Of a stretch of DNA of 64,000 nucleotides, positions 1-64,000 are shown piece after piece. The DNA lies in NCBI GenBank assembly GCA_964595645.1, contig CAZQQT010000001.1, positions 239,745 through 303,744 of the forward strand, written 5' to 3'. Position numbers and translations under genes: made by a program. Numbering within the stretch: position 1 is the stretch's first letter; the number at the start of each line of letters is the position of its first letter. The stretch is from an uncultured Thermococci archaeon. GTDB lineage: Archaea > Methanobacteriota_B > Thermococci > Methanofastidiosales > B48-G16. Under the pieces are notes generated by a model. The model worked only from the letters and a program-made list of their open reading frames with translations. It was not told the origin of the DNA and did no database searches.

Positions 1-146
1 TATTCCAGGTGAAGTGCAAGGTACTCTCTGGAGGAGATGAAGGGAGAATCCTCACCCGAAATGTGAAGGGACCTGTAGAGACTGGAGATGTACTGATGCT
101 GCGCGAGACAGAGAGAGAAGCACGAGAAATCAAGGCTCCGAGGTGA
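1..146 (+). CDS. rps28e: 30S ribosomal protein S28e, 3' part (5' end outside window)
   Basis: Manual translation from position 3: [47 protein letters not shown]. Has the RNVKGPV...LRETEREAR signature and the conserved position before L24e. Not in the ORF track. Confidence 0.95.
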
Positions 147-151
147 TATAG

Positions 152-352
152 ATGCCTAGAACGCGAATTTGTTCATTTTGTGGTAAAGAGATCGAACCTG
201 GAACCGGAAAGATGTATGTAAAGAAAGATGGAACCGTACTTACGTTCTGTTCCTCCAAATGTGAGAAAAACATGATCAAGCTCAATAGAAAACCGCGGAA
301 GGTGGAATGGACAAAAGACTACAGGAAAGAGAAGGAACTGAGGGTGAAATGA
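152..352 (+). CDS. rpl24e: 50S ribosomal protein L24e
   Basis: [13 protein letters not shown]...FCSSKC zinc (TRASH) motif and RKPRKVEWT. Confidence 0.97.
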
Positions 353-353
353 G

Positions 354-797
354 ATGGAACGAACACTGGTGCTTGTTAAACCGGATGGCGTATTACGTGG
401 GCTGATCGGAGAATCTCTGACACGAATCGAACAGAAAAACTTGAAGATCGTGGCAATGAAGATGGTGCAGATCAGTGATGAGATGGCAGAGGAACATTAC
501 AAAGAACACACAGAAAAGCCGTTTTTCGGTGATCTCATTGAGTATATCACTCTTGCGCCAGTAGTTGCCATGGTGGTTGAGGGAAGGAATGCGATACCGA
601 TCATGCGAATACTGGCAGGAAGCACAGACCCAGAAGAGGCAGCACCCGGAAGCATCCGAGGGGATTTTGGGTTCAACACACCAAAGTATATGTGCAACGT
701 TGTCCACGCATCGGACTCTCCTGCCTCGGCAAAACGGGAGATAGATCTGTTCTTTGACGAGGAAGAGATTCTCGAGCATGAAAGTATTGTGATCTGA
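354..797 (+). CDS. ndk: Nucleoside diphosphate kinase
   Basis: ERTLVLVKPDG, PGSIRGDF and NVVHASDS (catalytic His). Confidence 0.97.
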   Translation: MERTLVLVKPDGVLRGLIGESLTRIEQKNLKIVAMKMVQISDEMAEEHYKEHTEKPFFGDLIEYITLAPVVAMVVEGRNAIPIMRILAGSTDPEEAAPGSIRGDFGFNTPKYMCNVVHASDSPASAKREIDLFFDEEEILEHESIVI

Positions 798-2566
798 TGG
801 TTACCCGTCAGCCTATTATCTCTGTACTGGGTCATGTAGATCATGGAAAAACGACACTGTTAGATAACATTAGGGGTACGGCAGTTGCTGGAGGCGAGGC
901 CGGTGGAATCACACAGCATATTGGTGCCACCGAAGTACCAATGGAATCAATAAAGGAGATATGTGGGGAACTTTTAGAAGATTCTGCACTGAAAATTCCT
1001 GGGATCTTATTCATTGATACACCAGGTCACGAAGCATTTACCACACTGCGGTCCAGAGGAGGAAGTCTTGCAGATCTCGCCGTGCTTGTGATCGATATAA
1101 ACGAAGGAATACAGCCGCAGACCATGGAGTCCATTGATATTCTGAAGAATTTTAAAGTTCCATTTATTATCATTGCGAATAAAATAGATCTCGCTGGGAG
1201 ATTCAGGGTGAAGAAGGAGAAAAAACGATACACGTTTTCTGAGGCGTATGAGGATCAGAATGAACAGATGAAGGAGATACTGGATAATAAGATCTGGAAA
1301 CTGGTAGGAGATCTGTACGAACATGAATTTGAGGCGGATCGATTTGACAGAGTAAAGAATTTTAGAAAGAAGATAGCAATCGTTCCCTGTTCGGCCAAGT
1401 ATGGGATAGGTGTTTCAGAGGTCATGATGCTCATAGCCGGTCTTTCTCAGCGCTTTTTAGAGAAAAAATTAAATATTGATGTAGAAGATCCTGCCAAAGG
1501 GAATGTTCTTGAGGTAAAGGAGGAAGTAGGGCTCGGCACTACTATCGATGTGATCGTATACGATGGAACACTGAATGCCAGCGATACCATTGTGCTCGGA
1601 GGAAAAAATGATGTAATTATCACGAATATCCGAAGCCTCCTGAAACCGAAGCCCTTAGATGAAATACGAGATCCGAAGTTCCGGTTTGAACAGGTGCAGA
1701 GTGTCACGGCAGCGGCGGGTATAAAAATCTCAGCGCCGAACCTCGAAGAGGCACTCGCAGGATCACCACTATACGCAACGGATGGAGATGTAGAAACAGT
1801 TGCTGGGGAAGTGAGGAAGGAGATAGGGCGGATGAAGATCAGTACGGAACAGACGGGAATTATTCTGAAGGCGGACACTCTCGGCAGTCTTGAAGCACTG
1901 GTGAAAACGTTTAGATCCAAGGATTTTGCCATCAGAAAAGCGGATGTCGGCGATGTGAACAAGCTCGATGTAACGGAAGCCCTCTCAGTAAAGGAGAAGG
2001 ATATGTATAAAGGAGTAATTGTCGCGTTCAATGTGGATGTTCTTGAAGGTGCGAGGGAGACGGCAGAAAATAAGAGAGTGACAATATTTGAGGACAATGT
2101 CATCTATAAAATAATTGAAGATTATGAGGAATGGGTAAAAAAGAAAAAGGAAGAAGAGAAACGCAAACGACTGGCAGGCGTTGTAAGACCCGGGAAGATC
2201 GAAATATTACGAGATTTTGTATTTCGTGTTTCTAAACCGGCAATTGTAGGTGTAAGGGTCTTTGCTGGAGAAATAAGACCCGATTTGGGCCTTATTAAAG
2301 AGAATGGAGAATTTGGTGGAAATATAAAATCAATAAAGACACAGGATGATTTCCTGAAATCCGCGAAAGAGGGTGAGGAAGTTGCTGTGGCCCTCACTGG
2401 CGTGACTGTGGGGCGGCAGATAAAAGAAGGGGAAGTTTTATATGTTGATGTACCCGAAAGCAGTGTGAGAAAAATGGATGAATTGGAACTCGATGTGTCT
2501 GAGAAGGACACACTGGAAGAATTTTTAAAGATTAAACGAAAAGAAAATAGTTTATGGGGCGTATAA
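797..2566 (+). CDS. infB: Translation initiation factor aIF5B (IF-2)
   Basis: [41 protein letters not shown]. No intein. Confidence 0.97.
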   Translation: MVTRQPIISVLGHVDHGKTTLLDNIRGTAVAGGEAGGITQHIGATEVPMESIKEICGELLEDSALKIPGILFIDTPGHEAFTTLRSRGGSLADLAVLVIDINEGIQPQTMESIDILKNFKVPFIIIANKIDLAGRFRVKKEKKRYTFSEAYEDQNEQMKEILDNKIWKLVGDLYEHEFEADRFDRVKNFRKKIAIVPCSAKYGIGVSEVMMLIAGLSQRFLEKKLNIDVEDPAKGNVLEVKEEVGLGTTIDVIVYDGTLNASDTIVLGGKNDVIITNIRSLLKPKPLDEIRDPKFRFEQVQSVTAAAGIKISAPNLEEALAGSPLYATDGDVETVAGEVRKEIGRMKISTEQTGIILKADTLGSLEALVKTFRSKDFAIRKADVGDVNKLDVTEALSVKEKDMYKGVIVAFNVDVLEGARETAENKRVTIFEDNVIYKIIEDYEEWVKKKKEEEKRKRLAGVVRPGKIEILRDFVFRVSKPAIVGVRVFAGEIRPDLGLIKENGEFGGNIKSIKTQDDFLKSAKEGEEVAVALTGVTVGRQIKEGEVLYVDVPESSVRKMDELELDVSEKDTLEEFLKIKRKENSLWGV

Positions 2567-2567
2567 T

Positions 2568-3311
2568 ATGGAAGTGAAAGTAGTAGTATCATATCCTGAC
2601 GGAAGAAGCGAACAAAAAGAGTTGCGAGACGAGAAAGCTAACTCATTACTCGGTAAAAAGATTGGAGATATCATTGAAGGAGGAATACTCGACGTACAGG
2701 GCGATCTTATGATCACAGGAGGAAGTGATAGAGACGGTTTCGCTATGAAAAAAGATATCGATGGACCAGTGAGAAGAAAGGTCCTTCTCTCTGGAGGCGT
2801 TGGATTTAATCCGACACGAGATGGAGAACGGCGAAAGAAACGAGTGCGTGGAAACATGATCACCACCGAGACAATTCAAGTCAACACAAAGGTTATTGAA
2901 CAGCCCACAGAGAAGAAGGAGAAGCCAAAAAAAGAAAAGCCAAAGAAAAAGAAACGTGAAAAAGAGAAACCAAAGAAAGAAAAGAAGAAGCCAGAAGAAG
3001 AGATAAAGGAAGAAGAAAAACCCGGGGAACCCGAAAAACCAGAGAAACCTGAACCTGAACTTGAGAAGGAAGAAGAAGCTGCAGAGCCAGAAAAAGAACC
3101 AGAACCAGAGGAAGAAAAAGTCGAAAAAGGACCAGCGACGCCTCTCACCGATGTGAAGGGTATAGGGAAGAAGAGAGCTGAAAAATTTGAGCAAGCCGGG
3201 ATTAGAAGTGCAGAAGAGCTTTTATCAATGGAAACAAGTGAACTGATAGAAAAAACAGGCCTCTCGGAGAAAATGATAGAGAAGTTCAAAAAGAGAATAG
3301 AGGAGAAGTGA
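2568..3311 (+). CDS. rps6e: 30S ribosomal protein S6e with C-terminal K/E/P-rich linker and helix-hairpin-helix domain
   Basis: The first ~110 aa carry [10 protein letters not shown] and [11 protein letters not shown] (S6e). The C-terminal [20 protein letters not shown]...TGLSEK is HhH-like. Syntenic between infB and aIF2-gamma. Confidence 0.92.
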
Positions 3312-3318
3312 TCCATCG

Positions 3319-4536
3319 ATGGAACCAAAACAGGCAGAGATAAACATTGGAATGATAGGGCATGTAGATCATGGAAAAACGACATTGACAAAGGCACTTT
3401 CTGGCGTATGGACGGATAAACACTCGGAAGAGCTAAGAAGGGGTATCACCATACGATTGGGATATGCGGATACAATCTTCAGGAAATGTACTGCGCGTGA
3501 TAAGTACACCGTAGAGAAAACATGTCCAGAGTGTGGAGATGAGACAGAAGTATTACGAAAAGTCTCCTTTGTAGATGCTCCCGGTCATGAGACCCTGATG
3601 GCGACAATGCTCACAGGAGCGGCATTGGTTGATGGCGCTGTCTTGGTCATCGCTGCCAACGAGCCGTGCCCACAACCGCAGACCAAGGAGCATCTGATGG
3701 GTCTTGATATCATTGGCGTAGAGAACATTGTTATCGCTCAGAACAAGATAGAACTTGTATCGAAGGAACGGGTCAAAGAAAGCTACGAAGAGATAAAACA
3801 CTTTGTACAAGGAACGGTGGCAGAAAATGCACCCATCATTCCTATTTCTGCTCAGCATTCCATCAACATCGATGTGCTCATCGAAGCGATAGAGACAAAT
3901 ATTCCCACACCGGACCGGGATGAAACGCTGGACCCCAGAATGTTCATCGCACGATCCTTCGATGTGAACAAACCTGGCACCACGCCCGAGAAGCTTGTGG
4001 GCGGAATTATTGGTGGCAGTTTGAAACAAGGTATCATGCGGATAGGAGATGAGATGGAGATACGACCCGGTAGATCGGTAAAAGAGCGCAATAAGGTAGT
4101 GTACAAAGATCTGCATTCCGAGATCGTTTCTCTGGATACTATGGGTGTGCAACTGGACGAGGCATGGCCTGGAGGTCTCATCGGTATCGGTACAAAACTC
4201 GATCCCTCGCTCACGAAGGCGGACGCTTTGGCCGGCAGCGTCGCAGGGAAACCGGGAACACTCCCTCCTTTGTTGCATGAATTCGATCTCAAGGCGCATC
4301 TGCTGGAGCGGGTTGTTGGCTCGGAAAAGGAGCTGGATGTTACACCTATCAAACGGAAAGAAATGCTCATGCTCAATGTCGGAACGGGGAAGACAGTGGG
4401 GTTTGTGAAGAGTCCTGGAGAACACTGCAACCTTGATCTACGGCTCCCCATCTGTGCAACAAAAGGGGACAGAGTAGCAATAAGCCGGAGAATTGGGACA
4501 CGATGGCGACTGATCGGGTACGGAATCATCGAGTAA
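3319..4536 (+). CDS. eif2g: Translation initiation factor aIF2 gamma subunit
   Basis: [44 protein letters not shown]. Confidence 0.97.
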
Positions 4537-4907
4537 CTGTAATTTTTGACACAAATTTTATTCTGAGTTGTGTAAAGTTTGGAATTGACTTTAGTCAAGT
4601 GCATACACTTATTGAAAAATCCCATGAAATAGTAATCCCCTCTAATGTACTTCATGAGTTGAATACCCTCGATCTGAAGGGACAAGATGCGACAGCGAGA
4701 AGAATTGCACTGGATCTTATCGATGAGTATCCTGTTCTCACGCTGGAAGGAAAGGTTGATACCTCCATTCTCACCTTTGCCGAAAATCATGAGTGCGTCG
4801 TCTGCACAAATGACAGAAAGCTGCGTCGATCACTGCGAAAAAAAGGCATACCAACTGTATTCATACGGAAAAGGAAATATCTGGAAATGGACGGTGTTAT
4901 TTTTTAG
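4503..4907 (+). CDS. PIN-domain ribonuclease (Fcf1/Utp24-like)
   Basis: [21 protein letters not shown]. This is the usual archaeal position downstream of aIF2-gamma. Start uncertain. Confidence 0.88.
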
Positions 4908-5884
4908 TAAACAAGGTTGTACACTCTCCCTACCTCTTCTCCATCATCGGTGATCTTCAACCGCCCAAACTCGAGAAAGTCAAACTCTTCTTTCACGTTG
5001 GTGAAGAGGTATATCTCTTTCCTCTCAAAATCGATACTGATTACTCTTCCTATGCCGATGCATATTTCATCTTTGATGAATCCAGCGATAAGACCCCTTT
5101 CAAATCCCTTTTTTAAAATCGTCATGTTTTTTTGCTTTCCGTACCGTTCAGCAACGACAAAGAACCCTTCGGGGATCTTCTCACACCAGTGTATCTCCGT
5201 CCCTACGTCGTCCTTCACTTTTTCTGGATCGCAGGCTTCTCCAGAGAAAAGAAAGGTGTTTCGTAGCGTGATATCCTCAACAGTATATATCGTGACCTGG
5301 GCGTCCTGCAGATATTTCTTCCACAGGTTCTTCCGAATTGTTCTCCTCTGTTCTCTGGAGGTATACGTCTTGTTGTTCACTGGTTTTCGGACGATGTCGT
5401 AGGTGGGATAGTCTCTGAGGATTCCTTCCAGTTCTTTACCCCGTTGAAATGCAACGATCATATCGGGGGACAGACTCGTGATTTTCGCTCTCTTGAGGCT
5501 TCTCCCATTCCAGAATACTAATCCTGTAGTATCTATCAGTACATACGGCGAGTCTGCACGGGAAGTGAGCTCCAGTAACCCTGCAACCATCTTTGTATGA
5601 TCGTAGGGATATACATCCCCAATAAAGTAGTAATATTCCTCTCCACTGTTATTTTGGAGCCCTAAGCATCCCGGAGGACCTATACTAGATTGTCCCACGT
5701 CACAGTCAATTATAGAAACGTTTTTCCCACTAGCTCGTATTTTTTTCGAAGCATAATGTAAAAAACTCGTTTTTCCTGTGTCAATATACCCAAGAATAAC
5801 TGCTGTACACATATCTTTTTCGAGTATTCGCTCAACTATTTCTTTCCATTCTTCCCGTTCTTCTTTACTCGCCTTACTATCCAT
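4904..5884 (-). CDS. Clp1/Grc3-family polynucleotide 5'-hydroxyl kinase
   Basis: Walker A GYIDTGKTS, DCDVGQSSIGPPG, IDTTG and lid REQRRTIR. Confidence 0.88.
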   Translation of the reverse strand: MDSKASKEEREEWKEIVERILEKDMCTAVILGYIDTGKTSFLHYASKKIRASGKNVSIIDCDVGQSSIGPPGCLGLQNNSGEEYYYFIGDVYPYDHTKMVAGLLELTSRADSPYVLIDTTGLVFWNGRSLKRAKITSLSPDMIVAFQRGKELEGILRDYPTYDIVRKPVNNKTYTSREQRRTIRKNLWKKYLQDAQVTIYTVEDITLRNTFLFSGEACDPEKVKDDVGTEIHWCEKIPEGFFVVAERYGKQKNMTILKKGFERGLIAGFIKDEICIGIGRVISIDFERKEIYLFTNVKEEFDFLEFGRLKITDDGEEVGRVYNLVY

Positions 5885-7041
5885 ACGATCAACCCTACTG
5901 CAACTATACTAACAAATCCGTAGAGGAATATATTTCTTTTGGATATCCATGGGAGGGTGTCTTCTCCCACCACAAGTGAGAGAATGTACCAATGTGAATA
6001 TCCACGATGGTTTTGTATGTACGCAAGTGTGTTTTCTCGGTTGGTGGCGATCCCTACGTCCTCTGCCAAGGTTTCTGCCAGTAACAGTGAGTACTCCCCG
6101 AGCATCGTTTTATTCGGAGTAGCATAGTACATTTTCACGTTTGTCTGTCCCCGTACCTGGGTGAAATCGCATCTGCTTTGGATCTCACCTACGAAACTTT
6201 CCTTCTCGAGTGGAATATTCTGTTCGGTGATGTAGATATCGTAGACGCCTGTGGATGTCTGCATCTCCTCCATCCACTGGACAGCCTTCATTATCGAGTT
6301 TTTGTATTTTTGTGCTTCTGTAATTTGGTAGCACATCCACTCACCGAGTAGTGCCATGGTGACGTAGTGGCAGGAGATATTCCAGCGGGTGGGTATCTTC
6401 AGTGCGTAGCCGTCGTACCATGCTCCGTTCTCGAGCTGCATTCTATACAATGTATCTCCCAGTAACAGAGTATATTCACGGTACTTTCCTTCCTCCCCAA
6501 TGTAATGGACGATACTTCCCAGCCCTACACAGATCATTCCCCAGTCGTTTGGGCAGGAGTAACAGTAGTTTTCCAGGGAGTTTTTCATTTCCCCCTTGTG
6601 CCGTGCATCACTGTTTCTTCTGTCAGGACATTCTACGGGATACACTTTTTTCCATTTTTTTACCTCTTCAATTAAGAAATCTCCTCCTTTTAGTGCAGCA
6701 TTTTTGTACAATTCATTTTCAGTAATTTCATATCCAAGAGAAAGGGCCCAGGTACCCACACCTGTATACAACTTCGGATTCACATTCGGTTCATTTGTGA
6801 TCTCCCCACTTTCTTTTTGCCGCTGTATGATCAAATCCAGACATTTTCTACTCTTTTCGAGGATTTCAGCATCATTATTTTCCTGATAGAGATGTAGGAA
6901 GAAGAGTCCTTCGTAACAAAGCGTGATTGTATCGTCCTGTGTGAGATCGCGGTTGTGGAGGTACTGTTCGTACACATGTTCCGCGTCCTGAAGAGATAAT
7001 GGGGCTCCCAGTACGAGAACTATCAACAACCACTCCTTCAT
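5836..7041 (-). CDS. Secreted, C-terminally membrane-anchored protein, probable (alpha/alpha)-toroid
   Basis: N-terminal signal peptide. QxxxGxW-like repeats (QKESGEI, QLENGAW, QTSTGVY). C-terminal TM helix plus basic tail. Confidence 0.6.
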   Translation of the reverse strand: MKEWLLIVLVLGAPLSLQDAEHVYEQYLHNRDLTQDDTITLCYEGLFFLHLYQENNDAEILEKSRKCLDLIIQRQKESGEITNEPNVNPKLYTGVGTWALSLGYEITENELYKNAALKGGDFLIEEVKKWKKVYPVECPDRRNSDARHKGEMKNSLENYCYSCPNDWGMICVGLGSIVHYIGEEGKYREYTLLLGDTLYRMQLENGAWYDGYALKIPTRWNISCHYVTMALLGEWMCYQITEAQKYKNSIMKAVQWMEEMQTSTGVYDIYITEQNIPLEKESFVGEIQSRCDFTQVRGQTNVKMYYATPNKTMLGEYSLLLAETLAEDVGIATNRENTLAYIQNHRGYSHWYILSLVVGEDTLPWISKRNIFLYGFVSIVAVGLIVWIVRRVKKNGKNGKK

Positions 7042-7045
7042 ATCT

Positions 7046-7771
7046 TCACTCTATGCTCTTATGTTTAAATATTATCGTGGAGAGGGACAGCATCACGATA
7101 CAGGTGCCGATGAGAGCAGTTAGTGCGTAGGCAATGCTCGAGGGATTGGCCATCATCTGTATTTCTCCATAATCTACCGTATGGTATGTGATAGATTGCA
7201 GATAGTGGGTCACAGTAATTTTGGAGATCCGTTCGGAGAGAGCCGGCGCCAGCATTTCCCATATAAACGCAAAGAAAAGCCCGAACATTAAGGGCCGGGA
7301 AATCACGATGCTCACGAGGAAGTACACCGCACCGTACGTTGCGATGGCCATGAGCAGTATGAGGATATACGAAAAAAAGATGCGAAAGGGTATCGGTTCT
7401 GGAGCGTAAAGTCTTAATGCTGCGAACATACTTATGAGCGGCACCAAAAACACCATGAACGTCGATACAAGGTAGCCCAAGTACTTTTCCGCCACGATCC
7501 TCGTCCTCTGGATACGTGTGATCAAAAATACAATTTTTCCAGACTGTATATCATCGTTGACGAGAGAGGTCGCGAATATCAGCGTTACAAAGAGCACAAA
7601 AAGTTGGAGATACAACCTATACGTAATATCTGAGAATACTTCAGTTCCATTTTCTCCTCTGTATATAGAGTATATACCAAGAACAAGTGGTAAAAAGAGG
7701 AAAAACTCAAGAATATACGCTTTTCTGCTTTTATATATTTGTTTCAAAGTCAAAAGACTCGCATCAAGCAT
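7046..7771 (-). CDS. ABC-2 type exporter permease
   Basis: About 6 hydrophobic segments and a DIQSGKIVFLITR...EKYLG motif. In an operon with two ABC ATPases. Confidence 0.85.
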   Translation of the reverse strand: MLDASLLTLKQIYKSRKAYILEFFLFLPLVLGIYSIYRGENGTEVFSDITYRLYLQLFVLFVTLIFATSLVNDDIQSGKIVFLITRIQRTRIVAEKYLGYLVSTFMVFLVPLISMFAALRLYAPEPIPFRIFFSYILILLMAIATYGAVYFLVSIVISRPLMFGLFFAFIWEMLAPALSERISKITVTHYLQSITYHTVDYGEIQMMANPSSIAYALTALIGTCIVMLSLSTIIFKHKSIE

Positions 7772-7775
7772 TTTT

Positions 7776-8678
7776 TCACCTCACCAGATATCTAAAGACG
7801 GACTCTAGGTTATCATCGGGGGAGCTGAGATGTGTGATCTCTATATCATTCGCTATGAGAATTTTTGGGAACTCTGTGTAGAATGTGTCCGGGTCCGAGG
7901 TTTTTGAGAGCACACCTCTCTTGATAATCTCTGCAGATTCAACGAAGTCATATCCTATCAGTATTTTTGCTAGTTTTCGCTTATCCTTTGTTAGAAGCTT
8001 TACAGAGTGCGGAAATTTATCCATTGCCTCACGGATTTCGTGGATCTTTCCCTCTGCTAGAACTCTCCCCTTGTGTATGAGAAGCACTTTCTCGGCCATT
8101 CGTTCAACTTCATGAAGCACATGGGAGGAGATAATAATATTTTTGCCTTTTTCTGCCAAACGGGTTACTATTTCCATTATTTTTACTCTCGTTATCGGAT
8201 CAGCTCCTGTTAAAGGTTCATCCAAAAATAAAAGCTCCGGGTCATGCAACAGTGTTTGCGCAACTTTTAGTTTCTGCCGCATACCTTTACTGTATCCTGC
8301 TATTACTCTGTTTCTTGCCCCCCAGAGATCTACTTCTTTTAGAGCTTCATTTACTCTTTCAACTTTTTTTATGTCGTTTAATCTAGCCATCGTTCTTAAA
8401 AACTCATATCCAGTCATAAATGGGTAGAATAAATCCTTTTCTGGACAATATCCTATTTTTTTCTTTAGTTCTGGATTGTCCCACGCATTCATTCCCAAAA
8501 TCGAAATTTTCCCCTTACTTTCTTTTGTTAAGCCTACAGCTATCCTGAGGAATGTGGATTTTCCTGCGCCGTTAGGACCAAGAAGTCCTGTGATGCCATT
8601 TTCTACAGTAATTGTTATATCGTTTAGTGCGAGGACAGTTCCGTACCATTTACTGAGGTGTTCTGTTTCTATGATCAT
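7776..8678 (-). CDS. ABC transporter ATP-binding protein
   Basis: GPNGAGKST, YSKGMRQK, FLDEP, SSH. Start moved to ATG 8678, which overlaps the upstream stop (ATGA). Confidence 0.93.
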   Translation of the reverse strand: MIIETEHLSKWYGTVLALNDITITVENGITGLLGPNGAGKSTFLRIAVGLTKESKGKISILGMNAWDNPELKKKIGYCPEKDLFYPFMTGYEFLRTMARLNDIKKVERVNEALKEVDLWGARNRVIAGYSKGMRQKLKVAQTLLHDPELLFLDEPLTGADPITRVKIMEIVTRLAEKGKNIIISSHVLHEVERMAEKVLLIHKGRVLAEGKIHEIREAMDKFPHSVKLLTKDKRKLAKILIGYDFVESAEIIKRGVLSKTSDPDTFYTEFPKILIANDIEITHLSSPDDNLESVFRYLVR

Positions 8679-9526
8679 TCGCTCAACTCCATTTTTCTCA
8701 GTTTTAGATAGGTAAAACCTCCTAAGAGAATTGTTAGCCCTACAATTATCCCAAAGGAATAGTACCACGGTATTATCTCTCCCTCCATTGCTCCTATTTC
8801 TTGGGGTTGGAGTCTGAAAATGATCCCTATTATATGTTGTGCATCCTTGAGAAGGGAAATTAAAACTGCCCATTTAATCTCACTCGAGACATATAGAATT
8901 GCTGCTACTGCATCACTTCCAAGGATGAGGCCAAAAAATGAAGCACCTGCATACTTATTGTTTCCAGTAAGGGAGGATAAAAAGAGGATAAGGATACTGA
9001 AAAATGCAGTGAGTACGAAGGAACTGAGTATGCAGGAACCCCAAACCCATAGCGTGCTCTGTATCTCGCTATCCAGCGTAAGTGTCAGGGACCAGTACAT
9101 AACGGTGGAGGGGACAACAGTTATCAGCGATAGAAGTGCAACTATGATTCCCAGCTTGCCCAAAATGTAATCTATCTTCTTCAGTGGACTCGAGTAGTAA
9201 AGTGTTATACTCTTGTTTTTTATGTCCTCCGATATTAACGAGGAGCCTGCAACAGCTGTAAATAAAATAATCAATAGGAGCTGAAATGAAAAATAATTTG
9301 TATAAAAGGATCCTGGATTTTGAAATCCCTCTTGTATTGTACCAGACATGGCGACTGAGAGTACAATAAAAAATATAGCAGGTATCCATCCCAGTATCAG
9401 ACAAACTTTCACCCAGTTGTTGCTCCAGGCTCTTTTTACTCCAAAGAGTATCATACCCCAAACTTTATATGGCCTCTTTCTGTACGTTCCTTTCCATTTC
9501 TTGTACTCTTGTGTATATATGGCCAT
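8675..9526 (-). CDS. ABC-2 type exporter permease
   Basis: Multiple TM helices and ISEDIKNKSITLYYSSPL...YILGK. Confidence 0.85.
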   Translation of the reverse strand: MAIYTQEYKKWKGTYRKRPYKVWGMILFGVKRAWSNNWVKVCLILGWIPAIFFIVLSVAMSGTIQEGFQNPGSFYTNYFSFQLLLIILFTAVAGSSLISEDIKNKSITLYYSSPLKKIDYILGKLGIIVALLSLITVVPSTVMYWSLTLTLDSEIQSTLWVWGSCILSSFVLTAFFSILILFLSSLTGNNKYAGASFFGLILGSDAVAAILYVSSEIKWAVLISLLKDAQHIIGIIFRLQPQEIGAMEGEIIPWYYSFGIIVGLTILLGGFTYLKLRKMELSE

Positions 9527-10435
9527 TCAATCACCCAAAAGACTTACAAAGAGTTCTTCTAGCGAGTTTCTGGCATTTGATATATACCTAATTTGAATAT
9601 TGTATTTAGCTGCATTTTTGAATATATCTGAGTAAATAGTGTCGGGATATCTCTCTATTTTCACTGTATTTCCAAGGATTTCATAATCGCAGTCTAAATC
9701 ATTCAGTAGCATTTCAGGATTTTTTTTAACCCTCACTTCAACTCTCCCTTCGTCTTCTAGAAGTCCAGTAATATCTCCTTCAACTACAAGCTTTCCCTTA
9801 TTCATAAGAACAACATTTTCACATACTTTTTCTACGTCAGGAAGTATATGGGATGAAAGTAAGATGTCTTTGCCCTTGGAAGATATATCCTTTATAATAG
9901 TGAGCATTTCGTCTCTACCGAGGGGATCCATCCCATTTGTCGGTTCATCCAGAAATAGAACTTGGGGATCATGAACGAGAGCTTGTGCGAGCTTTATACG
10001 TTGTTTCATCCCTGAAGAGTATTCTCCTATATTCCTATATCGTTCTTCCTCGATTCCTGCATAGTAGAGAGTTTCATGGGCCCGTTGGAGTGCATCACTC
10101 CGAGGTAGACCGCGTATAATTCCCATCTGCGTTACAAAATCAACACCATCCATATTCTCAATGAGGCAGTCATGTTCGGGCATATATCCTATTTTTTCTC
10201 GTATTTTGATATCTTCCTTTTTTATGTCGTAGTTCAACACTTTGGCTTCTCCAGTTGATAGGCTTATTAGACCCAGGAGTACGCGGATAAGTGTGGACTT
10301 TCCTGCGCCGTTAGGACCAAGAAGTCCCGTAGTGCCCTCTTTCACTCGTATCGATAGATTTTCTACAGCAGGTATTTCATTATAGTATTTTGAAAGGCCT
10401 TCTGTTTCAATTATCACACTCAGCAACCCCATCAT
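9527..10435 (-). CDS. ABC transporter ATP-binding protein
   Basis: GPNGAGKST, YSSGMKQR, FLDEPT, SSH. Confidence 0.93.
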   Translation of the reverse strand: MMGLLSVIIETEGLSKYYNEIPAVENLSIRVKEGTTGLLGPNGAGKSTLIRVLLGLISLSTGEAKVLNYDIKKEDIKIREKIGYMPEHDCLIENMDGVDFVTQMGIIRGLPRSDALQRAHETLYYAGIEEERYRNIGEYSSGMKQRIKLAQALVHDPQVLFLDEPTNGMDPLGRDEMLTIIKDISSKGKDILLSSHILPDVEKVCENVVLMNKGKLVVEGDITGLLEDEGRVEVRVKKNPEMLLNDLDCDYEILGNTVKIERYPDTIYSDIFKNAAKYNIQIRYISNARNSLEELFVSLLGD

Positions 10436-10534
10436 ATTTAACGTTTATACATATATAAAAATTGATCGTCTCTTTATAAATGTTATGACTGATTTCACTG
10501 TCACTTATATAAAGTATCGCAAAAGAAGCATTGT

Positions 10535-11086
10535 ATGCTCCAGGATCTTCTTGTTCCTCTTGCAGTCGTTGGTGTAGCAGAATTAGGTGACAAAACACAG
10601 ATCGCTGTTTTTATTCTCTCGACAAAGACGAAAGAGCATTTAAAGCTTTTGATAGGAATACTTTTCGCGTTTCTTCTCGTAGATGGGATCGCTGTTGTTG
10701 TGGGGGAGTACATTACTAAAATGGCCCCCATGAATATCGTGAAAATCGTTTCTGGAGTGATATTCATTTTTTTTGGAATTATTACATTGATAAGTGCGAG
10801 GAATGAAGAAACGATGTTTGAGTTTAGACGACCTTTTTACTCTGGTTTTATGGTGATTTTCATCTCCGAGCTGGGCGACAAAACACAGATCGCGTCGGCG
10901 CTGTTCGCAGCGAAGTACAACCCTTTTCTTGTGCTTATGGGGGTGATGATAGCGTTGAGCCTTCTCTCGATCACGGCACTGTATCTGGGGAAGGTTATTG
11001 CAACAAAAGTGAACGAGAAATTACTCTCTACAATAGGAGGGGTTGTGTTTATAGTGATGGGCGCGATAATTTTGATAGGATGGTAA
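10535..11086 (+). CDS. TMEM165/GDT1 (UPF0016) Ca2+/Mn2+ transporter family
   Basis: Two copies of the ELGDKTQ motif. Confidence 0.92.
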   Translation: MLQDLLVPLAVVGVAELGDKTQIAVFILSTKTKEHLKLLIGILFAFLLVDGIAVVVGEYITKMAPMNIVKIVSGVIFIFFGIITLISARNEETMFEFRRPFYSGFMVIFISELGDKTQIASALFAAKYNPFLVLMGVMIALSLLSITALYLGKVIATKVNEKLLSTIGGVVFIVMGAIILIGW

Positions 11087-11113
11087 AAAGAAAAAGAAGT
11101 ATAAAAATTACTC

Positions 11114-11404
11114 TCACTTCTCTTTAAGCTCTATCTCAATGCCGCCAACCCAGTTAGCTGCAAGATTGTAAATGAACGCAGTGATCACACCACCGATAAA
11201 TCCAAAGACGGCGTAGACGATAGGCACGATGATAATTGCGGCTACTCCTACAAATGCACTTAACACGTTAGGGACGCCCACAAACCCACCGCTCACTGTG
11301 GTAATTAACGCAGCGATGACACCGGCGATAAATCCCACTATTGCACCGATAATAGCGTAGATTTTAGCTAAAGAGAGTATATCTACCTTTTTTATTTCCT
11401 GCAT
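11114..11404 (-). CDS. Small two-TM membrane protein (DUF3566-like)
   Basis: IKKVDILSLAKI...IYNLAANWVGGIEIEL pattern and two long hydrophobic helices. Confidence 0.6.
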   Translation of the reverse strand: MQEIKKVDILSLAKIYAIIGAIVGFIAGVIAALITTVSGGFVGVPNVLSAFVGVAAIIIVPIVYAVFGFIGGVITAFIYNLAANWVGGIEIELKEK

Positions 11405-11448
11405 TGTATCACTTTCGCTGTATAGAGACTATGGTTATTTAAATGTTG

Positions 11449-12200
11449 TCATTGTCGACACACGATTAACTGTTTCTTTGCACCGTCTGAAAACGGTTGT
11501 TCATCGTAGTTTCCATATTTTTTTTCTATTGTATAGCCGTTGTACCGCAGTAGCGTGTCGATTTCTCGTGGAAAGAGAATTCTGTTTTTCCACTCCTTTA
11601 CCCACTCTTTATCTCCCATTTGATAGTGCCATTTGATATGCATGAGCGGTGTTGCGTTGTTGTACGATGTTTTTCTGTGACTGTTACTTACTCTCTGGCC
11701 GTCCAGCATATACTCTGCTGTCGGGAACTGCTCTGACGGATTACGCATGAGTATCTCGAGGTCAGGAGTGAATATATCGATAAGAAAACTTCCTTCCTCT
11801 TTTGAGTGTTTTTTTACGCAGGAGAAACAGGCTTCGTAGCTTTCTATATCATGGAGATGAAGGAGAGAGTTGTACGGGAACAGAATGAGGTTAAATTTTG
11901 TATCAAGATTGAAATCCCTACAGTCTGCATGTACCCATGTCAGATCGACATCCCGACGCGATGCTCTCTCTTTCGCGCACGAGCATAGGTTTCGATATGT
12001 CCAATCCCGTAATTTGATAGTCCTTTTCAGCTAGTCTAAGGGTAATTCTCCCGGTTCCACATGCCAGTTCGAGAACTGGATCCCCATTATCTCTTCAGGA
12101 CGCATATAGAACGGAATGTCTTCGATGAACTCCTTTTGTTGCATATCGTAGTGTCGGGGAGCACTGTAGAGATCCTCACAGTCTATTGATTCTATGAGGA
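11449..12200 (-). pseudogene. Class I SAM-dependent methyltransferase with two frameshifts
   Basis: Joining three frames gives ...HYDMQQKEFIEDIPFY / GDPVLELACGTGRITLRLAEKDYQITGLDISKPML / AKERASRRDVDLTWVHADCRDFNLDTKFNLILFPYNSLLH...IDIFTPDLEILMRNP...KQLIVCRQ. Shifts at ~12095 and ~11980. Start unclear. Confidence 0.8.
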
Positions 12201-12321
12201 ACTCTTCTCTTTCAGTTTTTATATAACTGTATCCCAGAAACATACTCTAGAATATTTCTCAGCTATTATCTATATTCCAGTAGAAACCTAATCCTTATAA
12301 AGTGAGAAAACTATACTCAAT

Positions 12322-13872
12322 ATGAGATACGTCATTGTGACAGGTGGAGTACTTTCAGGGTTAGGGAAGGGAGTGACCACTGCCTCCATTGCGAAGATTC
12401 TCCAGAGCATGGGATATAAGGTTACCGTGATCAAGATAGATCCGTATCTTAATGTGGATGCAGGGACGATGAGCCCCTTTGAGCATGGGGAGGTATTCGT
12501 GCTGAACGATGGTGGCGAGGTGGATCTCGATCTGGGAAACTACGAGCGTTTTCTCAATATCGATCTTACAAGAGATCACAATATTACCACCGGGAAAATT
12601 TACAAGCGTGTTATCGAAAAGGAACGCCGTGGAGATTATCTGGGCAAAACGGTGCAGCCGATTCCCCATCTCACCGACGAAATCAAACTGCAGATACGAA
12701 ATGTCGCAGAAAAGTACGATTTTACCGTGATTGAGGTGGGAGGAACTGTCGGTGACATCGAGAGCATGCCCTTTCTGGAGGCCTGCAGACAGCTCTCCGG
12801 TGAGGAAGACGCAGTATTCGTTCACGTCACGCTTGTCCCGACCCTTGATGTAGTGGGAGAACAGAAAACAAAACCCACACAACATTCCGTGAAAAATCTT
12901 ATGGAGACAGGAATCTCCCCACATATTATCGTCGGTAGATCCGAGGAGCCCCTTCTCGAGAAAACGAGGCGAAAAATAGCGCTTTTCTGTAATGTACGAG
13001 AAGATCACGTGATAAGCAACCACGATATCGGTGATATTTATAAGGTACCCCTGATGCTCAATGATCAGAAGATAGGAGAAAAGATAGTTGATAAGTTCGG
13101 ATTACGGAGAAAGCCAAAATTGGACAACTGGAAATCGATCATCTCCCGGGAGTGTGATACCGACGTGACCCTTGCAATGGTCGGGAAGTACATGGATCTC
13201 CATGATTCCTATATCAGTATCGATGAGGCACTGAGCCACTGTTCCTACTACACAGGAATCAATGTGAACATTCGGTGGTTGGAATCAGAAGAACTCGAAA
13301 AAGGCGATCTCAAGGGAGTCGATGGTATTTTAGTTCCGGGAGGCTTCGGTGTACGGGGAACGGAGGAGAAAATCAATGCAATACGATACGCACGTACAAA
13401 TAAGATACCCTTCTTAGGGATATGTCTTGGCTTCCAGCTTGCGACTGTAGAGCACGCTCGAAGCATCGGATTTTCTCATGCGAACTCCACAGAGTTTGAG
13501 GATACTGATGAACCGGTGATAGATCTCCTCCCGGAGCAGAAAAAGATAAAGGAGAAAGGAGGGACCATGAGGCTCGGCGCCTATAAAATCTTGTTGGATA
13601 AGAACAGTATGGTATGCGATCTCTATAACTCAAAGGAGATATACGAGCGGCATAGGCACCGCTACGAGGTAAATCCAGAGTACATCGATACACTGACAGA
13701 GGGTCCCTTACGGTATACTGGGAGATCTGAGGATGGACGAATGGAGGTACTGGAGCTTGATAATCACCCTTTCTTTCTGGGAACACAGTACCATCCAGAA
13801 TTTACCTCGAGAGTTGAAAGGCCATCGCCCGTGTTCATGGGGCTTGTGAAGGCCATGGCTGAAAACCGTTAA
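12322..13872 (+). CDS. pyrG: CTP synthase
   Basis: [43 protein letters not shown]. Confidence 0.98.
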
Positions 13873-14246
13873 TCCATAGTCCGGAGAAACATTCCCCGAT
13901 CCTTCACATTTTCGAGCATTTCTCCGTTCCAGTACCCCACACCAAGACATTCATTTTGTAGGTTCACCACCAGCTTTTCTCCTTTTTCTGCGAGATCTCC
14001 CTTGATGATGTTCTTTTTAAACACGTCCCTACCGTAGAGAAAAAGCGTCTCCCCTCGTTCATTGATTTTCACTTTATTTCTCGTGGTATATGGGGTGAGG
14101 AGGAAGGCAAACTCCAAGGAGAGCTTGGAATTTTTTACCTTTATCCCGGCGGCCTTCGTCTCCTTAGTAATAAATGGAAGGAGTTCCTTTTTCACCAAAT
14201 AATATTCGTTTCCTATCGTTACAGTCTCGTACTCTTCTAAATCCAT
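13869..14246 (-). CDS. NIP7/UPF0113-like PUA-domain ribosome biogenesis protein
   Basis: LSLE...[11 protein letters not shown]...VVN..NECLG.G...KDRGMFLR. Start uncertain. Confidence 0.75.
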
Positions 14247-14275
14247 CTGTACGCCGTAGTAGTTGAGTATTTTTT

Positions 14276-15388
14276 TTACAGTAATTGTTCCACCGCCTCT
14301 TTCACCTTCTTTCTGTATCGTTCAGGTGCGGAGATCACTGCAGGATACTCCATTGGGGCTGATTTTCGTAGTATTGCATGGTCCTCAAACCGTTCAACGC
14401 CATCGTTAAAGACCTTTATCTCTACGGTGTCTGGATTTTCAATTCCTGGGATATCGACGATGCAGTAATGTTCGGGGATATCCGCCTTCTCACAGAGTTC
14501 ACGTTCCAGTGTCTTTCGCTCCTCAAAGGACAGATCGAGATCTCTGTACTCCACAACTTTAAACAGGACTCTATATTTCAATCGATGATATATTTCTTTG
14601 GGGAATCCTTCTGTATTTTTTAAGAGGCAGAGGAGCTCGGTGTCCGTCATTTCGGCGATTTCCTCTATATTGGTTTCAGTTGCAGTACATTCCACAGCCC
14701 TTGCCAGCATGCTCTCGCAGATTCGTGCTGTCTTATGGAAGTAGACGGAGGCAAACATGAGGTCTCGGGCGATCAGCATCCCCTCCACTGCGAGAACACC
14801 CTTTTCATTGATCCCAAGAGATCCCTCCCTGATCTCGAGTGTTTTGAGGATCCGTTCAAGATCGATAATCCCGTGGGCAACCCCGGTATAGTGTGCGTCC
14901 CGGAGGAGGTAATCAATTCTGTCCACGTCAAGATCTCCTGCGATGATCTGCGATAGGTATCCTTTTTTCTCACGTCTGAGGATCTTCGTTACCTCTTTCG
15001 GATCAACATTGTAATGTTCAAGTATCTCCTCGAGATCTCTCACCCGTTCACAGGCGAGATCCACATGATTTTTGTTCAGATAGTACTCTGAGAGGTACTC
15101 CAGTGTGTGGGAAAAAGGAAAATGTCCTGTGTCATGGAGCACGGCAGCGGTGGTCAGTGCCTTCTTCTCAATATCAAGTTCATCGCAGATCTTCTCCGTG
15201 AGGTAGTAGACTCCAAGTGAGTGCTCAAACCGGGTGTGGTTTGCTCCAGGAAACACGAGGTTGGTGAGTCCCAACTGCTTTATATCCCGCAGTCGTTGTA
15301 CCGGAGCTGAGTGGAAAAGCTCGAGGATGACGCCGTCTATTCTCACACTTCCGTGAATCGGGTCGTGGATGATTTTGTATTGTTTCAT
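14276..15388 (-). CDS. HD-domain phosphohydrolase (SAMHD1/YdhJ-like)
   Basis: IHDPIHG, HTRFEHSLG, LHDTGH, DVDRIDYLLRD. Confidence 0.92.
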   Translation of the reverse strand: MKQYKIIHDPIHGSVRIDGVILELFHSAPVQRLRDIKQLGLTNLVFPGANHTRFEHSLGVYYLTEKICDELDIEKKALTTAAVLHDTGHFPFSHTLEYLSEYYLNKNHVDLACERVRDLEEILEHYNVDPKEVTKILRREKKGYLSQIIAGDLDVDRIDYLLRDAHYTGVAHGIIDLERILKTLEIREGSLGINEKGVLAVEGMLIARDLMFASVYFHKTARICESMLARAVECTATETNIEEIAEMTDTELLCLLKNTEGFPKEIYHRLKYRVLFKVVEYRDLDLSFEERKTLERELCEKADIPEHYCIVDIPGIENPDTVEIKVFNDGVERFEDHAILRKSAPMEYPAVISAPERYRKKVKEAVEQLL

Positions 15389-15521
15389 TGGTACTTCACC
15401 TGTGCAGAACGATAAAAAGGTTTTGTTGAATAATATCTTTTAAATTTTAAATTTATTAAAAAAGTTTATAAATGATAAAATCTATAATTAATAAAAGAAA
15501 AAAAGTACATTAGGTGACATT

Positions 15522-17978
15522 ATGGAGTTCGAAAAACTTGGTGCATTTTATCTTGGCAAGGAATACGATGTAGCTTCGAATATACTGCGAAATAGGCTGG
15601 TGATGTACGATGCGCGGGATCTCACCACGCACGCAGTCTGTGTCGGGATGACGGGTAGCGGAAAGACTGGCCTCTGTATTGACATTCTCGAAGAGGCTGC
15701 CATCGACCGTATTCCAGCCCTCATCATCGATCCGAAGGGAGACATTACAAATTTGATGCTTACCTTTCCAGAACTACACCCCGACGACTTCTTGCCGTGG
15801 ATCAATGTGGACGATGCACGGCGCAAAGGACTTAGTCCAAAAGAGTTTTCGGTCCAACAAGCAGAATTGTGGCGTGAAGGACTCGCAAAGTGGGGACAGG
15901 ACGGTGAGCGTATTAAACTGCTTCAGGACTCTGCAGATATCGTAATTTACACCCCGGGCAGTGATGCTGGCGTTCCTGTTTCGATTCTCCACTCTTTTAC
16001 CGCACCATCTCTTGAATGGGACACTCATGCTGAGTTACTCCGGGAACAGATCCAAGGCATTGTCAGTGCACTTCTCGGACTCATCGGTATCGCTGCCGAT
16101 CCCGTCCGTTCCCGGGAACACATTCTTCTCTCCACACTTTTTGAGTACTACTGGCGCAGAAATGAGGATCTGGATCTTGGAAAACTGATTACCGCGATTC
16201 AGAGCCCACCGGTACGAACACTCGGCGTATTTGACATCGACACGTTTTTCCCGGAGAAGGATCGGATCGAACTCGCCATGAGCCTCAATAATCTCATTGC
16301 AGCTCCGAATTTTCAGAATTGGCTGAAAGGTCAACCTCTCGATATCGCGACGTTTTTGAGTACAGACGAGGGAACACCCCGTCACTCCATCTTTTATATT
16401 GCACATCTCAACGATGCAGAGCGCATGTTTTTTGTTACACTTCTACTTAACCAAATCATTGCGTGGATGCGGCGGCAGCCGGGAACGACGAGTCTTCGAG
16501 CACTCCTCTACATGGATGAGATTTTTGGATTTTTTCCTCCTGTAGCCGCTCCCCCAAGTAAGAAGCCGATGCTCACACTCTTGAAACAGGCACGAGCCTA
16601 TGGACTTGGTGTTATCCTTACCACGCAGAATCCGGTGGATCTCGATTACAAGGGTCTCACCAATGCAGGAACGTGGTTTATCGGGAGACTCCAAACCGAA
16701 CGGGACAAGATGCGGGTCCTTGATGGACTTGAAAGTATTTCCTCAAAGGAGGGTGCATCGTTAGACCGGACATCGTTGAGTCGACTCATCTCCAACCTTG
16801 AAAAACGGGTATTTCTCCTGCATAATGTCCATGAAGATGCGCCTGTAACGTTTTATACCCGATGGGCAATGAGCTACCTCCGCGGCCCTTTGACACGGAC
16901 GCAGATACGACAGCTCATGAGCGGAAGGGAAGTTCACACTATCTCTCCCCCCGTACACGTTCCCCTTCCATCGCAGGGTTCGACGCTCACCTCACCACCG
17001 ACAGTGTCCGCCGAGATCAACCAGTACTACTTTCCCCTTCGCAAGAGTAGAGATGCTGCAGTGATGGAGGTGAAGAAGGAAAAAGAGTCCATTAATGTGG
17101 AATCTCACTCGCTTGTCTACACGCCCGGTGTGTTGGGGAAAGCCCGTGTTCACTTTGTGGACACACGGAAGGGGATTACCGAGTCCAGGGATCTGGCGTT
17201 ACTTCTCTCCAGTCCCAACCTCTCTCATTGGGAAAATGCGCAGGAAATAGAGATCACGGAGTTGGTGGATCATGCTGAGCCCGATGCACAGTTCGATGAA
17301 CTCTCCGAGGTGCTCAACGAGCCTGATGAGTTTGAGGAGTTGGAAAAGGAACTCAGGAATCATCTCTACCGTACCAGTAGACTAGATCTCTTTTATAGTC
17401 CTGCACTCAAGGAATACTCCCTCCCAGGAGAAACAAAACGCGATTTTATCATGCGGTTACGGCAGGATGCCAGAGAGCATCGGGATGAAGAGATCGACGA
17501 TCTCCAACAAAAGTATGACAAGAAAATACAGAAACTACAGGATCGGTTGAGTCGGGCCGAGGTTGCTCTTGAGAAGAAAGAGGCTACTGCGCAGTCGCGG
17601 AAGCAGGAAATCCTCGTCTCTGTAGGAGAGTCCGTGCTGGGTATGTTTATGGGTCGGCGATCGATCCGTTCGGCGTCCACTGCCATGAGTAAGTATCGTC
17701 AGAGTAAATTGGCAGGCATGAGCGTGAAGGAAGCTGAAGAGAAGATTGATGCATTGAAACGGGAGATCGATGACCTCGAAAACGAACTGAAACGAGAAAC
17801 TGAAGACATCAGGAGGGAATGGGAAGAAGCTTTGGAAAATGTACAGGAAAAGCCGATAAAACCACGAAAAAGTGATATAGATGTGGGCATGATCGCGCTG
17901 GCGTGGATGCCCCAATGGCACATTGTCTACACGGAGTGGAGCGGTACTACCCACACAGATGTTGTGCCGGCGTACTGA
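15522..17978 (+). CDS. HerA/FtsK-superfamily P-loop ATPase (DUF87/DUF853-like) with C-terminal coiled coil
   Basis: GMTGSGKT, IIDPKGD, Walker B LYMDE, KQARAYG...TTQNP. The last ~200 aa are heptad-rich. Confidence 0.85.
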   Translation: MEFEKLGAFYLGKEYDVASNILRNRLVMYDARDLTTHAVCVGMTGSGKTGLCIDILEEAAIDRIPALIIDPKGDITNLMLTFPELHPDDFLPWINVDDARRKGLSPKEFSVQQAELWREGLAKWGQDGERIKLLQDSADIVIYTPGSDAGVPVSILHSFTAPSLEWDTHAELLREQIQGIVSALLGLIGIAADPVRSREHILLSTLFEYYWRRNEDLDLGKLITAIQSPPVRTLGVFDIDTFFPEKDRIELAMSLNNLIAAPNFQNWLKGQPLDIATFLSTDEGTPRHSIFYIAHLNDAERMFFVTLLLNQIIAWMRRQPGTTSLRALLYMDEIFGFFPPVAAPPSKKPMLTLLKQARAYGLGVILTTQNPVDLDYKGLTNAGTWFIGRLQTERDKMRVLDGLESISSKEGASLDRTSLSRLISNLEKRVFLLHNVHEDAPVTFYTRWAMSYLRGPLTRTQIRQLMSGREVHTISPPVHVPLPSQGSTLTSPPTVSAEINQYYFPLRKSRDAAVMEVKKEKESINVESHSLVYTPGVLGKARVHFVDTRKGITESRDLALLLSSPNLSHWENAQEIEITELVDHAEPDAQFDELSEVLNEPDEFEELEKELRNHLYRTSRLDLFYSPALKEYSLPGETKRDFIMRLRQDAREHRDEEIDDLQQKYDKKIQKLQDRLSRAEVALEKKEATAQSRKQEILVSVGESVLGMFMGRRSIRSASTAMSKYRQSKLAGMSVKEAEEKIDALKREIDDLENELKRETEDIRREWEEALENVQEKPIKPRKSDIDVGMIALAWMPQWHIVYTEWSGTTHTDVVPAY

Positions 17979-18014
17979 GGAAAACAATTTTAACCCCTCC
18001 CTCACAAGGGAGCT

Positions 18015-18767
18015 ATGTTCAATGAAAATCTTCAGGAGTTAATCATCGATAAAAAATCGCGGCTCTGTGCAGGACTTGATCCTGCACCCGCTGACATGAG
18101 GAAGAAGTACACCACAGAGAAACCGATCCTGAGCTTCTGTCTGGAGATGGTGGAAGAAACAGCCGAACATACGGTGGCATACAAGCCGAATCTCCAGTAT
18201 ATTATGCCGTTGGGCCACCGGGAGATGCGAAAGCTCAATAAAACGATTCATCATCACGATGCATTATCGATACTGGATCTCAAGCTTGGAGATATTGGAT
18301 CTTCCAATACTGCTTCTCTTTACTGGATGAAAAAGCTGGGGTTTGATGCGTTCACCTACTCTCCATTCCCCGGAAATATCGAGGAGACAGGAAAAAATGC
18401 GCAACGTTATGGGCTTGGTGTGTTTGTACTGACGTTAATGAGTAATCCTCAGGCGAAATACTTTATGAAATCGGAAATTGAAGGAAAAAAAGCCTATAAA
18501 TTTATCGCAGAGAAAGTCAATACGATGAAGGGTAACGCGGTGATAGGTGCCACATGTGCAATAGAGGATCTTCAGAATCTCGCCTCGGTACTTCACAAGG
18601 ATCGGTTCGTGCTTGTCCCCGGTATTGGCGCCCAGAAAGGGGGTATGCAGATTCTCACACTGTTTCCTAATACACTGGTGAACGTGGGGAGGGGGTTGAT
18701 CTACGATAGACGTCCCGGAAGAAAAGCAGAAGAGTACATGGAAAAAATAAATAGAGTTACCAGGTAA
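18015..18767 (+). CDS. pyrF: Orotidine-5'-phosphate decarboxylase
   Basis: LCAGLDP, YKPN, LDLKLGDIG, VIGAT, VPGIGAQKG. Confidence 0.93.
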   Translation: MFNENLQELIIDKKSRLCAGLDPAPADMRKKYTTEKPILSFCLEMVEETAEHTVAYKPNLQYIMPLGHREMRKLNKTIHHHDALSILDLKLGDIGSSNTASLYWMKKLGFDAFTYSPFPGNIEETGKNAQRYGLGVFVLTLMSNPQAKYFMKSEIEGKKAYKFIAEKVNTMKGNAVIGATCAIEDLQNLASVLHKDRFVLVPGIGAQKGGMQILTLFPNTLVNVGRGLIYDRRPGRKAEEYMEKINRVTR

Positions 18768-19989
18768 ATCCGTACTGGACCTCCCGGTAGTCCTCTCTGA
18801 ACTCTTTTACTTCTTTTTTTACTGCTTTCGGATCCTTTTTATCAAGAATCACTTGTTTAAACAGTTCTGCGATGTACTCCATCTCGCTTTCCTTCATGCC
18901 AACCCGCGTCATTTCCTGCGTACCGAGCCGCATTCCCGAAGGATTGTCGCTTTTCTCCACCGGGTTCCACGGAAGGAGGTTCTTATTGGTGATAATATTT
19001 GCTTCTTCGAGGGTTTCTGCCGCCCATTTGCTGATATAATCTTCGAAATCCAGGACGATTTGATGGCTCTCTGTGAATCCTTTCTCCTCTGCTACTACTG
19101 TAAGTCCCTGCTCGGTCATTGCCTCGCCGAGTTTCTTCGCGTTTTGTATCGTTTGTTTCGCGTACTCCTCGCCGTACTCCAACATCTCGTGGGCGGTGAT
19201 GGCCTTTCCTGCCACGTGGTGAAGGTGGTGGTTGGACATACAGCCCGGGAAGATTGCCCACTGAAGATTTTCTGTGGGTTTTTTCTCGAGATTTTTTGCC
19301 ATAATGACGCCTCCCTGAGGTCCAGGGAATGTTTTATGGGTGGAGCCAGTGATGATCGTCGCGCCCTCCTCAAAAGGCTTCTGGAACTGACCCCCTGCGA
19401 TGAGTCCCAGGACATGGGCGGCATCGTATGCGATAATCGCGTCTGTATGGTCAGCAATCTCCTTCACAGGGTGGGGGAAAAGGTACACGGAGGCACCGAA
19501 GAGTATAAGATCGGGATCGGTCTCATCAATCAGCGCGATGGTTTTATCCACGTCGATATTCATCTCGTCTTCATCGTAGGGAAACTCGTGGACATTGAGA
19601 CCTCGAAGCCCCGCGGCACCGAACTTTGCGTGGGTGATGTGGCCGCCATCGCTCGTGTCCAGAGATAAAATGGTATCGCCGGGCTGTGTCAGTCCAAAAA
19701 ACATGGCAATATTTGCTACAGCACCAGATATAGGCCGTAAATCTACATAATCTGCATCAAAAAGTTGATAAAAAGCCGAGTTTCCTAAGAGTTCTACTTC
19801 ATCAACGTATTTACACCCTTGGTAGTATCGATTTTTCGGCCACCCTTCAGCATACTTATGCATGAATCCAGATCCAACTGCTCGTTTCACGGCAGGTGAT
19901 GTAGTATTCTCACTGGCAATGAGATTTATTGTGTGTGCTCTCCACTTCTCTTGTTGTTGTATGTATCCTTTTATCTTTTCAAAACTCAT
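18757..19989 (-). CDS. glyA: Serine hydroxymethyltransferase
   Basis: LIASEN, YAEG, YDAAH, STHKTFPGPQGG. Start set to ATG 19989, downstream of a GGTGA SD. Confidence 0.96.
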   Translation of the reverse strand: MSFEKIKGYIQQQEKWRAHTINLIASENTTSPAVKRAVGSGFMHKYAEGWPKNRYYQGCKYVDEVELLGNSAFYQLFDADYVDLRPISGAVANIAMFFGLTQPGDTILSLDTSDGGHITHAKFGAAGLRGLNVHEFPYDEDEMNIDVDKTIALIDETDPDLILFGASVYLFPHPVKEIADHTDAIIAYDAAHVLGLIAGGQFQKPFEEGATIITGSTHKTFPGPQGGVIMAKNLEKKPTENLQWAIFPGCMSNHHLHHVAGKAITAHEMLEYGEEYAKQTIQNAKKLGEAMTEQGLTVVAEEKGFTESHQIVLDFEDYISKWAAETLEEANIITNKNLLPWNPVEKSDNPSGMRLGTQEMTRVGMKESEMEYIAELFKQVILDKKDPKAVKKEVKEFREDYREVQYGFTW

Positions 19990-20106
19990 GGGATCACCGA
20001 TGATCGTATAGGTGTATGGTATTAAAAGATTTTTGTCACTGAAAATGAACGACAAAAAAATAGTGTTATACTTTTGAAGCATATGAGGAAAATCTATTCT
20101 CTCCTG

Positions 20107-20877
20107 TTAGAGTCTTTTTGCGATCATGAGCACTATTTTAGAGTAATGGCCCATCCCATTTTTTTCTATTCTCTCTCCAAATCGCCTCCAGACGTCGTCG
20201 AACGAGGGAGTAGTAAATCCATAGATCTTTGGGACATTATCGCATGCGAACGCTATCTCCTCCTTTGCTCGTGTGGGCGTGAGTTTCTTGCCTGTTCTGA
20301 AGGATCTTTTTTTGATCAACTCGAATCCTGTGTCCTCAAGTATTTGTGTATACTCTTCCTCTTTCAACCAGGTGGCATTACAGATATATGAGAAAATCTC
20401 AACTTCTATCCGCTGTGCGTCGGTTTCCATCTCTTCTGGCGGCATCACCACGAAGCAAAAGTATCCATCTGGCTTGAGTACACGGTGAACCTTACTGAAG
20501 GTAGTAAAGACACCCTCTCTCCCCCGAGTCATATGGATATCTTCCAGTCCTAGAAAATTAATGACGGCGTCGAATGACATCTCGGAAAACTCCATCGCAG
20601 TGGCATCCATCTTTCTTATTGAGATGCAATCCTCAAGGTTCTCCTCTGCAATATTCCTTTCGGCTGTACTCACGTCGTCCTCCGCAATGTCTATCCCCAC
20701 AATTTCAATGGGATACGCTCGAGCGGCTTCAATGGCGAAGTAGCTATATCCAGTCGTGAGATCGAGAACAGTCATGCTCGATCGAAGGGGGAGTGCCTCG
20801 ACGATCTTCTTGCGCACGTTATTGAGCATCGGAAAATACACCTCGTACTCTTCGTCTGAGATATATCCTTCGTCCAT
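20107..20877 (-). CDS. Class I SAM-dependent methyltransferase
   Basis: VLDLTTGYSY, VGIDI, MDAT, SFDAV, RVLKPDG. Confidence 0.88.
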   Translation of the reverse strand: MDEGYISDEEYEVYFPMLNNVRKKIVEALPLRSSMTVLDLTTGYSYFAIEAARAYPIEIVGIDIAEDDVSTAERNIAEENLEDCISIRKMDATAMEFSEMSFDAVINFLGLEDIHMTRGREGVFTTFSKVHRVLKPDGYFCFVVMPPEEMETDAQRIEVEIFSYICNATWLKEEEYTQILEDTGFELIKKRSFRTGKKLTPTRAKEEIAFACDNVPKIYGFTTPSFDDVWRRFGERIEKNGMGHYSKIVLMIAKRL

Positions 20878-20976
20878 GCATGGGAGGGGGAATGAGACAT
20901 ATATATTCCTTTGTGTTATTGTAATTCATGACTCTACAATGGGAAAACCTTAATAAGGTAATACATCCTATGTAAA

Positions 20977-23748
20977 GTGGTGATTATAATGAGAAAACTC
21001 GAACCGATGCATGTGTTGATAGTGATAGTTGCCGCACTTATTATTGGCTTTGCAGCCATGGTGGGGTACTATACGGATTACCTCTGGTTTAGTTCTGCAG
21101 GGTATTCCTCCGTGTTTTTGACGATACTGAAATGGAAATTACTGACTATCCTTATTGGATTTATTCTTGCTTTTGTGTTTCTTTACATCAACGTAAAAAT
21201 TGCGAAGAAAATTTCGGAAAATATTCTCTCCGATAGAGGGATTCAGTACGAGGAAATAGGCAAATCAGTACTCTTGATAGGGACAGCAATTGTCTCCTTT
21301 TTGTTCTCTCTCTCATTTAGTGGAAACTGGAAAACAATACTTCTCTATCTCAATAGAGTTTCTTTTGGAGTGGAGGATCCAATTCTCTCAAAAGATGCAG
21401 GATTTTATATCTTTGAACTCCCCTTCCTCTCATTTATTAGAAATACACTTTTGGGCCTTACATTTCTCGCACTAATAGCTGCTGGTGTAATTTATTTCTA
21501 CCGAGCTGGGCCTATCATTAGTCCTGGATCACGAAGAAAAGGAAAGGAAGAGTTTGATTTTGATGAAGATTTTGAACCCGATAGAGATTTTGGAGGCGAT
21601 TTTGGGCTTGGAACAGATATCTTGAATCAAATACCCACAAGGATAATGATACATGTATCGGCCTTACTCTCCTTGATATTTGGGCTGATAGCATTCAGTT
21701 TCCTCCTGAACAGGTACGGGCTGCTTTTCTCAACCCGGGGTGTTGTGACGGGAGCGGGATACACCGATGTCAACATAAAGCTGCCGATACTCTATATCCT
21801 GGCGATACTTGCCGCTTTGACTGCTGTAGCAGTCTTGGCCAATATCGCACTGAAGGATGTGAGGGTCCCTCTTGCTGGTGTAGTACTGATCGTGGTACTG
21901 TTTTTAGCGGGTACAATTGTCCCCGGGATCTATCAGCAGTTCCGAGTCGAGCCCAACGAACTTGAAATGGAGAGCCCGTACTTGGAGTACAACATAAAGT
22001 ATACCAGAGAAGGATTTGGACTTACAGATGTTCAAGAACATCCTTTTGAAGCCACGATGAATATTACCAGGGCAGACGTGGATAATAATATGGATGTGAT
22101 TAAAAATATACGAGTCTGGGACAGAAGAGCTCTGGAACAGACGTATAAACAGCTGCAGCAGATCAGAACGTACTATACGTTTAAAGATGTGGATACAGAT
22201 AGATATACCGCCGAAGGAGGCTATCAACAGTACATGATCTCGTTGAGAGAACTTGATATGGGAGGAATCTCTCCCGAGGCGAGAACATGGGTCAACGAAC
22301 GTCTTGTCTATACTCATGGATTCGGGATGGTGATGAATCCCGTCAGCGAGAAGACAGAGGATGGACAACCGAACTTGGTAGTGAAAGACATCCCGCCACA
22401 GGGAGAGTTTACTATCGAGAATCCGCGGATATACTACGGTGAGCTGACAAATGATTACAAAATCGTGAATTCCGACAAAGAGGAGTTTGATTATCCAAAG
22501 GGAGCAGAGAATGTATTTATGAGTTATGATGGTACAGGGGGAGTACAGTTAGACTCCTTCATCAAAAACTTCATGTACTTCCTGAAGTACAGGGAACCAA
22601 AATTCCTTCTGAGTGACTATATTACTGAGGATAGCAGGCTGATGTACAATAGAAATATACTGGAGAGAGCGAGAAAAGTAGCTCCCTTCCTTTCCTACGA
22701 CAGTAATTCGTATCCTGTGCTCTCCGAAGGGCAAATATATTGGATAATAGACGCGTACACCACTGCAAGTACCTTTCCCTACTCAGAAAAATATCAGGCA
22801 GGCCTCCACGGGATCAACTACATCAGGAATTCCGTGAAAGTTGTGATCGATGCCCACGATGGAACGGTGGACTTTTATATGATGGAGGAAGAACCGATAG
22901 TAAAGGCATACTCAAAGATCTTCCCAGATCTTTTCAAATCATATGAGGAGATGCCCGAGGGGCTGAAGAGCCATATTCGATATCCAAAGGACTTCTTCAA
23001 GGTACAGATGGAGATGTACAGAATATACCATATGACGGATCCGCAGACTTTCTATAATAGGGAGGATGCATGGCAGATACCAACAGAAATGTACAGAGGA
23101 TCCAGTATCACTATGGAGCCGTACTACCTTCTTACAAAACTCCTCAATGGAGAAGGACTCGAGTATATCCTGATGCAGCCCTTTACTCCTCGAGGAAGGG
23201 AGAATATGATTGCGTGGATTGCGGCGAGATGTGATGTGCCGCACTACGGTGAACTTCGTCATTATGAACTTTCCAAAGGCAGACTCATTTACGGTCCCAA
23301 ACAGATAGAATCGAGAGTTGATCAGGATCCCACTATCTCAGAGCAGCTGACGCTTTGGGGCCAGACTGGATCTCGTGTGATTAGAGGAAACCTCCTTGTA
23401 GTGCCTATTGGGAACTCCATTCTGTATGCCGAGCCGATATTCATTAGTGCGGAAGAGTCCGAGATACCGGAACTGCGGCGGGTGGTGACTTCCGACGGTG
23501 AAAAGGTGATCATGGACGAGACGCTTGTACAATCGCTCAATAAATTAGTCAAGGGCGCTGAGCTTCCCGAGGAGGAAGAAGACGGAGTACCCCAAACAGT
23601 GAAAGAGCTGGCACAGGAAGCGCTGGACCATTACAATAAAGCGCAGGAGTACCTTCAGAAAGGAGACTGGAAAGGGTACGGAGACGAGATGGAGAAAGTG
23701 CAGGAGCTGCTGGATCAGCTCAACCAGGTCTTGGAAGAAGAGGAATGA
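20977..23748 (+). CDS. UPF0182 family membrane protein
   Basis: YTDYLWF, DP..KDAGFYIF.LP, GAGYTDV, YTHGFG, NYIRNSVK, RYP.D.F, GNLLVVP. Confidence 0.92.
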   Translation: MVIIMRKLEPMHVLIVIVAALIIGFAAMVGYYTDYLWFSSAGYSSVFLTILKWKLLTILIGFILAFVFLYINVKIAKKISENILSDRGIQYEEIGKSVLLIGTAIVSFLFSLSFSGNWKTILLYLNRVSFGVEDPILSKDAGFYIFELPFLSFIRNTLLGLTFLALIAAGVIYFYRAGPIISPGSRRKGKEEFDFDEDFEPDRDFGGDFGLGTDILNQIPTRIMIHVSALLSLIFGLIAFSFLLNRYGLLFSTRGVVTGAGYTDVNIKLPILYILAILAALTAVAVLANIALKDVRVPLAGVVLIVVLFLAGTIVPGIYQQFRVEPNELEMESPYLEYNIKYTREGFGLTDVQEHPFEATMNITRADVDNNMDVIKNIRVWDRRALEQTYKQLQQIRTYYTFKDVDTDRYTAEGGYQQYMISLRELDMGGISPEARTWVNERLVYTHGFGMVMNPVSEKTEDGQPNLVVKDIPPQGEFTIENPRIYYGELTNDYKIVNSDKEEFDYPKGAENVFMSYDGTGGVQLDSFIKNFMYFLKYREPKFLLSDYITEDSRLMYNRNILERARKVAPFLSYDSNSYPVLSEGQIYWIIDAYTTASTFPYSEKYQAGLHGINYIRNSVKVVIDAHDGTVDFYMMEEEPIVKAYSKIFPDLFKSYEEMPEGLKSHIRYPKDFFKVQMEMYRIYHMTDPQTFYNREDAWQIPTEMYRGSSITMEPYYLLTKLLNGEGLEYILMQPFTPRGRENMIAWIAARCDVPHYGELRHYELSKGRLIYGPKQIESRVDQDPTISEQLTLWGQTGSRVIRGNLLVVPIGNSILYAEPIFISAEESEIPELRRVVTSDGEKVIMDETLVQSLNKLVKGAELPEEEEDGVPQTVKELAQEALDHYNKAQEYLQKGDWKGYGDEMEKVQELLDQLNQVLEEEE

Positions 23749-23797
23749 TCCGTCTCCATGGATAAACCCTTTTATAGCTGGAGCACCCTGTAGGATT

Positions 23798-24556
23798 ATG
23801 ATCATTATCAAAGCAGGCGGCTCTGCCATCACGGACAAGTCTCAACAGGATACACCGCGGAGAGACGTAATGGAGGAAATAGCGGTACAGTTGCAAGAGC
23901 TTGATAAGTCTGTGATACTTGTGCATGGAGGTGGCTCCTTCGGCCACTTTCCTGCAAAGAAGTATCGGATCCACGAGGGATACCATTCCTCGGATCAACT
24001 CACGGGATTTTCCCACACTAAAGAGAAAATGGAGGCATTAAACAATATTTTCATCAAAATTCTCAACAAAAGGGTAAATGCCGTATCGGTGCAGAGTTCC
24101 GCTTGTATCGTGACAAAAAATAACGAAATCACCAGATTTTTCTCGGACCCGATTATGCGGATACTCGATCTCGGAATGATACCTGTACTCTACGGCGATA
24201 CCGTACTGGATGAGGCGATGGGATTTTGCATTCTCTCTGGGGATAGGATTATCCAGAAGCTCTGTAGTGTATTCCCCCCGGAGAGAGTGATCTTCGGGAC
24301 GGATGTGGATGGCATCTACACGAAGGATCCAAAAATCGATGAGAATGCAGAGCTCATCGAGGAACTCTCGCTCAGCGAGCATTCCGCTGAGCTCGAAGAC
24401 ACGGGAGATGTAACCGGGGGGATGAGTGGAAAACTCAGGGAGATCGAGAAAATAGTACGTCAGGGAATAGAGGTCGATATCATCAATATCACGAAAAAAG
24501 GAAGGATCCTCGCGTGTATGAGTAAGGAGTTTAGAGGGACGAGGGTGGGACCATGA
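23798..24556 (+). CDS. ipk: Isopentenyl phosphate kinase (amino-acid kinase family)
   Basis: IKAGGSAITDK, VHGGGSFGH, YGD, SGD, DVTGGMSGK. Adjacent to gltX as in many archaea. Confidence 0.9.
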   Translation: MIIIKAGGSAITDKSQQDTPRRDVMEEIAVQLQELDKSVILVHGGGSFGHFPAKKYRIHEGYHSSDQLTGFSHTKEKMEALNNIFIKILNKRVNAVSVQSSACIVTKNNEITRFFSDPIMRILDLGMIPVLYGDTVLDEAMGFCILSGDRIIQKLCSVFPPERVIFGTDVDGIYTKDPKIDENAELIEELSLSEHSAELEDTGDVTGGMSGKLREIEKIVRQGIEVDIINITKKGRILACMSKEFRGTRVGP

Positions 24557-26214
24557 TCAAAAAACATGTTTTAATAAACGCACTGAAGTACGATGGAGAG
24601 GCCAACCCACAGGCCGTCCTCGGCAAAGTACTCTCTGAAAATGCGGAACTGAAAGAGAATATCCCAGGAACAATAAAGAAAATAGAGAATGTTGTGGAAG
24701 AAGTGAATCAACTGTCATTAGAGGAACAGAAGGAGCTTTTAAGAGAAATATATCCGGAATACTTTGAAAAAGAGGAAAAAAAGGAGAAAAGAGAGCTCCC
24801 TGATCTCCCTCACGGTGATCATGTGGTTACCCGGCTCCCTCCGCATCCCAATGGCTACCTCCATCTCGGTCATGGTCTCTCCTTCTTTTTCAACTGGTAC
24901 TACGCTCGAAAGTATGATGGTGAGCTGCTCCTCCGATTTGAGGATACAAATCCTTCCAAAGTGAAGAAAGAGTACTACGAGAGTATTAAAGAGGATCTGC
25001 GATGGCTCGGATTCGACTGGGACAGAGAAAAGCGGGAGAGCAGCAACATCAAGATGTACTACGAGTATGCAGAAGAATTAATAGAAGGTGGAAACGCGTA
25101 CGTCTGTGAGTGCGATAGCGAAAGGATACACAAGGATCGATTTGAACAGCAGGAGTGTCCGTGCAGAGATCGATCTACTCAAGAGAATTTGAAGCTTTTT
25201 TATCTCCTGAAACAGGGAGAGATCGAGGCGATCCTTCGGCTGAAGGGGGACATGCAGTCACAGAACAGCGCGATGAGGGATCCCACACTCTTCAGGATCA
25301 ACAGGGATCCTCATCCCTACGTAGGAAAAAAATACGTGCTCTGGCCGATGTATGATTTCGCGTGTGCGGTGGAGGACACAGAGGTCACACATGTGTTGCG
25401 GGATAACGAGTTCCAGTTCAGAGTGGAGGTTCAGAACTATATTCGCGACTGTCTGGATCTTTCACAGCCGTATATCCGGCAGTACTCCCGGTTCAACGTG
25501 AAGGGTACCCCCGTTTCCAAACGAAAAATCCGTCCTCTCATAAAGGAAGGTATCGTTGAGGGGTGGGATGATGTACGACTGGCGACCATCCGTGGGTTGC
25601 GACGACGAGGAATACTGCCGGAGACGATCCACGAGCTGGGCAAAGAACTGGGACTTACCACAGCAGAGCCGGTGATAGATTGGAGTCTTATCGAGTCGCT
25701 CAACAGAAAACTCGTCGATCCTATGGCAAAACGGTTCTTCTTCGTTGACAATCCACAAGAGCTGATTGTGGAGAACGCACCTGAAAAGGAAGTCACACTG
25801 TCCATGCATCCCACCGAGGATCTTGGTGAAAGAACGCTTCATGTAGGAAGGAGTTTCTTCATTCCTACGGTGGATAAAGGGACAGTGCGGTTGAAGGATC
25901 TCTATAATATAGAGATTGTGGAGACGGGAGATACCCTTGTAGGAGCGTATATTGAGGGATCCGAGAAACAGGTGGGAGGGGCGAAAATCGTGCAGTGGGT
26001 GCCGGAAGAATACTGTCACGTTGAGGTGACCGTTCCCGATCTGCTTTTCATTGACGACGAGGTGAACACTGCGAGTCTGGAGACGATTCGAGGAGTAGCA
26101 GAAAAGAATATTACCTCCCTCTCAGTAGGGGAGATCATCCAGTTCGAGCGGTTCGGGTTCTGCAGGCTGGATGAGAAAGGTGATCCACACCGATTTATCT
26201 TTACCCATCGGTGA
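24553..26214 (+). CDS. gltX: Glutamate--tRNA ligase (archaeal type)
   Basis: RLPPHPNGYLHLGH (HIGH), LRFEDTNP, CECD...CPCR zinc motif, SKRK, QFERFGF. Confidence 0.95.
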   Translation: MIKKHVLINALKYDGEANPQAVLGKVLSENAELKENIPGTIKKIENVVEEVNQLSLEEQKELLREIYPEYFEKEEKKEKRELPDLPHGDHVVTRLPPHPNGYLHLGHGLSFFFNWYYARKYDGELLLRFEDTNPSKVKKEYYESIKEDLRWLGFDWDREKRESSNIKMYYEYAEELIEGGNAYVCECDSERIHKDRFEQQECPCRDRSTQENLKLFYLLKQGEIEAILRLKGDMQSQNSAMRDPTLFRINRDPHPYVGKKYVLWPMYDFACAVEDTEVTHVLRDNEFQFRVEVQNYIRDCLDLSQPYIRQYSRFNVKGTPVSKRKIRPLIKEGIVEGWDDVRLATIRGLRRRGILPETIHELGKELGLTTAEPVIDWSLIESLNRKLVDPMAKRFFFVDNPQELIVENAPEKEVTLSMHPTEDLGERTLHVGRSFFIPTVDKGTVRLKDLYNIEIVETGDTLVGAYIEGSEKQVGGAKIVQWVPEEYCHVEVTVPDLLFIDDEVNTASLETIRGVAEKNITSLSVGEIIQFERFGFCRLDEKGDPHRFIFTHR

Positions 26215-26257
26215 GCGTCCAAAGGTTTATAATAAATAAAAGGAAAAGTACTCTCAG

Positions 26258-26983
26258 GTGATTGAAATTATCGACGCGTTGATGTATATCGAGGTACAGA
26301 GCAACAGGAAGGGCATGGTGCAGCCGGCGCTGAAAAGAGCCTTGGACGATATCCGAAATTTCGGCATTGAAATAGTAGACAGTAAGATCGAAGATGTTAT
26401 CAAGGAAGAAAATGCGTATTCTGGTGTTCTTGAGCTGGAGATACGGGCGGATCTGAAGAACTACTTGAAGGTTGCCATGATTTACTCTCCCACAGCCATC
26501 GATATACTGGAGGGTGCACCCGTTCTCGAAAAAAGGGAGCTTTTAGAGACCCTTGGGGACGTATCGAGCATCATGAGTAAACTCATGAAAGAGATGGAGC
26601 TGACGTTTAAACTCCGTCCTGAACAGGTAGATCGTATCACGATTGATGAGGAGAAAGAGTACCTGCCTGTGACGCTGATCTGCGAAGTGCAAGGTGACGA
26701 AGAGAAAATTAAAGAACAGGCAGAGCTCGTCTTTGCAGACTGCCGGGCCTTCATCGAGAAAATGAAGATTAGAAGGGAGAAGGGTAGTGCGATGCTTGGC
26801 ATAGTCGGACTTTTTCCCGATATGGAGTCCCTTTTTGAGACCACAGCCAAACTGACACCGGTAGCCTTTGCCACTGACAGAGATGAGATAGCACTTACTA
26901 TGCGTGACGCGCAAGTGGTGGGAATGAGCCTCTCCTCGATCACATCGGATATCGCTACCACCAAACTCTCAATGGATTTCTAA
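26258..26983 (+). CDS. Conserved archaeal hypothetical protein with internal duplication
   Basis: Two similar halves (YIEVQS...YSPTAI...LGDVSSI and ICEVQG...LTPVAF...GMSLSSI). Has its own TATA box at ~26225. Confidence 0.7.
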   Translation: MIEIIDALMYIEVQSNRKGMVQPALKRALDDIRNFGIEIVDSKIEDVIKEENAYSGVLELEIRADLKNYLKVAMIYSPTAIDILEGAPVLEKRELLETLGDVSSIMSKLMKEMELTFKLRPEQVDRITIDEEKEYLPVTLICEVQGDEEKIKEQAELVFADCRAFIEKMKIRREKGSAMLGIVGLFPDMESLFETTAKLTPVAFATDRDEIALTMRDAQVVGMSLSSITSDIATTKLSMDF

Positions 26984-27083
26984 TACTGTCGATTTTTATT
27001 TCGTTTTTTGTCTATTTTATCTAACCATACGCGCTTCTCAAAGTATTGATGATCAATAGTATACAATTTTTATAGACAATTTT

Positions 27084-27100
27084 ACCGAAAGCTTTATATA
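27084..27100 (+). promoter_or_regulatory. BRE-TATA promoter of first S-layer gene
   Basis: accgaaa-gc-tttatata lies ~190 nt upstream of the ATG, implying a ~160-nt 5' UTR. Confidence 0.7.
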
Positions 27101-27287
27101 CCCCTTTCAACATATTGCTCATCGGTAACATTAAATAAAATATAGAGTAATACACAACAGTATGGTGTAGGAAGAACCTGCATCAAGATGTAGTAGTTAC
27201 CTGCATCGAATAGAAAGATGCGGGGAATGCCTGCATCATAGATACGGGATGTGGAAAAACCCACATCAACCTATAAGGTGATATGAA

Positions 27288-29387
27288 ATGGAAATAAAGA
27301 AAATAGGCGCCATATTTGCCGGCGCAATAATGATCGGCAGTGCAGTAGCAGCCGCAGCAAATTGGGACCCCTCCGAACATAAGGATTTCTTCATTAACCC
27401 AGAGACAGGTGAACCTAACAGCATCATCGTTGTCGGAGCAAACGCAGCAGCGTCGGACGTCACGGCGTCCGGCTGGATCGCCGCACAGATCGGAAGCATG
27501 GCCCACTATGAAGAGGTCATGCCGCAGTACGATACTTCTGTATGGAACTCAGGTTCAGGGTATGTAGATGATAACTATGACGATATGGATCTAAACCTGG
27601 GAATGAATAACGCTACCTACAACTGTGACGCATTGGCTGTGGGAGACACGACAGGAGCCTTCAACGATCTGCCATATGTAGAATTAGACAGTTTCTGGTG
27701 GGATGACAAAAATGCAGACGACGAACTTGATAAAGACGAATCACGAGAAGAAGCGTTTGTCAACTTCACACGAGACCCGATGAGCGGGATATACCCGGTG
27801 ATCGATCTCTACGACTACCAGTACCGAACGGTGATAGAAGATGACCCAACGTTCAATGTCTGGTTCGGCGGACAGACGAACCAAGAGGCGTATGCCCTTG
27901 TGGACGATCCGGTAAAGGTTAAATTCCTCGGAGAGTTCTATGATATTATAGGGTGGGGCTACGATTCCGACTCTGGTGACGATTACGCAGTTTATGGAAC
28001 CCCACACTACTCGGAGAACGAGTGTCGAGGCGACGACGAGATGGTTTTCGATGTCGGTGAGACGAAGGTCTTCTATGGATGGGAGGTCACCCTCGACGAT
28101 ATCAACATCTACGAGAACAAAGTACAGTGGCTGATTAAAGGACCGAACGATGAGACACCGTGCGAGTACATTACTGCGATCTCGCAATATCCTCCAGAAG
28201 TACCTCCAACGTTATGGGGGCCGGACACTTCCTACTGTCTTGCTTCCGTACAGCTGAAAGCATGTGAGTACGATGTGATCGGCATCACAGACGATATCTG
28301 TGGTTATGATTGGATGGTTGACTGGAATTATTATGAGGAACAAAATGGAGATCCTGCGCTATTGGCAGAAGGTAATGCAGAGCTTGTTGTCTTTGCCCTT
28401 GATACAATAAAGACTTTTGTCGGTGCAGCAGGGCACAACAAAGCTGTTGCATCGCTCTACGCACTGGAGGACTATGGTGTGCTTCACGATGCGGTATGTA
28501 TTAAACCATGCGGCGAGAACGACAACCAGTGGGACCTTGACGTTGTCTGGCATCACGATGTGAACTCTACCGGTACCGAGGCAGAGTACGTCGACCACGA
28601 TGACGATGACGGGGAACCAAACTTTGGAGATTGGGTAGACACAGGAGGAGATGCATTCCTCGATGCAGATGGAGATGCCGGAGTCACCGGCCAAGACGGT
28701 CCTTGGGACATCGTTCCCTGGTCACAGCCCACCTCGAACAATGAGCACGGTCTTGATTACTATGCTGACAGAGAAGCCGCTCCAGGTACCTACGGCGATC
28801 CTGACGGCGTTGAAGTTGTCATCGCCATGAAGTTGCACACGCTCATCGACATACGCGTCTGCGGTTCTTCGCAGAAGATACAGCTCTGCAGCTTCGACAT
28901 GCCCATGTGCGGCCCAGATGATTTCTTTGTCAATACAGGCGACGCTACACCGTACCTTACATTGTCAATAGATGACTCGGACGACCCGAACCACACTAAC
29001 AATCTGATAGAACAGGGCTTTGGTTTCGAACAAAAAACAGAGTTGAAGCCGACGACAGTGATGCACACGGTCGACATTGATCCGATGAGTATCGTGGTCA
29101 ACGACGACGAGGTCACCGAGACCATGAAGATGGGGTACAACCTTATCCTTGTCGGCGGACCAGGACTTGTCGTCTGTGTCGGTGCAGAACCGCAGGTTGC
29201 CAACAGACTCACGAAGGACTTAGTGGATCAGGGTCTCTCTACGGTAGAGTGGACTGAATCTCTCGGTGAGTACGAGTACATCGCCGACGCCTTCGCAGAA
29301 GGAAAAGATGCGATAATCGTTGCTGGGGCTGACAGAGAAGCGACCAGATACGCCGCTCAGGCACTGCTCAACGATCTGACAGATTAA
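27288..29387 (+). CDS. S-layer protein (Methanococcales/Thermococcales-type), paralogue 1
   Basis: Signal MEIKKIGAIFAGAIMIGSA, IVVGANAAASDV, C-terminal NLILVGGP..VAN and IVAGADREATR. Very acidic. Confidence 0.9.
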   Translation: MEIKKIGAIFAGAIMIGSAVAAAANWDPSEHKDFFINPETGEPNSIIVVGANAAASDVTASGWIAAQIGSMAHYEEVMPQYDTSVWNSGSGYVDDNYDDMDLNLGMNNATYNCDALAVGDTTGAFNDLPYVELDSFWWDDKNADDELDKDESREEAFVNFTRDPMSGIYPVIDLYDYQYRTVIEDDPTFNVWFGGQTNQEAYALVDDPVKVKFLGEFYDIIGWGYDSDSGDDYAVYGTPHYSENECRGDDEMVFDVGETKVFYGWEVTLDDINIYENKVQWLIKGPNDETPCEYITAISQYPPEVPPTLWGPDTSYCLASVQLKACEYDVIGITDDICGYDWMVDWNYYEEQNGDPALLAEGNAELVVFALDTIKTFVGAAGHNKAVASLYALEDYGVLHDAVCIKPCGENDNQWDLDVVWHHDVNSTGTEAEYVDHDDDDGEPNFGDWVDTGGDAFLDADGDAGVTGQDGPWDIVPWSQPTSNNEHGLDYYADREAAPGTYGDPDGVEVVIAMKLHTLIDIRVCGSSQKIQLCSFDMPMCGPDDFFVNTGDATPYLTLSIDDSDDPNHTNNLIEQGFGFEQKTELKPTTVMHTVDIDPMSIVVNDDEVTETMKMGYNLILVGGPGLVVCVGAEPQVANRLTKDLVDQGLSTVEWTESLGEYEYIADAFAEGKDAIIVAGADREATRYAAQALLNDLTD

Positions 29388-29410
29388 TTTCCCCCTCTTT
29401 TTTTATTTTA
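29388..29410 (+). terminator. T-rich archaeal terminator
   Basis: Pyrimidine/T run immediately after the stop codon. Confidence 0.55.
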
Positions 29411-29606
29411 TAGTTGGGGAACGGAACAACAAGTTGTTCCTCTGAGGGACGACTTGCGGTCGTACCGAAATAGAGAGGTTCACCGTAGTGTTGAGAATAC
29501 CCACAAATTTTCGGCATATGGCGATTTCCAGATAGACAATACTTTAAAAATTTGGCCCTTTTCACATAAAAGGGAGTAAAATAGTCTCTATTCTACACCC
29601 TATCGT

Positions 29607-29624
29607 ACCGAAACCTTTTTATAT
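29607..29624 (+). promoter_or_regulatory. BRE-TATA promoter of second S-layer gene
   Basis: accgaaa-cc-tttttatat lies ~125 nt upstream of the ATG. A GGAGG SD precedes the start. Confidence 0.7.
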
Positions 29625-29747
29625 GGTCTTCTGTTAATGGTAGATGTACCTTTGAAGATATCAAAGATCGGTGGTGCACTAACACATTCCAATGAGAATG
29701 TGGTTGCACGCCGAGAAACACAAAAAAATTGAAGGAGGAATAACAAT

Positions 29748-31871
29748 ATGAGAGTAAAAAAAATAGGCGCCATCTTAGCTGGTGCTGTGATGATTGGTAG
29801 TGCTGTGGCAGCTGCATGGAGCCCGGCAGACAATACGGATTTTTTTGTCGATCCTGAAACAGGAGAGCCAAATGCCGTCGTTGTCGTCGGTGCCAACGCA
29901 GCAGCTTCGGACGTTACAGCAGCCGGCTGGATCGCCGCACAAATTGGAAACATGGCCCATTATGAAGAGGTCACCAAGGAAGCAGTCACAGAAACATGGG
30001 ACTCTGGGCCCTACTATGACGACGATCAGGGAGACAACTTAGTGACCCAGGACGACAATGGTTCAAACAACGCTGACGTGATACTCGTTGGAAACGACGA
30101 CGGAGATTTCACACCGTATCCACCGTACGATGAGCTGAGTACCCTCTGGTGGGAAGATGCAAATCTCAACGATGTACTGGACAACACTGAGAAGCGAGAA
30201 GAGATATATGTGAACCTGACGCACGACTGGCAGTTTGTCAAAGATTCAAATGGATCAGTGGTGCAGTACATCTATCCGATAGTACCGGCTGGACCGAACT
30301 ATGGATTTGAGTACAGAGTTGTTCTGGAACATTTCCCCGATCCAATAATTTGGTTCGGTGGAAAGTTCAACTGGACGCCGTACTACCTATACCAGGAACC
30401 GAACACGATTAAGTTCCTCTGCGAGAACTACGATCTCCTCGGCATAGGATATGACGACGATGTCGGAAATTACATCTACTACGGAACCCCGCACTGGTCG
30501 GAGACCGAGTGTCGAGGCGACGACGAGATGATCTTCGATGTTGGCGAGACCAAATCCTTCTACGGCTGGGAGGTCACGCTCGACGATATCAACATCTACG
30601 AAGGCAAGGCCCAGTGGCTGATCAAGGGACCGGAAGACGAGGAACCCTGTGAGTATCTTGTACAGGCTTCACAGTTCCGACCGGATCTTACGGGAACTGT
30701 TCCCGACTTGGAGTTTTGGCCAGGAAATTATCAAGCGCCTGAAACAGGTATGCCATGGGTTGTATACTACGAATTGTTGATAACGCCTGTGGAAGCTGGC
30801 GGTTTCGGACTTACCCACCAGGCAGCGTACAACGAGCTGAAATACGTAGCAAACAACCTTCCTGAGCATGAAGCCCCCTTCCTGTGGAGATGCTTCGCAC
30901 AGAACCAGAACAAACCCTGTGAGTACGATGTCATCGGAATCACGGACGACATCTGTGATATCGAGGATGTCACGGTCTTCGCACTGGACACGGAGAAACT
31001 CTTCGTCGGTGCAGCGGGCCACAACAAGGCTGAAGTGAGGCTCTACGCACTGGAAGGCTACGGTATCATCCACGACGCCGTCTGTATCCAACCCTGCGGA
31101 CCGGAAGGTGCACAGTGGGCACTGGATGTTGACCCGGGCAACTATGACATTGAGTACGGAGACGATGCAGGTACTGGTGCTAACGGCTACCTCGATCCAA
31201 CTGGAACACCAAACTACTACTCGAATCAACACAATGACGACTGGCCCAATAATTCTGGTACCGAACCAATACCAGACTTCAGAGATGGTGTGACTGAGGC
31301 ATTCATCGGTCTGAAACTGATGAACCTCATCGACGTGCGCGTCTGCGGATCCGCACGGACGATCCCGCTCTGCTGCTTCGATATCCCGCAGTGTGGCGTG
31401 GACGACTACTACATCAACACGGGAGACGCGCCCAAGTACCTGGAGCTGAACATCGACGACTCCGGTGACCTCGAGCACACAGATCTTGTTGTTGAGGGCG
31501 GATTCTCCGTCACCCACTACAAGGGCGAAACGGTCACTACAGAGCTCAAGTCAGTCAAGATTGACCCGATGAGCATCGTGGTCAACGATGACGAGGTCAC
31601 CGAGACCATCAAAGCGACCAACAACTTAGTTCTTGTCGGCGGACCAGGACTTGTCGTCTGTGTCGGTGCAGAACCGCAGGTTGCCAACACACTGACAAAA
31701 GACCTCGTGGACCAGGGCAAATCAACAGTTGATTGGGAAGCATCACCCGGTGAGTACGAGTACATTGCCGACGCCTTTGTCGACGGCCAGGATGTTGTTA
31801 TCATTGCCGGTGCAGACAGAGATGCGACCAAGGCAGCTGCCGAATCCCTGATTAACGACCTGACTGCTTAA
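29748..31871 (+). CDS. S-layer protein, paralogue 2
   Basis: Same N- and C-terminal S-layer signatures as paralogue 1, with collinear conserved blocks. Confidence 0.9.
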   Translation: MRVKKIGAILAGAVMIGSAVAAAWSPADNTDFFVDPETGEPNAVVVVGANAAASDVTAAGWIAAQIGNMAHYEEVTKEAVTETWDSGPYYDDDQGDNLVTQDDNGSNNADVILVGNDDGDFTPYPPYDELSTLWWEDANLNDVLDNTEKREEIYVNLTHDWQFVKDSNGSVVQYIYPIVPAGPNYGFEYRVVLEHFPDPIIWFGGKFNWTPYYLYQEPNTIKFLCENYDLLGIGYDDDVGNYIYYGTPHWSETECRGDDEMIFDVGETKSFYGWEVTLDDINIYEGKAQWLIKGPEDEEPCEYLVQASQFRPDLTGTVPDLEFWPGNYQAPETGMPWVVYYELLITPVEAGGFGLTHQAAYNELKYVANNLPEHEAPFLWRCFAQNQNKPCEYDVIGITDDICDIEDVTVFALDTEKLFVGAAGHNKAEVRLYALEGYGIIHDAVCIQPCGPEGAQWALDVDPGNYDIEYGDDAGTGANGYLDPTGTPNYYSNQHNDDWPNNSGTEPIPDFRDGVTEAFIGLKLMNLIDVRVCGSARTIPLCCFDIPQCGVDDYYINTGDAPKYLELNIDDSGDLEHTDLVVEGGFSVTHYKGETVTTELKSVKIDPMSIVVNDDEVTETIKATNNLVLVGGPGLVVCVGAEPQVANTLTKDLVDQGKSTVDWEASPGEYEYIADAFVDGQDVVIIAGADRDATKAAAESLINDLTA

Positions 31872-31876
31872 AAAAT

Positions 31877-31908
31877 CTTTCCTTTTTTTCTTTTTAGTTC
31901 TCTTTTTT
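31877..31908 (+). terminator. T-rich archaeal terminator
   Basis: Several T runs after the stop, in a convergent intergenic gap. Confidence 0.55.
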
Positions 31909-33352
31909 AAATTCGCTTATTAAAATAGTTGAATGGTTTTGTAGGGAGACCTCTATTTCTTTGCGTGTCTTTTCCTTCGTTAGATTCTTCTTCTGGTTTT
32001 TTCGTTACTTCTTTCTTCGTATTCTTTTTCTTCCCGCTTTCTGACCAATTCTGACCAAGAATCGTGAGGAATGTGAGTGATATCATGACGAAGAAGACAG
32101 TAAGTGGTTTTTTCCGCGGCTGATCTTCATGAGCTTCAGTACGCGGCGACGATGTAGTGTGCTGTGCGGGCGGCCTGGTGGTAGGAGTTTTTGTTGTCGG
32201 TACTGGTGTTTCCACGGTGATAGGAAGTGTTGTTGTCTCATCGTTCAACGTGACCTTCAGGGTATCGTGTTCCGTTTTTGGCGAGAGCTCCACCTCCATC
32301 TCTTTGGATTCGTGGTACTCAAGTGTTCCGGTCCACTGGACGTTCGTATCCATCCCTGAGATGCTTACGTCCACCTCGGCGAGTCCTCTCCCAGTGTTCG
32401 TCACCGTGAGTGTATAGGATTTCTGTTCGTCTACCATCACAGAGAGCGGGTTGTACTCGAGTTCCACCTGCGGATCATGCGTTGTAATGTCGATATCCTC
32501 AGCGTACACCGTCATGGTGCCTCCTTGGTACACCAACCAGCCGATACTCGTCACGATAATCGTGTTCTCTTTTAGAAGGTGGGTATGATCTTCCACAGAG
32601 ATCACGTCGTCATTGATGGAGACATCCTTCCCATTTACAGTGACGATATCTTTCTCCTGTATACTGAAGCGCTCCTTCGTGAGAATTCGAAACCGTGTAG
32701 GGGCATAGATCCGAAATATGCTGTTATTGTTGATTGTTTCCATTTCAATAGTAATATCATGCCATAGTTCGACCCTTTCTCCTGAGGGGAGGTTGGCACC
32801 CTCCTTGCTCTGCTTTTCACCGTTTACATAGAATACATAGAAAAGATCATTGTTGTATGCGGACAGGTGAAACGAGTAGAGGTTCTGTGAATCTCCCATG
32901 TAGATGATGACGTCATCATCTTTGATGATTTTCTCGTACAAGGGCCTTTCGTCATGGTCGTACCTGTTCTCATAGAAGATAGTGAGGCTGACGTAGCCAT
33001 CATTAAAGGCGATTTTATTGATTTTCACCTTCTTGAGGATAATATCTTTGAATTTTTTGTTGATCTCAGTGTCACCATATTTTAGGTGGAGATACTCTTT
33101 TTCCCACCGTATCGTGTCGTTATCTATCTGGGCGATCTGGATGCCCGCGGTAAATACACAGCGGGAACCGTCCCAGTAGACTGAATCACACTTGTCCCAG
33201 TCTACGAGCTTTACCCTGTACGTGTACTGTGGACCTTCAAAGGTAGCAGGGGTTTCCCACGTGATGTGGAGATCCACACTGTGATCTTGACTACTTTGAA
33301 GGAACGGCGTTGCCAGTAACACCACTACTAACAATGTTGTCCATTTTTTCAT
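31907..33352 (-). CDS. Secreted, membrane-anchored surface protein (Ig-like domain, Thr/Pro linker, C-terminal TM)
   Basis: Signal MKKWTTLLVVVLLA (start 33352), LTVTNTGRG (CARDB-like), PTTKTPTTRPP linker, TM helix and Lys-rich tail. Confidence 0.7.
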   Translation of the reverse strand: MKKWTTLLVVVLLATPFLQSSQDHSVDLHITWETPATFEGPQYTYRVKLVDWDKCDSVYWDGSRCVFTAGIQIAQIDNDTIRWEKEYLHLKYGDTEINKKFKDIILKKVKINKIAFNDGYVSLTIFYENRYDHDERPLYEKIIKDDDVIIYMGDSQNLYSFHLSAYNNDLFYVFYVNGEKQSKEGANLPSGERVELWHDITIEMETINNNSIFRIYAPTRFRILTKERFSIQEKDIVTVNGKDVSINDDVISVEDHTHLLKENTIIVTSIGWLVYQGGTMTVYAEDIDITTHDPQVELEYNPLSVMVDEQKSYTLTVTNTGRGLAEVDVSISGMDTNVQWTGTLEYHESKEMEVELSPKTEHDTLKVTLNDETTTLPITVETPVPTTKTPTTRPPAQHTTSSPRTEAHEDQPRKKPLTVFFVMISLTFLTILGQNWSESGKKKNTKKEVTKKPEEESNEGKDTQRNRGLPTKPFNYFNKRI

Positions 33353-33453
33353 AGGACCACCGATGAGCAACAATCCATACTATGCATAGTACTCTCTTAT
33401 TTTTAAAGGTTTGGATGATAAATTTTAAATACCCTCCAATGAAAGGGCCTTTC

Positions 33454-34794
33454 ATGAAATCAAAAATGTGCTTCACAGTACTCCTATCTGTATTATTGAT
33501 TTCTACCTATATAAATGTAACTTTTGGAGAGACGGACGCTCCTCACGTGGATCTGCCGCCACGAGGGTACGCTTCGTTCGGGGAGGAATATATTATCCCC
33601 GTGACTCTCAAAAATGATACCGGAGGAGATATTTGGAAGTGTAAGGTAGCGATTGATACCGAGACGCCTCCAGAGGATCTTCCCTACGAGATAGTGAAGG
33701 GCGAGGCAGAAACCACAGACATCCCGGAATTGAAGGGAAAGTTCGAAGAAGGTGTAGAGGTCACCCTCGATCTCATTATCAAATTTAAAACAGCCGCTTC
33801 TGCAGGTGATTATACCATCCCTATTCTTGTCACAGGATTTAAAACAGCATGTCAACGAGAAGGCGAGTATTGTCAGCCGTTACGACCCAAAAAAGACGAA
33901 ATGAAGGTTACCCTCATTATACGAAAACCGATCCTCTTAATTGATCTTGAAAATGAGTTCAGTGTGCGAGAAGGAGACACACTGGAAATACCATTTACCG
34001 TACGAAACGTGGGTACGGCAACTGCCTCGAAACTTTCCGTGACCTACCATATGGACGATGCACTACTGGGGAACATTGAAACCCCCGAGATGCCAAAAGA
34101 TGCGAATGCCAGCGAAGAGATTGATACGAAACTGCACCTCGATACCACAGGAATATCCTATGGAGTGTACCCGTTAACCGTACAGGCGGCATACTTCGAT
34201 CTCAAAGATACAAGAAAAACAGTGGAGAAAGAAACGACCATTCACATTCTGGGACCCAGTGAAGAGGAAATCTATCAAAAAAAGCTCGAGAATGCGAAAA
34301 CGGTCGAGAACGAAGCAAGGAACCTTCTGACCAACGATGAGTTTAATAAAGCATTGAAAAAGTATAAAGAAGCCAAAACGCTCTATGAAGAGCTGGAAAT
34401 CTCCACAAAGGTCAACGAGATGGATTCTAATATAACACTGATAAATCAGACCCTTTTGAAAATAGAAAAGGACACGGCGGAGGCCGATCAGCTCTTTCAA
34501 GAAGGAGAACAGTATATGCAGAACGAAAACTACTCTGCTGCATTAGAAAAAATAAATAAAGCAAAGATAATATATACACGTCTATTTAATTTAACAAAAG
34601 ATAACGAAACGTATAAAACACTGTATGAGACTCACATCAGTGAGTGCGAGGAAAAAATACAACTATCAGAAGACAAAATTGAGGAAAGTACCAACCCAAT
34701 TGAGGTACCAGAACCAAAGGTTGCCTTTGTTGCGGCGATTGTACTGCTCCTTGCAGCATTGGTATTCGGCGTTGTGCTTATGAGAAGAGAGTAA
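33454..34794 (+). CDS. Secreted Ig-like + TPR-like membrane-anchored protein
   Basis: Signal peptide, VTLKN and VRNVGT Ig-like domains, helical repeats (ADQLFQEGEQYMQNENYSAA), C-terminal TM + RRE. Start set to ATG 33454. Confidence 0.7.
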   Translation: MKSKMCFTVLLSVLLISTYINVTFGETDAPHVDLPPRGYASFGEEYIIPVTLKNDTGGDIWKCKVAIDTETPPEDLPYEIVKGEAETTDIPELKGKFEEGVEVTLDLIIKFKTAASAGDYTIPILVTGFKTACQREGEYCQPLRPKKDEMKVTLIIRKPILLIDLENEFSVREGDTLEIPFTVRNVGTATASKLSVTYHMDDALLGNIETPEMPKDANASEEIDTKLHLDTTGISYGVYPLTVQAAYFDLKDTRKTVEKETTIHILGPSEEEIYQKKLENAKTVENEARNLLTNDEFNKALKKYKEAKTLYEELEISTKVNEMDSNITLINQTLLKIEKDTAEADQLFQEGEQYMQNENYSAALEKINKAKIIYTRLFNLTKDNETYKTLYETHISECEEKIQLSEDKIEESTNPIEVPEPKVAFVAAIVLLLAALVFGVVLMRRE

Positions 34795-34805
34795 AAGGTG
34801 AGATA

Positions 34806-35900
34806 ATGAAGAAAAAACTTGTATTACTACTAATAGTGCTAATAGGAACACCGTGGCTACGAGGCTACGACAACGTAACGCTGGACTATGAGTATCCTTC
34901 GCAGGTGCTCGTAGGTGAGACTGTAGAGATCACCGTTACCCTTACCAATACTGCAGGAGACAATGTCTGGGGCAGTAAGGTCAGTATTAACAAGGAGGGA
35001 ATCTCTGAGAAGGCACTTCCCTACATTGATTTCGTGCAGGACGAAGCGAAGTTCAAAGCACCCATACGCTACAAAATGAATGATGAAATACAGACGGATC
35101 AGGTAACCTTAAAATTCCGGTATACGGAGGGAATCCGAGGAGGAACGTACACCATTCCCATCGTATTTTCTGGAAGGATCGGTCCGTGCAAGGAGGGGTG
35201 TGTCCCTCTTCCAACACAGGAAAAGAAGATACGGATATCAGCTATCGTGCCAAAACCTCGTCTTACTTTCAACGTGAACAAACGGATCGAGACGTCAACA
35301 GATACGGCGGAAGTCCCCTTCATTTTAAAGAATACGGGGACAGGTAAGGCAAAGAATATCGTGCTTACCACGAGCCCTCCAGACATTCCATCTGAGGTTG
35401 AGCTCGAGGGCAAAGAGCTGGCACCCAGTGCCGAGCTGCAAGGCACTATCGTTTTCGATACATCCGAGGTTTCTTCGGGAGTCTACACACTCAATATCGA
35501 CCTGACCTATACTGATGACAACCTCAATAACTCGCAGACTCAAGCCACCGTTGATCTCGTGGTCAACAAACACAACACATCCCCGACGACTACCACCCCG
35601 CCCTCAACAGCAGCACCGAAGGGCGACACGTACTACGAGCAGGGGATGCAGTATCTCTCAGAAAAAGCGTATACAAAGGCTATACAGTCTTTTATAGAGG
35701 CGAAAGTCCAATATTTGGAGGTGGGTGATACAGAAAAAGCATTAGAGTGCGAGGCAAAGATAAACGGCACCCTCACATCGATCACAGCAGAAAAAGAAGA
35801 AAATATGGATGACTACTCGTTAATTATAGGGACGCTCGCCGGCTCGGCGCTGAGCGGAATGGCACTCATTGGATGGCTCTACAACAGAAAGATCATTTAA
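34806..35900 (+). CDS. Secreted Ig-like + TPR-like membrane-anchored protein (paralogue of upstream gene)
   Basis: Same architecture: VTLTN, YTIPI, CxxxCVPL, LKNTGT, Thr/Pro linker, TPR-like helix pair and TM. Confidence 0.7.
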   Translation: MKKKLVLLLIVLIGTPWLRGYDNVTLDYEYPSQVLVGETVEITVTLTNTAGDNVWGSKVSINKEGISEKALPYIDFVQDEAKFKAPIRYKMNDEIQTDQVTLKFRYTEGIRGGTYTIPIVFSGRIGPCKEGCVPLPTQEKKIRISAIVPKPRLTFNVNKRIETSTDTAEVPFILKNTGTGKAKNIVLTTSPPDIPSEVELEGKELAPSAELQGTIVFDTSEVSSGVYTLNIDLTYTDDNLNNSQTQATVDLVVNKHNTSPTTTTPPSTAAPKGDTYYEQGMQYLSEKAYTKAIQSFIEAKVQYLEVGDTEKALECEAKINGTLTSITAEKEENMDDYSLIIGTLAGSALSGMALIGWLYNRKII

Positions 35901-36943
35901 AGGTGTAGGAGATCGTCGCTCTCCAGTGTTTTTGCGAGGAGCACTGCTGCATTCTCCACATCCCGTATGTCCACACACTCAACGGTGGAGTGAACGAACC
36001 GGGTGGGTATCGAGAGGGTTGTGGAGATCACTCCCTCCTTGGTGAGGTGAATCGTTCCTGCATCCGTTCCTCCCCTGGTGAGAATGTTTCTCTGTACGGG
36101 AATCTCGTGCTCTTCGGCGATTTTCTCTAAAAATGCGTTGAGTTTTCTATGACCGATCACCGTTCTATCCATAATGGTGACTGCAGGACCCTTCCCCAGT
36201 TTTGTTACTACCTTATGATCCTCTACATCCGGTATATCCATCGCGAGTGTCACATCCACTGCGATAGCGAGATCCGGGGTGATTTTATATCCAGAGACCT
36301 TGGCTCCTCGGAGTCCCACTTCCTCCTGTGTTGTCGCGACGAAGTACGTATCATACGCAGGCTCTTCCAGCCGTTTCATCGTTTCCAGTAGCGTGAACAC
36401 ACCGATTCTGTCATCCATTGATTTGCACGTGTACTTGTTCTCTCCGAGCTTCTTTAGATCTTCATCATAGGTGATAATCGTCCCAATCTCGATTCCTTTT
36501 TCCAGGACATCATCTTTACTTTCTGCACCGATATCGACAAAAATGTCCTCGATCTCCGGTTCTTTCTTCTTTTTATCCTTCTCATCTTTCTTTTTTGCAT
36601 GAGGAGGTAGTACACCCATCACTCCAGGATATTTTTTGTCTCCGTGGACAGTAACCCTCCTGCTGAGGAGCGTTTTCACGTTGATTCCTCCCACAGGCGA
36701 AATGTAGATGAACCCGTTGTCGTCAATATGGCTGACAACGAATCCGATCTCATCCATATGGGCGGCGAGCATTACCTTCCCTTCGCCCTTTCCTCTCTTC
36801 AGGCCGATAACGTTCCCCAGTGTGTCTCGCTCCACGGTGTCCGCGTACTTCTCCATCTCGGACCGAATGATCGCGGCGACCTCGTCTTCGTAGCCGGACA
36901 CACCGGTAGCCTCTACTAATTTCCCTAGAAGTTCAATATCCAT
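35897..36943 (-). CDS. M42 family (TET) aminopeptidase
   Basis: AHMDE, SMDDR, QEEVGLRG, AVD, GGTDAG, RFVHS. Confidence 0.93.
   Translation of the reverse strand: MDIELLGKLVEATGVSGYEDEVAAIIRSEMEKYADTVERDTLGNVIGLKRGKGEGKVMLAAHMDEIGFVVSHIDDNGFIYISPVGGINVKTLLSRRVTVHGDKKYPGVMGVLPPHAKKKDEKDKKKKEPEIEDIFVDIGAESKDDVLEKGIEIGTIITYDEDLKKLGENKYTCKSMDDRIGVFTLLETMKRLEEPAYDTYFVATTQEEVGLRGAKVSGYKITPDLAIAVDVTLAMDIPDVEDHKVVTKLGKGPAVTIMDRTVIGHRKLNAFLEKIAEEHEIPVQRNILTRGGTDAGTIHLTKEGVISTTLSIPTRFVHSTVECVDIRDVENAAVLLAKTLESDDLLHL
36744..36897. repeat. 154-bp perfect direct repeat, copy 1 (copy 2 at 38769-38922)
   Basis: Base-by-base identical; encodes GYEDEVAAIIR...AAHMDEIG in two M42 genes. Confidence 0.92.
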
Positions 36944-37946
36944 AAAAATCACCTTTTTTTGACTCTATTCTCTTTAAAATGTTATATACAAGTTTTTTCA
37001 TATTGGTATAATCGTGTACGTTCCCGATGGATACGGGAGCATGAATGTAGCGGGTGGGCAAGGATATGACACCGGAAGGAATTCCCTCCTTCGTGAGGTG
37101 AATGGCACCCGCATCTGTCCCACCTGCAAAGGGGCGTTTTATCTGGTACGGGATCTCACTCTCCTTGGCTGTCGCTTTAAAGAATTTTACAAGAGCTGGA
37201 TCACAGATAATGGATCTATCGGCAAAGGTGATCACCGGTCCCTCGCCGTACTTGGGAATCTGGAGCGTCTTTTTCACATCGGGAGTATCACTGGCAAAGG
37301 TCCCCTCGAGCACAATACAGACATCGGGCTCGATATCGTGGGCTACTACTCGTGCGCCCCGGAGTCCTACCTCTTCCTGCACGGTGAACGCACCGTAAAA
37401 TGAGAATGAAAAGTCCTCTTGGAGCATATCGAGGATAATACTGCATCCTACCCTATCATCAAATGCCTTCCCGGTGAACCGTTCATTCGTTTTATTGAAT
37501 CGGGTGTCAAAGTAGATGGGATCACCGTTCTCCACTATCTTTTCCGCGTCCTCTTTGTCGTTGGCACCGATATCTATGTACAGATCATCAGATTTTACTA
37601 CCCTTTTTCGTTCCTTTTTCTCCAAAAGATGAACAGCTTTGCTCCCTATGACTCCATTTACTTTCTCCTTTCCTATTACCACACGTTTTGACATGAGTAC
37701 TCTGTCATCGATCCCTCCAGCTTTCTTGAAGAGAATATATCCGTCTTCATCGATATCTCTCACAATGAGTCCGACCTCATCCATATGAGCGGCGAGCATC
37801 ACCGTCAGGTCGCTCCCTTCTTTGTACGATATCAGGTTTCCAAGCACATCCGTCCGGTATGACGGCAGATGCGGTTTGATGAGATCTCTCACTTCGTCCT
37901 CGAACCCTGGGATCCCATGGGCATTGGAGAGTTCCTCTAAAAGCAT
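36933..37946 (-). CDS. M42 family (TET) aminopeptidase
   Basis: AHMDE, AFDDR, QEEVG, VLEG, GGTDAG, RYIHA. Start set to MLLEELSN (37946). Confidence 0.93.
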   Translation of the reverse strand: MLLEELSNAHGIPGFEDEVRDLIKPHLPSYRTDVLGNLISYKEGSDLTVMLAAHMDEVGLIVRDIDEDGYILFKKAGGIDDRVLMSKRVVIGKEKVNGVIGSKAVHLLEKKERKRVVKSDDLYIDIGANDKEDAEKIVENGDPIYFDTRFNKTNERFTGKAFDDRVGCSIILDMLQEDFSFSFYGAFTVQEEVGLRGARVVAHDIEPDVCIVLEGTFASDTPDVKKTLQIPKYGEGPVITFADRSIICDPALVKFFKATAKESEIPYQIKRPFAGGTDAGAIHLTKEGIPSGVISLPTRYIHAPVSIGNVHDYTNMKKLVYNILKRIESKKGDFYGY

Positions 37947-38965
37947 GATAATCCCTCCAGTACAGTCGTATCCAGCGAGGAGATACACACAGAGAGTAAT
38001 TTCACACAGTTCTCTACATCCTTCAAATCTGCTGTCTCTACGGATGTATGCATGTACCGCAGGGGGATGGACACAACGCCTGTGGCAATCCCGCTCTTCA
38101 CTATCTGAAGTGATACGGCATCGGTACCGCTCATTCCCGGCAGTACCTCCACTTGGTATGGAATTTCTTCTTTTTTTGCCGTATTCTTGATCATTTTGAA
38201 TACCTTGGGACTGATATTTGGCCCCATACCGATACATGGACCTTTTCCAAGATTGTAGGTGTTCTTCTTCGCATTCTTGGAACGTCCGTGGGCGACATCA
38301 AGAGCGATGGCAATATCTGGAAAAATCTTGTACCCAGAAACAGTCGCACCCCGCGCCCCAACTTCCTCCTGTGTTGTCGCGACGAAGTACGCGTCACAAG
38401 GAGGGGATTTCAGTTGTTTCATCGTTTCCAGCAGCGTATAGACGCAGATCCTATTGTCAAGAGCCTTCCCCGTGACACGATCATGTGCGAGTTTCGTGAA
38501 GTGTGTGTGTATTGTGGCACGATCTCCCACTGTAATACGAGATGTGGTCGTCTCTTCAGGGAGACCAAGATCGATCACGAGATCCTCCATGGTTATCGCT
38601 TTTTTTCTCTCTTCTTTTTTCTGTATGTGGGGCGGTTTTGCACCAATCACACCGCGGTACTTTCCTTCATCAGTGACCACAGTGACTTCCTGTCCAAGGA
38701 GTATCCTGGGATCAACCCCACCCATGGGTGCAAAGCGAAGAAATTTCCCTACATGGGTAATTACAAACCCGATCTCATCCATATGGGCGGCGAGCATTAC
38801 CTTCCCTTCGCCCTTTCCTCTCTTCAGGCCGATAACGTTCCCCAGTGTGTCTCGCTCCACGGTGTCCGCGTACTTCTCCATCTCGGACCGAATGATCGCG
38901 GCGACCTCGTCTTCGTAGCCGGGAACTCCTATGGTATTTGAGAGCTGTTCTAACATCTCATTCAC
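37937..38965 (-). CDS. M42 family (TET) aminopeptidase
   Basis: AHMDE, ALDNR, QEEVG, ALD, SGTDA, RYMHT. Confidence 0.93.
   Translation of the reverse strand: MNEMLEQLSNTIGVPGYEDEVAAIIRSEMEKYADTVERDTLGNVIGLKRGKGEGKVMLAAHMDEIGFVITHVGKFLRFAPMGGVDPRILLGQEVTVVTDEGKYRGVIGAKPPHIQKKEERKKAITMEDLVIDLGLPEETTTSRITVGDRATIHTHFTKLAHDRVTGKALDNRICVYTLLETMKQLKSPPCDAYFVATTQEEVGARGATVSGYKIFPDIAIALDVAHGRSKNAKKNTYNLGKGPCIGMGPNISPKVFKMIKNTAKKEEIPYQVEVLPGMSGTDAVSLQIVKSGIATGVVSIPLRYMHTSVETADLKDVENCVKLLSVCISSLDTTVLEGLSCF
38769..38922. repeat. 154-bp perfect direct repeat, copy 2
   Basis: Identical to 36744-36897. Confidence 0.92.
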
Positions 38966-39188
38966 TGGAGATCATGGTCGATGTTACTTCAATATCGTCG
39001 ATGCTTCGTATTTTGTCTACCACGAAGGTATCAAGTCGTTTGAGATCGTCGAGTTTCACCTTAGCAATGACGTCGTACTCACCATACACCACGTGGGCTT
39101 CCACTACTTCCTTCAGTTCCAGTAGTTTGTTCATTACAGCGTTTTCCTTTCCCGCATGGGTCACACACAGGACGAATGCAACTACCAT
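38958..39188 (-). CDS. Stand-alone Lrp/AsnC ligand-binding (RAM) domain protein
   Basis: AFVL...VVEAHVVYGEYDVIAKV...IRSIDDIEVTSTMI. No HTH domain. Confidence 0.9.
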   Translation of the reverse strand: MVVAFVLCVTHAGKENAVMNKLLELKEVVEAHVVYGEYDVIAKVKLDDLKRLDTFVVDKIRSIDDIEVTSTMISSE

Positions 39189-39289
39189 TGTATCACCACC
39201 ATACACTACTTAATACTGTATTTAAAGCTTTCTATCGTCCCGAAAAAACTGTATGACACTTATTTAAATCCTCCCATCTTATCCATTTC

Positions 39290-39466
39290 ATGGAAGAGGA
39301 ACAGATCATTGAGCTCTTGAGAGAAAAGAGAAGAACGTATTTTGATCTAAAACGTGAGCTGGGAGTAGATTTCGGAAGGCTGGATTACTACCTTCTGAAA
39401 CTGAAAGACAAGGAAAAAATACGGGCCGTGAGAGAGGGCGGAGAAGTGTACTACACCCTGCGATAA
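39290..39466 (+). CDS. Small winged helix-turn-helix protein (58 aa)
   Basis: Below the ORF-track cutoff. MEEEQIIELLREKRRTYFDLKRELGVDFGRLDYYLLKLKDKEKIRAVREGGEVYYTLR*. TATA (tatttaaa) ~22 nt upstream. Confidence 0.75.
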   Translation: MEEEQIIELLREKRRTYFDLKRELGVDFGRLDYYLLKLKDKEKIRAVREGGEVYYTLR

Positions 39467-39496
39467 ACTATTTATTCATGAGATCTTACCTTTTTT

Positions 39497-40699
39497 ATGC
39501 ATGTTGATACAATATTCACCGCATCGGAACTGGCAACACCATATAACAGGTTGTTGAAGGGCACCGAGATGCGTGAGATCACTGTGATCAAAGAGGGAGC
39601 CGTTGCCGTTGAGCATGGGACAATTGTAGACTTCGGAAAGGAATGTGAGATACGATCCCGATATTCCGGCGAGATTATCGCCTTTGATGAGAAAACGATG
39701 CTTCCAGGATTTGTCGATCCCCATACTCACCTTGTGTTTTCTGGTACTCGGGAGGACGAACTGGTCATGAAACTTCAGGGAAAATCGTACCTCGAAATTC
39801 TTGAAGAAGGAGGAGGCATCCAGTATACAGTAAAAAGAACGAAAAATGCATCAAAATCTCGATTGAAAAAAGAAGCAAAAAAACGGCTGGATAGAATGCT
39901 GAAAAACGGGACGACCACTGTAGAGGCAAAGACTGGATACGGTCTCGATAGAGCGAGTGAGATAAAGTTGCTGGAGGTGTTGAACGAGCTGGATCATGAG
40001 ATTGATGTACTTCCCACCTTCCTCGTTCATGCGGTACCGGAGGGATATAGTGAAGAGGAATATGTAGATGAGTGTATCGCAATGCTTGATGAGATAAGGG
40101 GGGTTGCGGAGTTCGTGGATATTTTCTGCGAAGAAGGCGTATTTTCTGTTCCCGAGTCTGAACGGTTCCTCTCAACTGCAAAGAGAAAGGGATTTAATCT
40201 GCGCATTCATGCAGATGAGATCGAGCAGACGGGTGGAGCAGAACTGGCTGCACGGCTCAATGCAAAAAGTGCCGATCATCTTTTAAAAGCGTCTGATAGG
40301 GGGCTGCGGCAGATGGCTGAGAACGATGTGGTGGCAACGCTTCTTCCCGGAACACCGTTCTCCCTTTTCACAACATTTCCAGACGCACGGAGAATGATAG
40401 ATCTCGGGCTCCCTGTGGCACTGGCAACGGATCTCAACCCCAACTGCTACACAGAGTCACTGCAGTTCATCTTTGCCTTGGCGGTGTTCTCCATGAAAAT
40501 GTTTCCCGAGGAGTGTCTCTCCTCAGTACGGAATGCTGCCTACTCTCTGGATAGAAATCTTGGATGTATTGACACTGGAGTGGATGCCGATCTCGTGATA
40601 ATGGATATGCCCACCTACAGGCATCTAGGATACCATTTCGGTGTGAACTTGGTGAGCACTGTAGTAAAAAATGGAGATATCGTATGGGAAAGTATTTAA
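39497..40699 (+). CDS. hutI: Imidazolonepropionase
   Basis: PGFVDPHTH, GGGI, EAKTGYG, IFCE, IHADE, SADHL, ATDLNP. Confidence 0.93.
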   Translation: MHVDTIFTASELATPYNRLLKGTEMREITVIKEGAVAVEHGTIVDFGKECEIRSRYSGEIIAFDEKTMLPGFVDPHTHLVFSGTREDELVMKLQGKSYLEILEEGGGIQYTVKRTKNASKSRLKKEAKKRLDRMLKNGTTTVEAKTGYGLDRASEIKLLEVLNELDHEIDVLPTFLVHAVPEGYSEEEYVDECIAMLDEIRGVAEFVDIFCEEGVFSVPESERFLSTAKRKGFNLRIHADEIEQTGGAELAARLNAKSADHLLKASDRGLRQMAENDVVATLLPGTPFSLFTTFPDARRMIDLGLPVALATDLNPNCYTESLQFIFALAVFSMKMFPEECLSSVRNAAYSLDRNLGCIDTGVDADLVIMDMPTYRHLGYHFGVNLVSTVVKNGDIVWESI

Positions 40700-40721
40700 A
40701 CGATAAGATCAAAATCAGTAT

Positions 40722-40940
40722 ATGCGCATCTCAGAGTATTATGGACGGGATATATACAATAGCAAGGGGAACCATGTGGGAATTGTTAATGACGTGGTCC
40801 TCGACTTTAAAAAAGGAGAGGTCTTCGGTTTGGCCATCGGCCAGGAAAAGGGGGTAAAGAATATTGCAATACCGTTTAGGGATGTGCTCGCCATCGGAGA
40901 CATCGTGATTGTGAAGGCACAGCAGAGAAGGAAAGAGTAA
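40722..40940 (+). CDS. Single PRC-barrel domain protein
   Basis: YGRDIYNSKG..VG.V.DVV.D...IPFRDVLAIGDIVIV. Confidence 0.88.
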   Translation: MRISEYYGRDIYNSKGNHVGIVNDVVLDFKKGEVFGLAIGQEKGVKNIAIPFRDVLAIGDIVIVKAQQRRKE

Positions 40941-42239
40941 CTACTTTGTCGCTGTCCGAACATCACTGAACCGTATTAACGGTGCGATGATTCCCGTCCC
41001 TCGTATCTGTTCTTCACCTACGGCATCTATTTTTTCTAACAGGTCATAGATGGTACCAGAGATCATCAGGACACTCCCTCCAGTAACCTCTCCATTCTCT
41101 ACTCGAAAGGCGGGGTTTCCCACCACGGAAAACTCACCTGACTCGGGATTTGAGGAGTGGGCACCCTGGAATCCTTTGATATAGTATCCCTCTTCAATGT
41201 CGAAGACACCGCCTCCACCCTCAGCAATAATAATATTGGTTGGACTTATTCCTACAGTCCCCTTTGTAGGGTTTCTGGAGCCGTTGCCCGTACTTTTCTC
41301 TCCTGCGATTTTTCCCCAATAGGTATTCCAAAGGAACTGTTTTAGGACACCCTTCTCAATCAGCGGTGTTCTTTCCGTAGGAACACCCTCGGAATCACAT
41401 TTCATTGTTTTCATTCCGTTTGGGTAGAACGGATCGTCTTCTATAGTGAGATCTTTAGAAAATAGCTGAGCGCCCTTTTTCCCTGCGAGGAAGGACTTCT
41501 CCCTTACCACATTCTCTCCAAGCAGAGAAACAATCAGTGTGTGTCCGAGGAGATCCTCGAGGGCGTAGGGATGGAGTATAATGTTGCTCGGTCCGGATTC
41601 AGCTTTTTTTCTTTGTGTTGAGAGCTGTGCATCTCTTGCAGCGGGCTCTACTATCTCTTTCACGTTCAGATCCTTTTTTCTTGTGATATCGATTCCGAGA
41701 CAACCGGGTGTGACTCCTTCCTTTGTTTTCGCAATGAGATGGGTGTATCCAGCCAACCATGTGCCTCTCTCCGATACGTCGATCCCGTTGGTGGTTACAC
41801 AGTGTTTCTCGGAGATCTCCCTTCGCACACTGCAGGAGGCAGGGGTAATGCCCTCCGGTGTCCGATCGATGATCTCCTGACATGTGTCGATAACTTCCTC
41901 CACGGTCATTTTCTCTATTCCAGCATCGTACTCTTCTATCTCATGATATTTTCCGCGTCCTGGAAGTCCATGCCATCTTTTATCTTTTATATTTGCCTTT
42001 GCGGAGGAGTATACTTGCTTCACAGTGTCTTTAATGAATCTAGGATCGTTTGTGAATCCAAATCCTACCTGTGTATCTACAACGCCCCGGACGAATATGT
42101 TCGTATGGGCCACCCGTGTCGTTTTGGAGATCTCTCCCAGTTCTGCTTCCACGTCAATCATATCGTTCTGGTGAAGGAATACCTCCAGTTCGTCCAGCCC
42201 AAGTGTTTCACCGTAGGATAACACACGTGAAATTTCCAT
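40941..42239 (-). CDS. TldE/PmbA family protein
   Basis: DSEGVP, LIEKGVL, STGNG, NPESGEFS. Lacks HExxxH. Start set to MEISRV (42239). Confidence 0.9.
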   Translation of the reverse strand: MEISRVLSYGETLGLDELEVFLHQNDMIDVEAELGEISKTTRVAHTNIFVRGVVDTQVGFGFTNDPRFIKDTVKQVYSSAKANIKDKRWHGLPGRGKYHEIEEYDAGIEKMTVEEVIDTCQEIIDRTPEGITPASCSVRREISEKHCVTTNGIDVSERGTWLAGYTHLIAKTKEGVTPGCLGIDITRKKDLNVKEIVEPAARDAQLSTQRKKAESGPSNIILHPYALEDLLGHTLIVSLLGENVVREKSFLAGKKGAQLFSKDLTIEDDPFYPNGMKTMKCDSEGVPTERTPLIEKGVLKQFLWNTYWGKIAGEKSTGNGSRNPTKGTVGISPTNIIIAEGGGGVFDIEEGYYIKGFQGAHSSNPESGEFSVVGNPAFRVENGEVTGGSVLMISGTIYDLLEKIDAVGEEQIRGTGIIAPLIRFSDVRTATK

Positions 42240-42243
42240 TTGA

Positions 42244-43617
42244 TCACCCGAATATAATTGCTCCTTTTTTAAATCGTATCTTTGGCCCGCCTGAGGAGAC
42301 AAAGGCTTCCTGTCCCTTACCACATCTCCCTTGTCCAAATTCTATTTCTTTCCCTACCCCTGTGATGTATTTCAATGCGTCCACTGCCATTCCAGAGATA
42401 GAGGTATTCTTTATGGGATTTCCTACTTCTCCGTTGACGATCTCATACCCTTCCTGAATACCTACCTGGAATGAGGAGTTCAGCTGGGCCTGTCCACCTC
42501 GCAGATCAACGCAGTAGTACCCCTTCTCTATTCCTTCGAACAACTCTTCTTCCTCAAAGTTTCCCTTCTCAAAGTACGTATTTCTCATGCGTATGAGCGG
42601 TGAGCTTCTCCAGCTCTCAGCTCGGGCAGCACCCACAGGCGGCATATCTGTTTTTTTCGCATACTCCCTATTGGTAAGAAGTCCATTGAGAACAGAGTCT
42701 TTTATTATCTCAACCTTTTTCGCCTTCACACCTTCATCATCGTACACTGTGTTTCCGAACCCATTGGGAACAACGTTGTCAACCATAGTAATCGGAGGTT
42801 CCTCACTTGCTACTACCTCCCCTCTCTTCCCGTTGAATGATGAGGTTACTGTTAGATCTGCTTCAGAAAGATGGCCGAGCGCCTCGTGCGCGAGTACCCC
42901 TACAACTCGTGGCCCGAGTACACACTCAAAACTTCCCTGTTCCACCTCTTCTCCTTGAAGCTGCATCATTGTTCTATTCCCTGTCCTATTCACTATATTT
43001 TCATTTGTTTCTTCCTCAAAGTACTCGAATCCCTTTGTTACCGATCCGATCTCATCTCTCACCGAGGTGAGCTGCCGGTCCTTCTTTCCGGTAATCCAGC
43101 AGTAATTCCACACGTAGGAGACATTCTCGATAAGTTCCGTCCCTTCATTGGTATAGATGTATTTTTTTCCATCTCCGTCCCTATAGCTGACGGAGACTGC
43201 CTTAATGTTTGAACTGTACTCTTTGAATTTCTCATAAAGATCGGTCATTCTTCCGATTTTCTCTTCTACGGGTACGGAGGTTGGAGGTCTTTCCGTCTTT
43301 TTTGTTACAGTGTCCTGTACAGGAGGTACTGTTGCAAGTTTTATTTTGCTTTTTCTTTTTTTTGCCGCACATCTTGCGAGAGAAAACGCATCTTTCACAC
43401 CCTTCTGAATATTTCCAATGTTGCAGGACACAAACCCCCATGCGCCGTTTTTCAACACACGTATTGCGGCACCTAGTTCATTTTTTTGATTAAGTGTGTC
43501 AATACGACCATCAGTGAGTCCTATATATGTCAGATCGATGTCTTCTACCCGTATTTCACAGTAATCAGCGCCAAGATCGTCTCCGTGTGTGATTCCTTCT
43601 TTTATCGCGTGTTCCAT
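42244..43617 (-). CDS. tldD: TldD metalloprotease
   Basis: IRVLKNGAWGF, HEALGH, YDDEGV, RMRNTY, GRCGKGQ. Confidence 0.92.
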   Translation of the reverse strand: MEHAIKEGITHGDDLGADYCEIRVEDIDLTYIGLTDGRIDTLNQKNELGAAIRVLKNGAWGFVSCNIGNIQKGVKDAFSLARCAAKKRKSKIKLATVPPVQDTVTKKTERPPTSVPVEEKIGRMTDLYEKFKEYSSNIKAVSVSYRDGDGKKYIYTNEGTELIENVSYVWNYCWITGKKDRQLTSVRDEIGSVTKGFEYFEEETNENIVNRTGNRTMMQLQGEEVEQGSFECVLGPRVVGVLAHEALGHLSEADLTVTSSFNGKRGEVVASEEPPITMVDNVVPNGFGNTVYDDEGVKAKKVEIIKDSVLNGLLTNREYAKKTDMPPVGAARAESWRSSPLIRMRNTYFEKGNFEEEELFEGIEKGYYCVDLRGGQAQLNSSFQVGIQEGYEIVNGEVGNPIKNTSISGMAVDALKYITGVGKEIEFGQGRCGKGQEAFVSSGGPKIRFKKGAIIFG

Positions 43618-43677
43618 TCGATCACCAAAAGTAGGATTGTTGTGCTTTTTACTTCTTTCTGTCTCTAGAAAAAAGCG

Positions 43678-44052
43678 TTAAAGGAGGGTCAGCCCACCTA
43701 TGCCGATGGCAGCAGCGATGATTCCAACGATCACCTGAGCTATCACCATGAATATCCACGCAACTATTGCCTTACCCCAGGAGGTGGCGTACACGTATTT
43801 TATCACAGCTACTTGAGCCAAAACCCCTATTACAGTGCCTACTGTACCACCGATACTTCCTAAGAGGATTGCGAGTATGAGCATTAAGATAACTGCTAAC
43901 ACAGCATTTCCCAGTGTCCGTTTTCTCCTATCAACGCCTGCTACTTTCACGCCGAACCAGATAAAGAGCGATGCAATTACCAGCGCAAGAACAGCCACTA
44001 TAAGAGCGCCTACAAGACTAAGCCCTGCCAATCCTAAGAATCCAATTGCCAT
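43678..44052 (-). CDS. Small hydrophobic membrane protein
   Basis: About 4 TM helices and IKYVYATSWGKAIVAW. Confidence 0.7.
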   Translation of the reverse strand: MAIGFLGLAGLSLVGALIVAVLALVIASLFIWFGVKVAGVDRRKRTLGNAVLAVILMLILAILLGSIGGTVGTVIGVLAQVAVIKYVYATSWGKAIVAWIFMVIAQVIVGIIAAAIGIGGLTLL

Positions 44053-44130
44053 GATGGGTATTGGAACGATCTTTTAAAAAAGTATCGATAAAGAGAAAAG
44101 GTATTTATATCTCCAATTAAAGCTTTTTTC

Positions 44131-44883
44131 ATGCTGTTAAAAGAAATAGTGGCATATCTCGATGAGTTTCTCGATGTGAATGCCATCGATGACTCATGTA
44201 AAAATGGCCTTGAAATCGGTGGGAAGGAAGAAATAAAAAAGGGAGGATTTGCCGTCGATGCATGCCTGGAGAGTGCACAGAAGGCTGCACTTGCGAAATG
44301 TGATCTCTTGGTAGTACATCATGGGTTATTCTGGGAGAGTATTGGCGCCCTCACAGATCTGTTGTATAAAAGAATAAAAGAGATGATAAAGAACGATATT
44401 GCATTGTACGCCGCACATTTGCCCCTGGATATCCATCCCAAAGTCGGTAACAATGTACAACTGGCGAATTTACTCGATCTTTCAGTGGACAAAACATTCT
44501 GTGATTACAAAGGCCATGATATTGGCGTGATATGTGAGAATAAGACGAACTTTGACGAAATTTTGGATAGATTTCGGAGACATTTCCCTGTAAGGTACAT
44601 AAAGTGTACCGATACGGCAGAAAAGGTGGGAATCATCACCGGTTCAGGAGGGAGGGGGATTCCCGAGGCAGTAGAAAAAGGATGCGATACTTTTATTACA
44701 GGAGAGCTGCGGTACCAGGAATATCGGATGATCGACGAGTATGAGATAAACATCATCTGTGGCGGACACTACGCGACGGAACAGGGGGGTGTCAAAGCAC
44801 TCATGGATCATCTCCAGAAGAAATTTCCGATTGAATGTGAATTTCTAGATCTAAAGGAGATAGAATGGACAATGAAGAAATAA
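44131..44883 (+). CDS. Nif3-like dinuclear metal-centre protein (YbgI family)
   Basis: NGL, VHHGLFW, HLPLD.HP..GNN, ITGE, GHYATE. Confidence 0.93.
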   Translation: MLLKEIVAYLDEFLDVNAIDDSCKNGLEIGGKEEIKKGGFAVDACLESAQKAALAKCDLLVVHHGLFWESIGALTDLLYKRIKEMIKNDIALYAAHLPLDIHPKVGNNVQLANLLDLSVDKTFCDYKGHDIGVICENKTNFDEILDRFRRHFPVRYIKCTDTAEKVGIITGSGGRGIPEAVEKGCDTFITGELRYQEYRMIDEYEINIICGGHYATEQGGVKALMDHLQKKFPIECEFLDLKEIEWTMKK

Positions 44884-46487
44884 CGGAAATATTTTACGAG
44901 ATATCCAAGATTTTAGGATATAAAGGAGAAACGTTTAAGAGTAGAGCGTACCGACGTGCTGCACGAAATCTTGAAAGTATAGATGACCTACAGACGTACT
45001 ACGAAAACGATGAACTTGAAAGAATACCAGGGGTTGGGCGGCACCTCGCCAAAAAAATAAGGGAATACTTCGAAACAGGGAAGGTCTCCTACTTGGAAAA
45101 GGTAAAAAAAGAACTTCCAGAAGGAACGGAAGAACTCCTTTCAGTGCCCGGTATCGGTCCAAAAACGGCTTCACTCCTTCAGAAAGAACTTCATACCCAT
45201 TCATTAGATGATCTAGAAAAAGCGATAGAACATCATGAGATAATGAAGCTCAAGGGGGAAAAAACAGAAAAAAACATAGCGCACGGATTGAACCTTCTGA
45301 GAACAACGAGAAAGAAAATTCCTTTGGATGAAGCGTGCAATCTTGTAGAAGAAATCTCAGGTATTGTGGGAGAGTGCCGTGTTGCGGGGTCCTTCAGGAG
45401 GAGAAAGGAGACCGTCGGTGACCTCGATATTCTTGTTACTGACATCGATGAAGAAGTATTACAAGATTTTGAGATACTTGAACGTGGAGAAAGGAAGATT
45501 ACGACGCTCTATAAGCATGTGCAGGTGGATTTTCGGATAGTGAATGAACACGAGATGGGATCCTCTCTTCAGTACTTCACAGGGAGTAAAGGCCATAATA
45601 TAAAATTGCGGCGAATTGCACAAACTAAAGGCTACAAACTGAACGAATACGGTCTCTTCGAAGGAGATACGAGGATCGCTACGAGTGAGGAACGTATTTA
45701 TAACAAACTTGGGATGGACTGGATCCCTCCCGAGCTGAGAGAAAATAGGGGCGAGATGGAGGCAGCGTTAAAAGGTGAGCTTCCAGAACTGGTAAAGAAA
45801 GAGGATATAAACGGGGATCTGCATATACACTCAAAGTGGAGCGGCGATGGGATGGATACTATTGAAGATATAGTTAAAAAAGCAAAAGAATTAAGTTATG
45901 AATATATTGCTATTACAGATCATTCTCCCACCATCCCAGCACATATCGGTATGGATGAAGAAAAGTTCTACGAGCAGTGGGACATTCTAGAGAGTTACGA
46001 TACCGTTCTGAAAGGCGTGGAATGCGACATATTGAAGGATGGAACGTTGCGCTTTGATGACACCATCCTCAAAAAGGCCGATCTCGTGATTGCGTCCGTC
46101 CACGAGTACGTTCCCACCACAGACACAGTGCTCACGGCAATGGAGAATCCGCATGTGGATATACTTGGCCATCCAACGGGACGATTTATGGGAAGAAGCG
46201 AGGCGTACAATCTCGATATGGAAAAAGTATTTGCAAAAGCTGTAGAAACACGTACTGCTCTTGAAATAAACGCAAATCCAAGACGCCTCGATCTTCGGGA
46301 TTTTTACATTAAAAAAGCAAAGGAATATGGAGTAAAATTTTCTATCGGCACGGATTCGCATAGCGTTGATGATATGGAAAATATTATTTTTGGCATATAT
46401 AATGCACGCCGCGGCTGGACCGAGAAGAAAGATATTTTAAACTGTATGAGCTTAGAGGAGTTGAAGCGGTATGTTCATCGTGTTTGA
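44865..46487 (+). CDS. polX: DNA polymerase X / PHP 3'-5' exonuclease fusion
   Basis: HhH motifs (IPGVG, VPGIGPK), GSFRR, GDLDILV, VDFR, YFTGSK, LNEYG, PPELRE. PHP motifs DLHIH, ITDH, GHPTGR, TDSH. Confidence 0.93.
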   Translation: MDNEEITEIFYEISKILGYKGETFKSRAYRRAARNLESIDDLQTYYENDELERIPGVGRHLAKKIREYFETGKVSYLEKVKKELPEGTEELLSVPGIGPKTASLLQKELHTHSLDDLEKAIEHHEIMKLKGEKTEKNIAHGLNLLRTTRKKIPLDEACNLVEEISGIVGECRVAGSFRRRKETVGDLDILVTDIDEEVLQDFEILERGERKITTLYKHVQVDFRIVNEHEMGSSLQYFTGSKGHNIKLRRIAQTKGYKLNEYGLFEGDTRIATSEERIYNKLGMDWIPPELRENRGEMEAALKGELPELVKKEDINGDLHIHSKWSGDGMDTIEDIVKKAKELSYEYIAITDHSPTIPAHIGMDEEKFYEQWDILESYDTVLKGVECDILKDGTLRFDDTILKKADLVIASVHEYVPTTDTVLTAMENPHVDILGHPTGRFMGRSEAYNLDMEKVFAKAVETRTALEINANPRRLDLRDFYIKKAKEYGVKFSIGTDSHSVDDMENIIFGIYNARRGWTEKKDILNCMSLEELKRYVHRV

Positions 46488-47058
46488 AGGAATCGACGGA
46501 TCTGGACTGACGACACAGTCTCGTCTCTTAACAGAGTACCTACAGGAGAAAGGACATAAAGCATTTTTGACTAAAGAACCCACCACCAATATCATTGGGG
46601 GAGTCATCAGAAATATCTTAAAAGGTTCACCGGAGATAGGACAGGAGGCACTGGCTCTACTTTTTGCCGCTGATAGAAGTGAACATATGGAGATCATCGA
46701 GAACAAGCTTTCAGAGTCGTTTGTTGTCTGCGACCGATACTACTTCTCCAACTTTGCGTATCAAATGCTCCAGGTGGATCTTGCATATCTGATGGAGATC
46801 AATGCACCATTCCTCAGACCGGATCTCACCTTTTTTCTCGATGTTCCTCCTGCGGAGTGTAAACGACGGATCGATGAGAACAGAGATCACGTGGAGATCT
46901 TCGAACACCAGGAGACACTCGAGAGAATACGGGAAAACTATCTCAGAGTCATTGAGCTCTTCAAAGAGAAAGGATTCACCATTGTGACGGTAGATGGTGA
47001 CAAAAAAATAGAGAGTGTTCATGAAGAACTCATTACAGAGATAGAAAGATTTATTTAA
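46471..47058 (+). CDS. tmk: Thymidylate kinase
   Basis: FIVFEGIDGSG, LFAADR, CDRY, PDLTFFLD. Confidence 0.94.
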   Translation: MFIVFEGIDGSGLTTQSRLLTEYLQEKGHKAFLTKEPTTNIIGGVIRNILKGSPEIGQEALALLFAADRSEHMEIIENKLSESFVVCDRYYFSNFAYQMLQVDLAYLMEINAPFLRPDLTFFLDVPPAECKRRIDENRDHVEIFEHQETLERIRENYLRVIELFKEKGFTIVTVDGDKKIESVHEELITEIERFI

Positions 47059-47155
47059 TTTACTTATTCTATATAAAAATAGCTATGGTAGCAGTACATC
47101 CAATTGGACAGTAGTAGTCCAAAGATTTTTATATTAATATCCTTTCTCTTTTTCC

Positions 47156-47842
47156 ATGAGCAGACGAAGAGGCATGGATAGTAGAGCAGTTGCCAATGTT
47201 GGGATTTTTGCGGCGTTATACACGGTCACTGGCCTTATACCTGCCTTTCCCATCATCGGATCCTCACATACCATGAGTTTAAGTGAGGTCCTGAAACCGT
47301 TTAATGGGATCTTTTTAAGTCCATTTTATGGAACCTTGGCCACGGGCATTGGTGCATTTGTGCTTTCTTTAGTCCGCCCCTCGCTACCATTCGGTCCTGC
47401 TTATTTCCTTGTACCTGCAGTGGGGACGCTTCAGGCAGGCTTCCTCGCGTATCGCGAGTGGAAAAAAGGAGTACTTCTTCTGAGCATACTAATCGGTTTC
47501 TGGTATTTTTCTGACACAGGGAGGATTGTCTGGTACTACCCGTACCTTCACCTCGTTGCGGTGGTGCTTATTCTGATTACGGGAAGGATGCTCCCAAAGT
47601 TTTTACATTCACGATATGCAATCCTCTCCCTATTCATTATCTCGTTTTGCGCTACCCTGACCACCCATCTGTTGGGGAGTATATTTTTCCTCACTATGTA
47701 CTCACCATCGCCGAGTGTTTTCGAAAAAGTCATATTTATCTATCCTGGAGAGCGGATAATCTTCGCAGCGCTTTCCACACTTCTCTGTTATACCGTGCTA
47801 AAAGGTGATTATCTTGGTGGAGATAGATGGAAGTTACGGTGA
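47156..47842 (+). CDS. ECF transporter S-component (ThiW-like)
   Basis: IFAALY N-terminal helix, G..LSP.YG, multiple TM helices, YPGER. Substrate uncertain. Confidence 0.65.
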   Translation: MSRRRGMDSRAVANVGIFAALYTVTGLIPAFPIIGSSHTMSLSEVLKPFNGIFLSPFYGTLATGIGAFVLSLVRPSLPFGPAYFLVPAVGTLQAGFLAYREWKKGVLLLSILIGFWYFSDTGRIVWYYPYLHLVAVVLILITGRMLPKFLHSRYAILSLFIISFCATLTTHLLGSIFFLTMYSPSPSVFEKVIFIYPGERIIFAALSTLLCYTVLKGDYLGGDRWKLR

Positions 47843-48812
47843 GGGTGGAGGACAGATCCTCAGGACGGCCATAGCCCTCGCTTGTATCACAGGAATAAAG
47901 ACGCAGATCTTCAATATCAGAGCTCGTCGGGATCCTCCCGGACTTAAACATCAGCATCTCACCGCCCTCCTAGCTGCCGGTGATTTGTCCAACGCGTCGA
48001 TTGATGGTGCAGAGATCGGATCGCGGGAGGTACTGTTCAAACCGGGAGAGATCACACCAGGAGGGTACACGATCGATATCGGCACTGCCGGATCGATCAC
48101 ACTGCTTCTCCAGACGTTAATTCCCGTAGCCGCCTTTGCAGACGAAAAGGTTATTTTAAGGGTGAGGGGTGGAACGAATGTCCGATGGTCGCCCACGATC
48201 GAGTATTTTTCAGAGGTGTTCTGTCACTTTCTGAGGGAACTAGGAATTAATACTCACTTAAGTATTGAACGCTATGGATTTTACCCCAAGGGAGGAGGAA
48301 AAATCAAACTGGAGATTTTTCCTTGGACACAAAAGAAGAAGATAAATTTTACCTCGCGAGGAGAAAAAGATAGGATAAAAGCATTGAGTGTTGCCACCAC
48401 TCATTTAAGAGAGGCGAATGTGGCAGAACGGCAGGTAAAAGGATTCAGGCGAATTTTGTCATGCAAGAAGGATATTTCCTACGTAGATTCGTATTCGATT
48501 GGTTCTTCGATTACTGGAGTGGCGTACTTCGATCGTACGAGAGTGGGTAGCAGCTGCCTTGGAGAAAAAGGCAAAAGAGCGGAAATCGTGGGAAAAGAGG
48601 CTGCACAGACACTAAAGGAAGAGATGGAGTCAGATGCAGCACTGGATAGGTATATGGGCGATCAAATCATTCCCTACCTCGGGCTTACCCGGGGAGAAAT
48701 CACTGTATCGACAGTGACAAACCACCTGAAGACAAACGTATGGGTGACCGAGAATTTTCTCCCGGTGACCTTCTCGATAGAGAGGAATACTGTTCACGCA
48801 GTCAGAGAATAA
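47805..48812 (+). CDS. rtcA: RNA 3'-terminal phosphate cyclase
   Basis: IDGSYGEGGGQILR, PGLKHQH, GTAGS, GFYPKGGG, DQII, TNHLKTN. True start probably TTG 47814 or GTG 47817. Confidence 0.95.
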   Translation: MIILVEIDGSYGEGGGQILRTAIALACITGIKTQIFNIRARRDPPGLKHQHLTALLAAGDLSNASIDGAEIGSREVLFKPGEITPGGYTIDIGTAGSITLLLQTLIPVAAFADEKVILRVRGGTNVRWSPTIEYFSEVFCHFLRELGINTHLSIERYGFYPKGGGKIKLEIFPWTQKKKINFTSRGEKDRIKALSVATTHLREANVAERQVKGFRRILSCKKDISYVDSYSIGSSITGVAYFDRTRVGSSCLGEKGKRAEIVGKEAAQTLKEEMESDAALDRYMGDQIIPYLGLTRGEITVSTVTNHLKTNVWVTENFLPVTFSIERNTVHAVRE

Positions 48813-48843
48813 AGAAGAAATTTATATACTTACACCATGAGGG

Positions 48844-50374
48844 ATGGTAATGCGTAACAGATTTCGAACTGTTCATGTGGTAGTAAATACGCTCGGATCA
48901 CTATTCATCGTACTGGGCGGGTTTTTACTCGTCCCGCTGATCGTCGTAGTAGTCACTGGTGAGCTCCACCAGAACTTCAACACGTTTTTTGCATTTGTAC
49001 TGCCGAGTGGAGTTTCGTTTTCGCTCGGTATTTTGTGCAAGACACTGTTTCGTGGGAAGGCCCCTACGATGCTTCAGGCAATGTTAATATGCGCGCTGGG
49101 ATGGCCTCGGATCCTCTGCTGTTGGTGCACTTCCTTTTGTATTTGGAATAGACGCGAGCTATCTAAACGGGTACTTTGAGGCGATGAGCGGGTTCACTAC
49201 CACGGGAATTACCATGTTCACCGGTCTCGATCAGATGCCTAAGAGTATCCTGTTCTGGCGGAGCCTGACCCAGTGGGTAGGAGGGTTAGGGATTCTTACG
49301 TTTTTTCTGGCGGTGACGTATCGGGGAGGAGGTGCACACAGACTTTTCGGTGCCGAAAGTCACAAGGTGGGAACGGATCGTCTTGTACCCGGACTGATCA
49401 ACACCCTGAAGATGTTGTGGGTGATTTACACCGGATTTACCCTTGTCATCTTTACGAGCCTTTCACGTGCCGGGATGTCTATTTTTGACAGTATCTGCCA
49501 CAGTTTCACAGCCCTTTCTACCGGTGGATTCTCGCCCCACGATGCGAGTATTGGATTCTATCAGGCGTCAGGACATCCCCATTTTGTGCTGATCGAGTAC
49601 ATCCTCATCATCGGAATGGTGATGGGAGGAACGAATTTCCTTATCCATTATCGGGTACTGAAGAAAGACTGGCGGGCATTATTTGACAATATTGAGATGA
49701 AGTACTGGTGGGGACTTATTGGTCTGTTTGTCACGATTATTTTTGCGGAGAGGTTTGCAAATACAGGACTACTTGCACAGCTCTCATTTGAAACACTTGA
49801 ATTCTGGAGACAGGTAGAACAAACGATCCGTACCGTCCTCTTTCAGGTCGTTTCAATCATCACAACGACAGGATTCGGCACGGCGGATATTGGAGGAGTG
49901 TTCTTCGGACAGGTGGCAAAACAACTTTTTCTTGTCATGATGATCATTGGCGGCTGTGTGGGATCCACGGGTGGAGGCATCAAAGTGTTCCGAATAAGTG
50001 TGTTGACGAAATTGATCAAACGGGAAGTATTCCGACTGCGAACACCCAGAAAGTCCATTTCAACTGTGTTAATCGATGGATCTCCCGTAGATATTGATGA
50101 AATCTACCGTGTGAGCGGACTCTTTTTCATGTGGATTGTACTACTTGTAATAGGGGGCTGTATCACAGCATTTCTCTCTGATATCGGCGCATTTAGCTCC
50201 TTTTCCGGAATGTTCAGTGCGTTAGGCAATATTGGCCCCTGTTACATCCCTGTTGAAACAATGGGACAGCTCAATCCAGGGATTAAGATAACATATATAT
50301 TTGGGATGCTGGCAGGAAGATTGGAGATCCTGCCGGTACTGTTAATTTTTAGTCGTAAGGCATGGATATCGTAG
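48844..50374 (+). pseudogene. trkH: TrkH potassium uptake permease with a single +1 frameshift
   Basis: Removing one C at 49105-49106 gives ...ALGW-LGSSAVGALPF...YFEAMSGFTTTG, one ~509-aa ORF. Pore motifs TTTG, STGGF, TTTGF and NIGP are intact. May be a sequencing error. Confidence 0.85.
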
Positions 50375-50385
50375 AGGTGAAAAGA

Positions 50386-51060
50386 ATGTATGTGATTGTT
50401 GCAGGGGCCGGACTAATCGGCTACGAGATTACCAAAAAGTTGGTAGAGAAAAACCACGATGTAGTAGTTATAGATAAGGATCCTGAGGTATGTGAGTCCA
50501 TCTATGCAGAGACTGGTGTGGTAGCGATTAACGGAAACGCTACGGAGATCGATGTACTCGAAAAAGCAGGAGCAGAAAAGGCGGATGTCCTTCTGTGTCT
50601 CATGTGGACTGCTGCAGACAACATTGCGTGTGCGTTGCTTGCGAAAAGCCTGAACATCCCCCGTATTATCGCACGTCTGAGGGAGCCGCGATACGAGGAA
50701 GCCTACAAGACAGCAGGGGTCACGGTGATTGTGCGAATGGCCGATCTGCTGGTGAACCAGGTGCTGATGGAGGTAGAACAGCCGGAAGTACGGAAGATCA
50801 TGACCATTGGCGGCGGAAAAGCCGAAATATACGTGGTAAGAATACCAGAGAAGGCGAAAAGTATAGGAATGCGAATAAAAGAGATCGCACAGAGCAGAAA
50901 GTTCCCCGACGAATGTGTGTTCATGGGGATATACAGGGAAAAGGACGAGGATTTCTTGATCCCGAGAGGAGAGCACGTCTTAAATACTGGAGATACAATC
51001 TTTTTAATTTCCAGAAGTGAGTATATCGATCAGGCAGCGGATTTTTTGACGAGAACGTAG
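50386..51060 (+). CDS. trkA: TrkA/KtrA NAD-binding K+ uptake regulatory subunit
   Basis: VAGAGLIG Rossmann motif, VVIDKD, GNAT and C-terminal TrkA_C. Start set to ATG 50386 after the GAGGTGA SD. Confidence 0.92.
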   Translation: MYVIVAGAGLIGYEITKKLVEKNHDVVVIDKDPEVCESIYAETGVVAINGNATEIDVLEKAGAEKADVLLCLMWTAADNIACALLAKSLNIPRIIARLREPRYEEAYKTAGVTVIVRMADLLVNQVLMEVEQPEVRKIMTIGGGKAEIYVVRIPEKAKSIGMRIKEIAQSRKFPDECVFMGIYREKDEDFLIPRGEHVLNTGDTIFLISRSEYIDQAADFLTRT

Positions 51061-51115
51061 TTGGCAATGTATATAAATTATCTCTAGAAAGTAATAGGTA
51101 ATTAGAAGGCAGATC

Positions 51116-53518
51116 ATGTCAATCTCAAAACCGAATCCTAAAATTTTCTTTTCCGTGATAGTTATAGTACTTGCAGCAGCATTGATATTGTATATGGTGC
51201 CCTCGCCCTTTAATGGAACGGAGCAGAAGAAAACACCCGTCCCTGTGGCAGATATTCGTATTTTCCAGGGGATTACCAATGTTTCCTTTGGAAGTACGGG
51301 ATACACCTTTCCACGTACAGCAGTGAATACCACTAGCGCACCTGTCAGGGTTGTTATTCAGAACGACGGCACTGGAGACTTGGTGGTGGAAGATATAGCG
51401 CTTGTTGATGGAGGGGATCAGTTCGATCTTGTTCTTAAAAAGATAGAGGACACAATTTCTCCCGGTGAGTATACAACGTTCTCTATTTCTTTCACACCTA
51501 CTACTATGAGAACCACAGCTACTACTATCAAGATACTCAGTAACGATCCTGATCGACCCCAGTATGAATTTGCCGTTGTAGGAACAGGAATTCCTGTAAA
51601 AAGCCCAGAAAATGTCTGCGCACGAGCGGAAAGTGGAAGAGTCACGCTTACATGGAATGAAATCGCTGGGACCTCATATAATCTCTACTGGGCCACATCT
51701 CCCGGTGTCACAACTGCGTCGGGCACAAAAATCTCAGACGTTACATCTCCTTATATCCATACCGATCTCACTGATGGTGTAACGTACTACTACATAGTGA
51801 CGGCGGAAAACGCATATGGAGAAGGCATTCCCTCCTATGAAGTGAGTGTACGACCCGATACCTCGTACTATGTTGATGCCACCAGCGGTAACGATGCGAA
51901 TGACGGTCTTTCCCCTGCGACGGCATGGAAAACCATCGGAAAGGTACGAGAGTCCACTTTTCAGCCGGGTGATTATATCCTATTTAAACGAGGAGAAACA
52001 TGGAACTACTCTCTCAAAGTTTCATCAACTGGGACAGCTGGTACTCCGATTACATTCGGAGCGTATGGGGAAGGTAACAGTCCTATAATATCGGTCATAG
52101 ATTCTATCCCGTGTTGGGATATAGAAAAAAACTGGATGAATTACTCGAGGAACGTATGGTATATCGAATACGATATGAACGCAAGACGTCTGTGGCTTTC
52201 AGAAAAAGAATATGTGAAAGCCGAATTTCTCGAAAACATCGACGAAAACTCCAGATGGCATTATGATCCCGCTACATCCCACCTGTACGTATACGCTATA
52301 TCGAATCCCGCAACGTATTATTCCAGCATCGAGGAGGCTCATGCTATTGATGCTTCTTCGGTATACATCATAAATAAGGACCATATTAGGGTGAGAGACC
52401 TTGAATTGAGAGGAGGTCTTCGCACAGTCTCAGTTCTAGGATCTAGTCACGTGATCATTGACAATTGTACTATCGGTTGGGGTGGCGGAATAGGTGTTTG
52501 GATCAGCAGATATAATGAAAAAAGTTCAGATTTTGGAATTATAAGGAACTGTATCATCGACTCAGGATTCCGGCTTTCGTATCTGTATGAAAAAGCTCAA
52601 TCGGAGGACGGTATACATATGAGAAATAATGCAGATCAGTGGGAGATTTATAACTGTGAGATTAAGAATTGGGGACATACTGGAATAAGTTTGTGGCAAG
52701 AGAATAAAAAGACTTCAGTGTCTCACAATAAAATATATTCGAATTTTTTTACCACTCACGATGTGTCTTACGGACGGGCTTTCGAAACCAAAGGGTGGGC
52801 GGGAGGCTGCAGCTACAACGAGTTCTACAAAAATTACGTCCGAGATGTGAAAGGATCCATTCAGATAGGAGGCTCTAACAACTCCGTCTACTACAACATT
52901 ATCGACACGGTAAAGAATACCCCTGTGTACCCCGAATCTACTGTAAGTGCGATAATTCTCACTCCCGTAACGACTCCAAGCGGATATTCTGAAAAGTACG
53001 TGTCCAACCATAATAGAATCTTGAACAACGTCATCTATGGTTGTGATGGTGAAGGTATCAAAATAGAAGGCTGGGACAAGGGATACGAAATAAAATATAA
53101 TAGCGTGATAAACAATATAATTATAAACTGCGGCAAAAACTCAACACACGACAGAGAGAACGTCGGTATTCACATACAACACCAGGGGTATGCAGACGGA
53201 AACGAGTACGTGACAGCGGCCAATAATACAATCCAAAATAATTTAATTTACGTTGAAGGAGCATCAGAAATCATATCCTATAACTGGAACAAGATGACCG
53301 TTGACGATTTCAACGAAAACGAGGTATATGGGGACGAGATAAGCAGAAACATTCAGGCTAACCCTATGTTTGTCGATCCTTTATGCCAAGATTTTCATCT
53401 TCAGTTCTCTTCTCCCGCAATTGATAGAGGGGAAGATGTCGGTCTCACGAGAGATTTTGAGGGCACTGCAGTGCCGCAGGGGGCACGAGCGGATATCGGT
53501 GCGTTTGAATATCATTGA
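51116..53518 (+). CDS. Extracellular multidomain protein: Ig-like + fibronectin III + right-handed parallel beta-helix
   Basis: N-terminal TM, IQNDGTGDL...SNDPD, VTLTW...YNLYW...YYYIV (FN3), YYVDATSGNDANDG, repeated NN/YN stacks, SSPAIDRG...DIGAFE. Confidence 0.8.
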   Translation: MSISKPNPKIFFSVIVIVLAAALILYMVPSPFNGTEQKKTPVPVADIRIFQGITNVSFGSTGYTFPRTAVNTTSAPVRVVIQNDGTGDLVVEDIALVDGGDQFDLVLKKIEDTISPGEYTTFSISFTPTTMRTTATTIKILSNDPDRPQYEFAVVGTGIPVKSPENVCARAESGRVTLTWNEIAGTSYNLYWATSPGVTTASGTKISDVTSPYIHTDLTDGVTYYYIVTAENAYGEGIPSYEVSVRPDTSYYVDATSGNDANDGLSPATAWKTIGKVRESTFQPGDYILFKRGETWNYSLKVSSTGTAGTPITFGAYGEGNSPIISVIDSIPCWDIEKNWMNYSRNVWYIEYDMNARRLWLSEKEYVKAEFLENIDENSRWHYDPATSHLYVYAISNPATYYSSIEEAHAIDASSVYIINKDHIRVRDLELRGGLRTVSVLGSSHVIIDNCTIGWGGGIGVWISRYNEKSSDFGIIRNCIIDSGFRLSYLYEKAQSEDGIHMRNNADQWEIYNCEIKNWGHTGISLWQENKKTSVSHNKIYSNFFTTHDVSYGRAFETKGWAGGCSYNEFYKNYVRDVKGSIQIGGSNNSVYYNIIDTVKNTPVYPESTVSAIILTPVTTPSGYSEKYVSNHNRILNNVIYGCDGEGIKIEGWDKGYEIKYNSVINNIIINCGKNSTHDRENVGIHIQHQGYADGNEYVTAANNTIQNNLIYVEGASEIISYNWNKMTVDDFNENEVYGDEISRNIQANPMFVDPLCQDFHLQFSSPAIDRGEDVGLTRDFEGTAVPQGARADIGAFEYH

Positions 53519-53552
53519 ATAAATAACCAATAAGAGGTAGTATTAAATAAAG

Positions 53553-54632
53553 GTGAAAAATATGATACTTCACAAATGGATGACGGGATGTGTACTGGTG
53601 CTTTGCATAGCGTTAATTTTCTCAGTTCTTCTTTTTGGATGTTTGGATTCCGGTTCAGAGGAAGCAATAGTGGATTCTTCGGACCTTCCTCCCAGAGGAT
53701 TTTTCATGGGCATTCTCCCGATCCCTGGAGAAGGACAGTCTCTTCAGGATGCGTATATCCAAACAGCTCATTACAGTGAAGTTGTACCAGTCTGGCCGTC
53801 AAGTGTAGGTGCCTCTGGGTTCTGGGACTACGTGGATCACCTCCAGAAGAATTGGGGACAGCAGATGCTCACGAAGCACATTCACGGCAACGACATGATC
53901 CCACTCATTCATTTCTCGTTCATAGATAAAGATAGTAACGGAAACTTGATTTTGAAGGCTCCAGAGACAATGAACAATGCGACACTCAGCAACCCAGCAT
54001 GGAGAGCGCTCTACAAACAGTCAGTTCTCGATGTGGTAACAACCTGCAACCCCCTGTATCTCTCCACAGGAAATGAGGTCAACAGATGGTACGCGCAGTA
54101 TGGGATGAATCAGGGCGATCCCAATGGATTTCAGCACGTGATCACACTCCATGAAGAGATCTATGAAATGGTGAAAGAAGTTTCTCCGCGTACCCGTGTG
54201 TTCTGTGTGTTCTCCCGTGAAATTGTCAATGAATATCGAGAAGCAGATCTCCACGTACTGTCATTCTTCAACCCTAACAAAATGGATATGCTCGTTCTTA
54301 CGAGTTACCCCCACGCTGTTCAGGGAATAATGAAGCCTGCCGAGATCGACGATACGTACTACTCCCACGTTGCAGAGCAGATGCCTAGTATACCACTGGG
54401 ATTCAGTGAACTCGGTTGGCCTTCCGTGGATGCCTTCGGCGGTGAAGAAGCACAGGCCGCCTTCCTCACCCACATTACCACACGTCTCACGAAGGATCAA
54501 GGAGTGCGGTTGCATCTTCTTTGTTGGGCATGGCTCCATGATCTGAACGAGGATGATCATACCGGTCTTATAAAAAGAGACGGCACAGAAAAGCTGGCGT
54601 ATCAGGTGTGGAAGAATGTATCATCTTCATAA
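53553..54632 (+). CDS. Secreted/lipoprotein glycoside hydrolase-like TIM barrel (clan GH-A)
   Basis: Lipobox-like LLFGC, GNEVN (acid/base), FSELGW (nucleophile), GLIKRDGTEK.AY..W. Confidence 0.65.
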   Translation: MKNMILHKWMTGCVLVLCIALIFSVLLFGCLDSGSEEAIVDSSDLPPRGFFMGILPIPGEGQSLQDAYIQTAHYSEVVPVWPSSVGASGFWDYVDHLQKNWGQQMLTKHIHGNDMIPLIHFSFIDKDSNGNLILKAPETMNNATLSNPAWRALYKQSVLDVVTTCNPLYLSTGNEVNRWYAQYGMNQGDPNGFQHVITLHEEIYEMVKEVSPRTRVFCVFSREIVNEYREADLHVLSFFNPNKMDMLVLTSYPHAVQGIMKPAEIDDTYYSHVAEQMPSIPLGFSELGWPSVDAFGGEEAQAAFLTHITTRLTKDQGVRLHLLCWAWLHDLNEDDHTGLIKRDGTEKLAYQVWKNVSSS

Positions 54633-54876
54633 ATACAAAAATACCGATCTAAAAACAGATATCACGTTAACTGCAATTAAATGGTTTACCATTGAGATCC
54701 CTAGAAATATAGGTTTCTATAGGGAGAATAAACAAAAAAATTTATTAAATTTCCGCTTGTTTTACGATTCAGATCCAAATTTCCTTGTTTTTTCTATTAA
54801 TAGTCATTATTTCCAAATTAAAAGTATTTTATCCAATGTATATTATTTATTCGACATTTTCCTTCATAAATCACCG

Positions 54877-55190
54877 AAAACAGAAACCTACACAGGCAAG
54901 GCTGTGTAGGAAGCTCACATGACATCATGTGAGCGTTTATTGAGATAACTTCTTCAGTAACTCGCTACAACTGGACATAGGTCTCCGACACTATGTCGAT
55001 CTGTGGTGAGTAACTGTTTTAAACCCTCTAAACCAACCTAACCCATGACGAGAAATTGGAGTCAATAAATCACAAAATGCGATTTTGTGATCAAATGACA
55101 GTGCTTTCACTGCGTTTCTAAAAACAGGTTTTTCTTTGCAGTACCGAAACACAACTGGACGTAGGTCTTCGACCTACGTCGATCTGTGAC
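54877..55190 (+). ncRNA. Candidate structured ncRNA or cis-element of unknown family
   Basis: Five-helix junction at 54877-55020, further hairpins at 55069-55091 and 55099-55112, and a repeated arm at 55151-55188 with a compensatory change. G-U pairs favour the + strand. Confidence 0.6.
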
Positions 55191-55285
55191 GCATAGTATT
55201 TCAAGAGAAGAAAATCTGGAATGGTGGTGGAAGAAGAGTAGTAGTGGGAGAGATCTCAGGATGAATTATGCAACCAAGCAAACAT

Positions 55286-55324
55286 AACCGAAACCTTTAT
55301 AAAGAAATTAGGCATACCTAATTT
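55286..55324 (+). promoter_or_regulatory. feoAB BRE-TATA promoter plus DtxR/Idr-type operator
   Basis: accgaaacctttataaa followed by the palindrome AAATTAGG-cata-CCTAATTT (55305-55324). Confidence 0.75.
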
Positions 55325-55544
55325 GATGAGGTTGAGCGATGTGAAGGAAGGCCGCGAGGTACGAATTCTCTCCTTGGAAGGAGGCAAGGGGTTACGGGTA
55401 CGACTCACTCGTATGGGGATCCATCCTGGAGATCGAGTGATTGTAGAGAGAAACAGCTTCGGACCTATTCTCATAGAGCTCCATGGAAACTCTATTGCCC
55501 TCGGGAGAGGTATCGCTGCAAAGGTGGAGGTGGAACCTCTGTGA
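55323..55544 (+). CDS. feoA: Ferrous iron transport protein A
   Basis: RLTRMGIHPG...GP...IALGRG.A. Start may be ATG 55326. Confidence 0.92.
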   Translation: MMRLSDVKEGREVRILSLEGGKGLRVRLTRMGIHPGDRVIVERNSFGPILIELHGNSIALGRGIAAKVEVEPL

Positions 55545-57385
55545 TTATCGCTCTCGCAGGTCAACCAAACTCCGGCAAATCCACGATCTTTAACCAGGTT
55601 GCAGGATACAAAACAGTGACCTCAAACTTCCCTGGAAAGACGGTAAAGTACACCAAGAGCACCGTAAAGGTGAGAGGGGAAGAGTTTGAAGTTGTCGATC
55701 TTCCCGGTACATACTCTCTTACCTCCTCGGATCTGGCGGAACTCGAAGCAAGGAACTATATTCTAAAAAAAGAAGCAGATGTGGTTATTAACGTAATAGA
55801 TGCATCTATCCTTTCTCGCAGTCTTGAGCTCACTATTCAGCTTGCTGAACTTGAGGTCCCTATGGTGCTCTGTCTCAATATGACGGACGAGGCAGAAAAA
55901 AAGGGTATCCACATCGATACAGAAAAACTCGAAGAGATCTTTGGAGTACCTGCAGTCACTACAGTTGCAAACAAGGGAGTGGGGACCAGAGAACTATTTG
56001 CCACGGCCCTAAATCAGAAAAAAAAACCTAAAAAACAAGAGTACAGTAAAGACATCGAAAAAATTATCGAAATGCTCATTCCAAAGATAGAAAATGAGCC
56101 CAAAAGGCTCACCGCTATTAAAATCCTCGAGGATGACGAATTTTTTACAGAAAATACAGATGTGGACTATAAACGATATCAGAGAATTCTTGAACGTTCC
56201 CATGGTAAATCCTGCGATCTTGTTATCTCATCCGAGCGGCATGCCCTCTCAATGAATATATTTGAGAAGGTGGCAACAGTGGGGGAACCCGAAAAGCCAT
56301 TGTTTGATCTAGATAAGATATTCATGGGGAAGCTGGGGTACCCTATCTTGATCGTACTTTTATATGCGTTATTTTATCTCGTATTCAAGGTAGGAGGTGC
56401 ATTTGAAGAGCCTCTTGTAGAATATTTTGATGATCTCGTTTCTAGTATCACACTGGGAAATCCACTGCTTCAGATAGTGGTGAGGGGAATCATCCAGGGC
56501 ATTGCAGGCGGAGTAGGTATCGTACTCCCTTACCTGCTTCCTCTGCTCCTGGGACTAGCGTTTTTAGAGGATGTAGGGTATCTTCCCCGAGTAGCCTTTT
56601 TGGTGGACAACTTCTTTCACAAGATAGGTCTCCACGGAAAGGCACTGATCCCGCTGATGTTGGGGTATGGATGTACCGTACCCGCTATCATGGGGACACG
56701 AATTCTTGAGTCGGCACGAGATAGATATATTGCTGGATTTTTGGCTGCCTTTGTTCCCTGTTCTGCGCGTACGGTGGTGATATTTGGACTAGCAGCGTAT
56801 TACCTCGGTCCAGCTGTTGCTTTCCTCCTATACCTCACCAATATTATATTTTTGGGATTTCTTGGCGTTGTTCTATCCAGACTCTATGAAGAGGAGAGTC
56901 CTGGGTTGGTACTGGAGATACCTTCTTTAAGAATACCCTCACTGAAAAGCATCCTCCTCAAGACATGGCTACGGATACGGGAGTTCATTGTCATTGCGTG
57001 GCCACTACTTATTGGTGGGAGTATTGTACTTTCCCTTCTAACCTACTACGGAATTGTGGATATCGTCAATACTTTCTTATCCCCACTCACCCTTCTGCTC
57101 GGTCTCCCCGCGGCAGTAGGCGTCACATTGATCTTCGGGATCTTGCGGAAGGAACTTTCGTTGATCATGTTGAAACAGGCGCTGGGAAGCTTAGAAGTAC
57201 TCTCAAAGACACAGATGCTCACATTCACCGTTTTTATCATGTACTACATCCCATGTCTCGCAACCATCGCAGCAATGATCAATGAATTCAAGATAAAAAA
57301 AACACTGATAATAGTGGGGGCCACGGTGATTGCCGCGTTATTTCTGGGAGTACTGGCGAGAGCGATAGGAATTGCTATATGGTGA
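55541..57385 (+). CDS. feoB: Ferrous iron transport protein B
   Basis: GQPNSGKS, NFPGKTV, DLPGTYSL, NMTD, LEDVGY, GYGCTVPA, PCSAR, YIPC. Confidence 0.96.
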   Translation: MIIALAGQPNSGKSTIFNQVAGYKTVTSNFPGKTVKYTKSTVKVRGEEFEVVDLPGTYSLTSSDLAELEARNYILKKEADVVINVIDASILSRSLELTIQLAELEVPMVLCLNMTDEAEKKGIHIDTEKLEEIFGVPAVTTVANKGVGTRELFATALNQKKKPKKQEYSKDIEKIIEMLIPKIENEPKRLTAIKILEDDEFFTENTDVDYKRYQRILERSHGKSCDLVISSERHALSMNIFEKVATVGEPEKPLFDLDKIFMGKLGYPILIVLLYALFYLVFKVGGAFEEPLVEYFDDLVSSITLGNPLLQIVVRGIIQGIAGGVGIVLPYLLPLLLGLAFLEDVGYLPRVAFLVDNFFHKIGLHGKALIPLMLGYGCTVPAIMGTRILESARDRYIAGFLAAFVPCSARTVVIFGLAAYYLGPAVAFLLYLTNIIFLGFLGVVLSRLYEEESPGLVLEIPSLRIPSLKSILLKTWLRIREFIVIAWPLLIGGSIVLSLLTYYGIVDIVNTFLSPLTLLLGLPAAVGVTLIFGILRKELSLIMLKQALGSLEVLSKTQMLTFTVFIMYYIPCLATIAAMINEFKIKKTLIIVGATVIAALFLGVLARAIGIAIW

Positions 57386-57425
57386 ATTGCAAAAATATTT
57401 AAATCTTTGTATACCTGTACGTGCA

Positions 57426-58325
57426 ATGATCACATTACACAATGTCACAAAAAAGTATGGAGAGTTTACTGCTGTCGATGACCTCACACTGGAGATAGAT
57501 GAAGGAGACTCCTTTGGATTTCTTGGACCAAATGGTGCAGGAAAAACAACGACAATTCTCATGACTGTGGGAGTCCTGCGTCCTTCTTCTGGTGAAATAA
57601 GAGTTTTTAACAGGAACATACGAAGTGAGATAGAGGTAAAAAGTAGAATAGGCGTTGTATCTGAACAGCAGTATTTATACAACGATATGACGGCCTTTGA
57701 GTATCTGAATTTTTTTGCAGAACTCTACAATGCCAATTCAAATAGAGTGGATGAACTATTGGACTACATGAATCTCTCCGATGTGAAAAATAAATCCTTG
57801 GGAGAGTACTCCAAAGGAATGAGGCAGAAGGTGAGTGTTGCTCGGGCAGTCCTTCATGATCCGGAGATCCTCATTCTTGATGAACCGGCCTATGGTCTTG
57901 ATCCTAAAGGGGTGAAGGAGGTACGGGATCTTATCCTTACCGAAAAGAAGAAGGGAAAAACAATATTTATCTCGTCCCACATACTCACGGAGATAGAGAA
58001 AGTCTGTGATGATGTGGGTATTATCAACAAAGGAAAGCTTGTTTTTGAAGGAACGATGAACGAACTAAAAGAAACCGTTTCTGGAGAGAGGGAGGTATAT
58101 ATCGAGCTGTATGAGATGTCACCAACGATTCTCGAGAATCTTGAGGCACTTCCTTTTGTCACGATGGTAACTACAGATGGAAATACGCTTCGGATTACCA
58201 CAGAAGAGGATAGACGAAAGGAACTGTCCGAGACGATCTCTTCCTCTGGCGGAGTGATTATCGGTATGCGCGAGGAGAACATTAGCCTTGAAGATGCGTT
58301 TTTGCAGGTGACAGAACATGAATAA
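57426..58325 (+). CDS. ABC transporter ATP-binding protein
   Basis: GPNGAGKTT, YSKGMRQK, ILDEP, SSH. Start set to ATG 57426 after a TATA box at ~57397. Confidence 0.93.
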   Translation: MITLHNVTKKYGEFTAVDDLTLEIDEGDSFGFLGPNGAGKTTTILMTVGVLRPSSGEIRVFNRNIRSEIEVKSRIGVVSEQQYLYNDMTAFEYLNFFAELYNANSNRVDELLDYMNLSDVKNKSLGEYSKGMRQKVSVARAVLHDPEILILDEPAYGLDPKGVKEVRDLILTEKKKGKTIFISSHILTEIEKVCDDVGIINKGKLVFEGTMNELKETVSGEREVYIELYEMSPTILENLEALPFVTMVTTDGNTLRITTEEDRRKELSETISSSGGVIIGMREENISLEDAFLQVTEHE

Positions 58326-59154
58326 GCGAATTCTTACAACTTTGACGAAACGGGAGCTTTTCTCAGGGGTATACAGTCTCAGCATCTACTTTGTGATTTT
58401 TATTACAACTATCATCGCATCGATATTTTTTTACAGCTTTCTCAGTACACTAGAAGATGGTATACTCACAGGGACGCCGCTTCTCACCGTGTTTATCTTC
58501 TCCGTGATACCGATCTCCGGGTTGTACTTCGGTGTCTCTGCTGTGACATCTATTGCCAAGGAACGGAGTGAGAAGACGATCGAGGTACTTTTTTACGGTC
58601 CCGTCTCAGAGGAATCGTACATCCTCAGCAAGTATATCAATAAGATGGCACTCTTCTGTTACTATCTGTGTTTCATCATTGTCTTTTTTGTATTTTCAGA
58701 TCGGTTCATCTACCTCGGACTGGATTTAGCGTTTTTTAAAGCGTGCGTTCTATCCGTACTCATTATCTCCTGCGCCATCTCCTTTGGCATTTTTCTCTCG
58801 ACTCTCGCACCCTCGGAGAATATGGCCATTGTGATACTGATAGGGTTCTACGTCCTTATGGGAGGACTCCTCGCCTTTGAGAGTATGTTGATGCTTCCAA
58901 CACAGGGGGGTATCAGTATTATTCAGGATGTTTTTTTAAAGATCATTGAGTACTCACGATGGATAGATCCAATCCATTACTTTTCCATGGGTATCTCGGC
59001 TGTTCATACTGGAGGAACGAAAATGCTGGATTTCACCCTCTTTACGCTCACTGTGGATAGATACCTTCTCAGTGTTGTGGAGTCAGTGGTGTACAGCGTT
59101 GCGATGATTGTAGCCTCTGTAATCTCTCTCAAGATGAAGGGGGTGAAGGGATGA
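58318..59154 (+). CDS. ABC-2 permease
   Basis: KREL, SIAKERSEKTIEVL..PV...ILSKY and multiple TM helices. Confidence 0.87.
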   Translation: MNKRILTTLTKRELFSGVYSLSIYFVIFITTIIASIFFYSFLSTLEDGILTGTPLLTVFIFSVIPISGLYFGVSAVTSIAKERSEKTIEVLFYGPVSEESYILSKYINKMALFCYYLCFIIVFFVFSDRFIYLGLDLAFFKACVLSVLIISCAISFGIFLSTLAPSENMAIVILIGFYVLMGGLLAFESMLMLPTQGGISIIQDVFLKIIEYSRWIDPIHYFSMGISAVHTGGTKMLDFTLFTLTVDRYLLSVVESVVYSVAMIVASVISLKMKGVKG

Positions 59155-59621
59155 ACAGAAGCATCGTTATTGTTGTCGTCGTGGTATTCCTGTGCTTTTC
59201 GGCCACTGTTGCAGAGGAACGAGTGGTCTATACTATTCATCCTATGGAGGAGACGCAGTATCCTGCTGCAACGACTACTACTCACGATCTCATTCTCTCC
59301 ACCCACGAAACAATCGATATACGCTATAGACTCGAGGAAAAGATTATTCTAAAATTCGGCATCGAACAGTGGAAACCTGTGGAAGGTACACGTTCTTACG
59401 TTATGGTCATTGATGGAACACAGGTGGAAACCATGCCGATCACGCTCCGGAAAGGAGAACACTCATTGTATCTCGTAGATGAGAACGGAGAGAAAGTGAA
59501 ATACAGCGAACGTACAATCAAAATTGTAGATCACGGAAGTTCCGTCCCTTCATTTGCGCTGGCGCTGGTATACTTCGGGATCGGGCTCGCGATTGTCTAT
59601 AGAAGAAAGATAAAAAAATGA
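59151..59621 (+). CDS. Small secreted protein with C-terminal TM anchor
   Basis: Signal peptide, beta-rich core, VPSF + TM + RRKIKK. Translationally coupled to the permease. Confidence 0.65.
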   Translation: MNRSIVIVVVVVFLCFSATVAEERVVYTIHPMEETQYPAATTTTHDLILSTHETIDIRYRLEEKIILKFGIEQWKPVEGTRSYVMVIDGTQVETMPITLRKGEHSLYLVDENGEKVKYSERTIKIVDHGSSVPSFALALVYFGIGLAIVYRRKIKK

Positions 59622-59625
59622 GAGA

Positions 59626-61632
59626 TTATTTTTTCAGGTACCGATCAAACCAGCGTTGTATATGCTTTAACCGTTCGATACGTCTATCCGTCCGACCTCC
59701 GCGCGAGAGGCCGTGGGGTTCGTCAGGGAACCGCACCATCTCCGTATCAACACCCAGTATCTTGAGTGCGATGAACGCCTGTTCCCCCTGCTCAATAGCG
59801 CATCGGAGATCATTTTCACTGTGGATCACGAGTGTGGGCGTCGTTGCGTTGCCTATATATTTCATTGGCGATTGTTGCCAGTAGTTGTCAAGATTTTCCC
59901 AGGGAGGATTCTTCCCAAACTCATTTTGGAACGCCCAGTTAAAATCACTGGATCCCCACATACTGATAAGGTTACTCACACTTCGTTGAGTCACCGCCGC
60001 CTCAAACCGATCGGTGTGCCCAATGATCCAGTTGGTCATGTAGCCGCCGTAGCTCCCTCCGGTCACACCCATTCTCTCTGTATCGATGTACGGTTTTTGC
60101 GCGATATAGTCTGTCCATGCCATTAAATCTTCATAATCTACCGTTCCCCAGTTGTTCCAGATAGATTTCGCGTGTTCTTCGCCATACCCCTGACCGCCGC
60201 GCGGGTTACAGAAATAGACTACGTAGCCTTGAGCAGCGAGGTAGTAGAACTCATGCATGAAGAAGTGACCGTACTGCACCCGTGGCCCACCATGGATTTC
60301 GAAAATTGAGGGGTATGTCTTGGTATCGTCGAATCCTGGAGGCGTGAGAATCCATCCTTGGAGTTTATTACCGTCTGCTCCTTCGAACCAAACCTCTTCA
60401 ACCTCACCGAGATCGAGGCTGTTGAGCAGTTGCCCATTTATTGCTGTCAGCCGACGGGAGTTCTCTGAATCCATCTCCCGGACCCAGATCTGTCCAGGAT
60501 CCTTCATATCTGCATGAAAGTACGCCAGCCGTGAGGCGTCATCGTCCAAAGTGTAGGATCCCACCACACCGGTGTCGTCGATAACATTGTCCACCGATCC
60601 ATCCAGTGTCACCGATTTGAGCACGGTGCTGCCATGGTGAGCAACTTGAAAGTGAATCTTTTGTGAATCAGAGGACCATGTCGGCGGCATCATTTCTGGC
60701 GCACCTGGAAGATCGTTGATTACCCAACTGGAGACATGAAAGTCATACTGTGCTGTGAGGTTCCGTGCTTCACCTCCTTCTGCAGGCACAGCCCATACGC
60801 GCGTGAGTTTCCAGGGGACATTCTTTTCTTCATAACCGAAGTATGCGATCCATTTTCCATTGGGAGAAAATCGGGGATTGTTCTTCGGACCCACTGGTGC
60901 CTCGATCTTTTCGAGTTCTCCTCCTTCTGAGGAAATAACGTAGATATCTATCGCATCGGGATCGAGATCAGGATTTTCACTTCTGTTTGAGCAGCACACA
61001 ATTTTTTTATCGTCGGGTGACCAGCTCGGTTCCACCTCGTCGTAGATCTCGCTATCTGTGAGCTGCTGCGTTTCTCCTGTGCCCGTGTCAACGGTCCAGA
61101 GGTGCCAGCGTTCCTTTGGCAGGTACCCTCTTCCATCTTCCTTGTAAAAAACTCGTGTAATGTGACGGGAAACAACACCCAATTTTTTCTTCTGCTCATC
61201 TTTCTCTCTTTCTATTGCTTCTTTATCTTTCTTACGGAACTGAAAGGCAATTTTCTTTCCATCGGGCGACCATTCGAATGTTTCGTACTCGCCTTTGAGG
61301 TCTGTGAGTTTCTCGGCTTCACCGCCTGAGAAGGGGATGATGTAGATCTGCGGCTGGTCTTCATCCTCCCGATTGGAGAGAAAAGCAATCTCACTTCCAT
61401 TGGGTGACCATCGTGGATGTGTATCTGCATAGTCTCCATGAGTGAACTGTCGAGCAGATCCACCGTTGGTAGGGACGATCCACAGATCAGCGTACTTTTT
61501 TTCCGTATCTTTGTCCACTCGTTGTACTGAAAAGATCACATGTGTGCCATCGGGCGATATTCGGCAGTCAGAAATCAATTTCATCGTGTAGAGATCTTCT
61601 GCTGTAATACATCGTTTCTCATTAGACGACAT
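59626..61632 (-). CDS. S9 family acylaminoacyl/dipeptidyl peptidase
   Basis: WSPDG beta-propeller repeats, IHGGP, GGSYGG (Ser), HSENDLRC (Asp), EPHG (His). Start set to ATG 61632. Confidence 0.94.
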   Translation of the reverse strand: MSSNEKRCITAEDLYTMKLISDCRISPDGTHVIFSVQRVDKDTEKKYADLWIVPTNGGSARQFTHGDYADTHPRWSPNGSEIAFLSNREDEDQPQIYIIPFSGGEAEKLTDLKGEYETFEWSPDGKKIAFQFRKKDKEAIEREKDEQKKKLGVVSRHITRVFYKEDGRGYLPKERWHLWTVDTGTGETQQLTDSEIYDEVEPSWSPDDKKIVCCSNRSENPDLDPDAIDIYVISSEGGELEKIEAPVGPKNNPRFSPNGKWIAYFGYEEKNVPWKLTRVWAVPAEGGEARNLTAQYDFHVSSWVINDLPGAPEMMPPTWSSDSQKIHFQVAHHGSTVLKSVTLDGSVDNVIDDTGVVGSYTLDDDASRLAYFHADMKDPGQIWVREMDSENSRRLTAINGQLLNSLDLGEVEEVWFEGADGNKLQGWILTPPGFDDTKTYPSIFEIHGGPRVQYGHFFMHEFYYLAAQGYVVYFCNPRGGQGYGEEHAKSIWNNWGTVDYEDLMAWTDYIAQKPYIDTERMGVTGGSYGGYMTNWIIGHTDRFEAAVTQRSVSNLISMWGSSDFNWAFQNEFGKNPPWENLDNYWQQSPMKYIGNATTPTLVIHSENDLRCAIEQGEQAFIALKILGVDTEMVRFPDEPHGLSRGGRTDRRIERLKHIQRWFDRYLKK

Positions 61633-61701
61633 AGCTCTGTATCTACTGTACACGTTATAAAGTTTTTTATGGCAAAGAAGAGAAAAAAGATTGAGAAAAA
61701 A

Positions 61702-62682
61702 TTACCTGTAGCAGGATTTTTCCTTTTCAATCCCCAATGATTTGTCTGTCTCGTATATTGCGTCCCACTTCTCCTTCTCACCGAGCATCGCTTTGATACA
61801 GTCCATATTCTCCGGAATCACGATGGATTCTTGGTGTACCGTGTGGATCCAGTACGCGATGCCGTCGTCGACGCTGATGGACTCTTCAAAGACTGCTACC
61901 TCCTGCATATCGTACCGTTTCCTTCCGAAGTCTCTGAACCGTTCCATCACGTGTGCGGTCGAGGTGTAACCGGACAACAGTGTAATCCTCGGCGTTTTCT
62001 CGAAGATCGCTTTTAACTCTTCCGCTTCTAGATCCTCTGATAGTTCCAGCCGCACGGTGTGAAGGTGTGCTAATGTGGTTGGTACCTTGACCGCCATTGT
62101 CTGGATGTCAATGTCTGGGATCACTGTGTTGAGATCGGGCCCATGGTGTGACGGTACCTTCAGTACAGGGACAATCGCGTTGACCGGTCCTCGTTTTGCG
62201 TCCCAGGGATCGGCAGCTCTCCGGACCAGTGTCACAAACACGCTGTCCATGTACTCACGAAGCGGAGTGAGCGTCCGTACGAGCGATGTCGTGTTACATG
62301 AGACCACTCGTGCCCTCTCCTGTCCAATGGCCTCCTCGTAGTTTCCGAGCGATGAGAACGAAAAGTTGGTGAGCTCGTGGTCCTCTCCCCCTTGAACGAT
62401 CACCTTGACGTCATTGTAATGCGGAAAGTTCTTTTCGGGGATCCCTTTGGAGGTGCAGTCTGCAACGACATCACACTCCTGTACGAAGTCGTCGAAGTCT
62501 CCGTGAACGTCGAGATCGATATCTCCCGCCATTGAATAAAACGGGTAGTCATTCTCAATTGCCACATCGAGCTTCGGGGTGTACCGCCTTACCGCAATTG
62601 CGACATCGAATCCGCAGGCAAGCGATGCATCCACAATTCGTTTACCGATCGTTCCGTAACCCACAACTCCTACCGTTGTCAT
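61702..62682 (-). CDS. gap: Type II (archaeal) glyceraldehyde-3-phosphate dehydrogenase
   Basis: GYGTIGKR, QGGE, VVSCNTT, RRAADP, PSHHGPD, HQESIVIPEN. Confidence 0.95.
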   Translation of the reverse strand: MTTVGVVGYGTIGKRIVDASLACGFDVAIAVRRYTPKLDVAIENDYPFYSMAGDIDLDVHGDFDDFVQECDVVADCTSKGIPEKNFPHYNDVKVIVQGGEDHELTNFSFSSLGNYEEAIGQERARVVSCNTTSLVRTLTPLREYMDSVFVTLVRRAADPWDAKRGPVNAIVPVLKVPSHHGPDLNTVIPDIDIQTMAVKVPTTLAHLHTVRLELSEDLEAEELKAIFEKTPRITLLSGYTSTAHVMERFRDFGRKRYDMQEVAVFEESISVDDGIAYWIHTVHQESIVIPENMDCIKAMLGEKEKWDAIYETDKSLGIEKEKSCYR

Positions 62683-62719
62683 ACTATCCTACCCCTCTGT
62701 CAGTATTTAAAGATAGTGG

Positions 62720-63841
62720 TTATGTGACGATTTCCTCCAGTCTGCCCTGATCGAGAGCATTCTGGATTTCTATTGCAATCCGCTCACCGTAACTTATGGA
62801 CTCGCCGTACATGTAGCCGGTGTGGGGGGTGAACCGTGTGCCCGGGCTTCCCGGGATCCTCATTGACACATCGAAGATCACGGATTCTTCCCGTCCCTTA
62901 TACGCGGCCACCGCGCCCTGAAGCGCGAAGGGACCGATAATTCCTGGCGGATGCTCTTCTTTTGTAGTCTCCACGAACTTCTCTCCGAGCGTGAATATCT
63001 TCTCGATGATTGACTCTTTAGTGGTTACTGCGTAGTGGCCCGTCTCTACGAGTTTTACATCGATATATTTGAGGATTTCCAGCTGCTCAGTCGCAGGTAG
63101 CCGCAGAATACCATCGAGGTTCGTCTGTCTTCGGGTATCCGTTCCCATTATCTCGAGTTCATCGTCGATTACGGAGTAGAAGTAGTTGTAGTTCACCGGA
63201 GCGCCAACGACGTACTCCTCGATCACTGCGTCGTCGAGGTTCTCTTCCGTGATCATACCCTTCTCCAAGAGTTCCTCCGCTTTTTCTTGGTAGTCTTCAT
63301 AGGACGCTGCGTAGAAAAACGCCCGTTCGTATCCCCGTATAGCCTCGCTCGCCTTGACAATCACGAGTCTGTCGATATCTTCAGGAGACTCGAATATCTT
63401 GGGCATCCGTATTCCTGCTTTTTTTAGAAGGTAGTACTGATTTTTCGGTACATCACGTTCTTCGAGTTTTAACATCGTCCTTGTACCGAAGATAGGGACT
63501 CTGAAATCATTTTCAATTTCATTGAAATCACAGTAGACCCAGAAGTATCGGTTGTGGATGAATATCGTGTTTCTATCTCGGAGTTCTTCCTGTACCGTGA
63601 CAACATCTTTGAACTTATCCAGTACGATAGTGTCGTCGATACATCCCCCCTTCTCACGTGTCCTGTAGTAGTTGGTGTACGTTTTTTCTCTGCCCCGCTG
63701 ACAGACTGCGAGGGTGTTGAACCCGTACATTTTCGCGCCGCGGCAGACGTCCAAGGCTGAGTGTCCGCCGAGCACACCGATGGTGATATCGTTCAGATCG
63801 TAGCCCTCTACTGTTTCCTGTGCTTCTTCCTGTGTTATCAT
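62720..63841 (-). CDS. purP: PurP (FAICAR synthetase) family ATP-grasp protein
   Basis: GGHSALD, ERAFF, IEEY, DTRRQTNLDG, GIIGPFALQ, RIPGSPG. Start set to ATG 63841. Confidence 0.88.
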   Translation of the reverse strand: MITQEEAQETVEGYDLNDITIGVLGGHSALDVCRGAKMYGFNTLAVCQRGREKTYTNYYRTREKGGCIDDTIVLDKFKDVVTVQEELRDRNTIFIHNRYFWVYCDFNEIENDFRVPIFGTRTMLKLEERDVPKNQYYLLKKAGIRMPKIFESPEDIDRLVIVKASEAIRGYERAFFYAASYEDYQEKAEELLEKGMITEENLDDAVIEEYVVGAPVNYNYFYSVIDDELEIMGTDTRRQTNLDGILRLPATEQLEILKYIDVKLVETGHYAVTTKESIIEKIFTLGEKFVETTKEEHPPGIIGPFALQGAVAAYKGREESVIFDVSMRIPGSPGTRFTPHTGYMYGESISYGERIAIEIQNALDQGRLEEIVT

Positions 63842-64000
63842 ACTGTCTACTCTCCTCACATCTTAAAAAATGTACTGTTCTTGTGGAGTAGTTGACCTCG
63901 ATAGAGAGGGTACGTTCAAACCACACTAACAATATTACATCATTCCAGGCATTTTCACTACCAAATCTGCAAATATTCTACCATACTCACCAAAACCTTT

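Follow-up and report, generated by a model that had tools for sequence, protein, structure and literature searches.

The question raised by this locus is what the strongly folding 144 nucleotides upstream of feoAB (positions 54877-55020) represent. Here, the window is the whole stretch of DNA analysed, 64,000 nucleotides corresponding to G000:C1:239745-303744, where G000 denotes the source genome. An earlier note had described the 144 nucleotides as a five-way junction with a mutually exclusive alternative fold, and had considered a novel archaeal ncRNA, a metal-related switch for feoAB or the end of a single-stranded DNA mobile element. The observations presented below are best explained, with a probability of about 0.88, if these nucleotides are the cargo of a genus-specific, promoter-hugging, non-autonomous MITE descended from an IS903-like insertion sequence of the IS5 family.

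Helices P1 to P5 were present where the earlier note had placed them, and the five-way junction is the minimum free energy structure of positions 54877-55020. The + strand folds at -66.9 kcal/mol compared with -33.1 ± 3.6 kcal/mol for shuffled sequences (z = -9.4; 0 of 200 shuffles as good), i.e. the fold is real, and the minus strand at -52.9 kcal/mol (z = -5.9). The three G-U pairs described for the + strand (one in P4, two in P5) and the alternative stem pairing 54955-63 with 55008-16 were also recovered. As had been supposed, the structure corresponds to no known Rfam RNA; the best match had an E value of 2.8 and no family came near its gathering score. Rfam searches of the locus and 13 related loci returned tRNAs only, with no match to a guide RNA. 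Inspection of the 4x4 loop revealed no fit to a K-turn or a bulge-helix-bulge motif, and the loop varies between copies.

P2, P3 and P5 each form a hairpin independently of the rest, and the four inner modules fold at -67.2 to -67.7 kcal/mol in whichever of their 24 orders they are placed. Given that module order leaves the energy unchanged, the low energy reflects hairpin density and no specific junction. The pairing probability of P1 was 0.9-1.0 only when 20 nt or less of flank was folded; with 40-150 nt of flank it fell to 0.1-0.36 and that of the alternative stem rose to 0.6-0.7. In these predictions, the “switch” between P1 and the alternative stem depends on the length of flank that is folded. 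The + strand gives the better fold of the long P5 hairpin in 4/4 copies tested and the minus strand that of P2 in four copies; thus, strand preference is mixed across modules.

Promoters were scored with a matrix trained only on tRNA promoters. The best site of the intergenic region, at 55289-55304, begins about 270 bp downstream of the fold, which therefore lies outside the feoAB leader. Upstream of the fold, no strong promoter was found on the + strand (best score 5.5). The orthologous feoA promoters of three further genomes (G001, G002 and G003) retain both promoter and operator, the cassette of hairpins is absent from them and their upstream DNA is different; in G001, a lone hairpin-B variant occupies the region instead. 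The operator is a conserved palindrome beside the TATA box and a predicted site for a DtxR-family repressor. Its 14-bp core recurs directly before a DtxR-family gene at G000:C10:36323, which suggests autoregulation of that gene. FeoAB is a known target of DtxR repression in bacteria and in some archaea (PMC8516115). Judged from the sequence, a repressor of DtxR type acting at 55305-55324 probably regulates feoAB, and since this candidate operator would explain iron control, no RNA switch is needed for it.

A metal-sensing riboswitch that controls feoAB through two alternative folds would fit the position upstream of feoAB and the similar energies of the two folds once flanks are included. It is nevertheless extremely improbable, given that the fold lies outside the feoAB transcript, is missing before feoA in G001-G003, has no Rfam similarity and recurs as the same cassette beside unrelated genes (the C4 copy described below), and that the putative DtxR-type operator already accounts for iron control. 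The metal-related switch proposed in the earlier note is thus not upheld, and the hairpins very probably do not sense metal.

To return to the MITE reading, positions 54877-55020 proved to be part of a dispersed repeat, with about eight relic or short copies in G000. A near-identical copy at G000:C4:177579-177963 adjoins unrelated genes, and partial or short copies lie on C11, C6 (three), C2 and at C4:19202. Many copies, often at contig ends, were observed in G001, the genome of a sister species (“Methanobacteriota archaeon MAG196”). A DNA search found the repeat in 2 of 61 genomes, both of the source genus, and a covariance model built on the structure of the earlier note matched 2 of 101 genomes, again both of the source genus and only at copies of the repeat; a novel archaeal ncRNA is therefore unlikely as an independent conserved RNA. 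A GTDB-wide search for the left-end pattern returned three G001 contigs and two single bacterial matches, the latter taken as chance, and pattern scans of metagenome and viral contigs gave no match. Likewise, neither the other flank of the C84 copy of G001 nor a G001 counterpart of the gene upstream of the window element could be found.

The alignments that define the window element are collected in Table 1.

Table 1. Features of the 426-bp element and its surroundings, in window coordinates
Feature	Position	Strand	Basis or remark
Whole non-autonomous IS5/IS903-like element, decayed copy (426 bp)	54855..55280	+	Alignment of ends and interior to G000:C4:177579-177963 and to ends of autonomous IS
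Left terminal inverted repeat, degenerate (11/18 match), outer part lost	54855..54872	+	Alignment to C4 copy, whose end is intact
BRE half of old transposase promoter; gives most of P1 5' strand	54873..54881	+	Aligns with left end of autonomous L043/L050
Multi-hairpin cassette (~135 bp) between BRE and TATA	54882..55016	+	Single gap relative to autonomous L043
P2 hairpin	54887..54910	+	C4 copy has a 51-bp two-hairpin insertion in P2
P3 hairpin	54913..54934	+	Extra pairs lengthen P3 in G001 copies
P4 hairpin, weak and variable	54937..54960	+	Folding and copy comparison
Long P5/alternative hairpin with hairpin-B core	54955..55016	+	All 11 bp of outer stem pair in G001:C68
TATA half of old transposase promoter; gives T-run of P1 3' strand	55017..55025	+	Alignment to autonomous elements; cassette-removal scoring
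Transposase start relic, MTRNWSQ then stop	55045..55065	+	Matches start of L042, L044 and L050 transposases
Hairpin A module	55061..55099		Other copies have hairpin A beside left end
Internal transposase relic (FTAFLKTGFSLQYR...)	55106..55159	+	Score 73, with 61 the highest among 1000 random segments of the genome; HMM search of whole genome, iE 0.022
Second hairpin-B copy	55150..55188		Compensatory A-T to G-C change
Right terminal inverted repeat, intact	55263..55280	-	17/18 identical to autonomous IS ends
feoA BRE/TATA promoter	55289..55304	+	Starts 8 bp outside right end; matrix score 17.0; conserved in G001-G003
Palindromic operator, probably for DtxR-family repressor	55305..55324		Kept before feoA in four genomes; 14-bp core shared with C10:36323
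feoA	55323..55544	+	Pfam FeoA, E 2e-20
feoB	55541..57385	+	TIGR00437 above cut-off

No family was found for the 359-aa ORF upstream of the element. Elsewhere in the window, a TrkH-like potassium-uptake gene (48844-50374) seemingly consists of two ORFs (111 and 396 aa), possibly through a frameshift.

When the cassette was removed in silico, the old transposase promoter was restored with a score of 8.3-12.1. Thus, P1 largely consists of the BRE A-run and the TATA T-run because the cassette split the transposase promoter between these two motifs. A longer piece of the internal transposase relic is kept in G001:C92. Copies of the repeat are bounded on both sides by an imperfect 18-bp inverted repeat. 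Among 34 genomes of the order, which gene content suggests is Methanofastidiosales within Thermococci, 10 contain autonomous elements with PF13737/NF033579 transposases of the IS5 family; these elements share the 18-bp end of the window element, and one of them (L044) is flanked by a perfect 9-bp duplication. Intact left ends of the repeat match the autonomous ends at 16/18 positions. A Klebsiella plasmid match of the same transposase has 18-bp ends that are 14-15/18 identical (3-4 mismatches) to those of the window element, and these plasmid ends are presumably those of IS903. A separate miniature family exists in a sister family of the order, where 499-bp internally deleted IS903-like elements retain both ends (L049 in G006 and L053 in G030).

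A 9-bp target duplication was observed in G001, where a right end terminates contig C57 and a left end opens C105, both bearing the same 9-bp flank; these are two contig ends joined by synteny, and the middle of the copy is unassembled. The orthologous site in G000 (C11:70209-70261) is empty, with the C57 and C105 flanks adjacent and element-free. No target duplication was found at the window copy or at the other G000 copies, and since the window copy has also lost its outer left end, it is probably immobile. Terminal inverted repeats homologous to those of an IS, a small size with no intact transposase, and dispersed copies together with an empty orthologous site are consistent with a MITE.

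No intact IS903-like transposase was found in G000 or in five other genomes of the family, which are drafts in whose assemblies repeats collapse, and we therefore infer the mobilising transposase. The only DDE_Tnp_1 gene of G000 (C1:22003-22995) was considered as a partner and rejected, being of IS5 type, broken and associated with different ends. This frameshifted IS5-type element is bounded by ends of its own, with a repeat of 7-8 bp flanking it, and elsewhere its ends coincide with contig breaks. In G001, a transposase-like ORF fragment lies just outside the left end of one copy (C66, 1580-1945). Two relic copies in G000 (C6:85028-85225 and 86518-86716) differ in the hairpin that they carry at one shared position and have no Rfam match; their tail resembles what we take to be IS605/TnpB-type ends.

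The suggestion of a mobile-element end was thus correct as regards mobility and not as regards single-stranded DNA. An end or guide RNA of an IS200/IS605, IS91 or other HUH element would agree with the abundance of hairpins and with some stems whose GTAG/CTAC feet are reminiscent of REPs. Such an origin is very unlikely, given that neither a Y1 transposase nor TnpB was found in G000, that the 13 related loci had no guide-RNA match in Rfam, and that the ends and duplication are of the DDE type, as for a double-stranded (IS5/IS903-like) MITE.

For 13 of 22 element ends, the best promoter starts 7-9 bp outside the end, compared with 1.2 expected (binomial p about 1e-11, with the qualification that the 22 ends are related and not fully independent). 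This adjacency explains the position of the element before feoA. A literature search found no paper on a fixed promoter distance of element ends. A second repeat type bearing hairpin B lies directly before BRE/TATA upstream of feoA (G001:C43) and upstream of a tRNA gene (G001:C80), and related elements arrived independently in the feoA promoter region of both species (G000 and G001).

The search for homologues and covariation called for in the earlier note yielded the dispersed copies described above and covariation in P2-P5, with the reservation that P1 is complete only in two near-identical G000 copies. Across nine aligned copies, 83% of cells pair and 11 pairs are changed on both sides (3 of 500 shuffles), a figure that is inflated by the kinship of the sequences. 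In the hairpin-B core, pairing reaches 100% across eight copies, and both sides of 4 pairs have changed. Covariation above shuffled controls is not required of purely passive cargo and is a point against the MITE reading.

Selection on folded RNA or DNA could maintain the pairing, as could template switching during replication, a process that makes and repairs hairpins (PMC8794818). In another reading, the cassette would be a functional structured + strand RNA, either domesticated or element-encoded as an aid to spreading, or a terminator or insulator. The covariation in P2-P5 and the better + strand folding of the long P5 hairpin in all four copies argue in this direction, and MITE transcripts are known to fold and to alter mRNA stability (PMC3733652). 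Against it stand the better minus-strand folding of P2, the incomplete P1 of all but two copies, modules that are freely gained and lost, the weak best upstream + promoter and the restriction to one genus among 101 genomes. An RNA function of the hairpins may exist, and this account of the cassette as a whole is distinctly unlikely.

The modules are inserted, nested and deleted between copies, and G001:C92 has a hairpin B nested in its own loop. Hairpin B is also found in places that lack IS ends: upstream of tRNAs, downstream of stop codons and ahead of G001 feoA. A variant with a paired deletion on both arms lies directly before a tRNA gene at G000:C6:33248. In G003, nrdD (C87, ~1430-1470) carries a 33-bp in-frame insertion that resembles hairpin B and is absent from the G000 ortholog; the chance expectation for this look-alike alone is estimated at about 0.3. 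Also in G003, an unrelated transposase gene of IS5 type (C47, ~418-470) contains a 50-bp insertion of two hairpins, absent from the G000 copy; the second of these is similar to a hairpin within the C4 element. REPs have been found within genes before (PMC3733652). In hairpin B, the tetranucleotides GTAG and CGTC are paired within the stem and are not unpaired tags.

These observations raise the possibility that the hairpin modules are small mobile palindromes (REP/RPE-like) with their own mobiliser, the IS relic being no more than a site where they often land. Such a reading is compatible with the MITE explanation, as it concerns the origin of the cassette. It would account for hairpin B without IS ends and nested in itself, for both G003 insertions, for the fully paired core with its double-sided changes and for the precedent of REPs within genes. 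Conversely, no Y1 transposase or RAYT was found in any of six genomes of the family, each genome has few copies (under ten), hairpins that stand alone could be what deletions left of MITE copies, the nrdD match is of the kind that chance could supply, and template switching can create or repair hairpins. On balance, self-mobile palindromes are considered a tentative explanation, clearly less probable than not.

Under the preferred reading of a MITE, the following course of events can be proposed. An ancestral IS would have lost most of its transposase by internal deletions, and a multi-hairpin cassette would have entered its promoter between BRE and TATA. The element would then have acquired further hairpins, nested them or lost them, in many cases at short repeats. 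Supplied in trans, an IS903-like transposase would have carried the element, through its ends, to the upstream edge of BRE/TATA promoters (in this case that of feoA), after which the window copy would have lost its outer left end and become stuck. The hairpins may be roadblocks or stabilisers for read-through RNA. A bolder and unlikely extension is that archaeal IS903-like MITEs are steered to the upstream promoter edge (e.g. by the TFB/TBP complex) and depend on a folded interior, which self-moving hairpin cassettes would provide here; these cassettes would also enter genes in frame. If true, steered MITEs and self-moving hairpin cassettes would constitute an undescribed two-tier mobile system in archaea.

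A tempting but false candidate for an archaeal iron riboswitch is removed, and a folded mobile element beside a metal operon can mimic one. The fixed distance of 7-9 bp from end to BRE/TATA points to insertion that seeks and spares promoters and could serve safe-site integration. Finally, the hairpin cargo stays paired while it is being shuffled.

Comparison with metal riboswitches (NiCo, yybP-ykoY and M-box) reveals a shared multi-helix junction near a metal-transport operon, whereas the window cassette has no Rfam match, lies outside the leader and is not conserved at the locus. Unlike IS200/IS605 elements, the window element has terminal repeats and a family in which one copy shows a duplication, in a genome with no TnpA or TnpB. 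REP/RPE palindromes (GTAG, CGTC) resemble the modules in being hairpins of 20-40 bp that are clustered or nested and sometimes lie in frame in genes, and differ in that GTAG/CGTC here falls in the paired stem and that no RAYT gene is present; in the survey of GTAG/CGTC REPs, archaea appear only in the references. Folded bacterial MITEs (RUP, NEMIS/Correia, ERIC/YPAl, Nezha and Bcr1) are likewise non-coding elements with terminal repeats and robust secondary structure near genes (PMC3733652; PMC4853749). By contrast, the window element has another parent IS and sequence, is archaeal, exists in few copies, varies strongly in its modules and is longer than the 70-300 bp quoted for the bacterial elements. 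Archaeal MITEs (the Halobacterium MITEHsal series and ISH2) are mobilised in trans through homologous ends, as proposed for the window element, and nested targeting has been described for them; they belong to other IS classes, and no description of fixed-distance promoter targeting or of a folded cassette was found in the account consulted (PMC7002104). The closest likeness is to the IS903 group and its derived MITEs, with which the window element shares 18-bp ends and relics of an NF033579/PF13737 transposase; a 9-bp duplication flanks one G001 copy and autonomous L044, and none was found at the window copy. Its interior, however, is no plain deletion product and element ends lie a fixed 7-9 bp from host BRE/TATA, so that its departures from described MITEs are the foreign multi-hairpin cassette in the transposase promoter and the fixed promoter distance.
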